Source: Ignicoccus hospitalis KIN4/I (GTDB taxonomy: Archaea; Thermoproteota; Thermoprotei_A; Sulfolobales; Ignicoccaceae). Taken from it: a stretch of 32,000 bases of DNA. A program made the translations under genes and the position numbers. Positions 1 through 32,000 of the stretch are shown one piece after another. The stretch is taken from the NCBI RefSeq assembly GCF_000017945.1, contig NC_009776.1, forward strand, positions 360,001 through 392,000, in the 5' to 3' direction. Below the pieces are notes generated by a model. That model had not been told where the DNA came from and ran no database searches. It saw only the letters and a list, made by a program, of their open reading frames with translations. Within the stretch, counting starts at the first letter, position 1, and each line of letters starts with the position of its first letter.

Positions 1-1830
1 GTGGTCAAGGGCGACGTGGGCGACCGCTCCGGGGCTCTGATGAAGGGAGGGAGGGTCTTGGTGGCCGGCGACGCCGGCCTGATGACAGGCCTCTACATGA
101 TGGGCGGCGAGATGGTCGTCTTGGGGGACATAAACGACTACGCGGGGGAGATGATAATAAGGGGCAAGATCTTCGTGGGGGGCTCCCCGAAGAGCTTGGG
201 CAAGAACGCCAAGATAGAGGAGGCTCCCCAGGAGGAGGTCGAGAGGGTAAACGAGCTCTTGAGGAAGTACGGCCTCCCCACGAAGGACAGCTTCTACGTG
301 ATCACCCCCAAGAGCTTGAGGCCCGTTTACAAGGCCTCCGGCGGAGTCCCCGCCATGAAGAACTTGATGCCCAAGTATAGGGTAGAGTTCAAGTACGACA
401 TCTGTATAGGTTGTGGCACTTGTGCTATGGTTTGTCCGGAGAACGTGATTAAGATGAAGGGCTACAAGCCCGTTGCAGCTAGGGAGGCTGACTGCATAGG
501 CTGCTACGCGTGCGTGAACTACTGCCCCACCGACGCGGTTAAAGTGGAGAGGGTGGCAGAGAGCCTCACCAATAGGGCCAGGATAGACGCGAGCACCTTC
601 AATTACATAAGGAAGATGGCCTCCTTGGGCCACCCCCCTGTGGTGGGGATGGGGGCGGAGAACAAGTACTTCCCCTCGTTGGACCAGCTCACCTTCATCC
701 CCGGCCAGACCTCCAGGCCGCCCATAGACAGCTACCGCGAGCCTTGTGACACCGAGGTCGTCTTGGGGGACCGCTTCGCGGAGAGGCCCTTGAAGCTGAA
801 GGCCCCGATACTGATAGGCGCGATGAGCTTCGGCTCGGTGAGCAAGGAGGTAAAGGTGGCGCTCGCCAAGGCCGCCGGTAGGCTGGGGATCGCCGCCAAC
901 ACCGGGGAGGGCGGGATGCTTCCGGAAGAGAGGAAGTACGCCTCCGTCCTCATAGTCCAGTACGCCTCCGGGAGGTTCGGGGTCTCCGCGAGCTACTTGA
1001 GGGCCGGGGACGCGGTGGAGATCAAGATAGGCCAAGGCGCCAAGCCCGGCATGGGAGGGCTCTTATTGGGCGAGAAGGTTACTGAGGACATCGCGAAGAT
1101 GAGGGGCATACCGGTCGGGGCGGACGCCATAAGCCCCGCTAGGCACTTGGACATAGTAGGTCCTGAGGACTTGAAGATGAAGATAGAGCAGCTCAGGGAG
1201 ATAACGGACTGGAAGGTACCCATCATAGTTAAGTACGCGGCCGGCAGGGTGGCGGACGACGTGAAGATAGCTGCTAAGGCGGGGGCGGACATAATAGTGA
1301 TAGACGGGAAGCCCTCCGGCACCGGGGCCACGCCTTACATAGTGACCGAGCACACCGGCTACGCGACCATGGCGGCCACCGTGGAGGCCCACAGGGCGTT
1401 GAAGGAGATAGGGATGAGGGACGAGGTCAGCTTGGTGGTCGGCGGGGGCATAAAGACCGGCGCTGACGCCGCGAAGGTGCTCGCCCTCGGGGCCGACGCG
1501 GTCATGATAGCCTCCTCCACCTTAGTGCCCATAGGTTGTACCTACTGCGGCACGTGTCACAACGGCAAGTGCCCCTACGGCATAGCCACTCAGAGGCCAG
1601 AGCTCCGGAGGAGGATCAACGTGGAGCTCGCCGCGAAGAGGATAGAGAACTACTTAAGAGCCTTCATAGAGGAGATGTGTATGTTCGCCCAGCTGGCGGG
1701 CAAGAGCAAGCTATCTAACTTGGAGAAGGAGGACTTGAGGGCACTGACGTTCGAGGCCTCTCTGCTGACCGGCGTGAAGCTCATGGGCGTGGAGAGGCCC
1801 GCCTCCGAGCTCTTGAGGGAGGACATATAA
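1..1830 (+). CDS. gltB: Archaeal-type glutamate synthase, fused GXGXG domain + 2x[4Fe-4S] ferredoxin + FMN core; 5' partial, runs off the window
   Basis: Open from nt 1. The N-terminus has a GXGXG-type repeat region (GDRSGALMKGGRVLVAGDAG, MMGGEMVVLGD). Two ferredoxin Cys clusters follow (CIGCGTCAMVCP, CIGCYACVNYCP). The FMN/glutamate synthase core comes last (NTGEGGMLPEE, KIGQGAKPGMGG, GGGIKTGADAAKVLALGADAV). Confidence 0.85.
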   Translation: MVKGDVGDRSGALMKGGRVLVAGDAGLMTGLYMMGGEMVVLGDINDYAGEMIIRGKIFVGGSPKSLGKNAKIEEAPQEEVERVNELLRKYGLPTKDSFYVITPKSLRPVYKASGGVPAMKNLMPKYRVEFKYDICIGCGTCAMVCPENVIKMKGYKPVAAREADCIGCYACVNYCPTDAVKVERVAESLTNRARIDASTFNYIRKMASLGHPPVVGMGAENKYFPSLDQLTFIPGQTSRPPIDSYREPCDTEVVLGDRFAERPLKLKAPILIGAMSFGSVSKEVKVALAKAAGRLGIAANTGEGGMLPEERKYASVLIVQYASGRFGVSASYLRAGDAVEIKIGQGAKPGMGGLLLGEKVTEDIAKMRGIPVGADAISPARHLDIVGPEDLKMKIEQLREITDWKVPIIVKYAAGRVADDVKIAAKAGADIIVIDGKPSGTGATPYIVTEHTGYATMAATVEAHRALKEIGMRDEVSLVVGGGIKTGADAAKVLALGADAVMIASSTLVPIGCTYCGTCHNGKCPYGIATQRPELRRRINVELAAKRIENYLRAFIEEMCMFAQLAGKSKLSNLEKEDLRALTFEASLLTGVKLMGVERPASELLREDI

Positions 1831-2818
1831 TCCTCTTTATTATTATGGTTGAAATCAGCATCAATGTTATGGATATGGTAGCGATAACCTTCACGTCCTT
1901 AAACCTCGTCAAGGGGGCCATTAGAAACGACGACAAAGCCATAGTGGTGTAGGTCAGTCCCAAAGAGGCTCCCTTAGCCTCCGGGACGAACTTGGTCACC
2001 GTAGCCACCAGGCCGGCCTCGTAGAAGGGGTAGACGGGCACGCTCCAAGCGAAGAAGCACGCCGGCGGGGGAGCGAGCAAGGCCAAGGCCACCACGAAGG
2101 GATATGCTAGGAGGGAGCCGAGGAGGACCCTCTCCGGGCCGAACCTCTCCAGCGCCCTCCCGGCCACCAGCCCTCCCAAGAACGCCGTTACCCCCGGACC
2201 CACCGCGTAGGAGAGCACGAACGTTGTGGGGTCCGCGAGCTCGTAGAACCTCCACGCGGTTAAGGCGTAGGAGAGGTACTCCGCCCCCATGAAGGCCGCC
2301 AGAGGGGGGACGAGCCTCTTCAGCTTCGGGACGGCGGCCAAGAAGTTCGCCCTTCCGGGGACGTCCGGGACAGCCGCGACCACCGCCAAGGAGCCCGCGA
2401 AGAAGGAGGCCGCGGGCACTTGGGGGCCTCGGAAGTAGGGGACCAGCGCCACCCCCGCCCCCCAGCCCAAGGAGAGCGCCCCCACGGAGGCGCCCAGCTC
2501 CTCCGGGCCCGCCTCGTTGGCCGCCAACAAGGCCACCACGAAGGCGGAGTAGAAGAAGCTCAGGGTGAGGAAGACGGAAAGGGGGTCGAGGCCCAAGGCG
2601 CTCAAGGGTCCGGCCAAGGGGGCGGCTAAGCTCGCCTTCCTCATGCCCTTCTTGTCCGCCAGCCACCCGAAGAACGTCGCAGACGCCGCCGAGGCCAGCT
2701 CCGCCACCGCCACCGCGCCGGCCTCGCTCACGTCGCCGCTCACTCTGGCGGCCGTCGTGTAATAGCCGTAGCCCAAGGAGAGCAGGGCTATGCCCAAGAG
2801 GAGGAGCCTCTTCCTCAA
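1781..2818 (-). CDS. Polytopic membrane protein, MFS-transporter-like
   Basis: 345 codons, Ala/Leu/Gly-rich with about 10 hydrophobic segments. The motif GWLADKKGMRKA after TM2 resembles the MFS loop 2-3 motif. The TTG start overlaps the upstream stop by 4 nt (TTGA at 2815-2818). The tail overlaps the convergent gltB 3' end. Confidence 0.55.
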   Translation of the reverse strand: MRKRLLLLGIALLSLGYGYYTTAARVSGDVSEAGAVAVAELASAASATFFGWLADKKGMRKASLAAPLAGPLSALGLDPLSVFLTLSFFYSAFVVALLAANEAGPEELGASVGALSLGWGAGVALVPYFRGPQVPAASFFAGSLAVVAAVPDVPGRANFLAAVPKLKRLVPPLAAFMGAEYLSYALTAWRFYELADPTTFVLSYAVGPGVTAFLGGLVAGRALERFGPERVLLGSLLAYPFVVALALLAPPPACFFAWSVPVYPFYEAGLVATVTKFVPEAKGASLGLTYTTMALSSFLMAPLTRFKDVKVIATISITLMLISTIIIKRIICPPSRARRRASPRP

Positions 2819-3276
2819 ACCCTCTTACACCTCTCGACCTCGGCCCTCTTCAACTTCTTCACTAACTGCTCCAACACGTTGTAAGCCTTCTTGGATATCA
2901 ACATTCTTAAGGTCCTCCCGTCCTTAAGCTTCAGTATGAAGAGGACGCTGTTCTCGTACTCCTTGCCGACGCCCTTTCCGGTGTGTTCCTCCACCCTCCA
3001 ACACTTGAGGTCCTCGACGCTCACCTCCAATATTGTTTTCTTCAAGCCCTCCCTCTTCGTCCTCTCCTTTTCAATCTTGTACAAGAAGAGGTCGAGGGAC
3101 CTCGAGAGCCCCCTTCGCGACCTCCCCAGCCCCCTAGAGGCGAGCCTCTCCAACCTGATGGTTCCGTTGTCGTAAACTAAGTCGCAGTGGGTTACCTCCT
3201 TTCCCTCCAACAAGGCGACGCTGTATATCTCTATCACCGCGCGCCCCTTTCCGACGCGACGCACCAAATCTTTCAA
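2815..3276 (-). CDS. Hypothetical protein, start uncertain
   Basis: Host-like codon usage (AAG/GAG/AGG/CTC) from about 3276 downward. The track ORF start at 3393 would overlap the divergent MBL gene. In-frame TTG/GTG candidates lie at 3276, 3267, 3264 and 3237. No motif recognised. Confidence 0.45.
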   Translation of the reverse strand: MKDLVRRVGKGRAVIEIYSVALLEGKEVTHCDLVYDNGTIRLERLASRGLGRSRRGLSRSLDLFLYKIEKERTKREGLKKTILEVSVEDLKCWRVEEHTGKGVGKEYENSVLFILKLKDGRTLRMLISKKAYNVLEQLVKKLKRAEVERCKRV

Positions 3277-3307
3277 CGCCTCGCAGCCCCCAGCCGGGGT
3301 TCCCGAG

Positions 3308-4246
3308 ATGTACGCGCTCCCCAACACCGACGCTGAGAAGGTGAGGGCCGGAGGGCTGGAGGTACTGAAGTTGGACGCCGACCCCGTCAGCAAGAGGGAG
3401 AACTACATAAAGTCCTACTTGATAGTCGGGCCCGAGGCTAGAGTACTCGTAGAGACCGGTCCCAGAAACGCCTTCGAAGTGCTCAAGGATTCCTTGGAAT
3501 CTAAAGGGTTCTCCTTGAGGGAGCTGGACGCCGTGCTCCTCACCCACATCCACTTGGACCACGCGGGGGGCTTGGGGGAGGTGTTGAAGGAGTGTAACTG
3601 CAAGGCCTACGTCCACCCCAAGGGCTTGAGGCACTTGGTGGACCCGAGCAAGCTCAACGAGGCCGCCGCTAGAACCTTGGGGAAGGAGATCTTCGAGGCC
3701 TACGGGCCCGCCACCCCCGTGGAGGAGAGCAAGCTCGTGGCGACAGAGGAGGGAGCGCTGAAGGTGGGGGAGGTGGAGGTGCGGGTGGTCCACACGCCCG
3801 GCCACGCCCCCCACCACCAAGCGTTCCTAGTCAACGGCCTGCTGTTCCCCGGGGACGCCTTGGGGGAGGTGACCACTTGGAAGGGCGCCTACACCCCCAC
3901 CACTCCTCATAGAACCATAGTGAGTATGATGATAGATTCGATAAACAAACTGATGGAACTGGAGCCTTGGGCCGCTGCCTATACCCACAGGGGGTTTGTT
4001 GTGGGGAAGGACAACATCTTGTTGCAGATGGCCGGCGAGGTGGAGCAGCTCAGGACGTGGTTGCAAACGATAATGATTAGGAAGGACGAGTGCAAGGAAG
4101 ACGTGTGGTGCTACTTGAGGCACTTGAAGGTCGCCGACCCCTTGTTGGAAGCCCTCGAGGACGAGCTGGAGAGGAGCAGCTTGTTGAAGAACTCGGTGAG
4201 GATGAGTATAGACGGAATATATAGGTACGTGCTCAAAGTATCTTGA
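3308..4246 (+). CDS. Metallo-beta-lactamase-fold hydrolase
   Basis: Canonical HxHxDH motif (LTHIHLDHAGG), a downstream HTPGH motif and a further conserved Asp/His region. Confidence 0.8.
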   Translation: MYALPNTDAEKVRAGGLEVLKLDADPVSKRENYIKSYLIVGPEARVLVETGPRNAFEVLKDSLESKGFSLRELDAVLLTHIHLDHAGGLGEVLKECNCKAYVHPKGLRHLVDPSKLNEAAARTLGKEIFEAYGPATPVEESKLVATEEGALKVGEVEVRVVHTPGHAPHHQAFLVNGLLFPGDALGEVTTWKGAYTPTTPHRTIVSMMIDSINKLMELEPWAAAYTHRGFVVGKDNILLQMAGEVEQLRTWLQTIMIRKDECKEDVWCYLRHLKVADPLLEALEDELERSSLLKNSVRMSIDGIYRYVLKVS

Positions 4247-5054
4247 CGTAGTCGAAGAGCCCCACCTTCAACTTCACCCTCACTTTCAACTTTCTCATCA
4301 TTCTTTCCTTGACGACCTTCGCTATCTCTTCAGAAACCTTATACCCGCTGAAGAGACCCACCTTCGCGTCCGGCGACTTCTCGGCGAGGACTATGACGTC
4401 CACCATCTCGTTGGCCATATCGAGGAGCACTATATAATCCTTCAAGACCAGTCCGACGGAAGTGGCCACTGCCCTTATCATCTCGTCGAGCACCACGTCG
4501 GCTATCATAAATATCACCTTCCCTTCCATGCTGACGGCGAGGATCACGGGCTGGGGATACCTCTCCTCCTTCAGGACCTTCATTACGTACTGCCACAACA
4601 TCTTGGCGGCTCCGTGTATGGATATTGAGATGGTCTTTTTCTTCTCCAACCTAAACTTGAATACCCAGAGTCCCGTGTCTTCGTCCTTCTCCTTGACGAA
4701 GTCTATTATATCGAACGGCGCGTTGTTGGAAATTTCTGCCAAGTTCCACTTTATCTTCTCGTATATTTCCTCTATTAGGTCCCTCTTGGTAGACTTCTCC
4801 TCTTCCCGCTGGACCTCCTCCGCTTTCGGCAGCTTGAGCGAGAGGATTTGGGAAAGCTTGTCTGCCTTTATCAAGACTAAGTACAACGCGTTTTCGTCGA
4901 CGTTCTCGATATTCTCCTTGTTAACTATAATCATGACGGGCTCGTCCTCCTCCAAGGGGATTATTCGGACCTCCTCCGCGAGCTCCACCAAGCCTAGGAG
5001 CTCCGACCCCCTAACCACTCCGAACACGTGTTTCAAGGCGATCACCCTCGGCAC
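4233..5054 (-). CDS. Hypothetical protein (273 aa), co-directional with and 12 nt downstream of the ThiI-like gene
   Basis: Long ORF with Lys/Glu/Ile-rich composition typical of this genome's coding regions. No diagnostic motif recognised. Confidence 0.6.
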   Translation of the reverse strand: MPRVIALKHVFGVVRGSELLGLVELAEEVRIIPLEEDEPVMIIVNKENIENVDENALYLVLIKADKLSQILSLKLPKAEEVQREEEKSTKRDLIEEIYEKIKWNLAEISNNAPFDIIDFVKEKDEDTGLWVFKFRLEKKKTISISIHGAAKMLWQYVMKVLKEERYPQPVILAVSMEGKVIFMIADVVLDEMIRAVATSVGLVLKDYIVLLDMANEMVDVIVLAEKSPDAKVGLFSGYKVSEEIAKVVKERMMRKLKVRVKLKVGLFDYVKIL

Positions 5055-5066
5055 GCTCGTGTCTCT

Positions 5067-5669
5067 TCATCCCAGCGCGGTTAGCTCGGAAGCCCTCCTC
5101 ACTGCGACCCTCCTTGAGAGGTGGAGGTTTTTCCTAATTATGAACTCTAGCGCGCGGGCCTTGGCCCCCCGCGGGGGCTTGGTGGCCACGGGCTCCGGCT
5201 TGAAGGGGCACTGGACCGCGCTCCCCGCTTGGGCCAAGGGGTCCTCCACCCCCAAGTCCTCCTTGTCCGACCCGAACAAGGGCCGGAGGACCTTAACGCC
5301 TCGGGAGACGAAGGCGGCGTTCTGGAGGGTCTGGGAGGCCACTTGCCCCAGAGAGTCCCCCATTATCGGGACCCCGTGCTGGGAGGCCCTCAAAACCATG
5401 CCCCTCTTGCAAGCCAGACAGAGGTACTCGCCCATTTGGTGCTTGGCCAGCTCGGCGCTCACCGCCTTCAAGAACGGCCTGTGGTCGTACAGCACCACCT
5501 CCGGGTCGAGCGCGCTCAAGGCTCTCAGTGCGAGCAAGGTCTGTCGGAAGTTTACTATAAAATGGGCAACTCTTTTGGGCCTCAGAACTTGCAAGAGGTA
5601 AAAGCTGTCGAGGCCGCCGGAAAACAATAAAATTCCCTCGTCGACGCTCTGCTCCCGAGTGTCCCTCAT
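5067..5669 (-). CDS. thiI: Stand-alone PP-loop ATP pyrophosphatase, ThiI C-terminal-domain-like
   Basis: SGGLDS PP-loop motif and the ThiI-type motif GDSLGQVASQTLQN...LRPLFGSDKED. I trimmed the start to ATG at 5669 (MRDTREQ...). The 78 upstream codons of the track ORF run antisense through hypD and are Ser/Thr/Trp-rich. Confidence 0.75.
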   Translation of the reverse strand: MRDTREQSVDEGILLFSGGLDSFYLLQVLRPKRVAHFIVNFRQTLLALRALSALDPEVVLYDHRPFLKAVSAELAKHQMGEYLCLACKRGMVLRASQHGVPIMGDSLGQVASQTLQNAAFVSRGVKVLRPLFGSDKEDLGVEDPLAQAGSAVQCPFKPEPVATKPPRGAKARALEFIIRKNLHLSRRVAVRRASELTALG

Positions 5670-6804
5670 GACGATCCCCCAAGAGCTCGTCCAGAAGACA
5701 GTCGAGGCGATAAGGGGTTTAGCTAAGGAGGCAGTCAAGAAGAAGAACAAAGAAGTTATAAAAATTATGCACGTGTGCGGGACCCACGAACACACGGTAA
5801 CCCACAACGGCTTGAGGTCCTTAATGCCCCCAGAGGTGGAGCTCATAGCCGGCCCCGGGTGCCCGGTCTGCGTGACCCCCGCTGCGGCGGTGGACGCGCT
5901 CATAGACCTCTCCTTGAGCGGGGTTAGGGTCTACGCCTACGGGGACGTCTACAAGCTCCCGGGGACAAAGGGCTCTCTGGCGGTGGCCAAGGCGAGGGGA
6001 GGGGACGTCAAGGTCGTTTACGGCTTCTTGGACGCTATAAGGGACGCCAAGCAGTACGGGAAGGAGGCGGTGTTCTTCGGAGTAGGGTTCGAGACCACGG
6101 TAGTCACCGTGGCCGGGCCGATATACGACGGCAGGGTGCCGAAGAACTTGAAGGTGCTCTCCGCCTACTTGCTCACCGCCCCCGGGCTCAAGAGGGCTAT
6201 AGAGGCCCACGAGGCCACCGGGATACCGCTGGACGGCATAATAGCCCCCGGCCACGTGTCCAGCGTAATAGGCGCGAACGCTTGGAAGTACTTGCCGGAG
6301 GAGTTCGGCTTCCCGACCGTGGTGGCCGGGTTCGAGGCGTACGACTACTTGCTCGCCGTAGCGGAGATACTTAGGCAAATAGTTAGGGGAGAGGCCAAGC
6401 TAGTGAACGAGTACTCTAGGGTGGTGAGGCCGGAAGGCAACGTTACTGCTTGGAGGAAGGTGATGGAAGTATTCGACGTGGTGGACGCGTATTGGAGGGG
6501 GATAGGGGTGTTGCCGGAGAGCGGGCTGGCCTTCAAGGAGAAGTACAAGGACTACGACGCTGCAGCGGAATACGGGATAGAGATCAAGCCGACTGAGAGG
6601 GAGCTGCCCCCGGGCTGCAAGTGCGCGGAGATAAACTTGGGCATAGCGAAGCCCACGGACTGTCCGTACTTCAAGACCCGCTGTACGCCCACCACCCCCA
6701 TAGGGCCTTGCATGGTGAGCGACGAGGGGACTTGCTCCATATGGGCTAGGTTCGGCGGAGGAGGGCTGGTGGAGGAGCTGGCGAGGCTGGCCGGGATAGA
6801 GTGA
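5659..6804 (+). CDS. hypD: [NiFe]-hydrogenase maturation factor HypD
   Basis: Motifs HVCGTHEHT, GPGCPVCVTP and GFETT, plus a Cys-rich C-terminal region. The start is GTG at 5659 or ATG at 5668. Confidence 0.9.
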   Translation: MSLMTIPQELVQKTVEAIRGLAKEAVKKKNKEVIKIMHVCGTHEHTVTHNGLRSLMPPEVELIAGPGCPVCVTPAAAVDALIDLSLSGVRVYAYGDVYKLPGTKGSLAVAKARGGDVKVVYGFLDAIRDAKQYGKEAVFFGVGFETTVVTVAGPIYDGRVPKNLKVLSAYLLTAPGLKRAIEAHEATGIPLDGIIAPGHVSSVIGANAWKYLPEEFGFPTVVAGFEAYDYLLAVAEILRQIVRGEAKLVNEYSRVVRPEGNVTAWRKVMEVFDVVDAYWRGIGVLPESGLAFKEKYKDYDAAAEYGIEIKPTERELPPGCKCAEINLGIAKPTDCPYFKTRCTPTTPIGPCMVSDEGTCSIWARFGGGGLVEELARLAGIE

Positions 6805-6857
6805 GAGGCCCTCCGACTGGCCTTTCGCTCCTCACCTCTCGGGCGCGGAACTGGTCT

Positions 6858-7958
6858 TCATCGGGGCTCCTTGGGCAAGGCATAAACCTTCCCCTTGTAC
6901 TCTATTACGTAAACCTCCTCCCCCAGCTCCAAGTCCGGCGGGCCCTCCGCCTCCACCACCTCGCCCCCGACGTTCACCTTCAAGGGGTTCTCGCTCTCAA
7001 CCGTGCCCACCTTCAAGTACACCTCGTCCAAGTACTTTATCTTCCCGCTCTTCCTCAGTTGCCACCACTCGTCCGTGGGAAGCTTGAGCTCCTTGTCGCT
7101 GTGGAGCAAATACAAGGAGAACTTCCCCTTGTTGAACCCCTCGAATATGGCCGGTTCGCCGAAGAAGAGCAAGCCCTCGCCGCCCTTCAGCTTGGGGAGC
7201 CTTACGCTTATCGTCAGCCTCGTCCTCACCTTCCCGTCCTTCCTCATTCCCACGACACTATAGCTCTCTATTATCTTGGCCCCCATGTTGAACCTCATCA
7301 GCTGCGCGGCTCTCTTGGCGACCTCTTTACTCACCAATAACACGTCCAAGCCGTTCTTCTGGTCCACTAACTCCACCACGTCCTCCCCGCTCCCAGCCTT
7401 AGCGAAGAGCTCCCCGGCGGTCCTCAGCTCTTCTAGCGTAACCCTGCCGGACTCGGAGCGTATCTGCAAGACCGCGTCGTAGTCCTTCCCGCTCTTCATC
7501 AAGCACTTGGGACACGGCTTCTTCTCTACATCCAGCGGGACGGTCAAGGTCTGAACAGTCTTAGCCCCCTTGACGATTACCTCCGCAGTGACTTCGGCGA
7601 AATACTTCCCGCCCCTCCTCCTAACCACCTCTACGGAGAGGAGCTCCGCCCCCTCCGCCGGGGGGACGGGCCTCAGGCCCTCCTCCACCATCCTGTGGGC
7701 TAACATCCTAATGGTCTCCTCCACGTCCCCCGTGCCCTTGACCCAAGAGTTGTCCACTAGGTAGGAGGAGCACACGGGGCACACCACCAACTTCCTCTTG
7801 CTCTTAACCTCGAAGAGGGGTCTTTCCTCCGTTAGACACTTCAAGCACAAGCCGTCCACTATCGGGTTGTCGGGGGCCTCCAGCGCCCCGCACTTGACGC
7901 AGAACCTCCTACGCCTCCTTCCCATTCTTCCCATTCCCGCGCCCGTCCGACTTCCCAC
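6858..7958 (-). CDS. NMD3-family (60S subunit export adaptor-like) zinc-binding protein
   Basis: N-terminal paired CxxC motifs (CVKCG...CLKC...CPVCSSY) and a later CPKC. Size and layout match archaeal NMD3 homologues. Confidence 0.7.
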   Translation of the reverse strand: MGSRTGAGMGRMGRRRRRFCVKCGALEAPDNPIVDGLCLKCLTEERPLFEVKSKRKLVVCPVCSSYLVDNSWVKGTGDVEETIRMLAHRMVEEGLRPVPPAEGAELLSVEVVRRRGGKYFAEVTAEVIVKGAKTVQTLTVPLDVEKKPCPKCLMKSGKDYDAVLQIRSESGRVTLEELRTAGELFAKAGSGEDVVELVDQKNGLDVLLVSKEVAKRAAQLMRFNMGAKIIESYSVVGMRKDGKVRTRLTISVRLPKLKGGEGLLFFGEPAIFEGFNKGKFSLYLLHSDKELKLPTDEWWQLRKSGKIKYLDEVYLKVGTVESENPLKVNVGGEVVEAEGPPDLELGEEVYVIEYKGKVYALPKEPR

Positions 7959-7962
7959 AAGT

Positions 7963-8613
7963 TCATCCTTTATAAGGAAAGCACGTCAGCCACTCCTCCA
8001 CAGAGGGCTTGACCGCGTGGGTAGCGACCAGCGAGTCCAAGTTCAACGGCAAGGGCTTGCATACTTTTATCTCCTTGACGTCGTAGTTCCTATTCAGTAC
8101 TATTCCGTCCTTAGTAAGGAACGCCGCCGGCCCGCCCAAGGCCTTTACCCGCCCGTAGTCCGGCGTCACGGACTTGCTGACGTAGTTGCAAGTGAGCAAG
8201 GGCTCGTCGGAGTCGTTCACCAAGACGTGGGCCATCCCCTCCGGCACCTTAACCACGTCGCCCTCCTTCAGTTCGACCACGTAGACCCTCTCGAGATCGT
8301 GTAACAAGAACTTCCCCCTCCCCCGGAGGACGCAGTAGACCTCCGGCCAAGGTTTCCCCCAAGGGCCCTCCGGGTGGAAGTGGCCGTGGGTGCGGTAGAA
8401 CTCGCCGTCCGGGAGGGCGCCGGGGTAGAGCACGGTCACGTCCGCCCTCAAGTCGTACTGGTGAACGGGCTCCACGTCCCTAAACACCTTGTAAACTACT
8501 TCCTCCCCCTCCACGGGGGAGAGGGTCACCCCGTTGAGGTCTTTTACCCTCCTTACTTGAGCTTTCCTCATGCCCAGTTGAGTGATCATAAAATCGTCCG
8601 CGAGGACGTTCAA
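7963..8613 (-). CDS. pgiA: Cupin-type glucose-6-phosphate isomerase
   Basis: Blocks match the archaeal cupin PGI as I recall it from Pyrococcus: VVYKVF, TVLYPG...RTHGHFH, PEVYCVLRGRGKFLL, VVKVPEGMAHVLVNDSDEP, DYG. The start is TTG at 8613 or an internal ATG at 8590 or 8572. Confidence 0.85.
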   Translation of the reverse strand: MNVLADDFMITQLGMRKAQVRRVKDLNGVTLSPVEGEEVVYKVFRDVEPVHQYDLRADVTVLYPGALPDGEFYRTHGHFHPEGPWGKPWPEVYCVLRGRGKFLLHDLERVYVVELKEGDVVKVPEGMAHVLVNDSDEPLLTCNYVSKSVTPDYGRVKALGGPAAFLTKDGIVLNRNYDVKEIKVCKPLPLNLDSLVATHAVKPSVEEWLTCFPYKG

Positions 8614-8672
8614 GGCCTTTGCCCCCGCGTCTTCAAGTCCACGTCTTAAGCGCCTTAACTCCGGGCCCCCGG

Positions 8673-9584
8673 GTGGAGGCTTCGGGGAAGCTCAGAGCTT
8701 ACTTGGAACTGGTTAGGGCCCACAACCTCTTGGGCACGGTATTGGGCGTCATAGCCGGCGCGGCGCTCCTCGGCGAGGTGAACGTCGCGGCCGCGATAGC
8801 CTCCGCGAGCGCCGCCGCCGTGGCGGCCGGGGGGTACGCGATAAACGACTACTTCGACGTGGAGATAGACAAAGTAAACAAGCCGGAGAGGCCCATACCC
8901 AGCGGGAGGGTGGGGGCCGAAGAGGCTAGGAAGCTGGCCTTGGCTTTGTTGGCCTTGGGCCCGCTCCTAGGCCTCGCCGTGGGCCCCCTCACCGGCGCCT
9001 ACGCCGCCCTCAACGCGGTCTTGATGTACTACTACTCCAAGTCTCTCAAGAAGACCGGCCTGCCGGGGAACTTGGCGGTCTCCTTCTCCACCGCCTCCAC
9101 CCTGCTGTACGGCTCCCTAGCTACGGCCGAGTGGGCCGGGGAGGTGGCGCGGGTTCTGAGGACTATTCCTATAATACTCATGGTGTTCTTAATGACGTTG
9201 GCGAGGGAGGTAGTGAAAGGGGTTGAGGACTACGTTGGCGACAAGGAGGGCGGAGTGAAGACCTTAGCTGTCGTCAAGGGGCCGGACTTTGCGCTCCGCG
9301 CGGCCCTCGCGCTCGCTTGCGCCTCCCTCGCGCTGGCCTACCTCGCGGCCCCCTTGCTCTCCTTGGGCTACGCGTTCTTGGCCTTCGTGACGCTCGGCGG
9401 ACTCCTCTCCCTCGCCTCCGTGGCCGCGTGCTTGCGCTCTGAGGACCCGGTGAGGTGCGCCGCCAAGCCCCGGAGGGCGATGAAGGTGGCGATGTTTTTG
9501 GGACTAATAGGCATCTTGGTCGACAGGCTGGTTCAACCCGTTTTTTATCCTCACGTGCTTCACGCGGGGGGAGAAGAGGGTTGA
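8673..9584 (+). CDS. UbiA-family prenyltransferase, likely digeranylgeranylglyceryl phosphate synthase
   Basis: Motif NDYFDVEIDKVNKPERPIPSG (NDxxDxxxD) and multiple TM segments. I moved the start to GTG at 8673 because codons 8619-8672 are atypical (cgt, ctt, caa, tta). Confidence 0.8.
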   Translation: MEASGKLRAYLELVRAHNLLGTVLGVIAGAALLGEVNVAAAIASASAAAVAAGGYAINDYFDVEIDKVNKPERPIPSGRVGAEEARKLALALLALGPLLGLAVGPLTGAYAALNAVLMYYYSKSLKKTGLPGNLAVSFSTASTLLYGSLATAEWAGEVARVLRTIPIILMVFLMTLAREVVKGVEDYVGDKEGGVKTLAVVKGPDFALRAALALACASLALAYLAAPLLSLGYAFLAFVTLGGLLSLASVAACLRSEDPVRCAAKPRRAMKVAMFLGLIGILVDRLVQPVFYPHVLHAGGEEG

Positions 9585-9844
9585 CTAAGGAGGTCATCGT
9601 TGTTAGGGACAAACCCGTAAGTGAGTACGTCTTGAACGCGGTGGTCGCATTTAACAGCGGCGCGGAGGAAGTGGAAATAGTGGGCAGGGGGCGCTACATA
9701 TCGAAGGCCGTGGTCGTGTTCAACAGGCTGAGGGAGAGGTTGGAAGAGACGTTGAAGGTTGTTAACGTGGAGATAGGGAGCGAGGAGAGCAGGCGGGGGA
9801 GGCCGGTGGCCTACATCAAGATTCGAGTGACGCAAGGGCTCTGA
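9581..9844 (+). CDS. albA: Alba (Sac10b-family) DNA/RNA-binding protein
   Basis: KPVSEYVLNAVVAFNSGAEEVEIVGRGRYISKAVVVFNRL matches the Alba core (KPxxxYV...G...ARGxAISKAV). The TTG start overlaps the ubiA-like stop by 4 nt (TTGA). Confidence 0.8.
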   Translation: MTKEVIVVRDKPVSEYVLNAVVAFNSGAEEVEIVGRGRYISKAVVVFNRLRERLEETLKVVNVEIGSEESRRGRPVAYIKIRVTQGL

Positions 9845-12800
9845 AGGCCCTCAAGGTGTTGTTGAAGGCCCCCCAGAAGTCCGACTTGGCCAGCTCCATA
9901 GCCTCCTCCAGCCTCCGCGTGTATTCTGCTTCCGCCAGCTCCGGGAAGTTCCGCTCCACGTACTCCGCGACCGCGACCCCCTTCTTGGTGCTGACCACGT
10001 AGTTGTTGGGCGTTATCACCACATAACCGTGCCTCCTCAAGTTTTCGACAGTCTTCGCGTAGGTGCTCGGCCTGCCCACCCCGCGCTCCTTCATCCACCT
10101 TATCACTTCGAACACCTTGGGCAGCTGCACCAGCGAGGCCCTCCTCACCTCGGAAGATACCACCTTAGCCACCTTTTCCAACTTAATATCCTTAGTCTTG
10201 ATGTTCCAGACCGAGGTCCAGCCCGGCTCCAAGATCTCCGCGACCCACGCGCTCTCGACCCTCTTCCCCGCCACCTCGTACACTACCTTGACCTTCCTGA
10301 CCTTCGCCTCCTTCATCTGGCTTGCCATAAACCTCCTAAATATCATGTCGTAGAGCCTGAGCGCCTCGAAACTCATCCCGTTGAGGGCGAAGTCGAGCTT
10401 GAGGTCCTCCGCGCTCAGCGGCCTCGTGGGCCTTATCGCCTCGTGGGCCCCTCCCTCCCCCCACCTCCTGGGCGCGAACAAGCCCTCGAACTTGGAGGTT
10501 ATCCACTCCCTCGCCACCGCTATGCCCGCGTCCGACACCCTGGTGGAGTCCGTCCTGTGGTAAGTTATGAACCCCATCTCGAACAAGTCTTGGGCTACCC
10601 TCATAGCTCTCGAGGGGTCCAGCCCCAGCTTGGAGGCGTCCTCGAGCATGGTGTCTGTGGTGTAGGGGGGCAAGGGCTTGAGCTCCTCTACCTCCTCCTC
10701 TACCTTGAGTATTTTGACCTCTTCGACGGAGGCCAACTTTAAAGCTTCTTCCTTAGTCTTCACGAACAGCCTCAAGGTGTCCCCGTTGGACAAGTGAAGG
10801 GTCACCGAGTAGCCCGCGGAGGCCTTCCTGGCCTTGGCCCTCTCTACCACGAACTTGAGCACGGGGCCTTGGACCCTCCCGAGCCCGTGGTTGGGGTCGC
10901 CGAAGGCGGCCTTCAACCTCTCGCTCACCGCGAAGCCCACCAGCCTGTCGTCCAACCTCCTAACGATTTGCGACCTAACCGTTCCTTCGTCAACGGTAGT
11001 TAGGAAGGAGAGGGCCTCGTGGAGGCCCCTCAAGGTGACCTCGTAGTATTTCATCCTTTTTATGTTGCTGTTGAAGGGGTATATCATAGCCATGACGTCC
11101 CAAGCTATCTTCTCCCCCTCCTCGTCCGGGTCGGTGGCCAAGTAGACCTCGTCCACAACCGTCGCGAGCCTCCTCAAGGCCTCCACCACCTTAGAGGAGC
11201 TCTCCGCCGGGAGGCCGCACTTGGGGCACCTAGGGTCGGAGGAGGCCCAAGCGAGGTTGCACCTCCTACATCGGTTTATCGGGGCGTAGTAGACCCTCAC
11301 CGGCTCCCCCAGCTCTACGCCGTAAGTGCCTACCTCGTCCAAGGTGACGTCGAACAAGTGGCCCTTGGTAGCCACTATGAAGGCGAAGAGCGCCTCCCCT
11401 CCGAACTCGTGCACTGCTAAGTGGGCGGCCACCCCTCCGACCTCTACCTTCCCCCCTCCGCCCATTATCCTAGCAAAGGTCTTAGCCTTAGTTGGCGACT
11501 CTACGACGATTAGCACGTTTTTAGCTTTCACAGGCTTTGGCCCCTTCGGCGTAACTAGCTCTTCCTTGAACTCCACCCGGTCTTTCAAGCTTTCTTCAAA
11601 AGCTTTCATCAAGTCCTCGTCGTCGTAGACCACCACGCTGACCCCGTGGGTCATCCCCTTGGGGGTGAGGCGGGAGGTCCTCCCGGAGGCTTGGAGGTAG
11701 GTCTTGGGGTCCAGCAAGAATACCTTCCCGTCCTTCACCACGAACCCCTTGTCCACTACCTTCTCTCCCTTCAACCTTTCCAAGACCTTGCCCTTCATCT
11801 CCTTTAAGGCAGAGAGCGCGTCTCCCAAGAACCCCTCCAGCTCTCCCCCCTCTTCCATGGCCCTCCTGAGGAGGGCTAGCTCCACCTCGCTCAGCTTGGA
11901 CAACATCTTGAACAGTTTGACCGTATCCTCCTTCATTTCCAACTTCTTCATTACCCTTAACAAGGTGAGCGGGTTGTTCAAGCCCCTCTCCAAGTCGAAC
12001 TTTTTGAAGGGGGGCCTGACGAAGACGGCGAACCTTATCACGTCTGGCATGTCTATGCCCCTCGCCGCCACGCCGTACCTAGAGGAGTACGCCACCACCG
12101 CGTCCAGCTCCCCCTTCTCCAACTTCTTCAAGGCTTTCAGCTTCCCGGACTTGACCACCTCCGCCGCTACGCCCCTCTCCCTCAGAGCCCTCTCCACCTC
12201 CTCTATCGGAAACCCCTCGTGCACGAACACTATCCCCTTGAGCCCCTCGGAGGTGAAGTACCGGACCACCTCCGCCGCCCCCTCGACGGGGTCCTCGTGG
12301 AACATCTTGACGTCGTCCACGTACCTAATCGCCGGCGGGGCGCTGGCCGGGGAGAGGCCGAGCAGAGAGAGGATGAGTTTGGCCGTTAAGCTGCCCCCGC
12401 CGGCGGTGGCGGAGGCCATTATTACTTGCGAGCCCTTCTTGTCCTTTAGCCTCTCAAGCTCTCCTTTCAGCTCCTCGTAGCGCCCCCTCCGGCCCTCGTC
12501 CGATAAACCCTTCTTTATTATATCAACCATCTCGTTAACTATCGGTACAGCCTCCTCCAAACCCAAGGCGATTATAAGGGCAGTCGCGCTTTTGGGCGAC
12601 TTCATTACGGAGTCCACGTCGTCGAATATGTAAACGTCGTAGCCCCGGTAGGCCCTCGGGTCGCGCACGAGCCTCCTCATGGTTATTACGTCCACCTCCT
12701 CCGCCAGCCTCTCCTTAACTTGCTCCTCCAAGCTCTTGGAGGGGACTACGTAGAGCACCCTCTTCCCTTTCCTCTTTAAGAACGAGGAGAGGGCGGCGAG

Positions 12801-13079
12801 GAAGGTGCTCTTCCCGGTGCCGGTGGGGGCTAGGAGGACCGCGTCGGAGCCGCTCAGGGCCAGCTTGGCCCAAGCCCTCTGGGGCCCCCACAGCTCGAAC
12901 CCGTAAGCCTTCTTGAAGAAGTTAGCAAAGGCCTCGTACTCCTCCTCCAAGACTTCCTTCCAAGCGAGCAGCCCCCGGGGCTCGGAACACTTGGAACAAG
13001 GGAGGCCCGCTAGGAGCCTCTCCCTCTCCACGTCCCCTCCGCACGAAGGGCAAGAGCGCTGGTAGACGGCCTCTATCAT
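9816..13079 (-). CDS. rgy: Reverse gyrase
   Basis: N-terminal Zn finger (CPSCGG...CSKC). Helicase motifs are APTGTGKST and DDVD. TOPRIM motifs are VESPTKAKT and DPDEEGE. There is an internal Zn ribbon (CRRCN...CPKCG) and the topo IA active site ITYHRTDSTRVS. Confidence 0.95.
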   Translation of the reverse strand: MIEAVYQRSCPSCGGDVERERLLAGLPCSKCSEPRGLLAWKEVLEEEYEAFANFFKKAYGFELWGPQRAWAKLALSGSDAVLLAPTGTGKSTFLAALSSFLKRKGKRVLYVVPSKSLEEQVKERLAEEVDVITMRRLVRDPRAYRGYDVYIFDDVDSVMKSPKSATALIIALGLEEAVPIVNEMVDIIKKGLSDEGRRGRYEELKGELERLKDKKGSQVIMASATAGGGSLTAKLILSLLGLSPASAPPAIRYVDDVKMFHEDPVEGAAEVVRYFTSEGLKGIVFVHEGFPIEEVERALRERGVAAEVVKSGKLKALKKLEKGELDAVVAYSSRYGVAARGIDMPDVIRFAVFVRPPFKKFDLERGLNNPLTLLRVMKKLEMKEDTVKLFKMLSKLSEVELALLRRAMEEGGELEGFLGDALSALKEMKGKVLERLKGEKVVDKGFVVKDGKVFLLDPKTYLQASGRTSRLTPKGMTHGVSVVVYDDEDLMKAFEESLKDRVEFKEELVTPKGPKPVKAKNVLIVVESPTKAKTFARIMGGGGKVEVGGVAAHLAVHEFGGEALFAFIVATKGHLFDVTLDEVGTYGVELGEPVRVYYAPINRCRRCNLAWASSDPRCPKCGLPAESSSKVVEALRRLATVVDEVYLATDPDEEGEKIAWDVMAMIYPFNSNIKRMKYYEVTLRGLHEALSFLTTVDEGTVRSQIVRRLDDRLVGFAVSERLKAAFGDPNHGLGRVQGPVLKFVVERAKARKASAGYSVTLHLSNGDTLRLFVKTKEEALKLASVEEVKILKVEEEVEELKPLPPYTTDTMLEDASKLGLDPSRAMRVAQDLFEMGFITYHRTDSTRVSDAGIAVAREWITSKFEGLFAPRRWGEGGAHEAIRPTRPLSAEDLKLDFALNGMSFEALRLYDMIFRRFMASQMKEAKVRKVKVVYEVAGKRVESAWVAEILEPGWTSVWNIKTKDIKLEKVAKVVSSEVRRASLVQLPKVFEVIRWMKERGVGRPSTYAKTVENLRRHGYVVITPNNYVVSTKKGVAVAEYVERNFPELAEAEYTRRLEEAMELAKSDFWGAFNNTLRAFRALASLES

Positions 13080-13138
13080 TCGTAGCCCGGCGCATTTGTA
13101 GCGCTCGAGGGGCTAGCTTTTGGCCGGGAGGCCGGGTA

Positions 13139-14701
13139 TTACTCCAAAATGCCCTCCGGCAAGGCCGTTTCCACCTTCTCCCGGAGCTCCTCCGCTATGG
13201 CGTTAGCCTCCCTCACTATCTTTATGACGCTCTCCACGTCCCCCTCCGCCGCCTTCTGGCGGGCGAGCTCCTTGAGCTCTGAGAGCCGGGAGACCTTCTG
13301 GTAGACCTCCTCGCAGTCGCCGACGAGGAACAAGTAAACTACCACCTCCCCCGGGGGCGGCAAGCTTATCCCCAGCTCCTCCTCCGCGTCCCACACGTCC
13401 TTCATCTTCTTGTACGTTTTGATGGCACACTTGACGAGTTCCAGTGCCCTTTCGCAGCCCATCTGCTCGGCCAAGTGGACGGAGGTCGGCACTTGGGCGG
13501 CGAGTAAGTCGGCGCTAGCTATGTCGAACAGCTTCTCCAGCTCTTCAGAGAGCTTAACGATGCACGTGGCGTTGTTAACTATTGTGTCCAGCCACCTTTC
13601 GAACCTCTCGCAGCCGCCCTTTAGGACCTCCACCACGTCCTCTAAGGTAATTATGTTCCTAATTACCTTCCTCAAGTCTGTTATCCTCTTCTGCAGACAA
13701 ACCAATAACTCCGGCATCTTCTCCCCTAACTGTTTCAGCGCGTAGAACTCATCCACGTTCACGTCTGGAGCCAACATCCCTATGGTGCGCCACAAGGCCT
13801 TCTCCAAGGCCTCGCAAACCACCTTACCTTCCTTGATGCACTTGCTCGCCTTCACAAGCTCCTCGACGACCTTGCCGGCCTTGGGGGTCGCCACGGTCTC
13901 CAGCTCCCCGTTTTCCAGTACTACCACCACCTCGATGGAGGTGGGCGAGTAGTCCAGCGAGGTAGGGGTGCCCTCGAGGTCTACCGAGCTTACCTCGGAG
14001 CCCAACTGGTTCAAGAAGGCGAGTCGCTTCTCCGAGCTTATTGACACTACTATCTCGTCCCCCTTGGGGTTCCACATCAAGTCAGAGACGTTCTTGTACT
14101 TCGCTAACACCTTGAACTCGAATGTCTCATCCTTAGTATTTATAGAATAGATGTGACCGCTGGCGTCGGAGGCCAACAAGAAGGGGCCCCAGGAGAGGCC
14201 AGTAATTATGGACTGGAAGTCTGCGCTCCAGATCACTTTGCCCTTGTTCAAATCAAAAATTAACAGCCTCCCATCCTTGCTCCCCAAGGCGACGAACTCG
14301 CCCTTGCCGGCCACCCTCCAAACGGAGTACCCCACGTTGAATATTTCAATTCCTTTACCCTCTATCTTGGCCAACCAGCCCTCCCCTACGGCGAGCACCT
14401 TCTTGTCCTTGGTCTCCACCATGTGCTCCACTTGTGAGGGGACTTCGAAGGAGTACTTCTTCTCCAAGTTCCTGTCCAAAACAATTATTTTATCTTCCGT
14501 GCCCAAGTATAAAGTTCCTTGGGAAGACCAGAGGACCGAGTGCACGGGAGGCTCGGGCTTGTCCAGCACTATTTTGCCCTCGTGGGGCTCCACTATTTGA
14601 AATCCCTTGCTCCCCAAGGCGGTCGCTATGTACTTCGGCCCCCAGCTGACGTCCTCAGGCGGCGTTAACAAGCGAACTTTCAGCCTCTTAACGCTCATCA
14701 C
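13139..14701 (-). CDS. Beta-propeller (WD40/PQQ-like) N-terminal half fused to an all-helical C-terminal half; function unknown
   Basis: Residues about 1-290 show repeated short-strand patterns (LGSKDGRLLIFDL, LLASDASGHIYSI, MWNPKGDEIVVS). Residues about 290-520 are Leu/Glu/Lys-rich with helical periodicity. An AT-rich TATA-like element lies at 14717-14734 upstream. Confidence 0.75.
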   Translation of the reverse strand: MMSVKRLKVRLLTPPEDVSWGPKYIATALGSKGFQIVEPHEGKIVLDKPEPPVHSVLWSSQGTLYLGTEDKIIVLDRNLEKKYSFEVPSQVEHMVETKDKKVLAVGEGWLAKIEGKGIEIFNVGYSVWRVAGKGEFVALGSKDGRLLIFDLNKGKVIWSADFQSIITGLSWGPFLLASDASGHIYSINTKDETFEFKVLAKYKNVSDLMWNPKGDEIVVSISSEKRLAFLNQLGSEVSSVDLEGTPTSLDYSPTSIEVVVVLENGELETVATPKAGKVVEELVKASKCIKEGKVVCEALEKALWRTIGMLAPDVNVDEFYALKQLGEKMPELLVCLQKRITDLRKVIRNIITLEDVVEVLKGGCERFERWLDTIVNNATCIVKLSEELEKLFDIASADLLAAQVPTSVHLAEQMGCERALELVKCAIKTYKKMKDVWDAEEELGISLPPPGEVVVYLFLVGDCEEVYQKVSRLSELKELARQKAAEGDVESVIKIVREANAIAEELREKVETALPEGILE

Positions 14702-14816
14702 TCTCGCGGTGTTACCTTTTAAAACTAGTTAATACGAGTGACGGAACCCCCGCCCTCACACCCGCCGGAGGCCGCTCGGGCGGGCGGTGACGGCGGGGCG
14801 GTCGCGGGGGGACACG

Positions 14817-15629
14817 CTAGAGCTTGTTGACGTGCTTGTCCAAGCCGAGCTCCTTCTCCGAAAGCCCCATCGCGTAGCCCACGAGCTGGTGGAGGTGCCA
14901 GACCGGCACCCCCTTCTGGGAGGTGTCCAGCTGGTACTGGCAGAAGGGGCACAAGGTAACTATCACGTCCGCCCCCGCGCTCTCGCTGACAACCTTCCTA
15001 GCCAAGTCCGTCGCCACCTTCTTGTCGTAAGTCATTAAGGGGAAGCCGCAGCAAGTGTCCACCCTCCTCGCCACCTCCGCCCCTGTCCTCTTGACCACCT
15101 CTTCCATCATTTTGAAAACGTCCTTACCCTGGTAGAAGTTGTAGAACTTCTTCGCGCCGCAGCCGGGGTACAAGGAGACCCTAAGGTTGTACAAGGGCCT
15201 CTTCACGTGCTCCTCCTTGAAGTTCTCCAACAGCAAGTCGAGTATGTGGAGCAGCTTCACGTCTATGTTGAACTTCAAGTGTTTGCTTTCTAACAAGTCC
15301 TTTACCTCCTCTCTCAAGGGTTCTTCCTTCATCATCCTCCCCTTCCAGAACATCAGCTGGGCCGCGCATATCCCGCAAGCGGTGAAGACGCTGCTGCAAC
15401 CTTGCTCCTTCGCGAGGCTCAAGTTAGAGGCCACCAGCACGGCGGTCCCCAACGGGGAGGCGTCCTCCACGACCCCGGTGCCGCAGCACACCCAGCCCTC
15501 TATCTCCTTGTACTCCACCCCCAACGCCTTCAACACGTTTCTGGTAGCAATTTCCATGTCTTCGCCTATACCCCTAGTGCTACAGCCGGGATAGTGGCAA
15601 AGCAAGGCCTTCCCTTCACGCGACGGCAA
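14817..15629 (-). CDS. CCG-domain protein, heterodisulfide reductase subunit B-like
   Basis: Two Cys-rich CCG motifs (WVCCGTG...CGIC and DTCCGFP...CPFC) and an N-terminal YPGCS. The start is TTG at 15629 or in-frame TTG at 15605. Confidence 0.7.
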   Translation of the reverse strand: MPSREGKALLCHYPGCSTRGIGEDMEIATRNVLKALGVEYKEIEGWVCCGTGVVEDASPLGTAVLVASNLSLAKEQGCSSVFTACGICAAQLMFWKGRMMKEEPLREEVKDLLESKHLKFNIDVKLLHILDLLLENFKEEHVKRPLYNLRVSLYPGCGAKKFYNFYQGKDVFKMMEEVVKRTGAEVARRVDTCCGFPLMTYDKKVATDLARKVVSESAGADVIVTLCPFCQYQLDTSQKGVPVWHLHQLVGYAMGLSEKELGLDKHVNKL

Positions 15630-15630
15630 G

Positions 15631-15642
15631 TTTAATATTAAA
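15631..15642. promoter_or_regulatory. Perfectly palindromic TATA-like element TTTAATATTAAA in a divergent intergenic region
   Basis: Seen directly. Its centre lies about 34 nt upstream of the ribB ATG (15671) and about 31 nt upstream of the alternative TTG (15605) of the divergent hdrB-like gene. Confidence 0.4.
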
Positions 15643-15670
15643 TTCCTTTGTTGTTCCGACGGTCTCGTGG

Positions 15671-16345
15671 ATGCGGGAGCTAAGGGAGAGGCTGCTCTCG
15701 GGGGCGCCGTTCATGCTCTTCGACTTCCCCGGGAGGGAGGAGGAGGTGGACTTGGTCTATTACGCTCCGGCCGTAACCGCGGCCAGCGTTTACAACTTAA
15801 GGACCTTGGCCGGCGGGCTGATCTGCTTCGCCACAACTGAGGAGGTGGGCTCCGCCTTAGGGCTGGAGAAGGCTTGGAAGACTCTGTCCAAGCAAGGCTA
15901 CTCCAAGCTAGTCAAGAAGCCCAAGTACGGCGACTACCCGGCGTTCTCCGTGTGGGTGAACCACGTGGACGTCAGAACCGGAATAAGCGACGAGGACAGG
16001 GCTTTAACGATAAGGAAGCTCGCGGAGGTGGCGGAGCTGGCCTTGAGCGACCCGGAGGAGGCCAAGAGGAGGTTCGAGGAGGAGTTCTACGCCCCCGGCC
16101 ACGTGCCGGTCCTCTTGGCCTCCAAGCTGGAGGAGAGGAGGGGCCACACGGAGCTGAGCGTGAGGCTGCTGGAGGCCTTAAGGCTGACGCCCGCGGCGGC
16201 CTTCGCGGAGATGTTGGACTACGGGAGGTCGATGAGCTTGAGGAGGGCGGAGGAGCTCTCGAGGTCCTTGGGGATACCTCTCATTAAGGGGGAAGAGGTG
16301 TTGGCCTTTCTGGGGATGAGGAGTGACTCCAATGTTGAGCGGTGA
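15671..16345 (+). CDS. ribB: 3,4-dihydroxy-2-butanone 4-phosphate synthase (archaeal type)
   Basis: Motifs GREEEVDLVY, AGGLICFA, SVWVNH and APGHVPVL...RRGHTELSVRL match DHBP synthase signature regions. Confidence 0.85.
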   Translation: MRELRERLLSGAPFMLFDFPGREEEVDLVYYAPAVTAASVYNLRTLAGGLICFATTEEVGSALGLEKAWKTLSKQGYSKLVKKPKYGDYPAFSVWVNHVDVRTGISDEDRALTIRKLAEVAELALSDPEEAKRRFEEEFYAPGHVPVLLASKLEERRGHTELSVRLLEALRLTPAAAFAEMLDYGRSMSLRRAEELSRSLGIPLIKGEEVLAFLGMRSDSNVER

Positions 16346-16358
16346 GAGCCTTTCGCCC

Positions 16359-16637
16359 CTACTGACCCGCGAGGGGCGCGCTGAGCTCCCTTTCAAGGAG
16401 CACCTTAATGTCGTCCTTATGTACCCTCATCAAGTGTAAGTAGAACCCCCTCTTGGTGAAGCTCCCCTTGGCGCATATGGCGCAGTAAACCAAGCCCTTC
16501 CTCTCCTCCCTCACCATCTCGGCCACCCTCTTGGCGGCCTCCAGCTCCTCTTGGGAGACCCCTTCCAACAACTCTTCCCTTATCCTCATCCTACTTGCAA
16601 TTCTTATGGCTATATCCGCTAACCTGTCCAGATCCAT
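16359..16637 (-). CDS. Small protein with a classical C2H2 zinc finger
   Basis: CAICAKGSFTKRGFYLHLMRVH fits C-x2-C-x12-H-x4-H. An acidic helical N-terminus precedes it. Confidence 0.65.
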   Translation of the reverse strand: MDLDRLADIAIRIASRMRIREELLEGVSQEELEAAKRVAEMVREERKGLVYCAICAKGSFTKRGFYLHLMRVHKDDIKVLLERELSAPLAGQ

Positions 16638-16705
16638 CGGCGCACCCGGTGTGGTGTAGGATACGCAAAACTTATTAGGGGCAGATCCCGTTAATACCTC
16701 TCGAA

Positions 16706-17368
16706 TTATAGAAGGCCCTCCTCGACGACCCTCCTCCTAAAGGCCTTGTTCGTCTTGGCCAGCTCGTGAATGGCCTCCTCCGCCGGGCCCCAGAACTTGA
16801 ACTCCAGGAAGACCCCCGTGCGCCCCTTTTCCCTCCTCTTGGTGAGCAGCCTGACCCTCTCCTTCACAGTCTCCGCGCTTATGCCCAAGACCTTAGCGAC
16901 GTGTTCTTCCCTACCTATGACTGGCTCCTCCTCGTGGCCGTAGGGGGTGGGGACGATGAGGAGGAGGTCCTTGTTCACCCCCGGCACCCTCTTGCCCTCC
17001 TTGAGCCCCTTCAAGTCCAGCTCGCCCCCGAAGGCGTAGAACTCCCTCTCCTTAGTGGTCAACTTCCCCAAGGGGAAAGAAACGACCACCTCCTCTTTCT
17101 CGTCCAAGGCCAAGTAGACCTTCGGGGTGCTCCGGGGGGTTGCCATAATTATGTATCCGTGGGACTTGGAGAAGCCCAAGGCCGCCTCCACCTTGTACGG
17201 CTCCACGGGGAAGAGTATGGCCACGTCCACGTCGCTGTCCTCGTTCACGTCCCCCCTCGCGACGGAGCCGTGGACCACGGGGGAGAAGGGGGCCAACCTC
17301 TCCATAACTCTAATCGCCTTCTCCCTCTTCCTCCTCAAGAGCTCCCAGCGGGCCCCGTCGTACTCCAA
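16706..17368 (-). CDS. Pol-beta-superfamily nucleotidyltransferase domain protein
   Basis: Motif HGSVARGDVNEDSDVDVAI (GS...D.D). The start at 17368 overlaps the upstream gene by 59 nt. An alternative ATG at 17305 (MERLAPF) removes the overlap. Confidence 0.75.
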   Translation of the reverse strand: MEYDGARWELLRRKREKAIRVMERLAPFSPVVHGSVARGDVNEDSDVDVAILFPVEPYKVEAALGFSKSHGYIIMATPRSTPKVYLALDEKEEVVVSFPLGKLTTKEREFYAFGGELDLKGLKEGKRVPGVNKDLLLIVPTPYGHEEEPVIGREEHVAKVLGISAETVKERVRLLTKRREKGRTGVFLEFKFWGPAEEAIHELAKTNKAFRRRVVEEGLL

Positions 17369-18560
17369 GGACCGCCCCCCTCAGCTCTTCTATCCTCTTT
17401 GTTAGGTACTCCTTTAACTCTTCGGGGTCCGCCCCCCTCTCGAGGCCCTCCACGGCCCTCTTCGAGTGCGTGTAGGGGGCCTCTCTGAAGGCCGGCTCCA
17501 GCTCCTCGCCCTCCAAGTACACTCCCTCCCCGGCCTCCACCTCCCCGACCTTGACGAAGGGGAGCTCGCAGCCCCTCTCCGCCACGAACACTACTGAGTC
17601 CACGCTGGTCCTCAAGGGGTCTATCCCGTCCTCCTCGAAAGCCTTCAGTAGCTCCGGGTGGACGGCCTCATAGACGCTCTTCCACAACACCACCTTTACT
17701 CCGAGCTTCCTCGAGATCTCGAAGGCGTCGAGCGCTATGCCGCCGTTCGTCCAGTCGAAGGCCCCCTTTACGCACTCCACCTCCATTGCCCTTTTAATGT
17801 CGTAAACGAAGTCGACGTTTAAGGTTAACTTCACGAGCTCCGGCCTGCCGTGGGTGAGGGCGTAAGCAGTTACTGTGCCCCCGCCCTTGCCTACGGTTGC
17901 GTAGAGCTCGTCCCCGGGGGAGGCGTTGAAGCGGGACCAGTCCCTAACCTTCCTCCCCACCGCGAAGGCGCCGCCGGTGACCCTATTGCCTATGACGGCG
18001 TCTCCCCCTATCCTCAAGGTGCTCCCGCCAACCAAGGGGGCGCCGGTGAGCTCGCCGGCCACGTATGCCCCCGCGGTTACGTCCAGCAAGTAGGCCACGT
18101 CCGTGTCGTCGGCGACGTGCACGTCTATCAAGCTGGCAACCGGCGCCCCGCCCGAGACCATTACGTCCCTGACCGCAGCCCTCACCGCGTGGAAGCCCAT
18201 GAGCAGGGGGACGGAGCTCAAGCGCGAGTGGAAGCCGTCCACGGCGAGCACTAGGTCCCCCACCCGGGCCGCGTCGCCCCCGCCGGAGAGGGAGGTCAAT
18301 GCCTCGTGGACCGCCCAGTCCCCCAGCCCCCTGCTCCCGACCCCTCCTTCCCCGGCCCTCACCCCCAAGGGGGAGGGGGCGTAGGGGCCGGAGTTGGAGA
18401 GGACTTGGACCGCGTCCTCGTAGAGGCCCTCGGCGAGCTTTAGGGCCCTCTCCAAGCTTAGGCCCTTCCTAACGGTGAGGAAGGGGAGGACCAAGCTGAT
18501 TATCTGGTCCTTGTTCAAGCCTTTCTCTAATAAGAACTTGATCGCGTCCTCTAGGTCCAA
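17310..18560 (-). CDS. AIR-synthase-related (PurM superfamily) protein
   Basis: PurM-type N-domain (LAVDGFH...VRDVMVSGGAP) and C-domain (GDELYATVGKGGG). It lacks the HypE C-terminal PRIC motif, so I do not call it HypE. Confidence 0.7.
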   Translation of the reverse strand: MDLEDAIKFLLEKGLNKDQIISLVLPFLTVRKGLSLERALKLAEGLYEDAVQVLSNSGPYAPSPLGVRAGEGGVGSRGLGDWAVHEALTSLSGGGDAARVGDLVLAVDGFHSRLSSVPLLMGFHAVRAAVRDVMVSGGAPVASLIDVHVADDTDVAYLLDVTAGAYVAGELTGAPLVGGSTLRIGGDAVIGNRVTGGAFAVGRKVRDWSRFNASPGDELYATVGKGGGTVTAYALTHGRPELVKLTLNVDFVYDIKRAMEVECVKGAFDWTNGGIALDAFEISRKLGVKVVLWKSVYEAVHPELLKAFEEDGIDPLRTSVDSVVFVAERGCELPFVKVGEVEAGEGVYLEGEELEPAFREAPYTHSKRAVEGLERGADPEELKEYLTKRIEELRGAVLGVRRGPLGALEEEEGEGD

Positions 18561-19294
18561 CCCGCCACCCTTCGGGCTATCCTCTCGGCCGCGCTTAGGT
18601 CCCTTTCCACCACGGTGCCCACCACCACCCCGTCGGCCCCGGCGCGGAGGATCTCGGCCGCCACCTCCTCGTCCTTTATGCCCCCGCCTACTATCAATAT
18701 CACCTCCTCCCCCAACAGCTTCTTGGCCAGCCTCACCGCCTCGGGGGGCACGCTCCTCTTGACCCCGCTCCCCGCCTCTAGGTAAACTACCTTGAAGCCC
18801 AAGTACTTCGCAGCTAGCACGTACATGCTCAAAAGTTCCGGCTTCTCTGGGGGTATTGCCTTTGCCTCCCCCACCCAGCCCGCGGTGCCGCCCTCGCCTA
18901 CGATTATGTAGGCCGTAGGTATGGCCTCCAAGCCGTACCTATACACCAACAAAGAGCCCTCCAACTGGTAGTCTATCAAGTACTTCCGGTTGGTGCTGTT
19001 GAGCAGGCTCATGAAAAGTATGGCGTCCGCCGAAGGGGCGACTTGGCAAGGGCTCCCGGGGAAGACCGTGACGGGCTTGTCGCAGTTCTTCTTCACGAGC
19101 GCGACCGTCTTCTCGGTCTCTATCTGGCCCACTCCGGTGCTCCCGCCCACCAAGAAGGTGGCGGCGTACTCGCACAAGGCCTTAACGGCCCTTTCGTAAT
19201 AGTCCTCCTCGGAGATCACCTTGTCGGGGTCCAGCAGCGGGAGGAGCGCCCTCCCCCTTCTCTTCATCAGCTCGTCGTACGCCCCCATCCTCAC
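18551..19294 (-). CDS. Geranylgeranylglyceryl phosphate synthase (PcrB/GGGPS family)
   Basis: Motifs LLPLLDPDK, GGSTGV, YLEAGSG and LIVGGGIKDEE are typical of the GGGPS TIM barrel. Confidence 0.85.
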   Translation of the reverse strand: MRMGAYDELMKRRGRALLPLLDPDKVISEEDYYERAVKALCEYAATFLVGGSTGVGQIETEKTVALVKKNCDKPVTVFPGSPCQVAPSADAILFMSLLNSTNRKYLIDYQLEGSLLVYRYGLEAIPTAYIIVGEGGTAGWVGEAKAIPPEKPELLSMYVLAAKYLGFKVVYLEAGSGVKRSVPPEAVRLAKKLLGEEVILIVGGGIKDEEVAAEILRAGADGVVVGTVVERDLSAAERIARRVAGWT

Positions 19295-19575
19295 TCCTCT
19301 TCCTCGCCGCCCTCGGGGACCTTTATCTCACCTGCGTAGAACTTGTCTATGAAGCGGCCGTATATGACGGCCCTATCGATTATGGGGCTCTCCACGGGCT
19401 CCTCGTGCACCAGCCCACACTCAGCGCACCTTATTATCGCCTTCATCTCCTTAGTCTTCTTGTTCTGAATTATGTCTATTATTAGGGCGTGGGCCCCGCA
19501 GTTGGGACACTGAAACACCGTGGGCAACGTCGGCCTCCTAACTACGATCTTCTTCCTCCTTCTCCTCCTCCCCAC
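19291..19575 (-). CDS. elf1: Elf1-like transcription elongation factor (zinc ribbon)
   Basis: Basic N-terminus MGRRRRRKK, then CPNCG...(x21)...CAECG. Layout and length match the eukaryotic Elf1 / crenarchaeal homologue. There is a 4-nt overlap with the GGGPS start. Confidence 0.7.
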   Translation of the reverse strand: MGRRRRRKKIVVRRPTLPTVFQCPNCGAHALIIDIIQNKKTKEMKAIIRCAECGLVHEEPVESPIIDRAVIYGRFIDKFYAGEIKVPEGGEEEE

Positions 19576-19927
19576 CTAGCTCACCCTCGTACGTCGCCAA
19601 GAGAAGGTTTAAAGTTGCGCTCCTCTCGTGCGTCAGCAAAGAGATCAACAAGGTATCGAAGTCCTCGTCCTCGAGAACCAAGGTGGTGCTCTTAGTAACC
19701 CTCTTCTCCGCGCAGACGTGCTTGCAAGGCTCCAGCTTTCCCAAGTCCAAGTTCCTCAAGAAGGAGGGGCAGGTGCAGAAGTCGTCCGCCACCAAGTAGT
19801 CCCCCGACTCCCCCCGGTAGACCGTTACCTCGGGGAGGTCGCGGTTGACCACCTTGATCACCGGTATCCCTACCTTGGTCTTCTCCTTAGGACAGAGGGA
19901 CTTCAGATTTGAAGCCCTCGGCCTCAA
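19538..19927 (-). CDS. SWIM-type zinc finger protein
   Basis: CTCPSFLRNLDLGKLEPCKHV fits the SWIM signature CxC-x(n)-CxH. Confidence 0.6.
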   Translation of the reverse strand: MRPRASNLKSLCPKEKTKVGIPVIKVVNRDLPEVTVYRGESGDYLVADDFCTCPSFLRNLDLGKLEPCKHVCAEKRVTKSTTLVLEDEDFDTLLISLLTHERSATLNLLLATYEGELGGEEEKEEEDRS

Positions 19928-20589
19928 GGGAGCTCCCCCCTCTCGCCGACCACGACCTTGTCGATGAGGTCAGGGCCGAAAAGCCCGGTGACCGCCACCC
20001 CCGGCAAGGCCTCCACCTTTTCTATCACGTTAATTGAGCTCTTGCAGTCCATGTCTATAACTAAGTTGCCGTTGTCCGTGACCACCGGGCCGAGCTTCCC
20101 CTTCGCCTCCCTCAACTTCCACCCCACGCCCAAGAGCTTCAGCCCCCTCGCCACCGCCGGCAAGGAGCTGGGCACCACCTCCGCCGGGACCGGGACCCCT
20201 CGGGAGCACGGGGAGCCCGACACCTTCCCCTCGTCCACGATGTAGATCCTCTTCCTAGAGATGTAAGCGAGGACCTTCTCCCTGAGCATCGCCGCCCCGC
20301 CGCCCTTCACGGCGTACAGAGAGCCGTTCATTGTGAAGACCTCGTCCGCCCCGTCGACGCTGAGCTCCACCTCATCCACGCTCATTAAGTCCAAAACCTT
20401 AAGCCCGTGCTTCTTGAGCTCCAAGGCCGTGTCGTAGCTGGTCGGGACCGTCAAGCCGGAGAAGCCGAACTCCTTGAGGTACTTTATGAACAGCCTCACG
20501 GTAGTCCCGGAGCCTACGCCCAACACCTCCGGGGCCTCCGAGGCGACCAGCTCCGCCGCCCTCCTGGCGACCGCCTCCTTCCCGCTCAA
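19924..20589 (-). CDS. rpiA: Ribose-5-phosphate isomerase A
   Basis: Motifs GVGSGTTV, DGADEV and KGGGAAMLREK. I trimmed the start to TTG at 20589, giving a typical 221-aa RpiA. The 70 upstream codons of the track ORF use A/T-ending codons atypical for this genome. Confidence 0.85.
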   Translation of the reverse strand: MSGKEAVARRAAELVASEAPEVLGVGSGTTVRLFIKYLKEFGFSGLTVPTSYDTALELKKHGLKVLDLMSVDEVELSVDGADEVFTMNGSLYAVKGGGAAMLREKVLAYISRKRIYIVDEGKVSGSPCSRGVPVPAEVVPSSLPAVARGLKLLGVGWKLREAKGKLGPVVTDNGNLVIDMDCKSSINVIEKVEALPGVAVTGLFGPDLIDKVVVGERGELP

Positions 20590-20637
20590 GCTCCCGCCTA
20601 AATTACTCCCCCTCCCCCGCTTTTCCGGCGAGCGGGC

Positions 20638-20796
20638 TTGACGAGCTGGTACTTGAGGTGCGAGAACTGCGGGCAGATGTGGCTCTTCTTGGGGAGCTAC
20701 GACTTGGAGAGCGTGGGGAACGGGAGGATCTACCACTACTGTAGGGTCTGCAGGAGGAACACCTTCCACACAGTAGTGAAGAAGATAGAGGTCTAG
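20638..20796 (+). CDS. Small zinc-ribbon protein (52 aa), not in the ORF track
   Basis: My translation is (M)TSWYLRCENCGQMWLFLGSYDLESVGNGRIYHYCRVCRRNTFHTVVKKIEV*. It has two CxxC pairs, GC3-rich codons and AGG for Arg. An in-frame stop lies at 20599-20601. A TAAATTA element at 20599-20605 sits about 35 nt upstream of the TTG start. Confidence 0.55.
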   Translation: MTSWYLRCENCGQMWLFLGSYDLESVGNGRIYHYCRVCRRNTFHTVVKKIEV

Positions 20797-21035
20797 CACC
20801 TCTTAGACTTGACCAAGTGTATCGCTTTAACCAGCGCTTTTAGCTCGTCCACCACCTCTTTGGAGTAGTGCTCCGCGCTCCTGCCGGCCTCCAGCGCCTT
20901 CCCGTAGTACTTCACGAACTGATAGACGACGAAGAGCAAGTACAAGTAAGCTACGACCCCGAGGGCTAGGAAGAAGCCCTCTCGGAAGGCGAGCGCTAGG
21001 AGCAAGAGCGTTACCAGAACGGCTAAGGACTTCAA
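20793..21035 (-). CDS. Small membrane protein (two TM helices + amphipathic tail)
   Basis: The segments LAVLVTLLLLALAF and FFLALGVVAYLYLLFVVY are hydrophobic. The start overlaps the upstream stop by 4 nt. Confidence 0.6.
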   Translation of the reverse strand: MKSLAVLVTLLLLALAFREGFFLALGVVAYLYLLFVVYQFVKYYGKALEAGRSAEHYSKEVVDELKALVKAIHLVKSKRC

Positions 21036-22750
21036 AACACCACCTCCGTGGTCGCCTCCCCCGGACCCACGTCGCGTACCCTCACCAAGTACCCTTTTTT
21101 AATAACTCCGTAGGAAGGGGAGTAGAAGGCCTCGGTCACTTCGTAGGCCCCGGGGACCTTGATCCTAGCGTTGGGGAGCTCGAGGTAATCCCCCTCTTGT
21201 TCGGGCCTCGAGGGCAAGACCAAGCTCATGCTCCCCTTGAAGTCTACCACGTCCTTAATTACTACTCTGTCCTTCTTAACGTAGACCTCCCTCCTCCACC
21301 CGGGGAACACCTCGACCTTCATGTAGCCGTAGAACTTGCAAGTACAGTTGCAAGAAGCGTCGAAGGTGTCGGGAAAGGTGCAACAGCCCCTCAGAACGTC
21401 GTGGAAGTAGCTGGACCTCATTAAGTCTTTAACCTCCTTCATTCCGGTGTAGGTGAAGGTGCCGGGGTCCAAGACCACCCAGCCCTTCCTCCAAACGGTG
21501 AAGCTCCCCTTGTCGTCGTGGTGGTGCCCGGGAGGGGCGCCCTTGGAGGTGGGAGCGCAAGCCAAGGTGACCAGCAGCTCCCCGTCGTTGTAGGAGTGGA
21601 GCCAAGGCTTGTCGGAGGTCCGGAGGGCCCTCTCTTCCGGGTAAGTTCCCCCCAAAGAGCTCAAGGCCCTCGCCGCTTCCTCCTTTGCGGGCCCCTCGAG
21701 CTTGGGGAAGGACTTCAAGAGGCCAAGCTTCCTCGCGAGGGCGAGGGCAGTTATGGTCGAGGTGTAGTCGAACTCCAAGCTTTCCAAGACCAGCGCCCTG
21801 TCGCTGCCGTTGTCCCCTATCAAGGGGAAGGAGGAGTCCGGCAAGGTCACGCTCGCGAGCAGCTCCGAGGCCTCCGAGAGGGGGCCCTTGACCTCAGGCC
21901 AGACCCTCTCGAAGTAGCTCTCGTCCAGTTCCTTAGCTGCGTAAAGGGTCGCCAGCGCCCCTTCGAGGACCAGCAAGTGGTAGGCGGTGGAGCCCTCGTA
22001 GTCCCAGCCGTCCAGCTGCTTCCTAAGCTCGTAGACCAAGCTCTCCCTCACCTCCCAAGCGGCCCTCGCGAGGGGCCTCCAAGCCCTCCCCAAGGCTAAG
22101 GAGGAGACCGTGAGGCCGTAGAGGTCGCACATGGTGTGGTTGCTGGTATACACCCCCACCTCCACGTTCACCAATATGTAGAGGAGCGCGGCGAGCAGCT
22201 GCTCCACTATTTCAACGGAGTACTGGTTGTTCCCGAAGGAGTAGGTCAAGTTCAGCGCCCTCAAGCCCGCCTCCATTGCGTTCGCCCAGCCGGGGCCGGA
22301 GTAGGGCTTGACCAGCCGGAAGAACTCCCTCGGCGGGGAGACCCCTAAGACCGCCCCCCTGGCGAAGTGATAGGCCCTAGTGAAGAACCAAGGGTACTTG
22401 ACGTCCGCCCCCTTAGTGGGGGCCACGGGGACGGTTAGGTAATGAACCTTGGGGGAGAAGGAGAAGCAAGAGCGGACGTCGAAGAGCTCCGCCCACCGCT
22501 CGTAACAAGGGTACCCGAGGTCGGGGGAGCAAGAGCAGCCCTTGACCCACTTGCCGGCGGCCCTCCAAGCGCCCTCCGAGAGGAGCCTCGCCTCCCCCTC
22601 TCGGCCGCCCGCGGGCTTCAACAGCTTGAAGTTCAGCCTCCGGGATAGGAGGGGAGCGACCTCGCGGACGTCCGGGAGGGCCGCCCGCTCCCACTCGCTG
22701 GGCTTCTTTAAGAGCAACAAGAGGTAGTTCGGCAGCTCAGAGAGCCTCAC
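21032..22750 (-). CDS. Heparinase II/III-like (alginate-lyase-fold) protein
   Basis: The C-terminal motif PPGHHHDDKGSFTVW resembles the heparinase II/III H-x-H-x-D...sF block. The N-terminal half is helical toroid-like (GLRALNLTYSF). I trimmed the start to GTG at 22750, because upstream codons use CGN for Arg and overlap a better + strand ORF. Confidence 0.55.
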   Translation of the reverse strand: MRLSELPNYLLLLLKKPSEWERAALPDVREVAPLLSRRLNFKLLKPAGGREGEARLLSEGAWRAAGKWVKGCSCSPDLGYPCYERWAELFDVRSCFSFSPKVHYLTVPVAPTKGADVKYPWFFTRAYHFARGAVLGVSPPREFFRLVKPYSGPGWANAMEAGLRALNLTYSFGNNQYSVEIVEQLLAALLYILVNVEVGVYTSNHTMCDLYGLTVSSLALGRAWRPLARAAWEVRESLVYELRKQLDGWDYEGSTAYHLLVLEGALATLYAAKELDESYFERVWPEVKGPLSEASELLASVTLPDSSFPLIGDNGSDRALVLESLEFDYTSTITALALARKLGLLKSFPKLEGPAKEEAARALSSLGGTYPEERALRTSDKPWLHSYNDGELLVTLACAPTSKGAPPGHHHDDKGSFTVWRKGWVVLDPGTFTYTGMKEVKDLMRSSYFHDVLRGCCTFPDTFDASCNCTCKFYGYMKVEVFPGWRREVYVKKDRVVIKDVVDFKGSMSLVLPSRPEQEGDYLELPNARIKVPGAYEVTEAFYSPSYGVIKKGYLVRVRDVGPGEATTEVVF

Positions 22751-22925
22751 CCTCCCCAGCGCCCCCGCGGGCAAGCGCAAGCTTCCGACCCTTAGGCCCC
22801 CGGGGTCCGGGGGATTTGAGGGCGATGAGGAGGAGCTCCGCGGAACGGAGCGGTGAGGAGGCCGACCTCGCCCGAGCCCCACAAGCTTTTTGGAAGGGCC
22901 TCCGCCAGCCCCCCGGTCGAGGAAG

Positions 22926-23213
22926 ATGAACGTTACAGTGATGACCATGGTAGTTATAATGACGCTCATACTAATCAGCGGGATAGCGTTCTTCCTCTCC
23001 CCGAAGAGGGTCCTCCAAGCCGCCGGCGCCGGCACATTAGCTGGGGGCGTGGGCGGGCTGATCTCGTGGGGGGTGTGCTTGTTGTTAGATCCCCCCAGCG
23101 CGCCCTACTGCGCGATAGCCGGAGGGGCGGCGAGCGCGGTCACCTCGGAAATAACTTTCAGCTTGACCACCTCCTCCGGGCCCGGCGGGCTGGTCATCTC
23201 TTGGGGAGGCTGA
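22926..23213 (+). CDS. Small Gly/Ala-rich membrane protein (95 aa)
   Basis: MNVTVMTMVVIMTLILISGIAFFL...AGAGTLAGGVGGLISWGV...AIAGGAASAV. It has host-like GC3-rich codons (ATA Ile) and a GAGG 6 nt upstream of the ATG. It competes with the antisense N-terminal extension of the 667-aa track ORF. Confidence 0.45.
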   Translation: MNVTVMTMVVIMTLILISGIAFFLSPKRVLQAAGAGTLAGGVGGLISWGVCLLLDPPSAPYCAIAGGAASAVTSEITFSLTTSSGPGGLVISWGG

Positions 23214-23949
23214 GGAGGGCCAAGTACCTATCCACCACCTTTTTGAAGTTATCGAAGCCCTCCCCTAAGGCCTTAACCAAAGCGCTCCCCACCACTACCC
23301 CGTCCGCCCCCGCTCCCACCGCTTGGGGGACCTCCTCTTCCTTCAAGCCGAAGCCCACTACCACGTACTTGTTGGTCAAAGACTTCACCCTCCTCAGCAA
23401 GTTCGGTATCCCTACGGGCAGGGGGATCCCGGTGGCCGGCCTGACGCCTAGGTAAACCACCGGGTCGCTCAGCTCCGCGGCCTTCCTTATCACGTGGTCG
23501 GGGGTGGTGGGGGAGACGAAGAACACCGCGCTCTTGCCGCGCTCCTTCGCCTTACTCGCGATCTCCTCCAAGCGGTCCGCGAAGTCTATGACGGCGTCCG
23601 CGAAGAGCACTCCCCCTCCGCACGCCTTATCCAAGAACTCTTCGTAGTTCTCCTTAACGTCGTCATAATATGTCATCACAATTATTCTTTCTTCCGGGAA
23701 GGCGCGACAAGCCTTGCGCAGCTCCCCCTCGAAGTTGTGTAAGCCCAAGCCCTTGGAGGAGACCGCCTTGTAGCTCCTCCTTATTGTGGGCCCGTCGTAC
23801 TTGGCGAACTTCGGGGGTATGCCTATCTCCACGAGCTCCGCCTTATCCTTCAAGTACTCCAAGGCCTTGAGGAAGGTCCGTTCGTCGGGGTAGTTCAAGG
23901 TTAGGTAGGCCACCAGCCAAGGCCTCTTGGAGGGGTCCACCTTCAACAA
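23194..23949 (-). CDS. trpA: Tryptophan synthase alpha-chain family TIM-barrel protein
   Basis: VEIGIPPKFAKYDGPTIRRSYKAV parallels TrpA ElGiPfSDPlADGPvIQ. VVGFGLK and ADGVVVGSALV parallel the TrpA C-terminal phosphate-binding blocks. No trpB is adjacent. Confidence 0.6.
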   Translation of the reverse strand: MLKVDPSKRPWLVAYLTLNYPDERTFLKALEYLKDKAELVEIGIPPKFAKYDGPTIRRSYKAVSSKGLGLHNFEGELRKACRAFPEERIIVMTYYDDVKENYEEFLDKACGGGVLFADAVIDFADRLEEIASKAKERGKSAVFFVSPTTPDHVIRKAAELSDPVVYLGVRPATGIPLPVGIPNLLRRVKSLTNKYVVVGFGLKEEEVPQAVGAGADGVVVGSALVKALGEGFDNFKKVVDRYLALLSLPKR

Positions 23950-24033
23950 CTCCCCTTCGCCTAGGGCGACCCGAGGAGTCGGACTATCGGCGTTTCCTCA
24001 CCCCCTCGGCTCCTGCCGGAGTCCTCACTTCCG

Positions 24034-24046
24034 GAAACGAAAAAAC
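24034..24046 (-). terminator. Oligo-T terminator candidate downstream of the 61-aa ORF
   Basis: The minus strand reads TGA GCG TTTTTT CG TTTCC. The T6 run (24040-24045) starts 4 nt after the stop codon. Confidence 0.4.
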
Positions 24047-24048
24047 GC

Positions 24049-24234
24049 TCAAGGCTTTATGTAGACTATTATTTCTTCCCCGGTGGCCGGGTCCCTCCTC
24101 CGCACGTAACCGCTGTAGGGGCCGGTCCGGGACCACTCCACCAGCTCTGTGAACCTCTTCAAGGGAGGGTACTGAGGGACCATGGTTATTTTGCTCTCGT
24201 CGAAAACGTCTATCTTCCTAATGATATATACCAT
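24049..24234 (-). CDS. Small hypothetical protein (61 aa)
   Basis: ATG start preceded by a GAGGGGG element, with an oligo-T stretch after the stop. No motif recognised. Confidence 0.45.
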   Translation of the reverse strand: MVYIIRKIDVFDESKITMVPQYPPLKRFTELVEWSRTGPYSGYVRRRDPATGEEIIVYIKP

Positions 24235-24246
24235 GGACTGCCCCCT

Positions 24247-24378
24247 CGTAGAGCTCTTCCCCTTCCCCGGTTAATGCCCTTGCTGAGCGTCCAAAAGCGA
24301 TTTAGCTGTTAGTTGAAAACTCGCTCGGGAACGAGCTCGTGTTGGCGGCCTCCCGGAGCTTCTGGACGTAGAGCTCTT
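24247..24378. promoter_or_regulatory. Two exact copies of CGTAGAGCTCTT (palindromic core AGAGCTCT) spaced 120 nt apart in a divergent intergenic region
   Basis: The copies lie at 24247-24258 and 24367-24378. One is 13 nt upstream of the minus-strand 61-aa ORF and the other 32 nt upstream of the + strand ATG at 24410. Confidence 0.35.
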
Positions 24379-24409
24379 ATCCCGGTACACGGAGGAAGAG
24401 AGAATAAAA

Positions 24410-24892
24410 ATGTTTAAGGAATTGAGGGATAAGTACTTGGAGTACTTGTCAAACACCACTTTCAGCGGCGTGAGGAACGACGTGGTCCGGTCCTTCGAGT
24501 GGAACTTGTTGGCCCTCGCATACAGCTTGAGGAACTCTGAAAAGTCGGAGGCCAAGGAGATCGTAAAGCAGTACCCCCAGAAGTACTACGACTTGCTCGA
24601 GATATACCACAAGCTGAAAGCGATAGATAGGTTGAGCGAAAGGGAGATAATTGAGAAAATAAAGAGGAAGGAATCGAAAATATACGGGATAGTGGTAGAG
24701 TACTATCCGTACTTGAACCACTTGCTGACCGACGACGGGCTGTGGAGCGACCCGGAGACGGATACCTTGATCTTAACTACGATACGGGGGAAGCTCGACC
24801 ACATCTTGGCGAAGTACGCCATCCAAGAAGGTTGGGACTTGTTGATCTTCGAGCTCGTGAGGGCCTTGAGGGCCCGAAGCCGAGGGAGCTGA
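24410..24892 (+). CDS. Hypothetical protein (160 aa); coding signal appears to continue in the -1 frame to 25080
   Basis: ATG start in an A/T-richer segment. The last codons (cga agc cga) are atypical, while the -1 frame reads good codons from about 24874. Confidence 0.55.
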   Translation: MFKELRDKYLEYLSNTTFSGVRNDVVRSFEWNLLALAYSLRNSEKSEAKEIVKQYPQKYYDLLEIYHKLKAIDRLSEREIIEKIKRKESKIYGIVVEYYPYLNHLLTDDGLWSDPETDTLILTTIRGKLDHILAKYAIQEGWDLLIFELVRALRARSRGS

Positions 24893-25080
24893 AAGAGAGG
24901 GTCGACCTAACTTCCAAGAGTTTCGCTGAGATCTCGAGGAAGCTCGAAGTACTGAAAAATACAAATGAGGAGTTCGTGAGGTCTTTGCAAGAGCTGAATG
25001 AGGCGGTGGTGGAGCTGGAGGAGAGGTGGAGGGCTAGGAGGTTGGGCGCAGGGTACTCGAGGGCCTTACTTAGGGCCTGA
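24874..25080 (+). other. Start-less coiled-coil coding segment in the -1 frame relative to the 24410 ORF
   Basis: Reads PKPRELKERVDLTSKSFAEISRKLEVLKNTNEEFVRSLQELNEAVVELEERWRARRL... with host-like codons. There is no ATG/GTG/TTG in frame before the GTG at about 24976. Confidence 0.4.
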
Positions 25081-25087
25081 GAAAAGC

Positions 25088-25095
25088 TTAATTTT
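25088..25095 (+). promoter_or_regulatory. TATA-like element TTAATTTT preceded by a purine-rich GAAAAG (BRE-like)
   Basis: Lies about 32-39 nt upstream of the TTG at 25127. The zinc-ribbon ORF at 20638 shows the same spacing. Confidence 0.3.
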
Positions 25096-25126
25096 CTAGT
25101 GAGACGTTCGAATTTGAGGGAATGTC

Positions 25127-25258
25127 TTGGCCTCGTGGCCCTTCGGGAAAAAGAAGAAGGAGCTCGCCTTGGAAGCCCTCAGCCCCTACGGCGCTGAGGG
25201 GCCCGAAGGGCGGTACGAGGACTTGTTCGAGAGGTTAAGGAGGGCCGAGGAGGGTTGA
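25127..25258 (+). CDS. Small ORF (43 aa), not in the track; may be the N-terminal part of the following propeller gene
   Basis: My translation is (M)ASWPFGKKKKELALEALSPYGAEGPEGRYEDLFERLRRAEEG*. An in-frame stop lies at 25115-25117. The stop overlaps the TTG start of the next gene (TTGA). Confidence 0.4.
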   Translation: MASWPFGKKKKELALEALSPYGAEGPEGRYEDLFERLRRAEEG

Positions 25259-26265
25259 AGCTCGAGCTGTTGTGGACATTCGATCAGCCTAGCAATGGTA
25301 TTAAAGACATGGCCTTCTCGCCCAACGGCAACTTGGGAATAGCCTCCAAAGACCGCTGCGCCTACATCCTCGATCCCAACGGGAACTTGTTGGGGAAGGA
25401 GTGCGGAGGAGGCATTATGGCTGGGGCCGGCTACTCCAACAGAGTGTTCGGCTTCGTTAATACCGATGACTACGTCTACCTCTTCTACGAGGACGGGACC
25501 TTCTGGAAGAAGATAGAGGTTGGAGACAGTCACGATTTAGCAATTGCCCTCTTCGATAACGGCTTCGTGGCTTGTGATGACTATTGCGCCAAGTACGACT
25601 TCAACGGGAACAAGCTATGGGACACTGAGGTTGACGGTGTTGCAGACGTTGTAGTTCACAAGGGCTACGTTTACGCGGCTAACTGGTGGAGCAACAAGCT
25701 CCAAATACTGGACTTGAATACTGGCAGAACAATCAATGAGATAAGCTATGATTACTATTCTGACGACTACTGTTCCGACAGCGTCAACGCTTGTGGAAAT
25801 TACCTAGCAGTAATCGCCGGGGAGCTTTACGTTTACGACATTTCGGATCCGACAAGTCCGAAGCTTCTGTGGAAGAGCAATGGACTGGACGTTCATGGGA
25901 AGCACACCCCGGCCTTCTCTCCGGACTGCAAGTACATAGCAGTTGCAGACAACTATTGGGACGACGAACCGGATGGAAATAACATGCTCAAGATATTCGA
26001 CATAAACGGAAATTTAGTCTACTCTAAGGAGATGTACGGAATTTGGAACGTAGCTTGGTGGAAGGACAGGTTGGCGGTTGGGTACGTGCTCTACGATGGA
26101 CTAATCTATGACGGTGAGGTCGAGATGTACAAAATAATTGGTTACGAACCTCCCCCCGAACCTTCGAGCGCCTCGGAGCCCCTTCCGAACCTCACCGAGG
26201 CCATACCCTGCGGGAGCTCGAGCTCAAGCCCCTCTGGGCCTTCGAGGAGGCAGAAGGAAGGGTGA
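25255..26265 (+). CDS. Beta-propeller repeat protein, paralogue 1 (A/T-richer copy)
   Basis: Repeated strand motifs are FSPNGNLGIASKD, YDFNGNKLW, FSPDCKYIAVAD, IFDINGNLVY and VAWWKDRLAVGY. It is collinear with the next gene, including the near-identical 18-mer ttctc(t/c)ccggactgcaag. Confidence 0.75.
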   Translation: MKLELLWTFDQPSNGIKDMAFSPNGNLGIASKDRCAYILDPNGNLLGKECGGGIMAGAGYSNRVFGFVNTDDYVYLFYEDGTFWKKIEVGDSHDLAIALFDNGFVACDDYCAKYDFNGNKLWDTEVDGVADVVVHKGYVYAANWWSNKLQILDLNTGRTINEISYDYYSDDYCSDSVNACGNYLAVIAGELYVYDISDPTSPKLLWKSNGLDVHGKHTPAFSPDCKYIAVADNYWDDEPDGNNMLKIFDINGNLVYSKEMYGIWNVAWWKDRLAVGYVLYDGLIYDGEVEMYKIIGYEPPPEPSSASEPLPNLTEAIPCGSSSSSPSGPSRRQKEG

Positions 26266-27235
26266 GGAAAGCAATCGCCTCCCCCGGGGGCTCGATAGGC
26301 TTCGCGTCCGGCAGCTGCGGCTACGTAGTGGACGAGAGTGGGGTCTTCCAAGGCGTGGATTGCGGAAACGAGATGATGGACGTTAGCCAAGCGAACGGGC
26401 TCTTCGCCTTCTTGGACGGGGAGGGAAGGTCTACCTCCTCTACGACGACAGCGTGTGGAAGAGGTTGGATGTCGGGGAGGAGTACTCCAAGGCCTTGGCC
26501 CTCTTGAATGAAGGCTTGATCTCTTGCGGCGAGCTGTGCGGGAAGTTCGACTTAGACGGGAACGGCTTGTGGAGCTTTGAACTGGGCGGGGAGGCGGCCG
26601 GGGTGGTCGTAAACAAGGACTTCGCCTTCGTCTTGGATAAGGAGAACAAGAGGCTCTTGGTAGTTGACTTGGACTCCGGGAGGGCAGTTAGGGAGAGGAA
26701 GTACCTCCGAGAGCCCTTAGCAATAGCCTCGTGCGGCAAGTACTTGGCAGTGGCGACTTCAAACAAACTCTTCTTGTACGACGTGGGCGACAGGAGGAGG
26801 CAGAGGGCCCTCTCGCAAGCGAGGCTCGAGCTGGGAACGCCCTCGCTCGCGTTCTCCCCGGACTGCAAGCGGCTCGCGGTCTTGGGCGGGGGGAGACTTC
26901 GCCTCTTGGACTTGAACGGCGAAGTCTTGTGCGAGGCCCCCTTGCCCCGGGCCTCCTCGGTCGCTTGGTGGAGGGACGAACTGATAATAGGGTTCGAGGA
27001 CGGGAGGTTGGCCGCTTACGAGCTCGAGGGCTACAAGCCGACGGTGAAGGTAGTGAAGGAGAGGTCCGTCGATCTCCCGGTCTTGAAATTCTTCCCAATG
27101 GAGGTCAAAGGGAAGGTCTTTGAGGCCGAACTGAAGCTGGTGCCGGAGCCCCTCTCCGGGAGGTGGAGCTGCTCCAAGGTGGGCGAGGGGACCAAGCGGT
27201 CATTTACAAGTGCTGGAGGGACGAGGAAACCATAG
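26262..27235 (+). pseudogene. Beta-propeller repeat protein, paralogue 2, split over two frames (-1 break at about 26421-26425)
   Basis: The first frame reads ...SQANGLFAFLDGE(G). The -1 frame continues GKVYLLYDDSVWKRLDVG. Together these align residue for residue with paralogue 1 (NRVFGFVNTDDYVYLFYEDGTFWKKIEVG). Later blocks FSPDCKRLAV and VAWWRDELIIGF also match. Confidence 0.7.
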
Positions 27236-27951
27236 CCTTGAGGGTTGCGAAGGGCTTCGTGGAGGTCCTCGTGGGGGAGGCGCCAACCGTAACGCCCTCG
27301 CAGTTCTCGAGCTTCTTAAAGGAGGTGTCGAGGCAAGCGCTCCTCAAGCACCCTTACTTGCTGGAGGTGAAGGGCTACTCTGAGGAGTACCCCTTGGTGG
27401 CCTACGAGTTCGCGGACGGGGGGAGCCTGGAGTACCAGCTCGCCCGGGGGTGGGAGCCATTGCCGGAGGAGGCCTTGGCGGTTGGAATAAGGGTCGGGGA
27501 GGCGCTGGAGTACCTCCACTCCCGCGGCTTCGTGCACGGGGACGTAAAGCCCTCAAACGTGTTCGCCTTCACGAAGGGAATAGTTAAGCTTGGGGACTTG
27601 CAGAGCTTGAAGAAGGCGATGGCGAGGACCACGGGGAAGCTCTACTTCACCCCGGGCTTCGCCGCCCCGGAGCAGTACTTCTTGGACTTGAGGGAGCCGG
27701 GGGAGGAGGAGAAGGTAGACTCCTACCAGCTAGCCAACTTGGTGCTTTACTTGCTCAAGAGGGAGAGCGTGGACGGGGAAGAGCTGGCCTCGGGGAACGC
27801 GGACTTGGAGGAGGCCTTGGGAGGGCTAGGGGAGCTGGGGGAGGTATTGAAGAGGGGGCTCAAGGTTAGGCCCTCCGAGAGGGCGAGCGTAGGGGAGCTG
27901 GTGGAGGAGTTCAAGGCCCTCTTGGAGAAGCTCGGGGGAGGCGAGGGGTGA
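27163..27951 (+). CDS. Eukaryotic-type Ser/Thr protein kinase domain protein
   Basis: Catalytic loop HSRGFVHGDVKPSNV, Mg-loop LGDLQS, FAAPEQ (APE), hinge LVAYEFADGGSL and alphaC E in LKEVSRQALLKHPYLLEV. The track start at 27163 (GTG) overlaps the upstream ORF by 73 nt. Confidence 0.8.
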   Translation: MELLQGGRGDQAVIYKCWRDEETIALRVAKGFVEVLVGEAPTVTPSQFSSFLKEVSRQALLKHPYLLEVKGYSEEYPLVAYEFADGGSLEYQLARGWEPLPEEALAVGIRVGEALEYLHSRGFVHGDVKPSNVFAFTKGIVKLGDLQSLKKAMARTTGKLYFTPGFAAPEQYFLDLREPGEEEKVDSYQLANLVLYLLKRESVDGEELASGNADLEEALGGLGELGEVLKRGLKVRPSERASVGELVEEFKALLEKLGGGEG

Positions 27952-28034
27952 AAGGCTTCTACGCTCAGCGCGCCACAGTAAGGTCGGCGGCCCTCAACGG
28001 GCTTAACGGCCGAAGCGCCTTGGAAGTCCTAGCC

Positions 28035-28694
28035 TCACCTCTTAGCCAGCGCCTCCACCACCTTGCCCAGCATGTCAGCCACCAACTTCATCTGGGAGTT
28101 CAGCCCCGCCATCCCCGCCTTCAGTTCGTCCATCGACTGCTCTATGTCGTCCATCCTCTTGCTGAGCTCTTCTTTCAGTTCATCTATCCTTTTGTTCAAC
28201 CTCCCTTCCATGAGCTTCATCTCTTCCCACAACTGGTCGATCTTCCTATTGGTCTCATCGATCCTATTGTTCAACTCGTTCCTGACGTCCTCGATCTTCC
28301 TATTGAGCTCCTCCTTAACCTCGTCGATCCTTTTGTTAGTTTCGTCTATCCTACTGTTCAACCTCTTCTCTACCTCATCTATTCTCTTGTCCAGCCTCTT
28401 CTCAACTTCCCTCAACTCCACTCTGTTGAGCTCTATTTGTTTGGACAGTACCTCGTAGCTCACCTTGGTTTGGTTCAGGACCATGAAGAGCAGGATGAAG
28501 TTCGCTTCGGAATCCGTAATTGGCTTGCCCGCCCTGAGCTTGTCGAGTATTTCTGCGAACTTCTGGGAAGCGTACTGGAAGGCCAAGTCCAGCAGTTGAT
28601 CGGGAAGGGACACGGCCCTTACCCTCCTAGCTTTGTCCGCAATTGTTATAAATAAGTTCAATTCTCTCCGGTCTGTCACAGTCGGCACTTGCAT
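28035..28694 (-). CDS. Coiled-coil protein with a reiterated (R/K)-I-D-E motif
   Basis: KRIDEVEKRLNSRIDETNKRIDEVKEELNRKIEDVRNELNNRIDETNRKIDQL...NKRIDELKEELSKRMDDIEQ. Motif spacing is 11, 7, 11, 11, 7, 18 and 11 residues. The start is uncertain (ATG at 28694 or GTG near 28618). Confidence 0.7.
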   Translation of the reverse strand: MQVPTVTDRRELNLFITIADKARRVRAVSLPDQLLDLAFQYASQKFAEILDKLRAGKPITDSEANFILLFMVLNQTKVSYEVLSKQIELNRVELREVEKRLDKRIDEVEKRLNSRIDETNKRIDEVKEELNRKIEDVRNELNNRIDETNRKIDQLWEEMKLMEGRLNKRIDELKEELSKRMDDIEQSMDELKAGMAGLNSQMKLVADMLGKVVEALAKR

Positions 28695-28732
28695 TCAAAT
28701 AGTAACCCCATCGGGACGGCGGAGTTCTTCAG

Positions 28733-28893
28733 CTTTCCGCCCTCTCCTGAGACTCCACTTGCTGAAACTAGCTTTAAAGGGGAAAGAGATAACAATAACC
28801 TTTCTATCCTCTTTTGAGACTCCACTGAACACGAGAAATGCTTAATCGACAATTCGCTTAAGATCATCTTTCTATCCTCTTTTGAGACTCCAC
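28733..28893 (-). CRISPR. Mini CRISPR-like array: 2 identical 26-nt repeats + 1 degenerate terminal repeat, 2 unrelated spacers (41 and 42 nt)
   Basis: The + strand repeat CTTTCTATCCTCTTTTGAGACTCCAC lies at 28800-28825 and 28868-28893. A 21/26 copy lies at 28733-28758. The minus-strand repeat is GTGGAGTCTCAAAAGAGGATAGAAAG, which has a GAAAG 3' end. The spacers share no similarity. Confidence 0.6.
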
Positions 28894-29170
28894 CGAGCCC
28901 TTCCATATAAAGCCCCAAGGTCTTTCCCTTAAAAGAATTGCGTTCTGCTGTGAATTTACAATTCCTCTGATTTTTCCCTTTATTTGAGAAATTTTTCCTC
29001 TGCCCTTCCCTCCACGATCTTCAGCGTTCCCATGAAAAGATATAAGGGGTTTGAGAGAGTGAATAGTAATGGTGCGCTTTCGAATATAGGATGTTCCCAT
29101 GTGGGCAAAGATGAAAAGGAAATGAGTAAATACAAAGGTTTGGTGATTTGTAATACTTAGGTATCAAAGA
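28894..29170 (-). promoter_or_regulatory. AT-rich putative CRISPR leader
   Basis: This is the most A/T-rich, non-coding-looking stretch in the window. It abuts the intact-repeat end of the array, opposite the degenerate repeat, as expected for a leader on the minus strand. Confidence 0.4.
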
Positions 29171-29315
29171 AAAAGCAACCCAAGGAAGCCTCGGCCCGAA
29201 GGGGCGCTCCGGAAGGGTGGCCAAGGCTAACGAAAGGGAAAGTGTGGACGGGGCAATCGCGATCAAAACCTCAACAGCCCACAGCGCTCTCCAGCTCGGA
29301 AGGAACGACGAGGGG

Positions 29316-29420
29316 TGGAGCCGCCGGCGGGATTTGAACCCGCGACCACCGGCTCTCCGGCCGGTACTCCCAGAGGTACCGGATACAAGGCCGGCGCTCT
29401 GCCAGCTGAGCTACGGCGGC
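29316..29420 (-). tRNA. tRNA-Thr (anticodon UGU) with a 29-nt intron at the canonical 37/38 position and encoded CCA
   Basis: Folded by hand: acceptor GCCGCCG/CGGCGGC, U8A9, D-arm GCTC-AGCTGGCA-GAGC, anticodon stem CCGGC/GCCGG with loop CUUGUAA after removing the intron at 29355-29383, variable loop TGGTC, T-arm GCGGG-TTCAAAT-CCCGC, discriminator U, CCA. Confidence 0.9.
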
Positions 29421-29442
29421 CCTGAGAGGCGACAAAAGGGGG

Positions 29443-29449
29443 TTTATGA
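29443..29449 (-). promoter_or_regulatory. TATA-like element TCATAAA for the tRNA, overlapping the macro-domain gene stop codon
   Basis: Lies at -23 to -29 relative to the tRNA 5' end at 29420. It contains the TAA stop of the upstream CDS. Confidence 0.35.
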
Positions 29450-29971
29450 GCCGCCCTCCGCGAACTCCCGGGCCGCCCTCAAGAGCTCCTCGTACGCCTT
29501 TTCGCCGTAGGCGTAGAGCCACACTTCCATGCCCTCGCAGCTCTCCTTTATTGCCTTCAACATCTCCTTAGCGGCCGTCCCCACGCTCAGCCCTCCCACC
29601 CCGGCGCCCATCATTGGGAATGCCACCTTCTTCAGGCCCAGCTCCTTCGCGACCTTCAGGGCGGCCTTGGTAGCTAAGTAAGCGTTCTCCGGGGGCACCC
29701 TCATCGCGGGCCTCTCCATAGTCGGGGCGTGGATGACGTACTTCACCTTGAGCTTGCCCGCCGAGGTGGCGATCGCCTCCCCCACCGGCACCGGGGCCTT
29801 CTCGACGGCTTCCCTCTCTATCTCTTCTCCGCCCTTCCTCTTTATCGCGCCCGCCACTCCCCCTCCCATGATCATCAAGCTGTTGGCCGCGTTAACTATC
29901 GCGTTCCCCTCGAACTCCGTTATGTCCCCTTCGGTCAACACCACCTCGCAAGAGCCCACCTTGAGCCTCAA
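29444..29971 (-). CDS. Macro domain protein (ADP-ribose binding / O-acetyl-ADP-ribose deacetylase-like)
   Basis: GDITEFEGNAIVNAANSLMIMGGGVAGAI and VIHAPT...FPMMGAGVGG match macro domain signatures. Confidence 0.85.
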   Translation of the reverse strand: MRLKVGSCEVVLTEGDITEFEGNAIVNAANSLMIMGGGVAGAIKRKGGEEIEREAVEKAPVPVGEAIATSAGKLKVKYVIHAPTMERPAMRVPPENAYLATKAALKVAKELGLKKVAFPMMGAGVGGLSVGTAAKEMLKAIKESCEGMEVWLYAYGEKAYEELLRAAREFAEGGS

Positions 29972-30006
29972 CGCAAGTCCCCGGGGGCTTAAGGGGCCGG
30001 AGGTTT

Positions 30007-30714
30007 TTGGAGGGGGAGCGCGGCTTGATAGAGAGGCTCTCGGCTATCGCCTTGCTGCTCCTCACCGCCCACGCGCTGTGGGTCCACGCGTCCGCGGGGG
30101 AGGTGGAGCCCTTAGAGGTGGTCGCGCTGGAGGCCTTGTGGGCGCCCGTACTCCTCCGGGCCCCGTGCGACAAGAGGGCGCTGTTGGTGGTGTTCGCTGG
30201 CTTCAGCGGCTACTTCTTGCCGAGGCTGATCCCTTACGACGCGTTCTTGAAGCTCGCGATAACAGACGTGATCTTCAATAACTACGTCCTAAGGCCTTTG
30301 GGCGTCGAAATGAAGGTTACTAACGGGGAAATTGTGATATTCTACGACCAGAGGCCCTACGCCGTGTACGCGGTGGGGTGCTCCTCCCTCCGCTCCGGCG
30401 CCTTCTTGGCGCTCATGCCCCTAGCGGCCAGGGGGAGCTTGGGGAGGAGGCTCTTGGCCGCGGCTCTGGGCTACTTACTGAGCTACCCCTTCAACGCCCT
30501 GAGGGTGGCGGCCATAGTGGTGGCCGGCGAGGCCTTGGGGGCTGACCCCTTCTTGGCCCACTTGTTAGTGAGCCCCTTGGCCTCCGTGCTAATAGCTACC
30601 CTAATCATGGTGGTTCAAGAGCTCGTCTTACCGGGCTACTTGGAGGAGGTCTCGGAGGGGGTGGAGTGCTTGCTCAAGCTGGCCAAGCCTTGGTGGCGGA
30701 GTAGGAGTACCTAA
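30007..30714 (+). CDS. Exosortase/archaeosortase-family membrane protein (candidate)
   Basis: Polytopic membrane protein with an ordered Cys/Arg/His triad in family-like contexts: YAVGCSSLRSG (C-S-x-x-R-S), NALRVAAIV (N-x-x-R) and FLAHLLVSP (H). Confidence 0.5.
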   Translation: MEGERGLIERLSAIALLLLTAHALWVHASAGEVEPLEVVALEALWAPVLLRAPCDKRALLVVFAGFSGYFLPRLIPYDAFLKLAITDVIFNNYVLRPLGVEMKVTNGEIVIFYDQRPYAVYAVGCSSLRSGAFLALMPLAARGSLGRRLLAAALGYLLSYPFNALRVAAIVVAGEALGADPFLAHLLVSPLASVLIATLIMVVQELVLPGYLEEVSEGVECLLKLAKPWWRSRST

Positions 30715-31771
30715 TTCCGAGCCCGACCACTATGCCTATCAAGTTCGAGATCAAGTAGTGCACCCCCGCGTAGGTCAAGCCTAGGAGGAAGGCGAGCTGC
30801 GCCGCTGCGCCCAAGACGCTGGCCGCCTCGTAGTGGAGGAACCTCTTCACGACGGATCCCTTCCTCCTGTCCTTGAACGTCACCCTCTCGTGCAACAAGA
30901 AGTTGTAAACCACGGAGGCCTCGAAGCCCGCGAGGCCCGCAGCGGCCAAGCCTAAGGCGCCCAGGGACTTGGCGCCCAAGAGCTCGTAGACCGCGTAGAG
31001 CGCGCCCTCGTTCACCACTATCCCGCTCGCGCCCACGGCGGCGAACGTTAGCATCCTATTGAGCTCGCCGGTCTCCTTCGCCAGCTTCATCAAGTGTATC
31101 AAGTATTCGAGCATAACCCTCCCCCCGAGCTTGGACTCGCCTGCCAACCTCTTGCCGAAGACGTAGGGGACCTCGCAGACCTTCTCGAAGCTCCCCTTCG
31201 CGAGCAGCTCTAGGAGTATCTTGTACCCGAGGGGGTTGAGGGGGAGCTTGGCCCTCTCCACAACTTCCCTCTTGAGCGCGAAGAACCCACTCATGGGGTC
31301 GGTGGTGTACTTAGTGGCCGGCACTAACAGCTTCGCCAAGATGGTAGCGCCCTTACTTATGACCTTCCTAACGAAGTTCCACTCCTCTATCCTGCCCTCC
31401 TTCGAGTACCTAGAGGCTATCACTAAGTCGCAGTCCTCCTTCAGCCTCTTCACGAGCTCGGGCACCACCTCCGGGGGGTGCTGTAGGTCCGCGTCCATGA
31501 CTACGAAGTACTTCCCCTCCGCCACCTCGAAGCCCTTCATTACCGCGCTCGCCAGCCCCCTCTCGTCCTTCCTAACGACAACCTTTACCTTTCCGTGCTC
31601 CAGCTTCAAGTTCCTAGCGACCTCGGCCGTGCCGTCCGGAGAGTTGTCGTCAACCACGACGAGCTCATAGCTTATCCCGGCCTTACCCATGGCCTTGTCC
31701 AACCTCTTCGCCAATACTGGCAAGTTCTCCCTCTCGTTGTACGTCGGCACAATTACCGAGACGTCCACCAA
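30674..31771 (-). CDS. Dolichyl-phosphate mannose/glucose synthase-like GT2 glycosyltransferase with a C-terminal GtrA-like membrane domain
   Basis: Motifs VIVPTYNERENL, VVDDNSPDGT and MDADLQHPP, then four hydrophobic segments (FAAVGASGIVVNEG...). The start is TTG at 31771 or GTG at 31768. Confidence 0.85.
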   Translation of the reverse strand: MVDVSVIVPTYNERENLPVLAKRLDKAMGKAGISYELVVVDDNSPDGTAEVARNLKLEHGKVKVVVRKDERGLASAVMKGFEVAEGKYFVVMDADLQHPPEVVPELVKRLKEDCDLVIASRYSKEGRIEEWNFVRKVISKGATILAKLLVPATKYTTDPMSGFFALKREVVERAKLPLNPLGYKILLELLAKGSFEKVCEVPYVFGKRLAGESKLGGRVMLEYLIHLMKLAKETGELNRMLTFAAVGASGIVVNEGALYAVYELLGAKSLGALGLAAAGLAGFEASVVYNFLLHERVTFKDRRKGSVVKRFLHYEAASVLGAAAQLAFLLGLTYAGVHYLISNLIGIVVGLGIRYSYSATKAWPA

Positions 31772-31777
31772 CCCCGG

Positions 31778-32000
31778 TCATCCGAGCACCGAGAAGAGGC
31801 CGTGCCTTAAGTTCCTGTACAGCGACAAGGCCCACACGACCACGGCCGTAACGCTCTCGTAGGCCAAGTTAGAGTCGTAGAACACCGGCCACCCCCCGTC
31901 GCTCAGCTGGGCCTCCAACAGAGTTAGGACGGACTTCTCCACGGCCTCCCTAACTATCGGGTTCTTGAGGCCCGCGGCCGCCAGGAGGCCCAGAACCCCC
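31778..32000 (-). CDS. 3' end of a CDS running off the window; contains a prenyltransferase/terpene-cyclase-like LSDGGW repeat
   Basis: My translation is ...GLKNPIVREAVEKSVLTLLEAQLSDGGWPVFYDSNLAYESVTAVVVWALSLYRNLRHGLFSVLG*. It has GC3-rich codons, a stop at 31778-31780, and is not in the ORF track. Confidence 0.5.
   Translation of the reverse strand, partial: GVLGLLAAAGLKNPIVREAVEKSVLTLLEAQLSDGGWPVFYDSNLAYESVTAVVVWALSLYRNLRHGLFSVLG

Follow-up and report, generated by a model that had tools for sequence, protein, structure and literature searches.

The window analyzed here comprises 32,000 nucleotides (NC_009776.1:360001-392000) of the chromosome of Ignicoccus hospitalis KIN4/I, whose genome spans 1,297,538 bp with a GC content of 56.5%. 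Within it, a 5.3-kb interval between trpA and a tRNA-Thr(UGU) gene holds Igni_0432-0437 and a mini-CRISPR locus (Table 1). The gene lengths and order match Iho_0431-0438 of a published proteome table, in which Iho_0432-0437 have 0 spectra, unlike trpA and the macro gene, which were both detected; the authors named this "unexpressed cluster Iho0432-0437" silent and called for its comparative analysis (Giannone et al. 2011, PMC3149612). Most of the block is represented in RNA-seq contigs; hence, "silent" can be said of the proteins alone, and for the culture conditions of that study. Our analysis concerns the same six genes without peptides, and adds to that report their anatomy, a pseudogene diagnosis, a CRISPR module, an exchange signature, and a negative test of integration.

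Table 1. Features of the interval and the adjoining tRNA gene, in positions counted from the first letter of the window
Feature	Position	Strand	Basis
Igni_0432, 61-aa orphan ORF	24049..24234	-	Homology searches, proteome table
Divergent control region with two exact CGTAGAGCTCTT copies	24247..24378		Whole-genome count
Igni_0433 (160-aa orphan, 24410-24892), then a helical segment lacking a start codon, -1 frame, to 25080	24410..25080	+	
43-codon upstream ORF; stop overlaps the TTG start of propeller gene Igni_0434	25127..25258	+	Translation
Igni_0434, intact, predicted 7-bladed WD40-type beta-propeller (arCOG02491)	25255..26265	+	AlphaFold2, Foldseek, arCOG
Predicted propeller-Ser/Thr-kinase pseudogene (annotated Igni_0435 + Igni_0436)	26217..27951	+	Alignment to congener, Pfam
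Igni_0437, assigned to PaREP15-family coiled-coil proteins (arCOG03724), 33-nt internal repeats	28035..28694	-	Homology
CRISPR array, three repeats and two spacers	28733..28893	-	Repeat search
Repeats and spacers of the array	R1 28868-28893; spacer 1 28826-28867; R2 28800-28825; spacer 2 28759-28799; degenerate terminal R3 28733-28758	-	
AT-rich CRISPR leader, ~258 nt	28894..29150	-	Homology
tRNA-Thr(UGU), 29-nt intron	29316..29420	-	Rfam tRNA 62.7 bits, ARAGORN

The first two genes are orphans. Igni_0432 has no homologue but itself in an index of 5.8 billion proteins and no paralogue in the genome. For Igni_0433, an exhaustive HMMER search for remote homologues returned weak matches, summed over perfect tandem repeats, to unrelated giant proteins; these were judged spurious, leaving no true homologue in the billions of proteins searched. 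We infer that Igni_0433 and the helical segment behind it probably once formed a single gene of ~222 codons, the frame of which was interrupted when one base near 24875 was deleted. Upstream of each of the two divergent ORFs lies an exact copy of the 12-mer CGTAGAGCTCTT (24247-24258 and 24367-24378, 120 nt apart), the core of which, AGAGCTCT, is a palindrome. Two of the four occurrences of the 12-mer in the whole 1.3-Mb genome fall in this control region. The operator-like repeat pair described in the initial annotation is indeed present, and the 12-mer might be considered a putative operator. The 43-codon ORF ahead of Igni_0434 shows no sign of coding, and a scan for bacterial-type promoters and terminators gave no signal exceeding that of shuffled controls.

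An expansion of 10 WD40-repeat genes specific to the lineage was previously described in I. hospitalis (Podar et al. 2008, PMC2614490), and the proteome table assigns arCOG02491 to both Igni_0434 and Igni_0435 (Giannone et al. 2011, PMC3149612). The AlphaFold2 model of Igni_0434 (pLDDT 87.6, with a tail disordered beyond about residue 300) is matched by Foldseek to WDR5-like and designed seven-bladed propellers with a probability of 1.00 and TM-scores of 0.70-0.82; the Pfam WD40 score is under the cut-off. On this model, Igni_0434 is predicted to adopt a seven-bladed WD40-type propeller fold. Both it and Igni_0435 belong to the previously described WD40 family. Across the genus, the family numbers 8-33 matches in each genome and has a modular build, with fusions to DUF2341 or kinase domains and tandem double propellers. 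A paralogue of Igni_0434 lies at 716.6 kb in the genome.

The annotated Igni_0435 and Igni_0436 together align collinearly with an intact propeller-kinase protein (865 aa) of a congener, along which the reading frame switches twice: the propeller is encoded by 26217-26423 and then 26429-27195, and the kinase in a third frame by 27196-27951. In translation, no start codon covers the first blade of the propeller. The Pkinase domain is recovered by Pfam over the cut-off (E-value 4.8e-19), the frameshift at ~27195 splits its Gly-rich loop, and its beta3 Lys is replaced by Arg (IALR aligned to VALK of Nek7), whereas the Lys is kept in the two congener kinases compared. The domain is thus recognizable, but with neither the catalytic Lys nor an intact frame it is not predicted to be an active Hanks-type enzyme, and we interpret the gene as a dead, long-resident pseudogene. 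In I. islandicus, only a 90-nt remnant of the kinase is left, which indicates that the propeller-kinase gene is being lost in the clade; the intact examples come from one congener assembly only. Bacterial Ser/Thr kinases fused to WD40 repeats exist, e.g., PkwA of Thermomonospora. Like PkwA, the pseudogene joins a Hanks-type kinase to a seven-bladed propeller; unlike it, the propeller is N-terminal, reversing the domain order, and the I. hospitalis copy is a pseudogene.

The frame of the block is broken at ~24875-24880, 26425, and 27195, with a possible fourth break in 26175-26217. Contigs from two independent Illumina runs on synthetic metagenomes agree with the window sequence at every position, and without gaps, in the ranges 24000-25401, 25526-26002, and 25983-28911, and therefore the breaks are not sequencing errors. 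This confirms them as real one-base deletions, and the clustering of frame breaks reported earlier stands, with the same sequence in independent assemblies. Each of the five frame changes is a shift of -1 (frames 2, 1, 0, 2, 1 by coordinates), which fits a deletion bias and is equally what programmed -1 frameshifting needs. One might hence envisage a working sensing or defense operon, in which programmed frameshifts fuse the kinase to a leader peptide and two propellers in a ~940-aa protein acting with the coiled-coil protein and the mini-array, as intact double-propeller proteins (959 and 1158 aa) and the 865-aa propeller-kinase fusion occur in congeners and RNA contigs span the region. We hold this to be highly unlikely: all the ORFs have zero spectra, yet the paralogues Iho_0008 and Iho_0419 were detected in the proteome (Giannone et al. 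2011, PMC3149612), and the break sites, read by eye, consist of short runs of G and show no canonical slippery heptamer. The substitution at the catalytic Lys and the ongoing loss of the kinase in the clade likewise speak against it. PADLOC finds no specific system component, with generic matches limited to the kinase domain and the coiled coil and none to the propellers or the orphans. The initial suggestion of a sensing or defense locus accordingly finds no support: the kinase gene is broken by two frameshifts, no known defense system is matched, and the array is of the standard CRISPR kind.

The nearest homologue of Igni_0437 is EYM_02220 of I. islandicus, named PaREP15 (81% identity), and further matches carry the same name; on this homology, we assign it to the PaREP15 family. 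Igni_0437 and Igni_0434, the latter with 77% nucleotide identity (BLAST) to its I. islandicus copy, stand apart from the vertical genes at synonymous sites. Their dS values against I. islandicus are 0.81 (dN/dS 0.11) and 0.66 (dN/dS 0.24), respectively, as against saturated dS for trpA and LysRS. Likewise, their four-fold third-position identities of 0.68 and 0.67 compare with 0.13-0.44 for the remaining 49 of 51 ortholog-like pairs (median of all 51, 0.32), a background drawn from ~160 kb of I. islandicus sequence and not the whole genome. This synonymous closeness is new here and, because it far exceeds that of vertical genes, points to recent exchange of both genes within the genus; for Igni_0434, such between-species exchange would go beyond the earlier description of the WD40 family. 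The signature would pertain to the species pair, implying neither donor nor direction. In I. islandicus, the copies of the two genes are at separate, unlinked loci, and consequently there is nothing to show that the patch moved as a unit. Propeller and PaREP15 genes do lie within ~7 kb of each other there in two instances, but with unrelated genes between them and no CRISPR remnant, and this linkage was set aside as too weak.

The array beyond Igni_0437 has two 26-nt repeats that are exact copies and a degenerate third, spaced by 67 and 68 nt, with spacers of 42 and 41 nt; the 3' terminus of the repeat on the minus strand is ATAGAAAG. Neither spacer has a match elsewhere in the genome, and a search of IMG/VR with their 28-nt cores gave no exact match. 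Sequence identity of the leader to those of 11 other arrays is 89-95%, with the similarity ending sharply near 29150, and the repeat of the array recurs at 13 genomic loci, defining a 13-copy leader-plus-array family. The cas1 genes are at 954.5 and 1012.3 kb, and 37 cas genes are listed for I. hospitalis in the literature. Assembled small-RNA contigs join the repeat to spacers of other arrays, none being specific to this one. With its repeat-spacer structure, shared leader, and cas genes in the genome, we classify the array as genuine CRISPR; the initial annotation was right to see an array here, and "CRISPR-like" is too weak a description, since it is one of 13 such modules. Arrays dispersed in the same way with a common leader are known in Sulfolobus. 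Two dispersed arrays with one common leader were described in N. equitans (PMC3491384), and the present array resembles these in its conserved AT-rich leader, degenerate leader-distal repeat, and ATTGAAAG-like handle ending the repeat; unlike them, I. hospitalis has thirteen small modules, mostly far from cas genes and about half of them less than 500 nt from a tRNA gene. Specifically, six of the 13 modules lie within this distance (permutation p ~5e-5), the count in I. islandicus being 3/11, and one module was duplicated together with tRNA-Lys. At the three loci where the leader faces the tRNA, the intervening sequences are not homologous. Thus, adjacency to tRNA genes is a habit of the CRISPR modules of this genome, an observation that is new here.

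The base composition varies within the block, with GC fractions of 0.517 (24049-26100), 0.615 (26300-27950), and 0.47 (28000-29200), and it is flanked by a GC-rich part of the chromosome (~0.58-0.65). As a whole, with a GC of 0.544 versus the genome mean of 0.565, the block ranks at the 20th percentile among windows of its size, and at about the 87th for tetranucleotide distance, the deviation being confined to the sub-blocks. The mosaic noted earlier is therefore real locally but is no outlier on the genome scale, and the block is not of the foreign composition expected of a tRNA-integrated element. GC3 is 0.81-0.88 in the pseudogene and the flanks, 0.66 in Igni_0434, and 0.73 in Igni_0437. 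This normal range in GC and tetranucleotide usage could suggest a stable core region that looks odd only through local compositional noise, and conservation of the block in relatives would speak for the same. It is, however, conserved in none of the five congeners in which it was sought, the flanking blocks being joined there to other genes, and it contains orphan ORFs, a pseudogene, and two genes with outlier synonymous-site identity to I. islandicus, making this the least credible of the readings. Its description as accessory holds, given the absence from five congeners, the two ORFs without homologues, the zero spectra for six genes, and the two exchanged genes. In the closest relative, none of trpA, tRNA-Thr(UGU), and the macro gene has the neighbors it has here, and the genomes of the genus are shuffled into blocks of 1-5 genes, so that synteny cannot show an insertion.

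The anticodon of the tRNA gene, UGU (Thr), was read by hand from the loop; the ARAGORN calls ('???' and 'Ser tga') were dropped because the loop sequence and the similarity to other tRNA-Thr genes give Thr(UGU), and the same program detects the 29-nt intron. The 3' end of the gene faces the CRISPR leader, 158-165 nt off, and over its 3' 42 nt it has the same sequence as the tRNA-Thr(CGU) gene at genome position 2006. Archaeal integrative elements targeting tRNA genes are known, such as those of the SSV and pNOB8 types, and mini-arrays are carried by some archaeal viruses and plasmids. Like the SSV-type and pNOB8-type elements, the block sits at a tRNA 3' end and carries accessory cargo; it is also lineage-specific with no protein detected, and two of its genes bear the signature of recent horizontal exchange. 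It could hence be seen as the decayed remnant of a virus or plasmid in the 3' end of tRNA-Thr, which carried the propeller, kinase, and coiled-coil genes along with the mini-array, and has lost its integrase and distal att site. Unlike those elements, it has no integrase, att repeat, or virus or plasmid genes. The longest match to the tRNA-Thr gene in the window is 11-12 nt, i.e., at the chance level, and across the whole genome no tRNA-derived repeat of at least 16 nt occurs at a distance of up to 40 kb from this tRNA or any other credible one, the one 18-nt match being at a doubtful tRNA call. The single genomic match to the tyrosine recombinase domain PF00589 is at 493.5 kb, 104 kb from the block, and no recombinase is found among the block ORFs by Pfam, PHROGs, or NCBIfam. 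Genome-wide searches thus uphold the earlier failure to find an integrase or a direct repeat, and together with the composition within the genomic range they leave the integration at the tRNA 3' end proposed alongside it unsupported. Matches to virus families are limited to the generic kinase and coiled coil, the CRISPR leader is of the resident genome-wide type rather than foreign, the pseudogene has host-typical GC3, and the two exchanged genes are unlinked in I. islandicus. Nor does the tRNA adjacency speak for insertion, as the tRNA-proximal segment is the CRISPR module, which lies by a tRNA at 6/13 loci. We consider such a remnant quite unlikely.

Rather, the block is probably an ordinary flexible, non-essential patch between two conserved synteny blocks, built piecemeal and not by site-specific integration. 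Recombination, the exchange of genes inside the genus, and decay would have put it together. One part would be the two strain-specific orphan ORFs with their common palindromic 12-mer in the divergent promoter region. Another, Igni_0434 and Igni_0437, would have been acquired, or exchanged with the lineage of I. islandicus, well after the two species had separated, and held since then under purifying selection. A third, the long-resident propeller-Ser/Thr-kinase gene, has become a dead gene, bearing one-base deletions, a first blade that no start codon covers, and Arg at the position of the catalytic Lys. The last would be the leader, three repeats, and two spacers of one of the 13 dispersed CRISPR modules, which the cas genes elsewhere may serve in trans, with the neighboring tRNA as the usual context of such a module. 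The GC mosaic would then reflect these mixed histories, with a host-like GC3 in the pseudogene and AT-richer exchanged genes, orphans, and leader.

Thus, our findings would clear up a cluster left open by the I. hospitalis proteome study as flexible-genome material, being neither a hidden operon nor a prophage. As a tentative and rather doubtful extension, we raise the possibility that CRISPR leader-array modules and the adjoining tRNA genes act as recombination landing pads in Ignicoccus, where exchanged genes accumulate and old genes decay. If so, the patch would be an example of the integrase-free building of genomic islets and of exchange among Ignicoccus species of a common habitat. More generally, CRISPR modules in this organism adjoin tRNA genes more often than expected by chance, and gene exchange with a congener seems to occur even in this minimal genome, poor as it is in integrases.

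The segment between the trpA-like gene and the tRNA-Thr gene (window 24049-29315) agrees, with its flanks, in ORF length and order with the proteome table in the supplement to Giannone 2011 (PMC3149612), where its six genes, Igni_0432-0437, are listed as Iho_0432-0437. That study had already named them a silent cluster: no spectra were obtained for the six proteins, in contrast to both flanking proteins and to other WD40 paralogues. At the RNA level, contigs of one RNA-seq run span most of window 24000-28893 despite the zero peptides; genomic DNA contamination is a possible source.

The block as a whole was found in none of five congeners. In the closest congener, trpA, the tRNA and the macro gene are all joined elsewhere, in heavily shuffled genomes: conserved blocks are formed there by trpA with a 667-aa gene and by the macro gene with the genes to its right, each block being joined to unrelated genes, and the tRNA-Thr(UGU) orthologue is flanked by yet other genes. 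Genus-wide, synteny blocks span only 1-5 genes. In I. islandicus (stretch L068, 694-712 kb) lysyl-tRNA synthetase adjoins propeller genes, in the closest congener (stretch L059) about 2 kb separate it from trpA, and in I. hospitalis its neighbor is the CRISPR array at 413.5 kb; these contexts hint at an older common neighborhood since broken by rearrangements.

Features of the block and related loci (Iho rows from the proteome table, PMC3149612; G000, I. hospitalis genome; G002, I. islandicus genome; L066, L067 and L069, I. islandicus stretches)
Feature	Position	Strand	Description
Iho_0431			tryptophan synthase alpha
Iho_0432			61 aa
Iho_0433			160 aa
Iho_0434			336 aa, 'WD40 repeats containing', arCOG02491
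Iho_0435			260 aa, arCOG02491
Iho_0436			protein kinase, arCOG03683
Iho_0437			219 aa, arCOG03724
Iho_0438			Appr-1-p processing (macro) protein
tRNA-Thr(UGU)	window 29316-29420	minus	29-nt intron
13 CRISPR modules	G000 89.0, 260.4, 290.6, 388.7, 413.6, 557.1, 795.1, 915.5, 952.5, 1009.9, 1029.8, 1057.2, 1180.5 kb
cas1 genes	G000 954.5 and 1012.3 kb
Duplicated tRNA-Lys(CUU) unit	G000 556830-557979 and 1056893-1057714	inverted	leader, array, trailer, tRNA-Lys
Igni_0434 paralogue	G000 716624-717559
Kinase remnant	L066:9559-9648 (G002:1031558-1031647)		90 nt
PaREP15 copies	L067:12205-12807 and L069:10356-11186

The initial annotation proposed integration at the tRNA 3' end, for which our searches give no support. 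No segment of tRNA-Thr beyond 11-12 nt recurs in the window, tRNA-derived repeats of at least 16 nt within 40 kb were found at no credible tRNA genome-wide, and the sole tyrosine recombinase of the genome lies at 493.5 kb. Searches of the block ORFs against virus and defence families returned only generic kinase and coiled-coil matches; with the kinase gene dead, the suggested sensing or defence locus likewise finds no support. ARAGORN gave the tRNA no usable name; its anticodon loop reads UGU, hence Thr. Its 3' 42 nt are identical to those of a tRNA-Thr(CGU) elsewhere in the genome.

The CRISPR-like array beyond Igni_0437 is a true CRISPR locus: two repeats are exact and a third is degenerate, the spacers measure 42 and 41 nt, and the AT-rich leader of about 258 nt shares 89-95% identity with those of 11 other arrays, a similarity that stops abruptly near 29150. 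We count 13 leader-plus-array modules in the genome; the literature gives nine arrays and 37 cas genes. For six of the 13, a tRNA gene is no more than 500 nt away (permutation p ~5e-5). Two of these six represent one duplicated unit (leader, array, trailer, tRNA-Lys); counting independent cases, 5 of 12 are tRNA-adjacent, by a rough estimate still far more than chance would give. The same proximity holds for 3 of the 11 I. islandicus arrays examined. Hence, the tRNA adjacency belongs to the CRISPR module and not to an insertion event. The two copies of the tRNA-Lys(CUU) unit are inverted, their common ends 88-89% identical, indicating that CRISPR modules can be copied along with a tRNA gene.

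At the left end, protein database searches recovered no credible homologue of Igni_0432 or Igni_0433, both orphans. The palindromic repeat pair noted initially is present in their 175-nt divergent spacer as two exact copies of CGTAGAGCTCTT, which has a palindromic core and only four copies genome-wide. Behind Igni_0433 comes a helical segment that lies in the -1 frame and lacks a start codon.

An intact 7-bladed WD40-type propeller is encoded by Igni_0434 (structural model pLDDT 87.6; TM-scores 0.70-0.82 against WDR5-like structures). Igni_0435 and Igni_0436 are fragments of a single dead gene: an intact 865-aa propeller-kinase of a congener aligns collinearly to them in three different frames. 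Another congener has tandem double propellers (959 and 1158 aa) that are collinear with Igni_0434 plus Igni_0435. The breaks at ~26425 and ~27195 are one-base losses within short G-runs, the latter splitting the Gly-rich loop of the kinase, and every frame change runs -1, as expected from one-base deletions. The first blade of the pseudogene propeller has no start codon that covers it, and the catalytic beta3 Lys, kept in the two congener kinases compared, is Arg in Igni_0436. The clustered frame breaks are real: two independent Illumina runs of synthetic metagenomes gave contigs that match the window exactly through every break. The kinase is lost in I. islandicus too, where a remnant of its C-terminus (57% aa, 75% nt identity) lies ~1.1 kb beyond a CRISPR array.

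Igni_0437 belongs by homology to the PaREP15-family coiled-coil proteins. Over nearly the full gene length, nucleotide identity to I. islandicus is 77% for Igni_0434 and 80% for Igni_0437; for their housekeeping neighbors no DNA-level similarity to that species was found. Four-fold third-position identities are 0.67 and 0.68; among 51 ortholog-like pairs scored (median 0.32), the sole outliers are the Igni_0434 propeller family (0.73) and PaREP15 (0.68), the remaining 49 falling at 0.13-0.44. Against I. islandicus, dS is 0.66 for Igni_0434 and 0.81 for Igni_0437, with trpA and LysRS saturated, both values being below the 1.0-1.25 of flanking genes against the closest congener. The low dS and high four-fold identity therefore point to exchange of both genes inside the genus once the species had split; dN/dS of 0.24 and 0.11, respectively, shows that purifying selection has acted on them since. 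Their I. islandicus counterparts occupy unlinked loci, so the patch shows no sign of moving as one piece.

Igni_0434 also has a paralogue in its own genome (aa identity 69% by tblastn to 80% by local alignment, dS 0.48), whose distance to the I. islandicus copy equals that of Igni_0434 and which sits inside 712-717 kb, among the strongest tetranucleotide outlier regions of the genome. The two I. islandicus PaREP15 copies are 99% identical over aligned codons, with the duplication confined to the gene; in the 378-kb copy a stop codon stands at the position of the I. hospitalis N-terminus.

In this genome, a single contig of 1,297,538 bp and 56.5% GC (Podar 2008, PMC2614490) with the window at bases 360001-392000, the proposed compositional mosaic is locally real (GC 0.517 at 24049-26100, 0.615 at 26300-27950 and 0.47 at 28000-29200) but unremarkable on the genome scale: among equal-sized windows, whole-block GC (0.544) is at the 20th percentile and tetranucleotide distance at about the 87th, and the GC-rich part corresponds to the flanks, not the block. 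The mosaic arises because GC3 is lower in the exchanged genes (Igni_0434 0.66, Igni_0437 0.73) than in the resident pseudogene and flanks (0.81-0.88). The label 'accessory' remains apt, given the absence from congeners, the missing spectra and the two exchanged genes. The block amounts to an ordinary patch of flexible DNA situated at a synteny breakpoint: orphan ORFs together with two recently exchanged functional-looking genes, a gene in decay and a mini-array of standard type.

What the first reader, a model, noticed from the sequence alone, without database searches (positions are those of the whole stretch)
25127..27951. Same-direction (-1) frame breaks link a leader peptide, two beta-propellers and a Ser/Thr kinase into one potential ~940-codon unit
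Read in order, coding signal moves from frame to frame, always by -1, and always where one extra base in a short homopolymer would restore continuity. (a) At 25253-25258, ggt tga becomes ggt (t)tg aag, joining ...RLRRAEEG to LKLELLWTF. (b) At 26206-26210, ata ccc tgc becomes ccc (c)tg cgg, joining the propeller-1 linker to LRELELKPLWAFEE. That segment has no start codon of its own, yet it parallels the propeller-1 N-terminus KLELLWTFDQ. (c) At 26421-26425, gag gga agg becomes gag g(g)g aag gtc, restoring FLDGEGKVYLLYDDSVWKRLDVG against paralogue 1 FVNTDDYVYLFYEDGTFWKKIEVG. (d) At 27197-27201, aag cgg tca becomes cgg (g)tc att, giving SKVGEGTKRVIYKCWRDEETIALRV. That is a textbook kinase Gly-loop/beta3 region, and its Gly-loop half is encoded only in the upstream frame. 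Sites (a) and the GTGA at 26262 could be ordinary 4-nt stop/start overlaps. Sites (b)-(d) cannot be explained that way. The rest of the 32 kb shows no such breaks. Possible explanations are a decaying multidomain sensor-kinase gene, homopolymer sequencing errors, or recoding by -1 frameshifting.
Basis: seen in the sequence. Interest (0 to 1): 0.75.

Follow-up and report, generated by a model that had tools for sequence, protein, structure and literature searches.

The report
Frameshift-broken propeller–kinase gene in Ignicoccus
A roughly 900-codon gene of the archaeon Ignicoccus hospitalis, encoding two beta-propellers and a protein kinase, is genuinely broken by single-base deletions and looks like a recently dead gene that databases still list as five separate normal genes; it does not look like programmed recoding.

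Summary
The window is Ignicoccus hospitalis KIN4/I, genes Igni_0433–0437. The frame pattern is real.

Six independent assemblies are base-identical across the locus, so this is not sequencing error.

- **Site (c)** is an unambiguous frameshift inside propeller 2.
- **Site (b)** is a probable frameshift.
- **Site (d)** is probable on codon usage, but the kinase's own frame also reads as a Gly-loop, so protein homology cannot decide.
- **Site (a)** is most likely an ordinary TTGA stop/start overlap, because many family members start exactly there.

I found no slippery heptamer, no long homopolymer and no significant downstream RNA structure. No intact propeller–kinase relative turned up anywhere. 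Published proteomics recorded zero spectra for Igni_0432–0437, while both flanking genes were detected. The kinase also has Arg for the beta3 Lys and DLQ for DFG.

Best reading: a recently pseudogenised, lineage-specific gene cluster in a proteomically silent block, still annotated as five ordinary CDSs. Programmed −1 recoding is not excluded (about 3%).

The parts
24410..24876 (+). Igni_0433 ORFan, the part read in frame 2. The annotated ORF runs on to 24892.
   Evidence: Codon-usage posterior is 1.00 for frame 2. The change point falls after 24876, with support 24865-24876. Published proteomics recorded zero spectra.
24877..25080 (+). Continuation of coding signal in frame 1. This is a fifth same-direction break ('u'), at a GGGCCC run.
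   Evidence: No homologues exist outside this strain, so the break rests on codon usage only.
25087..25098 (+). AT-rich box CTTAATTTTCTA, 29-40 nt upstream of TTG 25127. It is a possible archaeal TATA element; this is an inference.
   Evidence: There is also no oligo-T run of 5 or more on the plus strand between 24231 and 28300.
25127..25258 (+). 43-codon hydrophilic ORF in frame 2 (WP_274377265). It ends in a TTGA overlap with the propeller-1 start.
   Evidence: Codon usage is strongly coding: −145.5 versus −189 nats in the other frames. Exact match to the database entry. No signal-peptide character.
25255..26207 (+). Propeller 1 plus a Pro/Ser-rich linker in frame 1 (Igni_0434). The ORF reads on out of frame to 26265.
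   Evidence: AlphaFold model has pLDDT 90.2. Foldseek matches WDR5 with TM 0.72, a 7-bladed WD40-like propeller. It is 61% identical to I. islandicus P0147. GC3 is 0.646, the lowest of 25 genes in the window.
26202..26219 (+). Break (b): frame 1 to frame 0, at ATACCCTGCGGG.
   Evidence: Change point. Frame 0 has no start codon between its opening at 26118 and GTG 26262. Tandem-propeller homologues P0146 and P0149 carry similar P/S/T linkers.
26208..26423 (+). Propeller 2, first ~72 codons, in frame 0. The annotated 81-aa ORF 26262-26507 covers part of it.
   Evidence: LRELELKPLWAFEE... aligns to the N-terminal strand of propeller 1 and of P0001.
26420..26431 (+). Break (c): frame 0 to frame 2, inside propeller 2 at GGGGAGGGAAGG.
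   Evidence: Change point. Colinear homology runs across it. By alignment to the propeller-1 model it falls among the early strands, roughly blades 2-3.
26426..27198 (+). Rest of propeller 2 (to about 27052), then a ~49-codon tail that includes a kinase beta1/Gly-loop-like KVGEGTKR. All in frame 2 (Igni_0435; the ORF runs to 27235).
   Evidence: All nine near-invariant family positions are retained in propeller 2.
27193..27201 (+). Break (d): frame 2 to frame 1, at AAGCGGTCATT.
   Evidence: Change point. Over 27163-27198, frame 2 scores −38.4 nats and frame 1 scores −49.1. In real genes fewer than 0.6% of 12-codon windows reach even −5. Protein-level tests are equivocal.
27200..27951 (+). Hanks-type protein kinase domain in frame 1 (Igni_0436 / WP_083756872, annotated from GTG 27163).
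   Evidence: Pkinase 69-70 bits against a cut-off of 31.7. The HGD Asp, Lys, Asn and APE motifs are present. The beta3 Lys is Arg (IALRV) and DFG is DLQ.
28035..28694 (-). paREP15-type coiled-coil protein (Igni_0437), convergent with the kinase. It belongs to the same proteome-silent block.
   Evidence: 81% identical to I. islandicus EYM_02220. A homologue sits immediately upstream of the propeller gene P0001 in L001. Zero spectra in published proteomics.

Best explanation
The region holds a lineage-specific gene cluster of Ignicoccus hospitalis that has recently been inactivated.

**Layout.** A small 43-codon ORF comes first. It is followed, across an ordinary TTGA overlap, by what was one ~900-codon gene starting at TTG 25255. 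That gene encoded WD40-like propeller 1, a Pro/Ser linker, propeller 2, a ~50-residue linker and a C-terminal Hanks-type kinase.

**Damage.** The gene now carries three single-base deletions at short G/C runs, at about 26208, 26424 and 27199. Each pushes the downstream reading into the −1 frame. The ORFan just upstream (Igni_0433) carries a similar lesion at about 24876.

**Consequence.** Ribosomes are expected to terminate shortly after each break. At most an isolated propeller 1 with a junk tail, and an N-terminally ambiguous kinase, could be made. Propeller 2 cannot fold from its 81-aa and 260-aa fragments.

**Ancestral function (inferred).** A cytoplasmic sensor kinase whose propellers bound a ligand or partner.

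**What is shown and what is inferred.** Shown: the frame breaks, their exact places, the accuracy of the sequence, and homology across (c). Inferred: that (b) and (d) are deletions in a once-continuous ORF, and that the locus is non-functional.
For: - **Sequence is correct.** Six independent assemblies are identical to the window.
- **Sharp frame switches.** Codon-usage change points fall within a few bases of each proposed site. A Viterbi frame segmentation finds no comparable chain of switches elsewhere in the 32 kb.
- **Site (c).** Propeller 2 aligns end to end with propeller 1 (5e-56) and with intact P0001 (6e-41) only if the frame is changed at 26424. The stretch 26426-26452 lies upstream of the first start codon of its frame.
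- **Site (b).** The conserved first strand of propeller 2 lies upstream of any start codon. Single-ORF tandem propellers with P/S/T linkers exist (P0146, P0149).
- **Site (d).** Frame 2 beats frame 1 by 10.7 nats in 27163-27198, then collapses after 27199. BLASTP to kinase P0008 starts 19 residues upstream of the break in frame 2 (VPEPLSG....KVGEG) and gains 7.7 bits.
- **No recoding signals**.
- **Proteomics.** Giannone et al. 2011 (PMC3149612, supplementary file 2) list zero spectra for Iho_0432-0437. The flanking Iho_0431 and Iho_0438 were detected.
- **Kinase residues.** Arg replaces the beta3 Lys and DLQ replaces DFG. This fits relaxed constraint.
- **Long overlaps.** The overlaps at the breaks are 58-73 nt, against the 4-nt overlaps typical elsewhere in the window.
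Against: - **No intact relative.** No propeller–propeller–kinase relative was found, so the fused ancestor is not demonstrated. This covers the 5.8-billion-protein search, the 1.84-billion representative search plus a Pfam scan of 42 long hits, and the genome and metagenome scans.
- **No divergent allele.** All other assemblies come from the same strain. There is therefore no dN/dS test and no evidence on the age of the breaks.
- **Site (d) is equivocal at protein level.** The native frame also reads GxGxxA-VIYK.
- **Mixed composition.** Propeller 1 has GC3 0.65, against 0.82-0.88 for everything around it. The unit may therefore be a mosaic, and (b) may be a recombination scar.
- **Little visible decay.** Propeller 2 keeps all nine near-invariant family residues, and the repaired reading has no stop in 942 codons. 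If the gene is decaying, the decay is very recent.
- **Weak negative evidence.** Zero spectra is weak evidence for low-abundance proteins.
Confidence: 0.72

Rival explanations
1. The region is an operon of separate genes (43-aa ORF, propeller 1, propeller 2, kinase) with overlapping ends, and only site (c) is a true lesion. On this reading propeller 1 (Igni_0434) and the kinase (from GTG 27163) are intact and possibly functional. Propeller 2 has lost its start codon or uses GTG 26262, and is broken once.
For: - NTGA overlaps always place the downstream gene in the −1 frame. Both TTGA at 25255 and GTGA at 26262 are of this type, which explains part of the 'same direction' pattern.
- Family members start exactly at the propeller-1 start.
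- The kinase's own frame gives MELLQGGRGDQAVIYK, a Gly-loop. It scores as well as or better than the repaired version (Pfam 69.2 versus 70.1; hhalign 171.1 versus 166.6).
- In the bacterial kinases aligned here the kinase domain lies at or near the N-terminus, ahead of the other domains.
- None of the 42 long family members scanned has a kinase.
- Propeller 1 has a different composition from its neighbours.
Against: - Codon usage changes sharply inside the 58- and 73-nt overlaps, not at their ends. Frame 1 in 27163-27198 uses rare codons (CAA twice, GGT, CGA) and loses by 10.7 nats.
- Frame 1 in 26208-26261 loses to frame 0 by 6.7 nats.
- The conserved first strand of propeller 2 has no start codon upstream.
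- Overlaps of 58-73 nt are atypical next to the 4-nt overlaps seen elsewhere in the window.
- None of the ORFs was detected in the proteome.
Confidence: 0.2
2. Programmed recoding: ribosomes shift −1 at three or four sites, or the mRNA is edited or slipped, to make a full-length ~100-kDa propeller–propeller–kinase. This could act as a regulatory device.
For: - All breaks go in the same direction.
- The repaired reading has no stop codon in 942 codons, and propeller 2 keeps every signature residue.
- The sequence is stable across assemblies made from separate sequencing runs and samples.
- One downstream segment, after (c), folds better than 194 of 200 shuffles (z = −2.0).
- A partial heptamer G GGA AGG lies at (c).
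- From my own knowledge, −1 frameshifting is documented in a crenarchaeon (Saccharolobus solfataricus fucA1).
Against: - No canonical X XXY YYZ heptamer lies in any of the windows where both frames are open. No homopolymer is longer than 6, and none is an A or T run of slippage length.
- Four of the five downstream segments fold no better than shuffles, and the fifth does not survive multiple testing.
- Three or four serial low-efficiency events would leave a negligible yield.
- No peptides from any of the ORFs were detected.
- The breaks share no sequence motif.
- The kinase lacks the beta3 Lys.
Confidence: 0.03
3. Artefact: the frame breaks are base-calling or assembly errors in the 2007 reference genome.
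For: [quoted passage not shown] The genome paper had noted that this enzyme appears as two adjacent ORFs that might be a pseudogene. I read this as a corrected reference error. All sites lie at short G/C runs.
Against: Two JGI metagenome contigs, one NCBI third-party MAG contig and three Logan read-assembly contigs show zero differences across the locus. One contig covers site (a), six cover (b) and (c), and five cover (d).
Confidence: 0.01
4. Mosaic or insertion origin: propeller 1 is a laterally acquired or recombined segment dropped between the 43-codon leader and an older leader–propeller 2–kinase gene. Breaks (a) and (b) would then be the two edges of one ~952-nt insert (length ≡ 1 mod 3), not independent events.
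For: - Deleting 25256-26207 joins the leader in frame to LRELELKPLW; this is my arithmetic on the frames.
- GC3 is 0.86 in the leader, 0.65 in propeller 1 and 0.82 in propeller 2, with a sharp jump at (b).
- The same 10-nt palindrome AGCTCGAGCT sits just inside both edges. A 29-nt imperfect inverted repeat (25240-25268 / 26215-26243) brackets the segment.
- The predicted duplex between the two edges is the best of 134 windows tested (−57.8 versus a background of −37.9 ± 7.1).
Against: - The upstream composition boundary is near 25450, not at (a).
- The next-best duplex is nearly as good (−56.4), and other inverted repeats of similar quality occur in the region.
- The palindrome is explained by paralogy, because it encodes the LEL of the first strand.
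- There is no bulge-helix-bulge geometry, so an intron reading is unsupported.
- Breaks (c) and (d) are not explained.
- TTG 25255 coincides with a natural family start.
Confidence: 0.1

Closest known systems
Frameshift-disrupted pseudogenes that automatic annotation lists as several adjacent CDSs. An example in the same genome is the acetyl-CoA synthase pair Igni_0256/0257, discussed in Podar et al. 2008 (PMC2614490).
   Same: Adjacent same-strand ORFs carry successive parts of one domain series. The ORFs overlap by long stretches. Homology continues upstream of the first start codon of the downstream ORF.
   Different: As I read the proteomics paper, the Igni_0256/0257 case was resolved by a corrected sequence and annotation. 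Here the breaks are confirmed by six independent assemblies. There are three to five of them within 3.5 kb, and no intact orthologue is known.
Programmed −1 ribosomal frameshifting, for example fucA1 of Saccharolobus solfataricus, bacterial dnaX, and IS-element transposases. This comparison rests on my own knowledge.
   Same: Two overlapping ORFs with the downstream one in the −1 frame, in a crenarchaeon.
   Different: Those systems have one shift at a slippery heptamer (A AAA AAT in fucA1), often with a downstream structure. Here there are three or four shifts, no slippery heptamer and no significant structure.
Bacterial Hanks-type Ser/Thr kinases fused to WD40 or PQQ beta-propellers, for example PkwA-type proteins. 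P0012 and P0013 carry both Pkinase and WD40 Pfam domains.
   Same: A eukaryotic-like kinase domain combined with a seven-bladed propeller, presumably as a sensor or scaffold.
   Different: From my own knowledge, the known fusions usually carry the kinase N-terminal to the propeller. Here the kinase would be C-terminal, after two propellers of a different family: archaeal arCOG02491, which is usually secreted and fused to DUF2341 or coiled coils. The kinase also has Arg for the beta3 Lys.
The archaeal arCOG02491 'WD40' propeller family, which is expanded in Ignicoccus. Podar et al. 2008 counted 10 WD40 genes.
   Same: Propeller 1 is 61% identical to I. islandicus P0147 and 44% to P0001 and P0146. 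Propeller 2 is 33% identical to P0001. Both carry the family signature (LW, CAY, C..FD..G..W, CG.YLAV, AFSPDC, VAWW).
   Different: Most relatives have a signal peptide and extracellular partner domains. These two have none. The supplementary table assigns both Iho_0434 and Iho_0435 to arCOG02491, so if Podar's count of 10 follows that assignment, two of the 10 are pieces of this broken locus.

Membership tests
Frameshift pseudogene | Homology to intact proteins continues colinearly across a change of reading frame. | tested here: met
   Site (c): BLASTP of repaired propeller 2 against propeller 1 (5e-56) and P0001 (6e-41), with no gap at the junction. Site (b): the N-terminal strand aligns upstream of any start codon. 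Site (d): one BLASTP gains 7.7 bits, but the profile tests are equivocal.
Frameshift pseudogene | The breaks are in the genome, not in the reads or the assembly. | tested here: met
   Six independent contigs show zero differences.
Frameshift pseudogene | An intact, single-ORF counterpart exists in relatives. | tested here: not met
   Tandem propellers in one ORF exist (P0146, P0149). No propeller–kinase fusion or close orthologue was found.
Frameshift pseudogene | No protein product is made. | tested here: inconclusive
   Published shotgun proteomics lists zero spectra for Iho_0432-0437, while the flanking genes were detected. The search database did not contain trans-frame sequences, and negative evidence from shotgun data is weak.
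Frameshift pseudogene | Relaxed selection (dN/dS near 1, loss of key residues). | tested here: inconclusive
   No diverged allele is available, so dN/dS cannot be computed. The kinase has K→R at beta3 and DFG→DLQ. Propeller 2 keeps all nine near-invariant residues.
Programmed −1 ribosomal frameshifting | A slippery heptamer X XXY YYZ in the zero frame within the overlap. | tested here: not met
   None was found in any of the five overlap windows. The only partial matches are G GGA AGG at (c) and CCCGGAG, which lies far from break u.
Programmed −1 ribosomal frameshifting | A stimulatory downstream hairpin or pseudoknot. | tested here: not met
   The 90-nt downstream segments give z-scores of +0.40, +0.75, +0.47, −1.99 and −1.11 against shuffles. 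Pseudoknots were not modelled.
Programmed −1 ribosomal frameshifting | Conservation of the shift site in orthologues, and a trans-frame product. | not testable with these tools
   No orthologues are known.
Transcriptional slippage | A long A or T homopolymer (about 8-9 nt or more) at the shift site. | tested here: not met
   The longest runs in the overlap windows are C6, G5 and A4.
Archaeal bulge-helix-bulge intron (tested for the segment 25256-26207) | Two 3-nt bulges separated by a 4-bp helix, formed by the two boundaries. | tested here: not met
   The cofolded boundaries give a long imperfect helix with symmetric 1×1 and 2×2 mismatches, and no BHB.
Hanks-type protein kinase (Pfam PF00069) | A domain match above the gathering score. 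| tested here: met
   69.2-70.1 bits against a cut-off of 31.7. There are 530 PDB kinase sequences with E ≤ 1e-5.
Hanks-type protein kinase (Pfam PF00069) | The full catalytic residue set: Gly-loop, beta3 Lys, alphaC Glu, HRD Asp, Asn, DFG, APE. | tested here: not met
   Measured against the invariant columns of 32 kinases as aligned. Glu, Asp, Lys, Pro, Asn, the DFG Asp, APE and the late Arg are present. The beta3 Lys is Arg (IALRV), the DFG Gly is Gln (DLQ), and HRD is HGD.
WD40-like seven-bladed beta-propeller | A closed propeller fold. | tested here: met
   Propeller 1: AlphaFold2 pLDDT 90.2, pTM 0.86, 27 strands. Foldseek matches WDR5, RACK1 and ATG16L1 with TM 0.70-0.72 and E about 1e-14. 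Propeller 2 is inferred from 32% identity over its full length.

The most novel reading that the evidence does not exclude
I. hospitalis makes a full-length propeller–propeller–kinase by serial −1 recoding at non-canonical sites. Alternatively, the same-direction breaks at 24876, 26208, 26424 and 27199 mark a locus-specific mechanism, either mutational or translational, that keeps the gene switchable. The stop-free repaired frame and the fully conserved propeller-2 signature would then reflect continuing selection rather than recent death.
Probability: 0.03. Interest if true: 0.85.

Novelty: new member of a known kind. Interest (0 to 1): 0.25.

Why it matters
**Annotation.** Five RefSeq CDSs (WP_274377265, WP_011998469, WP_148202212, WP_011998470, WP_083756872) are probably not five proteins. 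Apart from the 43-codon ORF, they look like pieces of one broken gene. If the published count of '10 WD40 proteins' in this minimal genome follows the arCOG02491 assignment, it includes two fragments of this locus.

**Genome biology.** I. hospitalis has one of the smallest genomes of any free-living organism, with only 12 putative pseudogenes reported. A ~4.6-kb block that is silent in the proteome and carries three to five frameshifts gives a rare view of ongoing gene loss in a streamlined host of Nanoarchaeum equitans.

**If the minority reading were true.** Recoding here would be an unprecedented multi-site frameshift in Archaea.

Tried and rejected
- **Divergent orthologues.** I looked for one to test whether the breaks are conserved and to compute dN/dS. 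The genome-contig scan and the metagenome-contig scan returned only distant kinases. Every other assembly carrying the locus is base-identical and from the same strain.
- **Propeller–kinase fusions.** I looked for them among family members. None of the 42 long hits scanned has Pkinase.
- **Break 'u'.** I tried to validate it by homology. The repaired 223-aa protein has no relatives.
- **L001 neighbour.** I tested whether the 220-aa protein upstream of P0001 in L001 is an Igni_0433 homologue. It is instead a paREP15 / Igni_0437 homologue.
- **Site (d) by profile methods.** Pfam and hhalign could not discriminate, because G-rich DNA yields a Gly-loop-like peptide in both frames.
- **Intron or inversion around propeller 1.** I tested the flanking inverted repeat. 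It has no BHB geometry and is only marginally better than background.
- **Integrated element at the tRNA.** I looked for direct repeats that could mark one. No att-like repeat was found.
- **I. islandicus synteny.** The paREP15 orthologue lies in an unrelated context with a secreted propeller 4.4 kb away and no kinase.
- **File access.** Loci L003-L008 did not appear in the Python sandbox, so I compared the assemblies through DNA alignment instead.

Full report
**Identity of the window**

Exact protein look-ups place the window in the chromosome of Ignicoccus hospitalis KIN4/I. Reverse gyrase is ABU81601. The 336-aa ORF at 25255-26265 is ABU81617, and the supplementary table of PMC3149612 lists it as Iho_0434. 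The 260-aa ORF at 26453-27235 is ABU81618 (Iho_0435). The kinase at 27163-27951 is WP_083756872; an older 237-aa version is ABU81619 (Iho_0436). RefSeq has since added an 81-aa CDS (26262-26507) and a 43-aa CDS (25127-25258). All five are annotated as ordinary proteins.

**Checking the observation**

The five plus-strand ORFs lie in frames 2, 1, 0, 2, 1.

I trained a codon-usage model on 17 intact genes of the window (6,735 codons, GC3 0.83). The frame posterior follows the same path.

The same analysis shows a fifth switch, from frame 2 to frame 1, at 24865-24876. It lies inside the ORFan Igni_0433 and its downstream ORF, at a GGGCCC run. A Viterbi segmentation of the whole window finds no other chain of switches like this one. 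Pfam scans of 30 ORFs elsewhere in the window turned up no split domains.

**The sequence is not in error**

I retrieved six contigs assembled independently of the reference and aligned them to the window:
- two JGI metagenome contigs (3300030446, 3300004930)
- the NCBI third-party MAG contig DUJT01000002
- three Logan read assemblies (ERR9765743, ERR9765746, ERR9765749)

They show zero differences across 25100-27960. One contig covers site (a), six cover (b) and (c), and five cover (d). All are the same strain, so they validate the sequence but say nothing about evolution.

**Site (c)**

This is an unambiguous frameshift. Repaired propeller 2 aligns over its full length with propeller 1 (32% identity, 5e-56) and with the intact 870-aa metagenomic protein P0001 (33%, 6e-41). 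There is no gap at the junction. The nine codons after the break (KVYLLYDDS) lie upstream of the first start codon of their frame.

The AlphaFold model of propeller 1 (pLDDT 90.2) is a seven-bladed WD40-like propeller; Foldseek matches WDR5 with TM 0.72. By alignment, the break falls among the early strands, roughly blades 2-3. Neither the 81-aa product nor the 260-aa product could close a propeller.

**Site (b)**

The conserved first strand of propeller 2 (LRELELKPLWAF) is encoded in frame 0. That frame has no ATG, GTG or TTG between its opening at 26118 and GTG 26262. Codon usage there favours frame 0 over frame 1 by 6.7 nats. Relatives with two propellers in one ORF joined by P/S/T-rich linkers exist (P0146 of 948 aa and P0149 of 692 aa).

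A single-base deletion is the most economical reading. Two other readings cannot be excluded:
- loss of a former start codon
- a recombination scar, because GC3 jumps from about 0.6 to about 0.85 exactly here, and propeller 1 (GC3 0.646) is compositionally the most atypical of 25 genes

**Site (d)**

That is not correct. The G-rich DNA reads KVGEGTKR in frame 2 and GGRGDQA in frame 1. The native 262-aa ORF scores as well as the repaired version:
- Pfam Pkinase: 69.2 bits native against 70.1 repaired
- hhalign against 32 related kinases: 171.1 native against 166.6 repaired

Two other lines do favour a frameshift.
- Over 27163-27198, frame 2 beats frame 1 by 10.7 nats. Frame 1 there uses CAA twice, GGT and CGA. 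In real genes fewer than 0.6% of 12-codon windows reach even −5. After 27199, frame 2 collapses, at −63.7 against −41.6.
- BLASTP to kinase P0008 begins 19 residues upstream of the break in frame 2 (VPEPLSGRWSCSKVGEG against VPERLGGYRLLRKLGEG) and gains 7.7 bits over the native ORF.

I put the frameshift reading of (d) at roughly 70-75%.

**Site (a)**

Several family members begin exactly where TTG 25255 lies: P0154 MRLTQLW, P0168 MKLRPLW, P0211 MELELLW and P0236 MDLTLLW, against propeller 1 M-KLELLW. TTGA is a standard 4-nt stop/start overlap, and such overlaps always put the downstream gene in the −1 frame.

The 43-codon ORF has a strong coding signature. An AT-rich box lies 29-40 nt upstream of it. 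It has no homologues outside this strain and no signal-peptide character. It is best treated as a separate small upstream ORF.

**Tests for recoding**

In the windows where both frames are open, there is no X XXY YYZ heptamer and no homopolymer longer than C6. The 90 nt downstream of the five sites fold no better than shuffles, apart from a marginal z of −2.0 after (c). The sites share no motif.

A 29-nt imperfect inverted repeat brackets propeller 1. It gives the best predicted duplex of 134 windows, but only just (−57.8 against −56.4). It has no bulge-helix-bulge geometry.

**Context**

Propeller 1's closest relative is I. islandicus P0147: 61% identical, with a signal peptide, a propeller and a coiled coil, in an unrelated genomic context. 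Most family members are secreted and fused to DUF2341 or coiled coils. None of the 42 long members scanned has a kinase domain. The kinase has only 30-36% identical relatives, most of them from bacterial or unnamed metagenomic sources.

The convergent downstream gene Igni_0437 is a paREP15-type coiled-coil protein. It is 81% identical to I. islandicus EYM_02220. A homologue sits immediately upstream of the propeller gene P0001 in L001.

In the supplementary table of Giannone et al. 2011 (PMC3149612), Iho_0432 to Iho_0437 all have zero spectra. Iho_0431 (TrpA) and Iho_0438 (macro domain) on either side were detected. That study reported measuring more than 75% of predicted proteins.

Against the invariant columns of 32 kinases, the kinase keeps the alphaC Glu, the HxD Asp, Lys-Pro-x-Asn, the DFG Asp and APE. 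It has Arg for the beta3 Lys, DLQ for DFG and HGD for HRD. Propeller 2 keeps all nine near-invariant family positions.

**Interpretation**

The most economical account is a lineage-specific propeller–propeller–kinase gene of about 900 codons starting at TTG 25255. A small upstream ORF and a broken ORFan precede it. The gene has recently been inactivated by single-base deletions at short G/C runs and now sits in a block that is silent in the proteome.

Three features do not make this account improbable:
- **Same direction.** This is expected from a deletion bias, plus one ordinary NTGA overlap.
- **Clustering.** This is expected once the first lesion has removed selection on the rest of the gene.
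- **No stop codons and intact propeller-2 signature.** These indicate that the inactivation is recent.

The main weakness is that no intact fused relative and no diverged allele exist in the data I could search. The fused ancestor is therefore inferred, and selection cannot be measured.

The chief rival is a set of separate overlapping genes with only (c) as a lesion. It stays alive at about 20%, mainly because the kinase's own frame also encodes a plausible N-terminus. Programmed recoding has no positive support and I put it at about 3%. Sequencing error is excluded.

Noticed in passing
window 24410-25080 (+): A fifth same-direction frame switch (frame 2 to frame 1) lies at 24865-24876, at a GGGCCC run. 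It joins Igni_0433 (160 aa) to the downstream 82/112-aa ORF. Repairing it gives a 223-aa ORFan with no homologues outside this strain.
   Followed up: partly
window 28732-28893 (−): Three direct repeats of about 26 nt (GTGGAGTCTCAAAAGAGGATAGAAAG; the last copy is degenerate) recur with a 67-68 nt period, downstream of an AT-rich stretch. This looks like a mini CRISPR array with two spacers. No Rfam CRISPR-DR family reached its gathering score.
   Followed up: partly
window 29319-29420 (−): An intron-containing tRNA gene. ARAGORN could not assign the anticodon (91 nt). Rfam tRNA scores 62.7 bits over 102 nt. It lies next to an 800-nt non-coding stretch (28641-29449).
   Followed up: no
window 25450-26205 (+): The body of propeller 1 has GC3 of about 0.5-0.67, against 0.80-0.97 in the leader, propeller 2 and the kinase. 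The jump at 26208 is sharp. This suggests lateral or recombinational origin for this segment.
   Followed up: partly
window 25240-25268 and 26215-26243: A 29-nt imperfect inverted repeat (25 of 29 paired if G·U pairs are allowed) brackets propeller 1. It is seeded by the 10-nt palindrome AGCTCGAGCT, which is present at both propeller starts. It is only marginally better than background and has no BHB geometry.
   Followed up: yes
window 24049-28694: Six consecutive annotated genes (Iho_0432-0437) have zero spectra in the published proteome, while both flanking genes were detected (PMC3149612 supplementary file 2). The block has lower G+C than its surroundings (0.48-0.53 at 24-26 kb and 28-29 kb).
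   Followed up: partly
window 27200-27951 (+): The kinase domain has Arg where the invariant beta3 Lys should be (IALRV). This is a substitution known to abolish kinase activity. It also has DLQ for DFG and HGD for HRD. It may be a pseudokinase or already degenerating.
   Followed up: partly
L001 7342-10613; L016 5563-10546; window 28035-28694: paREP15-type coiled-coil genes lie next to or near propeller genes of this family in three places: an unrelated metagenomic contig (a 4-nt overlap upstream of P0001), I. islandicus (a secreted propeller 4.4 kb away), and here. This may be a functional pairing.
   Followed up: partly
window 13139-14701 (−): A further WD40 protein (Igni_0419, 520 aa) lies next to reverse gyrase. 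It is intact and was detected in the proteome with 44 and 38 spectra. Unlike the broken pair, it is expressed.
   Followed up: no
window 5067-5070 (−): The ThiI-like ORF 5067-5903 ends in an ATGA overlap. The next large ORF (4233-5054) has no Pfam match. The frame segmentation treats 4239-5682 as one frame. I did not resolve whether these are one gene or two.
   Followed up: no

Follow-up and report, generated by a model that had tools for sequence, protein, structure and literature searches.

A very small cas-distal CRISPR array beside a tRNA-Thr gene in Ignicoccus hospitalis

Do two perfect repeats, one degenerate copy and two spacers, set among genes that are unrelated to immunity, amount to a CRISPR array, and if so, which system would serve it? 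The question arises from a 32,000-nt stretch of DNA (hereafter the window, bases 360001-392000) of the Ignicoccus hospitalis KIN4/I genome, a single contig of 1,297,538 bp with 56.5% GC. A sequence-only reading of the window had described a CRISPR-like mini-array with a leader, and had proposed that it is an orphan array served in trans, a remnant, or the cargo of a mobile element. We find that the locus is a genuine CRISPR array, although a very small one. Very probably, it is a bona fide satellite (cas-distal) array of I. hospitalis that is read from the minus strand and comprises a leader, three repeats and two spacers.

Layout of the array and its repeat family

The array has the following parts, listed in the order in which they are read:
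28868-28893, minus strand: repeat 1, leader-proximal, a perfect 26-nt copy (pattern search)
28826-28867, minus strand: spacer 1, leader-proximal and newest, 42 nt, with no second copy in the genome
28800-28825, minus strand: repeat 2, a perfect 26-nt copy, GTGGAGTCTCAAAAGAGGATAGAAAG (pattern search)
28759-28799, minus strand: spacer 2, older, 41 nt, unique in the genome save for chance 14-mers
28733-28758, minus strand: degenerate repeat at the leader-distal end, GTGGAGTCTCAGGAGAGGGCGGAAAG, matching the working repeat at 21/26 positions

The minus-strand reading of the repeat is GTGGAGTCTCAAAAGAGGATAGAAAG, and on the plus strand both perfect copies read CTTTCTATCCTCTTTTGAGACTCCAC. Start-to-start spacing is 67 and 68 nt, and the terminal copy is in register, 67 nt from repeat 2. 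The number, quality and spacing of the repeats and the lengths of the two unrelated spacers are all as first described, and the degenerate copy does lie at the leader-distal end, on the opposite side from the AT-rich flank. Near-identical direct repeats of ~23-47 nt at regular spacing and unique, unrelated spacers of similar length are features of CRISPR arrays, and both are present here. The two spacers resemble neither each other nor any of the other 61 spacers of the genome. In established CRISPR adaptation biology, the leader-proximal repeat is the expected integration site for new spacers, which here is repeat 1. A possible fourth repeat in the start of the neighboring coiled-coil gene was discarded, given that its match of ~10/26, counted by eye, is at chance level.

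The repeat is widespread in the genome. A genome-wide pattern search recovered 66 copies within 3 mismatches and none of the reversed control pattern. Within 6 mismatches there are 76 copies at 13 loci, with 1 to 12 repeats per locus, and these loci are at 89, 260, 290, 388 (the window array), 413, 557, 795, 915, 952, 1010, 1029, 1057 and 1180 kb. With 76 members of the 26-mer family at 13 loci, and not one occurrence of the reversed control, chance cannot account for the window repeats. Far from being absent from other CRISPR loci, the repeat thus occurs at 12 of them outside the window, and two of these adjoin cas genes.

The 63 spacers found genome-wide are all different, mostly 35-46 nt long and without self-targets, and number 0-11 per array. 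Their modal lengths, 41 and 42 nt, are those of the window array. Degenerate leader-distal repeats also end the arrays at 952 kb and 1057 kb (6 mismatches each) and at 795 kb (4 mismatches).

Repeat variants occur within and between the small arrays, which are unusually heterogeneous, with G/A at positions 3-4 and A/G at position 13. Further variation occurs near the 3′ end (GGATAG or GAATGG), so that the predicted 5′ tag is either AUAGAAAG or AUGGAAAG. The variants are arranged block-wise, a pattern that suggests recombination between arrays or a history of changes to the first repeat. Another array, with an unrelated repeat, occurs at 955711-956897, just past the cas1 gene at 954.5 kb, and the genome therefore has two repeat families. 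The best Rfam CRISPR-DR match to the repeat of the window array is CRISPR-DR45 (RF01354), on the opposite strand and with 25 bits against a gathering score of 37 (E = 0.06), which places the repeat outside the curated Rfam repeat families.

The repeat ends in ATAGAAAG at its 3′ side, identical at 7 of 8 positions to the canonical tag AUUGAAAG, and the repeats of sister arrays end in ATGGAAAG. The likeness to the ATTGAAAG handle that was initially pointed out is correct as a resemblance, and would place a cleavage site here. Those archaeal repeats that Cas6 binds as single strands are unstructured. The same applies to this one: the predicted fold of the repeat RNA (-2.2 kcal/mol, z -0.56) is no better than those of shuffled sequences, and the RNA is essentially unstructured. 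A ATTGAAAG-like end combined with an unstructured repeat is characteristic of the archaeal class with an 8-nt 5′ tag (AUUGAAAG-type; types I-A, I-B, III-A and III-B), and the cleavage position in the window repeat is predicted from this class.

The leader and the flanking genes

Upstream of repeat 1, and on both sides of the array, the following features were located:
28894-29160, minus strand: CRISPR leader, ~265 nt, 40% GC, 88.7-95.3% identical to the leaders of 11 other arrays
28905-28911, minus strand: TATA-like TTTATAT at leader positions -18 to -12, a candidate promoter element conserved in 12 of the 13 leaders
28929-28934, minus strand: another TATA-like word, TTTTAA (leader positions -41 to -36), kept in every copy
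29316-29420, minus strand: tRNA-Thr(UGU) gene with a 29-nt intron, outside the array, 155 nt upstream of the leader and on the same strand
28035-28694, minus strand: coiled-coil protein gene, outside the array, with its start codon 39 nt downstream of the terminal repeat and on the same strand

To compare leaders, the 400 nt upstream of repeat 1 were taken in repeat orientation from all 13 loci. In 12 of these, pairwise identity over the ~265 nt that abut repeat 1 is 88-97%, and the side of the repeats on which the leader lies never changes; the homology begins abruptly ~265 nt upstream of repeat 1. At the thirteenth locus (795 kb), leader homology is kept for the last ~50 nt only. A BLAST search with the window leader against the genome returned exactly 12 copies, every one of them abutting a repeat of the family; the closest are those at 290 kb (95.3%) and 1029 kb (95.0%). 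The flanks downstream of the arrays are unrelated among the loci, save for the pair at 557 kb and 1057 kb. The junction between leader and repeat 1 is intact in the window array, where ...GGAAGGGCTCG is followed directly by GTGGAG.

The leader had been put at roughly 280 nt. It is indeed present and AT-rich (40% GC over 300 nt of this flank, compared with 56.5% for the genome), but is shorter than supposed, as the conserved part is ~265 nt long and ends at ~29160. A conserved, AT-rich leader on one side only is a further feature of CRISPR arrays. Given the usual archaeal TATA-to-start distance, the TTTTAA element would place the transcription start ~12 nt upstream of repeat 1.

Two copies of the 9-mer CATGGGAAC, at 29026-29034 and 29093-29101 on the minus strand, are present in the leader, and this 9-mer is conserved in all 12 full leaders. 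The two copies are exactly 67 nt apart, which is the period of the repeat-spacer unit, and may represent a protein-binding site or a trace of the origin of the leader. Two other interpretations of the leader were rejected. It is not coding: the copies have no conserved ORF that begins with a start codon, and 1-nt indels put them out of frame with one another. Nor does it appear to be a decayed array, as the best repeat match within it (14/26) is reached by 62% of shuffled sequences.

Both flanking genes are as first described. The tRNA-Thr(UGU) has its intron at the canonical 37/38 site, a 5-nt variable loop (class-I) and an encoded CCA, and is the only candidate for the Thr(UGU) anticodon in the genome. 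ARAGORN reports it as '???' or Ser(tga), and the orthologue in a congener as Pro(cgg), a miscall caused by the intron. Between the 3′ end of the tRNA gene and the distal end of the leader is a 155-nt GC-rich stretch (29161-29315) in which we found no ORF, no Rfam match and no sequence that is copied elsewhere. Within it, a T-rich run comes after a short GC hairpin, and the two may form the terminator of the tRNA gene.

Could the array have arrived with a mobile element or virus that inserted at tRNA-Thr and used the spacers against competitors? The setting is suggestive, as elements classically integrate at tRNA genes and 155 nt separate the array from the 3′ end of one, and the region from 24 to 29.3 kb is uneven in composition. 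However, the leader and repeat belong to a host chromosomal family with 12 other loci. No integrase, capsid or other mobile-element family was detected by Pfam in the neighboring ORFs, and there is no att-like partial duplicate of tRNA-Thr within ~40 kb, only chance matches of 12 nt or 18/20 nt. Neither spacer matches a viral or plasmid sequence. We therefore consider the mobile-element option highly improbable.

The other flank raises a different possibility, namely that the likeness to an array is misleading and that the repeats are a non-CRISPR tandem repeat, or serve the coiled-coil gene downstream as a promoter or another regulatory element. This gene starts on the same strand just 39 nt past the last repeat with no obvious oligo-T terminator between them, and the word TTTAAA occurs in spacer 2. 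Such an origin is scarcely credible, however. A longer tandem family would not have inter-repeat segments like these, which resemble neither one another nor any other part of the genome. Cas-adjacent arrays share the repeat and the leader, and in a congener the homologues of the coiled-coil gene lack an upstream element of this kind. Given the short distance and the lack of an obvious terminator, read-through into the coiled-coil gene from the leader promoter of a CRISPR array is conceivable.

cas genes, predicted processing and spacer targets

Profile searches of the 32 long ORFs of the window identified no cas family, and genome-wide cas searches gave no accepted match there, which bears out the initial impression that the 32 kb hold no recognisable cas gene. 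The single in-window match, to the cas3 helicase, is sub-threshold and falls on the helicase domain of reverse gyrase. The products of the window ORFs are of the housekeeping kind, namely glutamate synthase, HypD, NMD3, reverse gyrase, PcrB, ribose-5-phosphate isomerase, TrpA, a kinase, a macro-domain protein and a GT2 glycosyltransferase.

The rest of the genome is well supplied with cas genes:
954.5 kb and 1012.3 kb: Cas1
1013.2 kb: Cas2
1015.1 kb: Cas3 helicase core
1018.4 kb: Cas7/DevR
284.4, 405.8, 407.4 and 927.8 kb: RAMPs
286.1 kb: Cas10/Cmr2
408.6-410.6 kb: second Cas10-like ORF
572.5 kb, region 572549-572968: Cas6-like ORF (PF10040, 37.6 bits, above the 25-bit cut-off)
953 kb, region 952972-953514: Cas6-like ORF beside the 952-kb array (PF10040, 22.8 bits; TIGR01877, 27 bits; both below cut-off)

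The marker genes thus comprise two Cas1, Cas2, two Cas6-like proteins, a type I module (Cas3 and Cas7) and type III modules (Cas10 and RAMPs). The two Cas6-like ORFs are putative assignments from weak profile matches, one of them above the curated cut-off, and the Cas6 profile PF01881 has no match in the genome. Type III genes occur at 284-288 kb and 405-411 kb, and the cluster nearest to the window array is ~15 kb past the window. The genes cas1, cas2, cas3 and cas7 lie together at 1012-1019 kb, and the array at 1010 kb is 1.7 kb from cas1-cas2. The array at 952 kb abuts the cas6-like ORF and cas1 (953-955 kb). As these two arrays have the leader and repeat of the window array, the same family is cas-adjacent, and the genome encodes a cognate cas system beside it, as is typical of CRISPR.

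The idea of an orphan array served in trans is thereby supported, in that the window array shares its repeat and leader with cas-adjacent sister arrays, and it is the best of the three initial proposals because the leader and two working repeats are intact. By analogy with Pyrococcus furiosus, we suggest that a short minus-strand pre-crRNA is transcribed from a promoter within the final ~40 nt of the leader. A Cas6-like endonuclease encoded elsewhere would cut each repeat 8 nt before its 3′ end, and cleavage would give two crRNAs, each with the 5′ tag AUAGAAAG and a guide of 42 or 41 nt. These could be loaded in trans into type I and/or type III effector complexes. Cas1-Cas2 from the 1012-kb locus could add spacers at the junction of the leader and repeat 1. 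A literature search for Ignicoccus crRNA data returned none.

What might the two spacers target? Comparison of both with GenBank phages and PLSDB plasmids by blastn gave only chance matches (E ≥ 0.3), exact 20-21-mer halves of both had zero matches in IMG/VR, and no self-target was found in the chromosome. Thus, no credible match emerged from the comparison with viral, plasmid and self sequences that had been proposed at the outset. The missing protospacer match says little, because Ignicoccus viruses are essentially unsampled.

An array with two spacers and a last repeat with five changes could be idle or decaying. In the stronger form of this idea, the locus is an inactive relic, a genuine family member that is no longer transcribed, processed or extended and is drifting to loss. 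Consistent with this are the presence of only two spacers, the 5 mismatches in the terminal repeat and the lack of a target match for either spacer in phages, plasmids or IMG/VR. There is also a precedent in the unit at 795 kb, which has decayed not only in its leader (~50 nt) but also in its repeats, with 2-4 mismatches and an irregular spacing of 90 nt. However, both working repeats of the window array are perfect, and its leader-repeat junction and both TATA-like elements are intact. Its leader has diverged (89-95% identity) within the family range of 88-97%, and the genome has a complete set of adaptation and interference genes. A relic is thus possible but unlikely, and we prefer the interpretation as a bona fide satellite array.

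Sister units and comparison with known systems

How did an array come to be at this site? Some sister units provide clues. At 1029804-1030095, a complete 265-nt leader (95% identical to that of the window) is followed by a single repeat and zero spacers; this locus is perhaps a 'seed' that has yet to gain a spacer, or else an array that has collapsed fully. The units at 557 kb (556821-557980) and 1057 kb (1056890-1057723) have leaders that are 88% identical, and also share the terminal repeat and a 337-nt trailer with tRNA-Lys(CUU) (89% identity), yet have no spacer in common. The common leader and trailer without a common spacer indicate that the cassette was duplicated and then underwent independent spacer turnover. 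The duplication left two copies of tRNA-Lys(CUU) in the genome. This turnover suggests that satellite units are, or were in the past, active in adaptation. Together, the observations at 557 kb, 1057 kb and 1029 kb support an origin of the window array from a copied leader-repeat cassette, which would have been placed next to tRNA-Thr and then have gained two spacers.

A tRNA gene is the immediate neighbor of 6 of the 13 units (those at 290, 388, 557, 1029, 1057 and 1180 kb), at a distance of 158-480 nt and co-oriented in five of the six. The expected tRNA-flanked share of intergenic gaps is 11-13%. If units are placed at random, the probability that six or more have a tRNA gene within 500 nt is ~1.5e-4. 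If they are placed in intergenic gaps, the probability of six or more tRNA-flanked gaps is 0.002-0.004, or 0.01-0.02 when the duplicated pair is counted once. The second null is the fairer of the two, and the tRNA enrichment is moderate and without a mechanism. A bolder hypothesis is that the leader-plus-repeat unit propagates itself as a cassette and founds new arrays, with a preference for sites next to tRNA genes. This strikes us as doubtful. If it were true, and a specific copying or targeting mechanism existed, CRISPR arrays would arise by a route that has yet to be described, and the window array, with tRNA-Thr 155 nt away, would be one of its young products.

Related genomes were searched for the same locus. 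In five congeneric genomes, the repeat is absent within 3 mismatches and neither the array nor the leader has a DNA match. The local gene order is also absent from these genomes, where homologues of the flanking genes occur without an adjacent array (the coiled-coil gene homologues in a congener have 75-80% nucleotide identity). Given this absence of array, leader and repeat, conservation is unusable as evidence of function. A repeat scan of a wider collection of genome contigs gave a single isolated chance match, in a Niabella MAG. In the metagenome Ga0256831, eight contigs carry arrays of a closely related repeat, GAAGAGTCTCAAGAGAGAATGGAAAG and variants of it, some ending in ATTGAAGG. The coding regions of these contigs are 68-80% identical to those of I. 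hospitalis, indicating an environmental relative; there is no leader similarity to I. hospitalis and there are no common spacers.

CRISPR arrays of I. hospitalis have been noted before. The genome paper (Podar et al. 2008, PMC2614490) does not mention CRISPR, and Giannone et al. 2011 counted nine arrays and found by proteomics that most Cas proteins are expressed (PMC3149612). We count 13 leader- or repeat-bearing loci, of which exactly nine have four or more repeats. The window locus, the loci at 795 kb and 1180 kb and the single-repeat locus at 1029 kb probably lie outside the published nine, for which the paper gives no coordinates.

The window locus, then, is no new cas-less system; it adds one small, probably uncounted array to the known I. 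hospitalis CRISPR system. Its value for annotation lies in the tally of 13 loci compared with nine published arrays, and it illustrates cleanly how leader homology, and not the number of repeats, can authenticate a short array. Taken alone, it matters little and is of low general interest. The only possibly new angle is the genome-wide spread of the cassette: the pattern of tiny arrays, a single-repeat leader, a duplicated cassette and tRNA enrichment might repay further work because it bears on array birth.

The closest parallel in processing is P. furiosus. A single Cas6 there processes seven dispersed arrays with essentially one repeat, all of them served in trans; the crRNAs have an 8-nt repeat-derived 5′ tag and feed three effector complexes, Csa (I-A), Cst (I-G) and Cmr (III-B) (PMC4436667). 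As in P. furiosus, the arrays of I. hospitalis are scattered, have essentially one repeat and are in some cases far from cas clusters. The two organisms also share type I and type III cas modules encoded elsewhere and an unstructured repeat, whose end in I. hospitalis, ATAGAAAG, is one base off AUUGAAAG. Unlike those of P. furiosus, the I. hospitalis arrays are smaller, with 0-11 spacers each and a total of 63, as opposed to ~200 crRNAs. The I. hospitalis repeat is 26 nt long and is heterogeneous within and between arrays, and its processing and loading are predicted here.

In the arrangement of its arrays, I. hospitalis also invites comparison with Methanocaldococcus jannaschii, a member of another phylum with a different repeat and leader sequence. 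The multicopy long-repeat/short-repeat elements of M. jannaschii, which Bult et al. 1996 and Jansen et al. 2002 are said to have described, reportedly form many small arrays that are dispersed over a small hyperthermophile genome. Each is said to stand behind a copy of one conserved leader of several hundred nt. Dispersed arrays are usual for hyperthermophilic archaea, and the window array is an ordinary member of this known kind.
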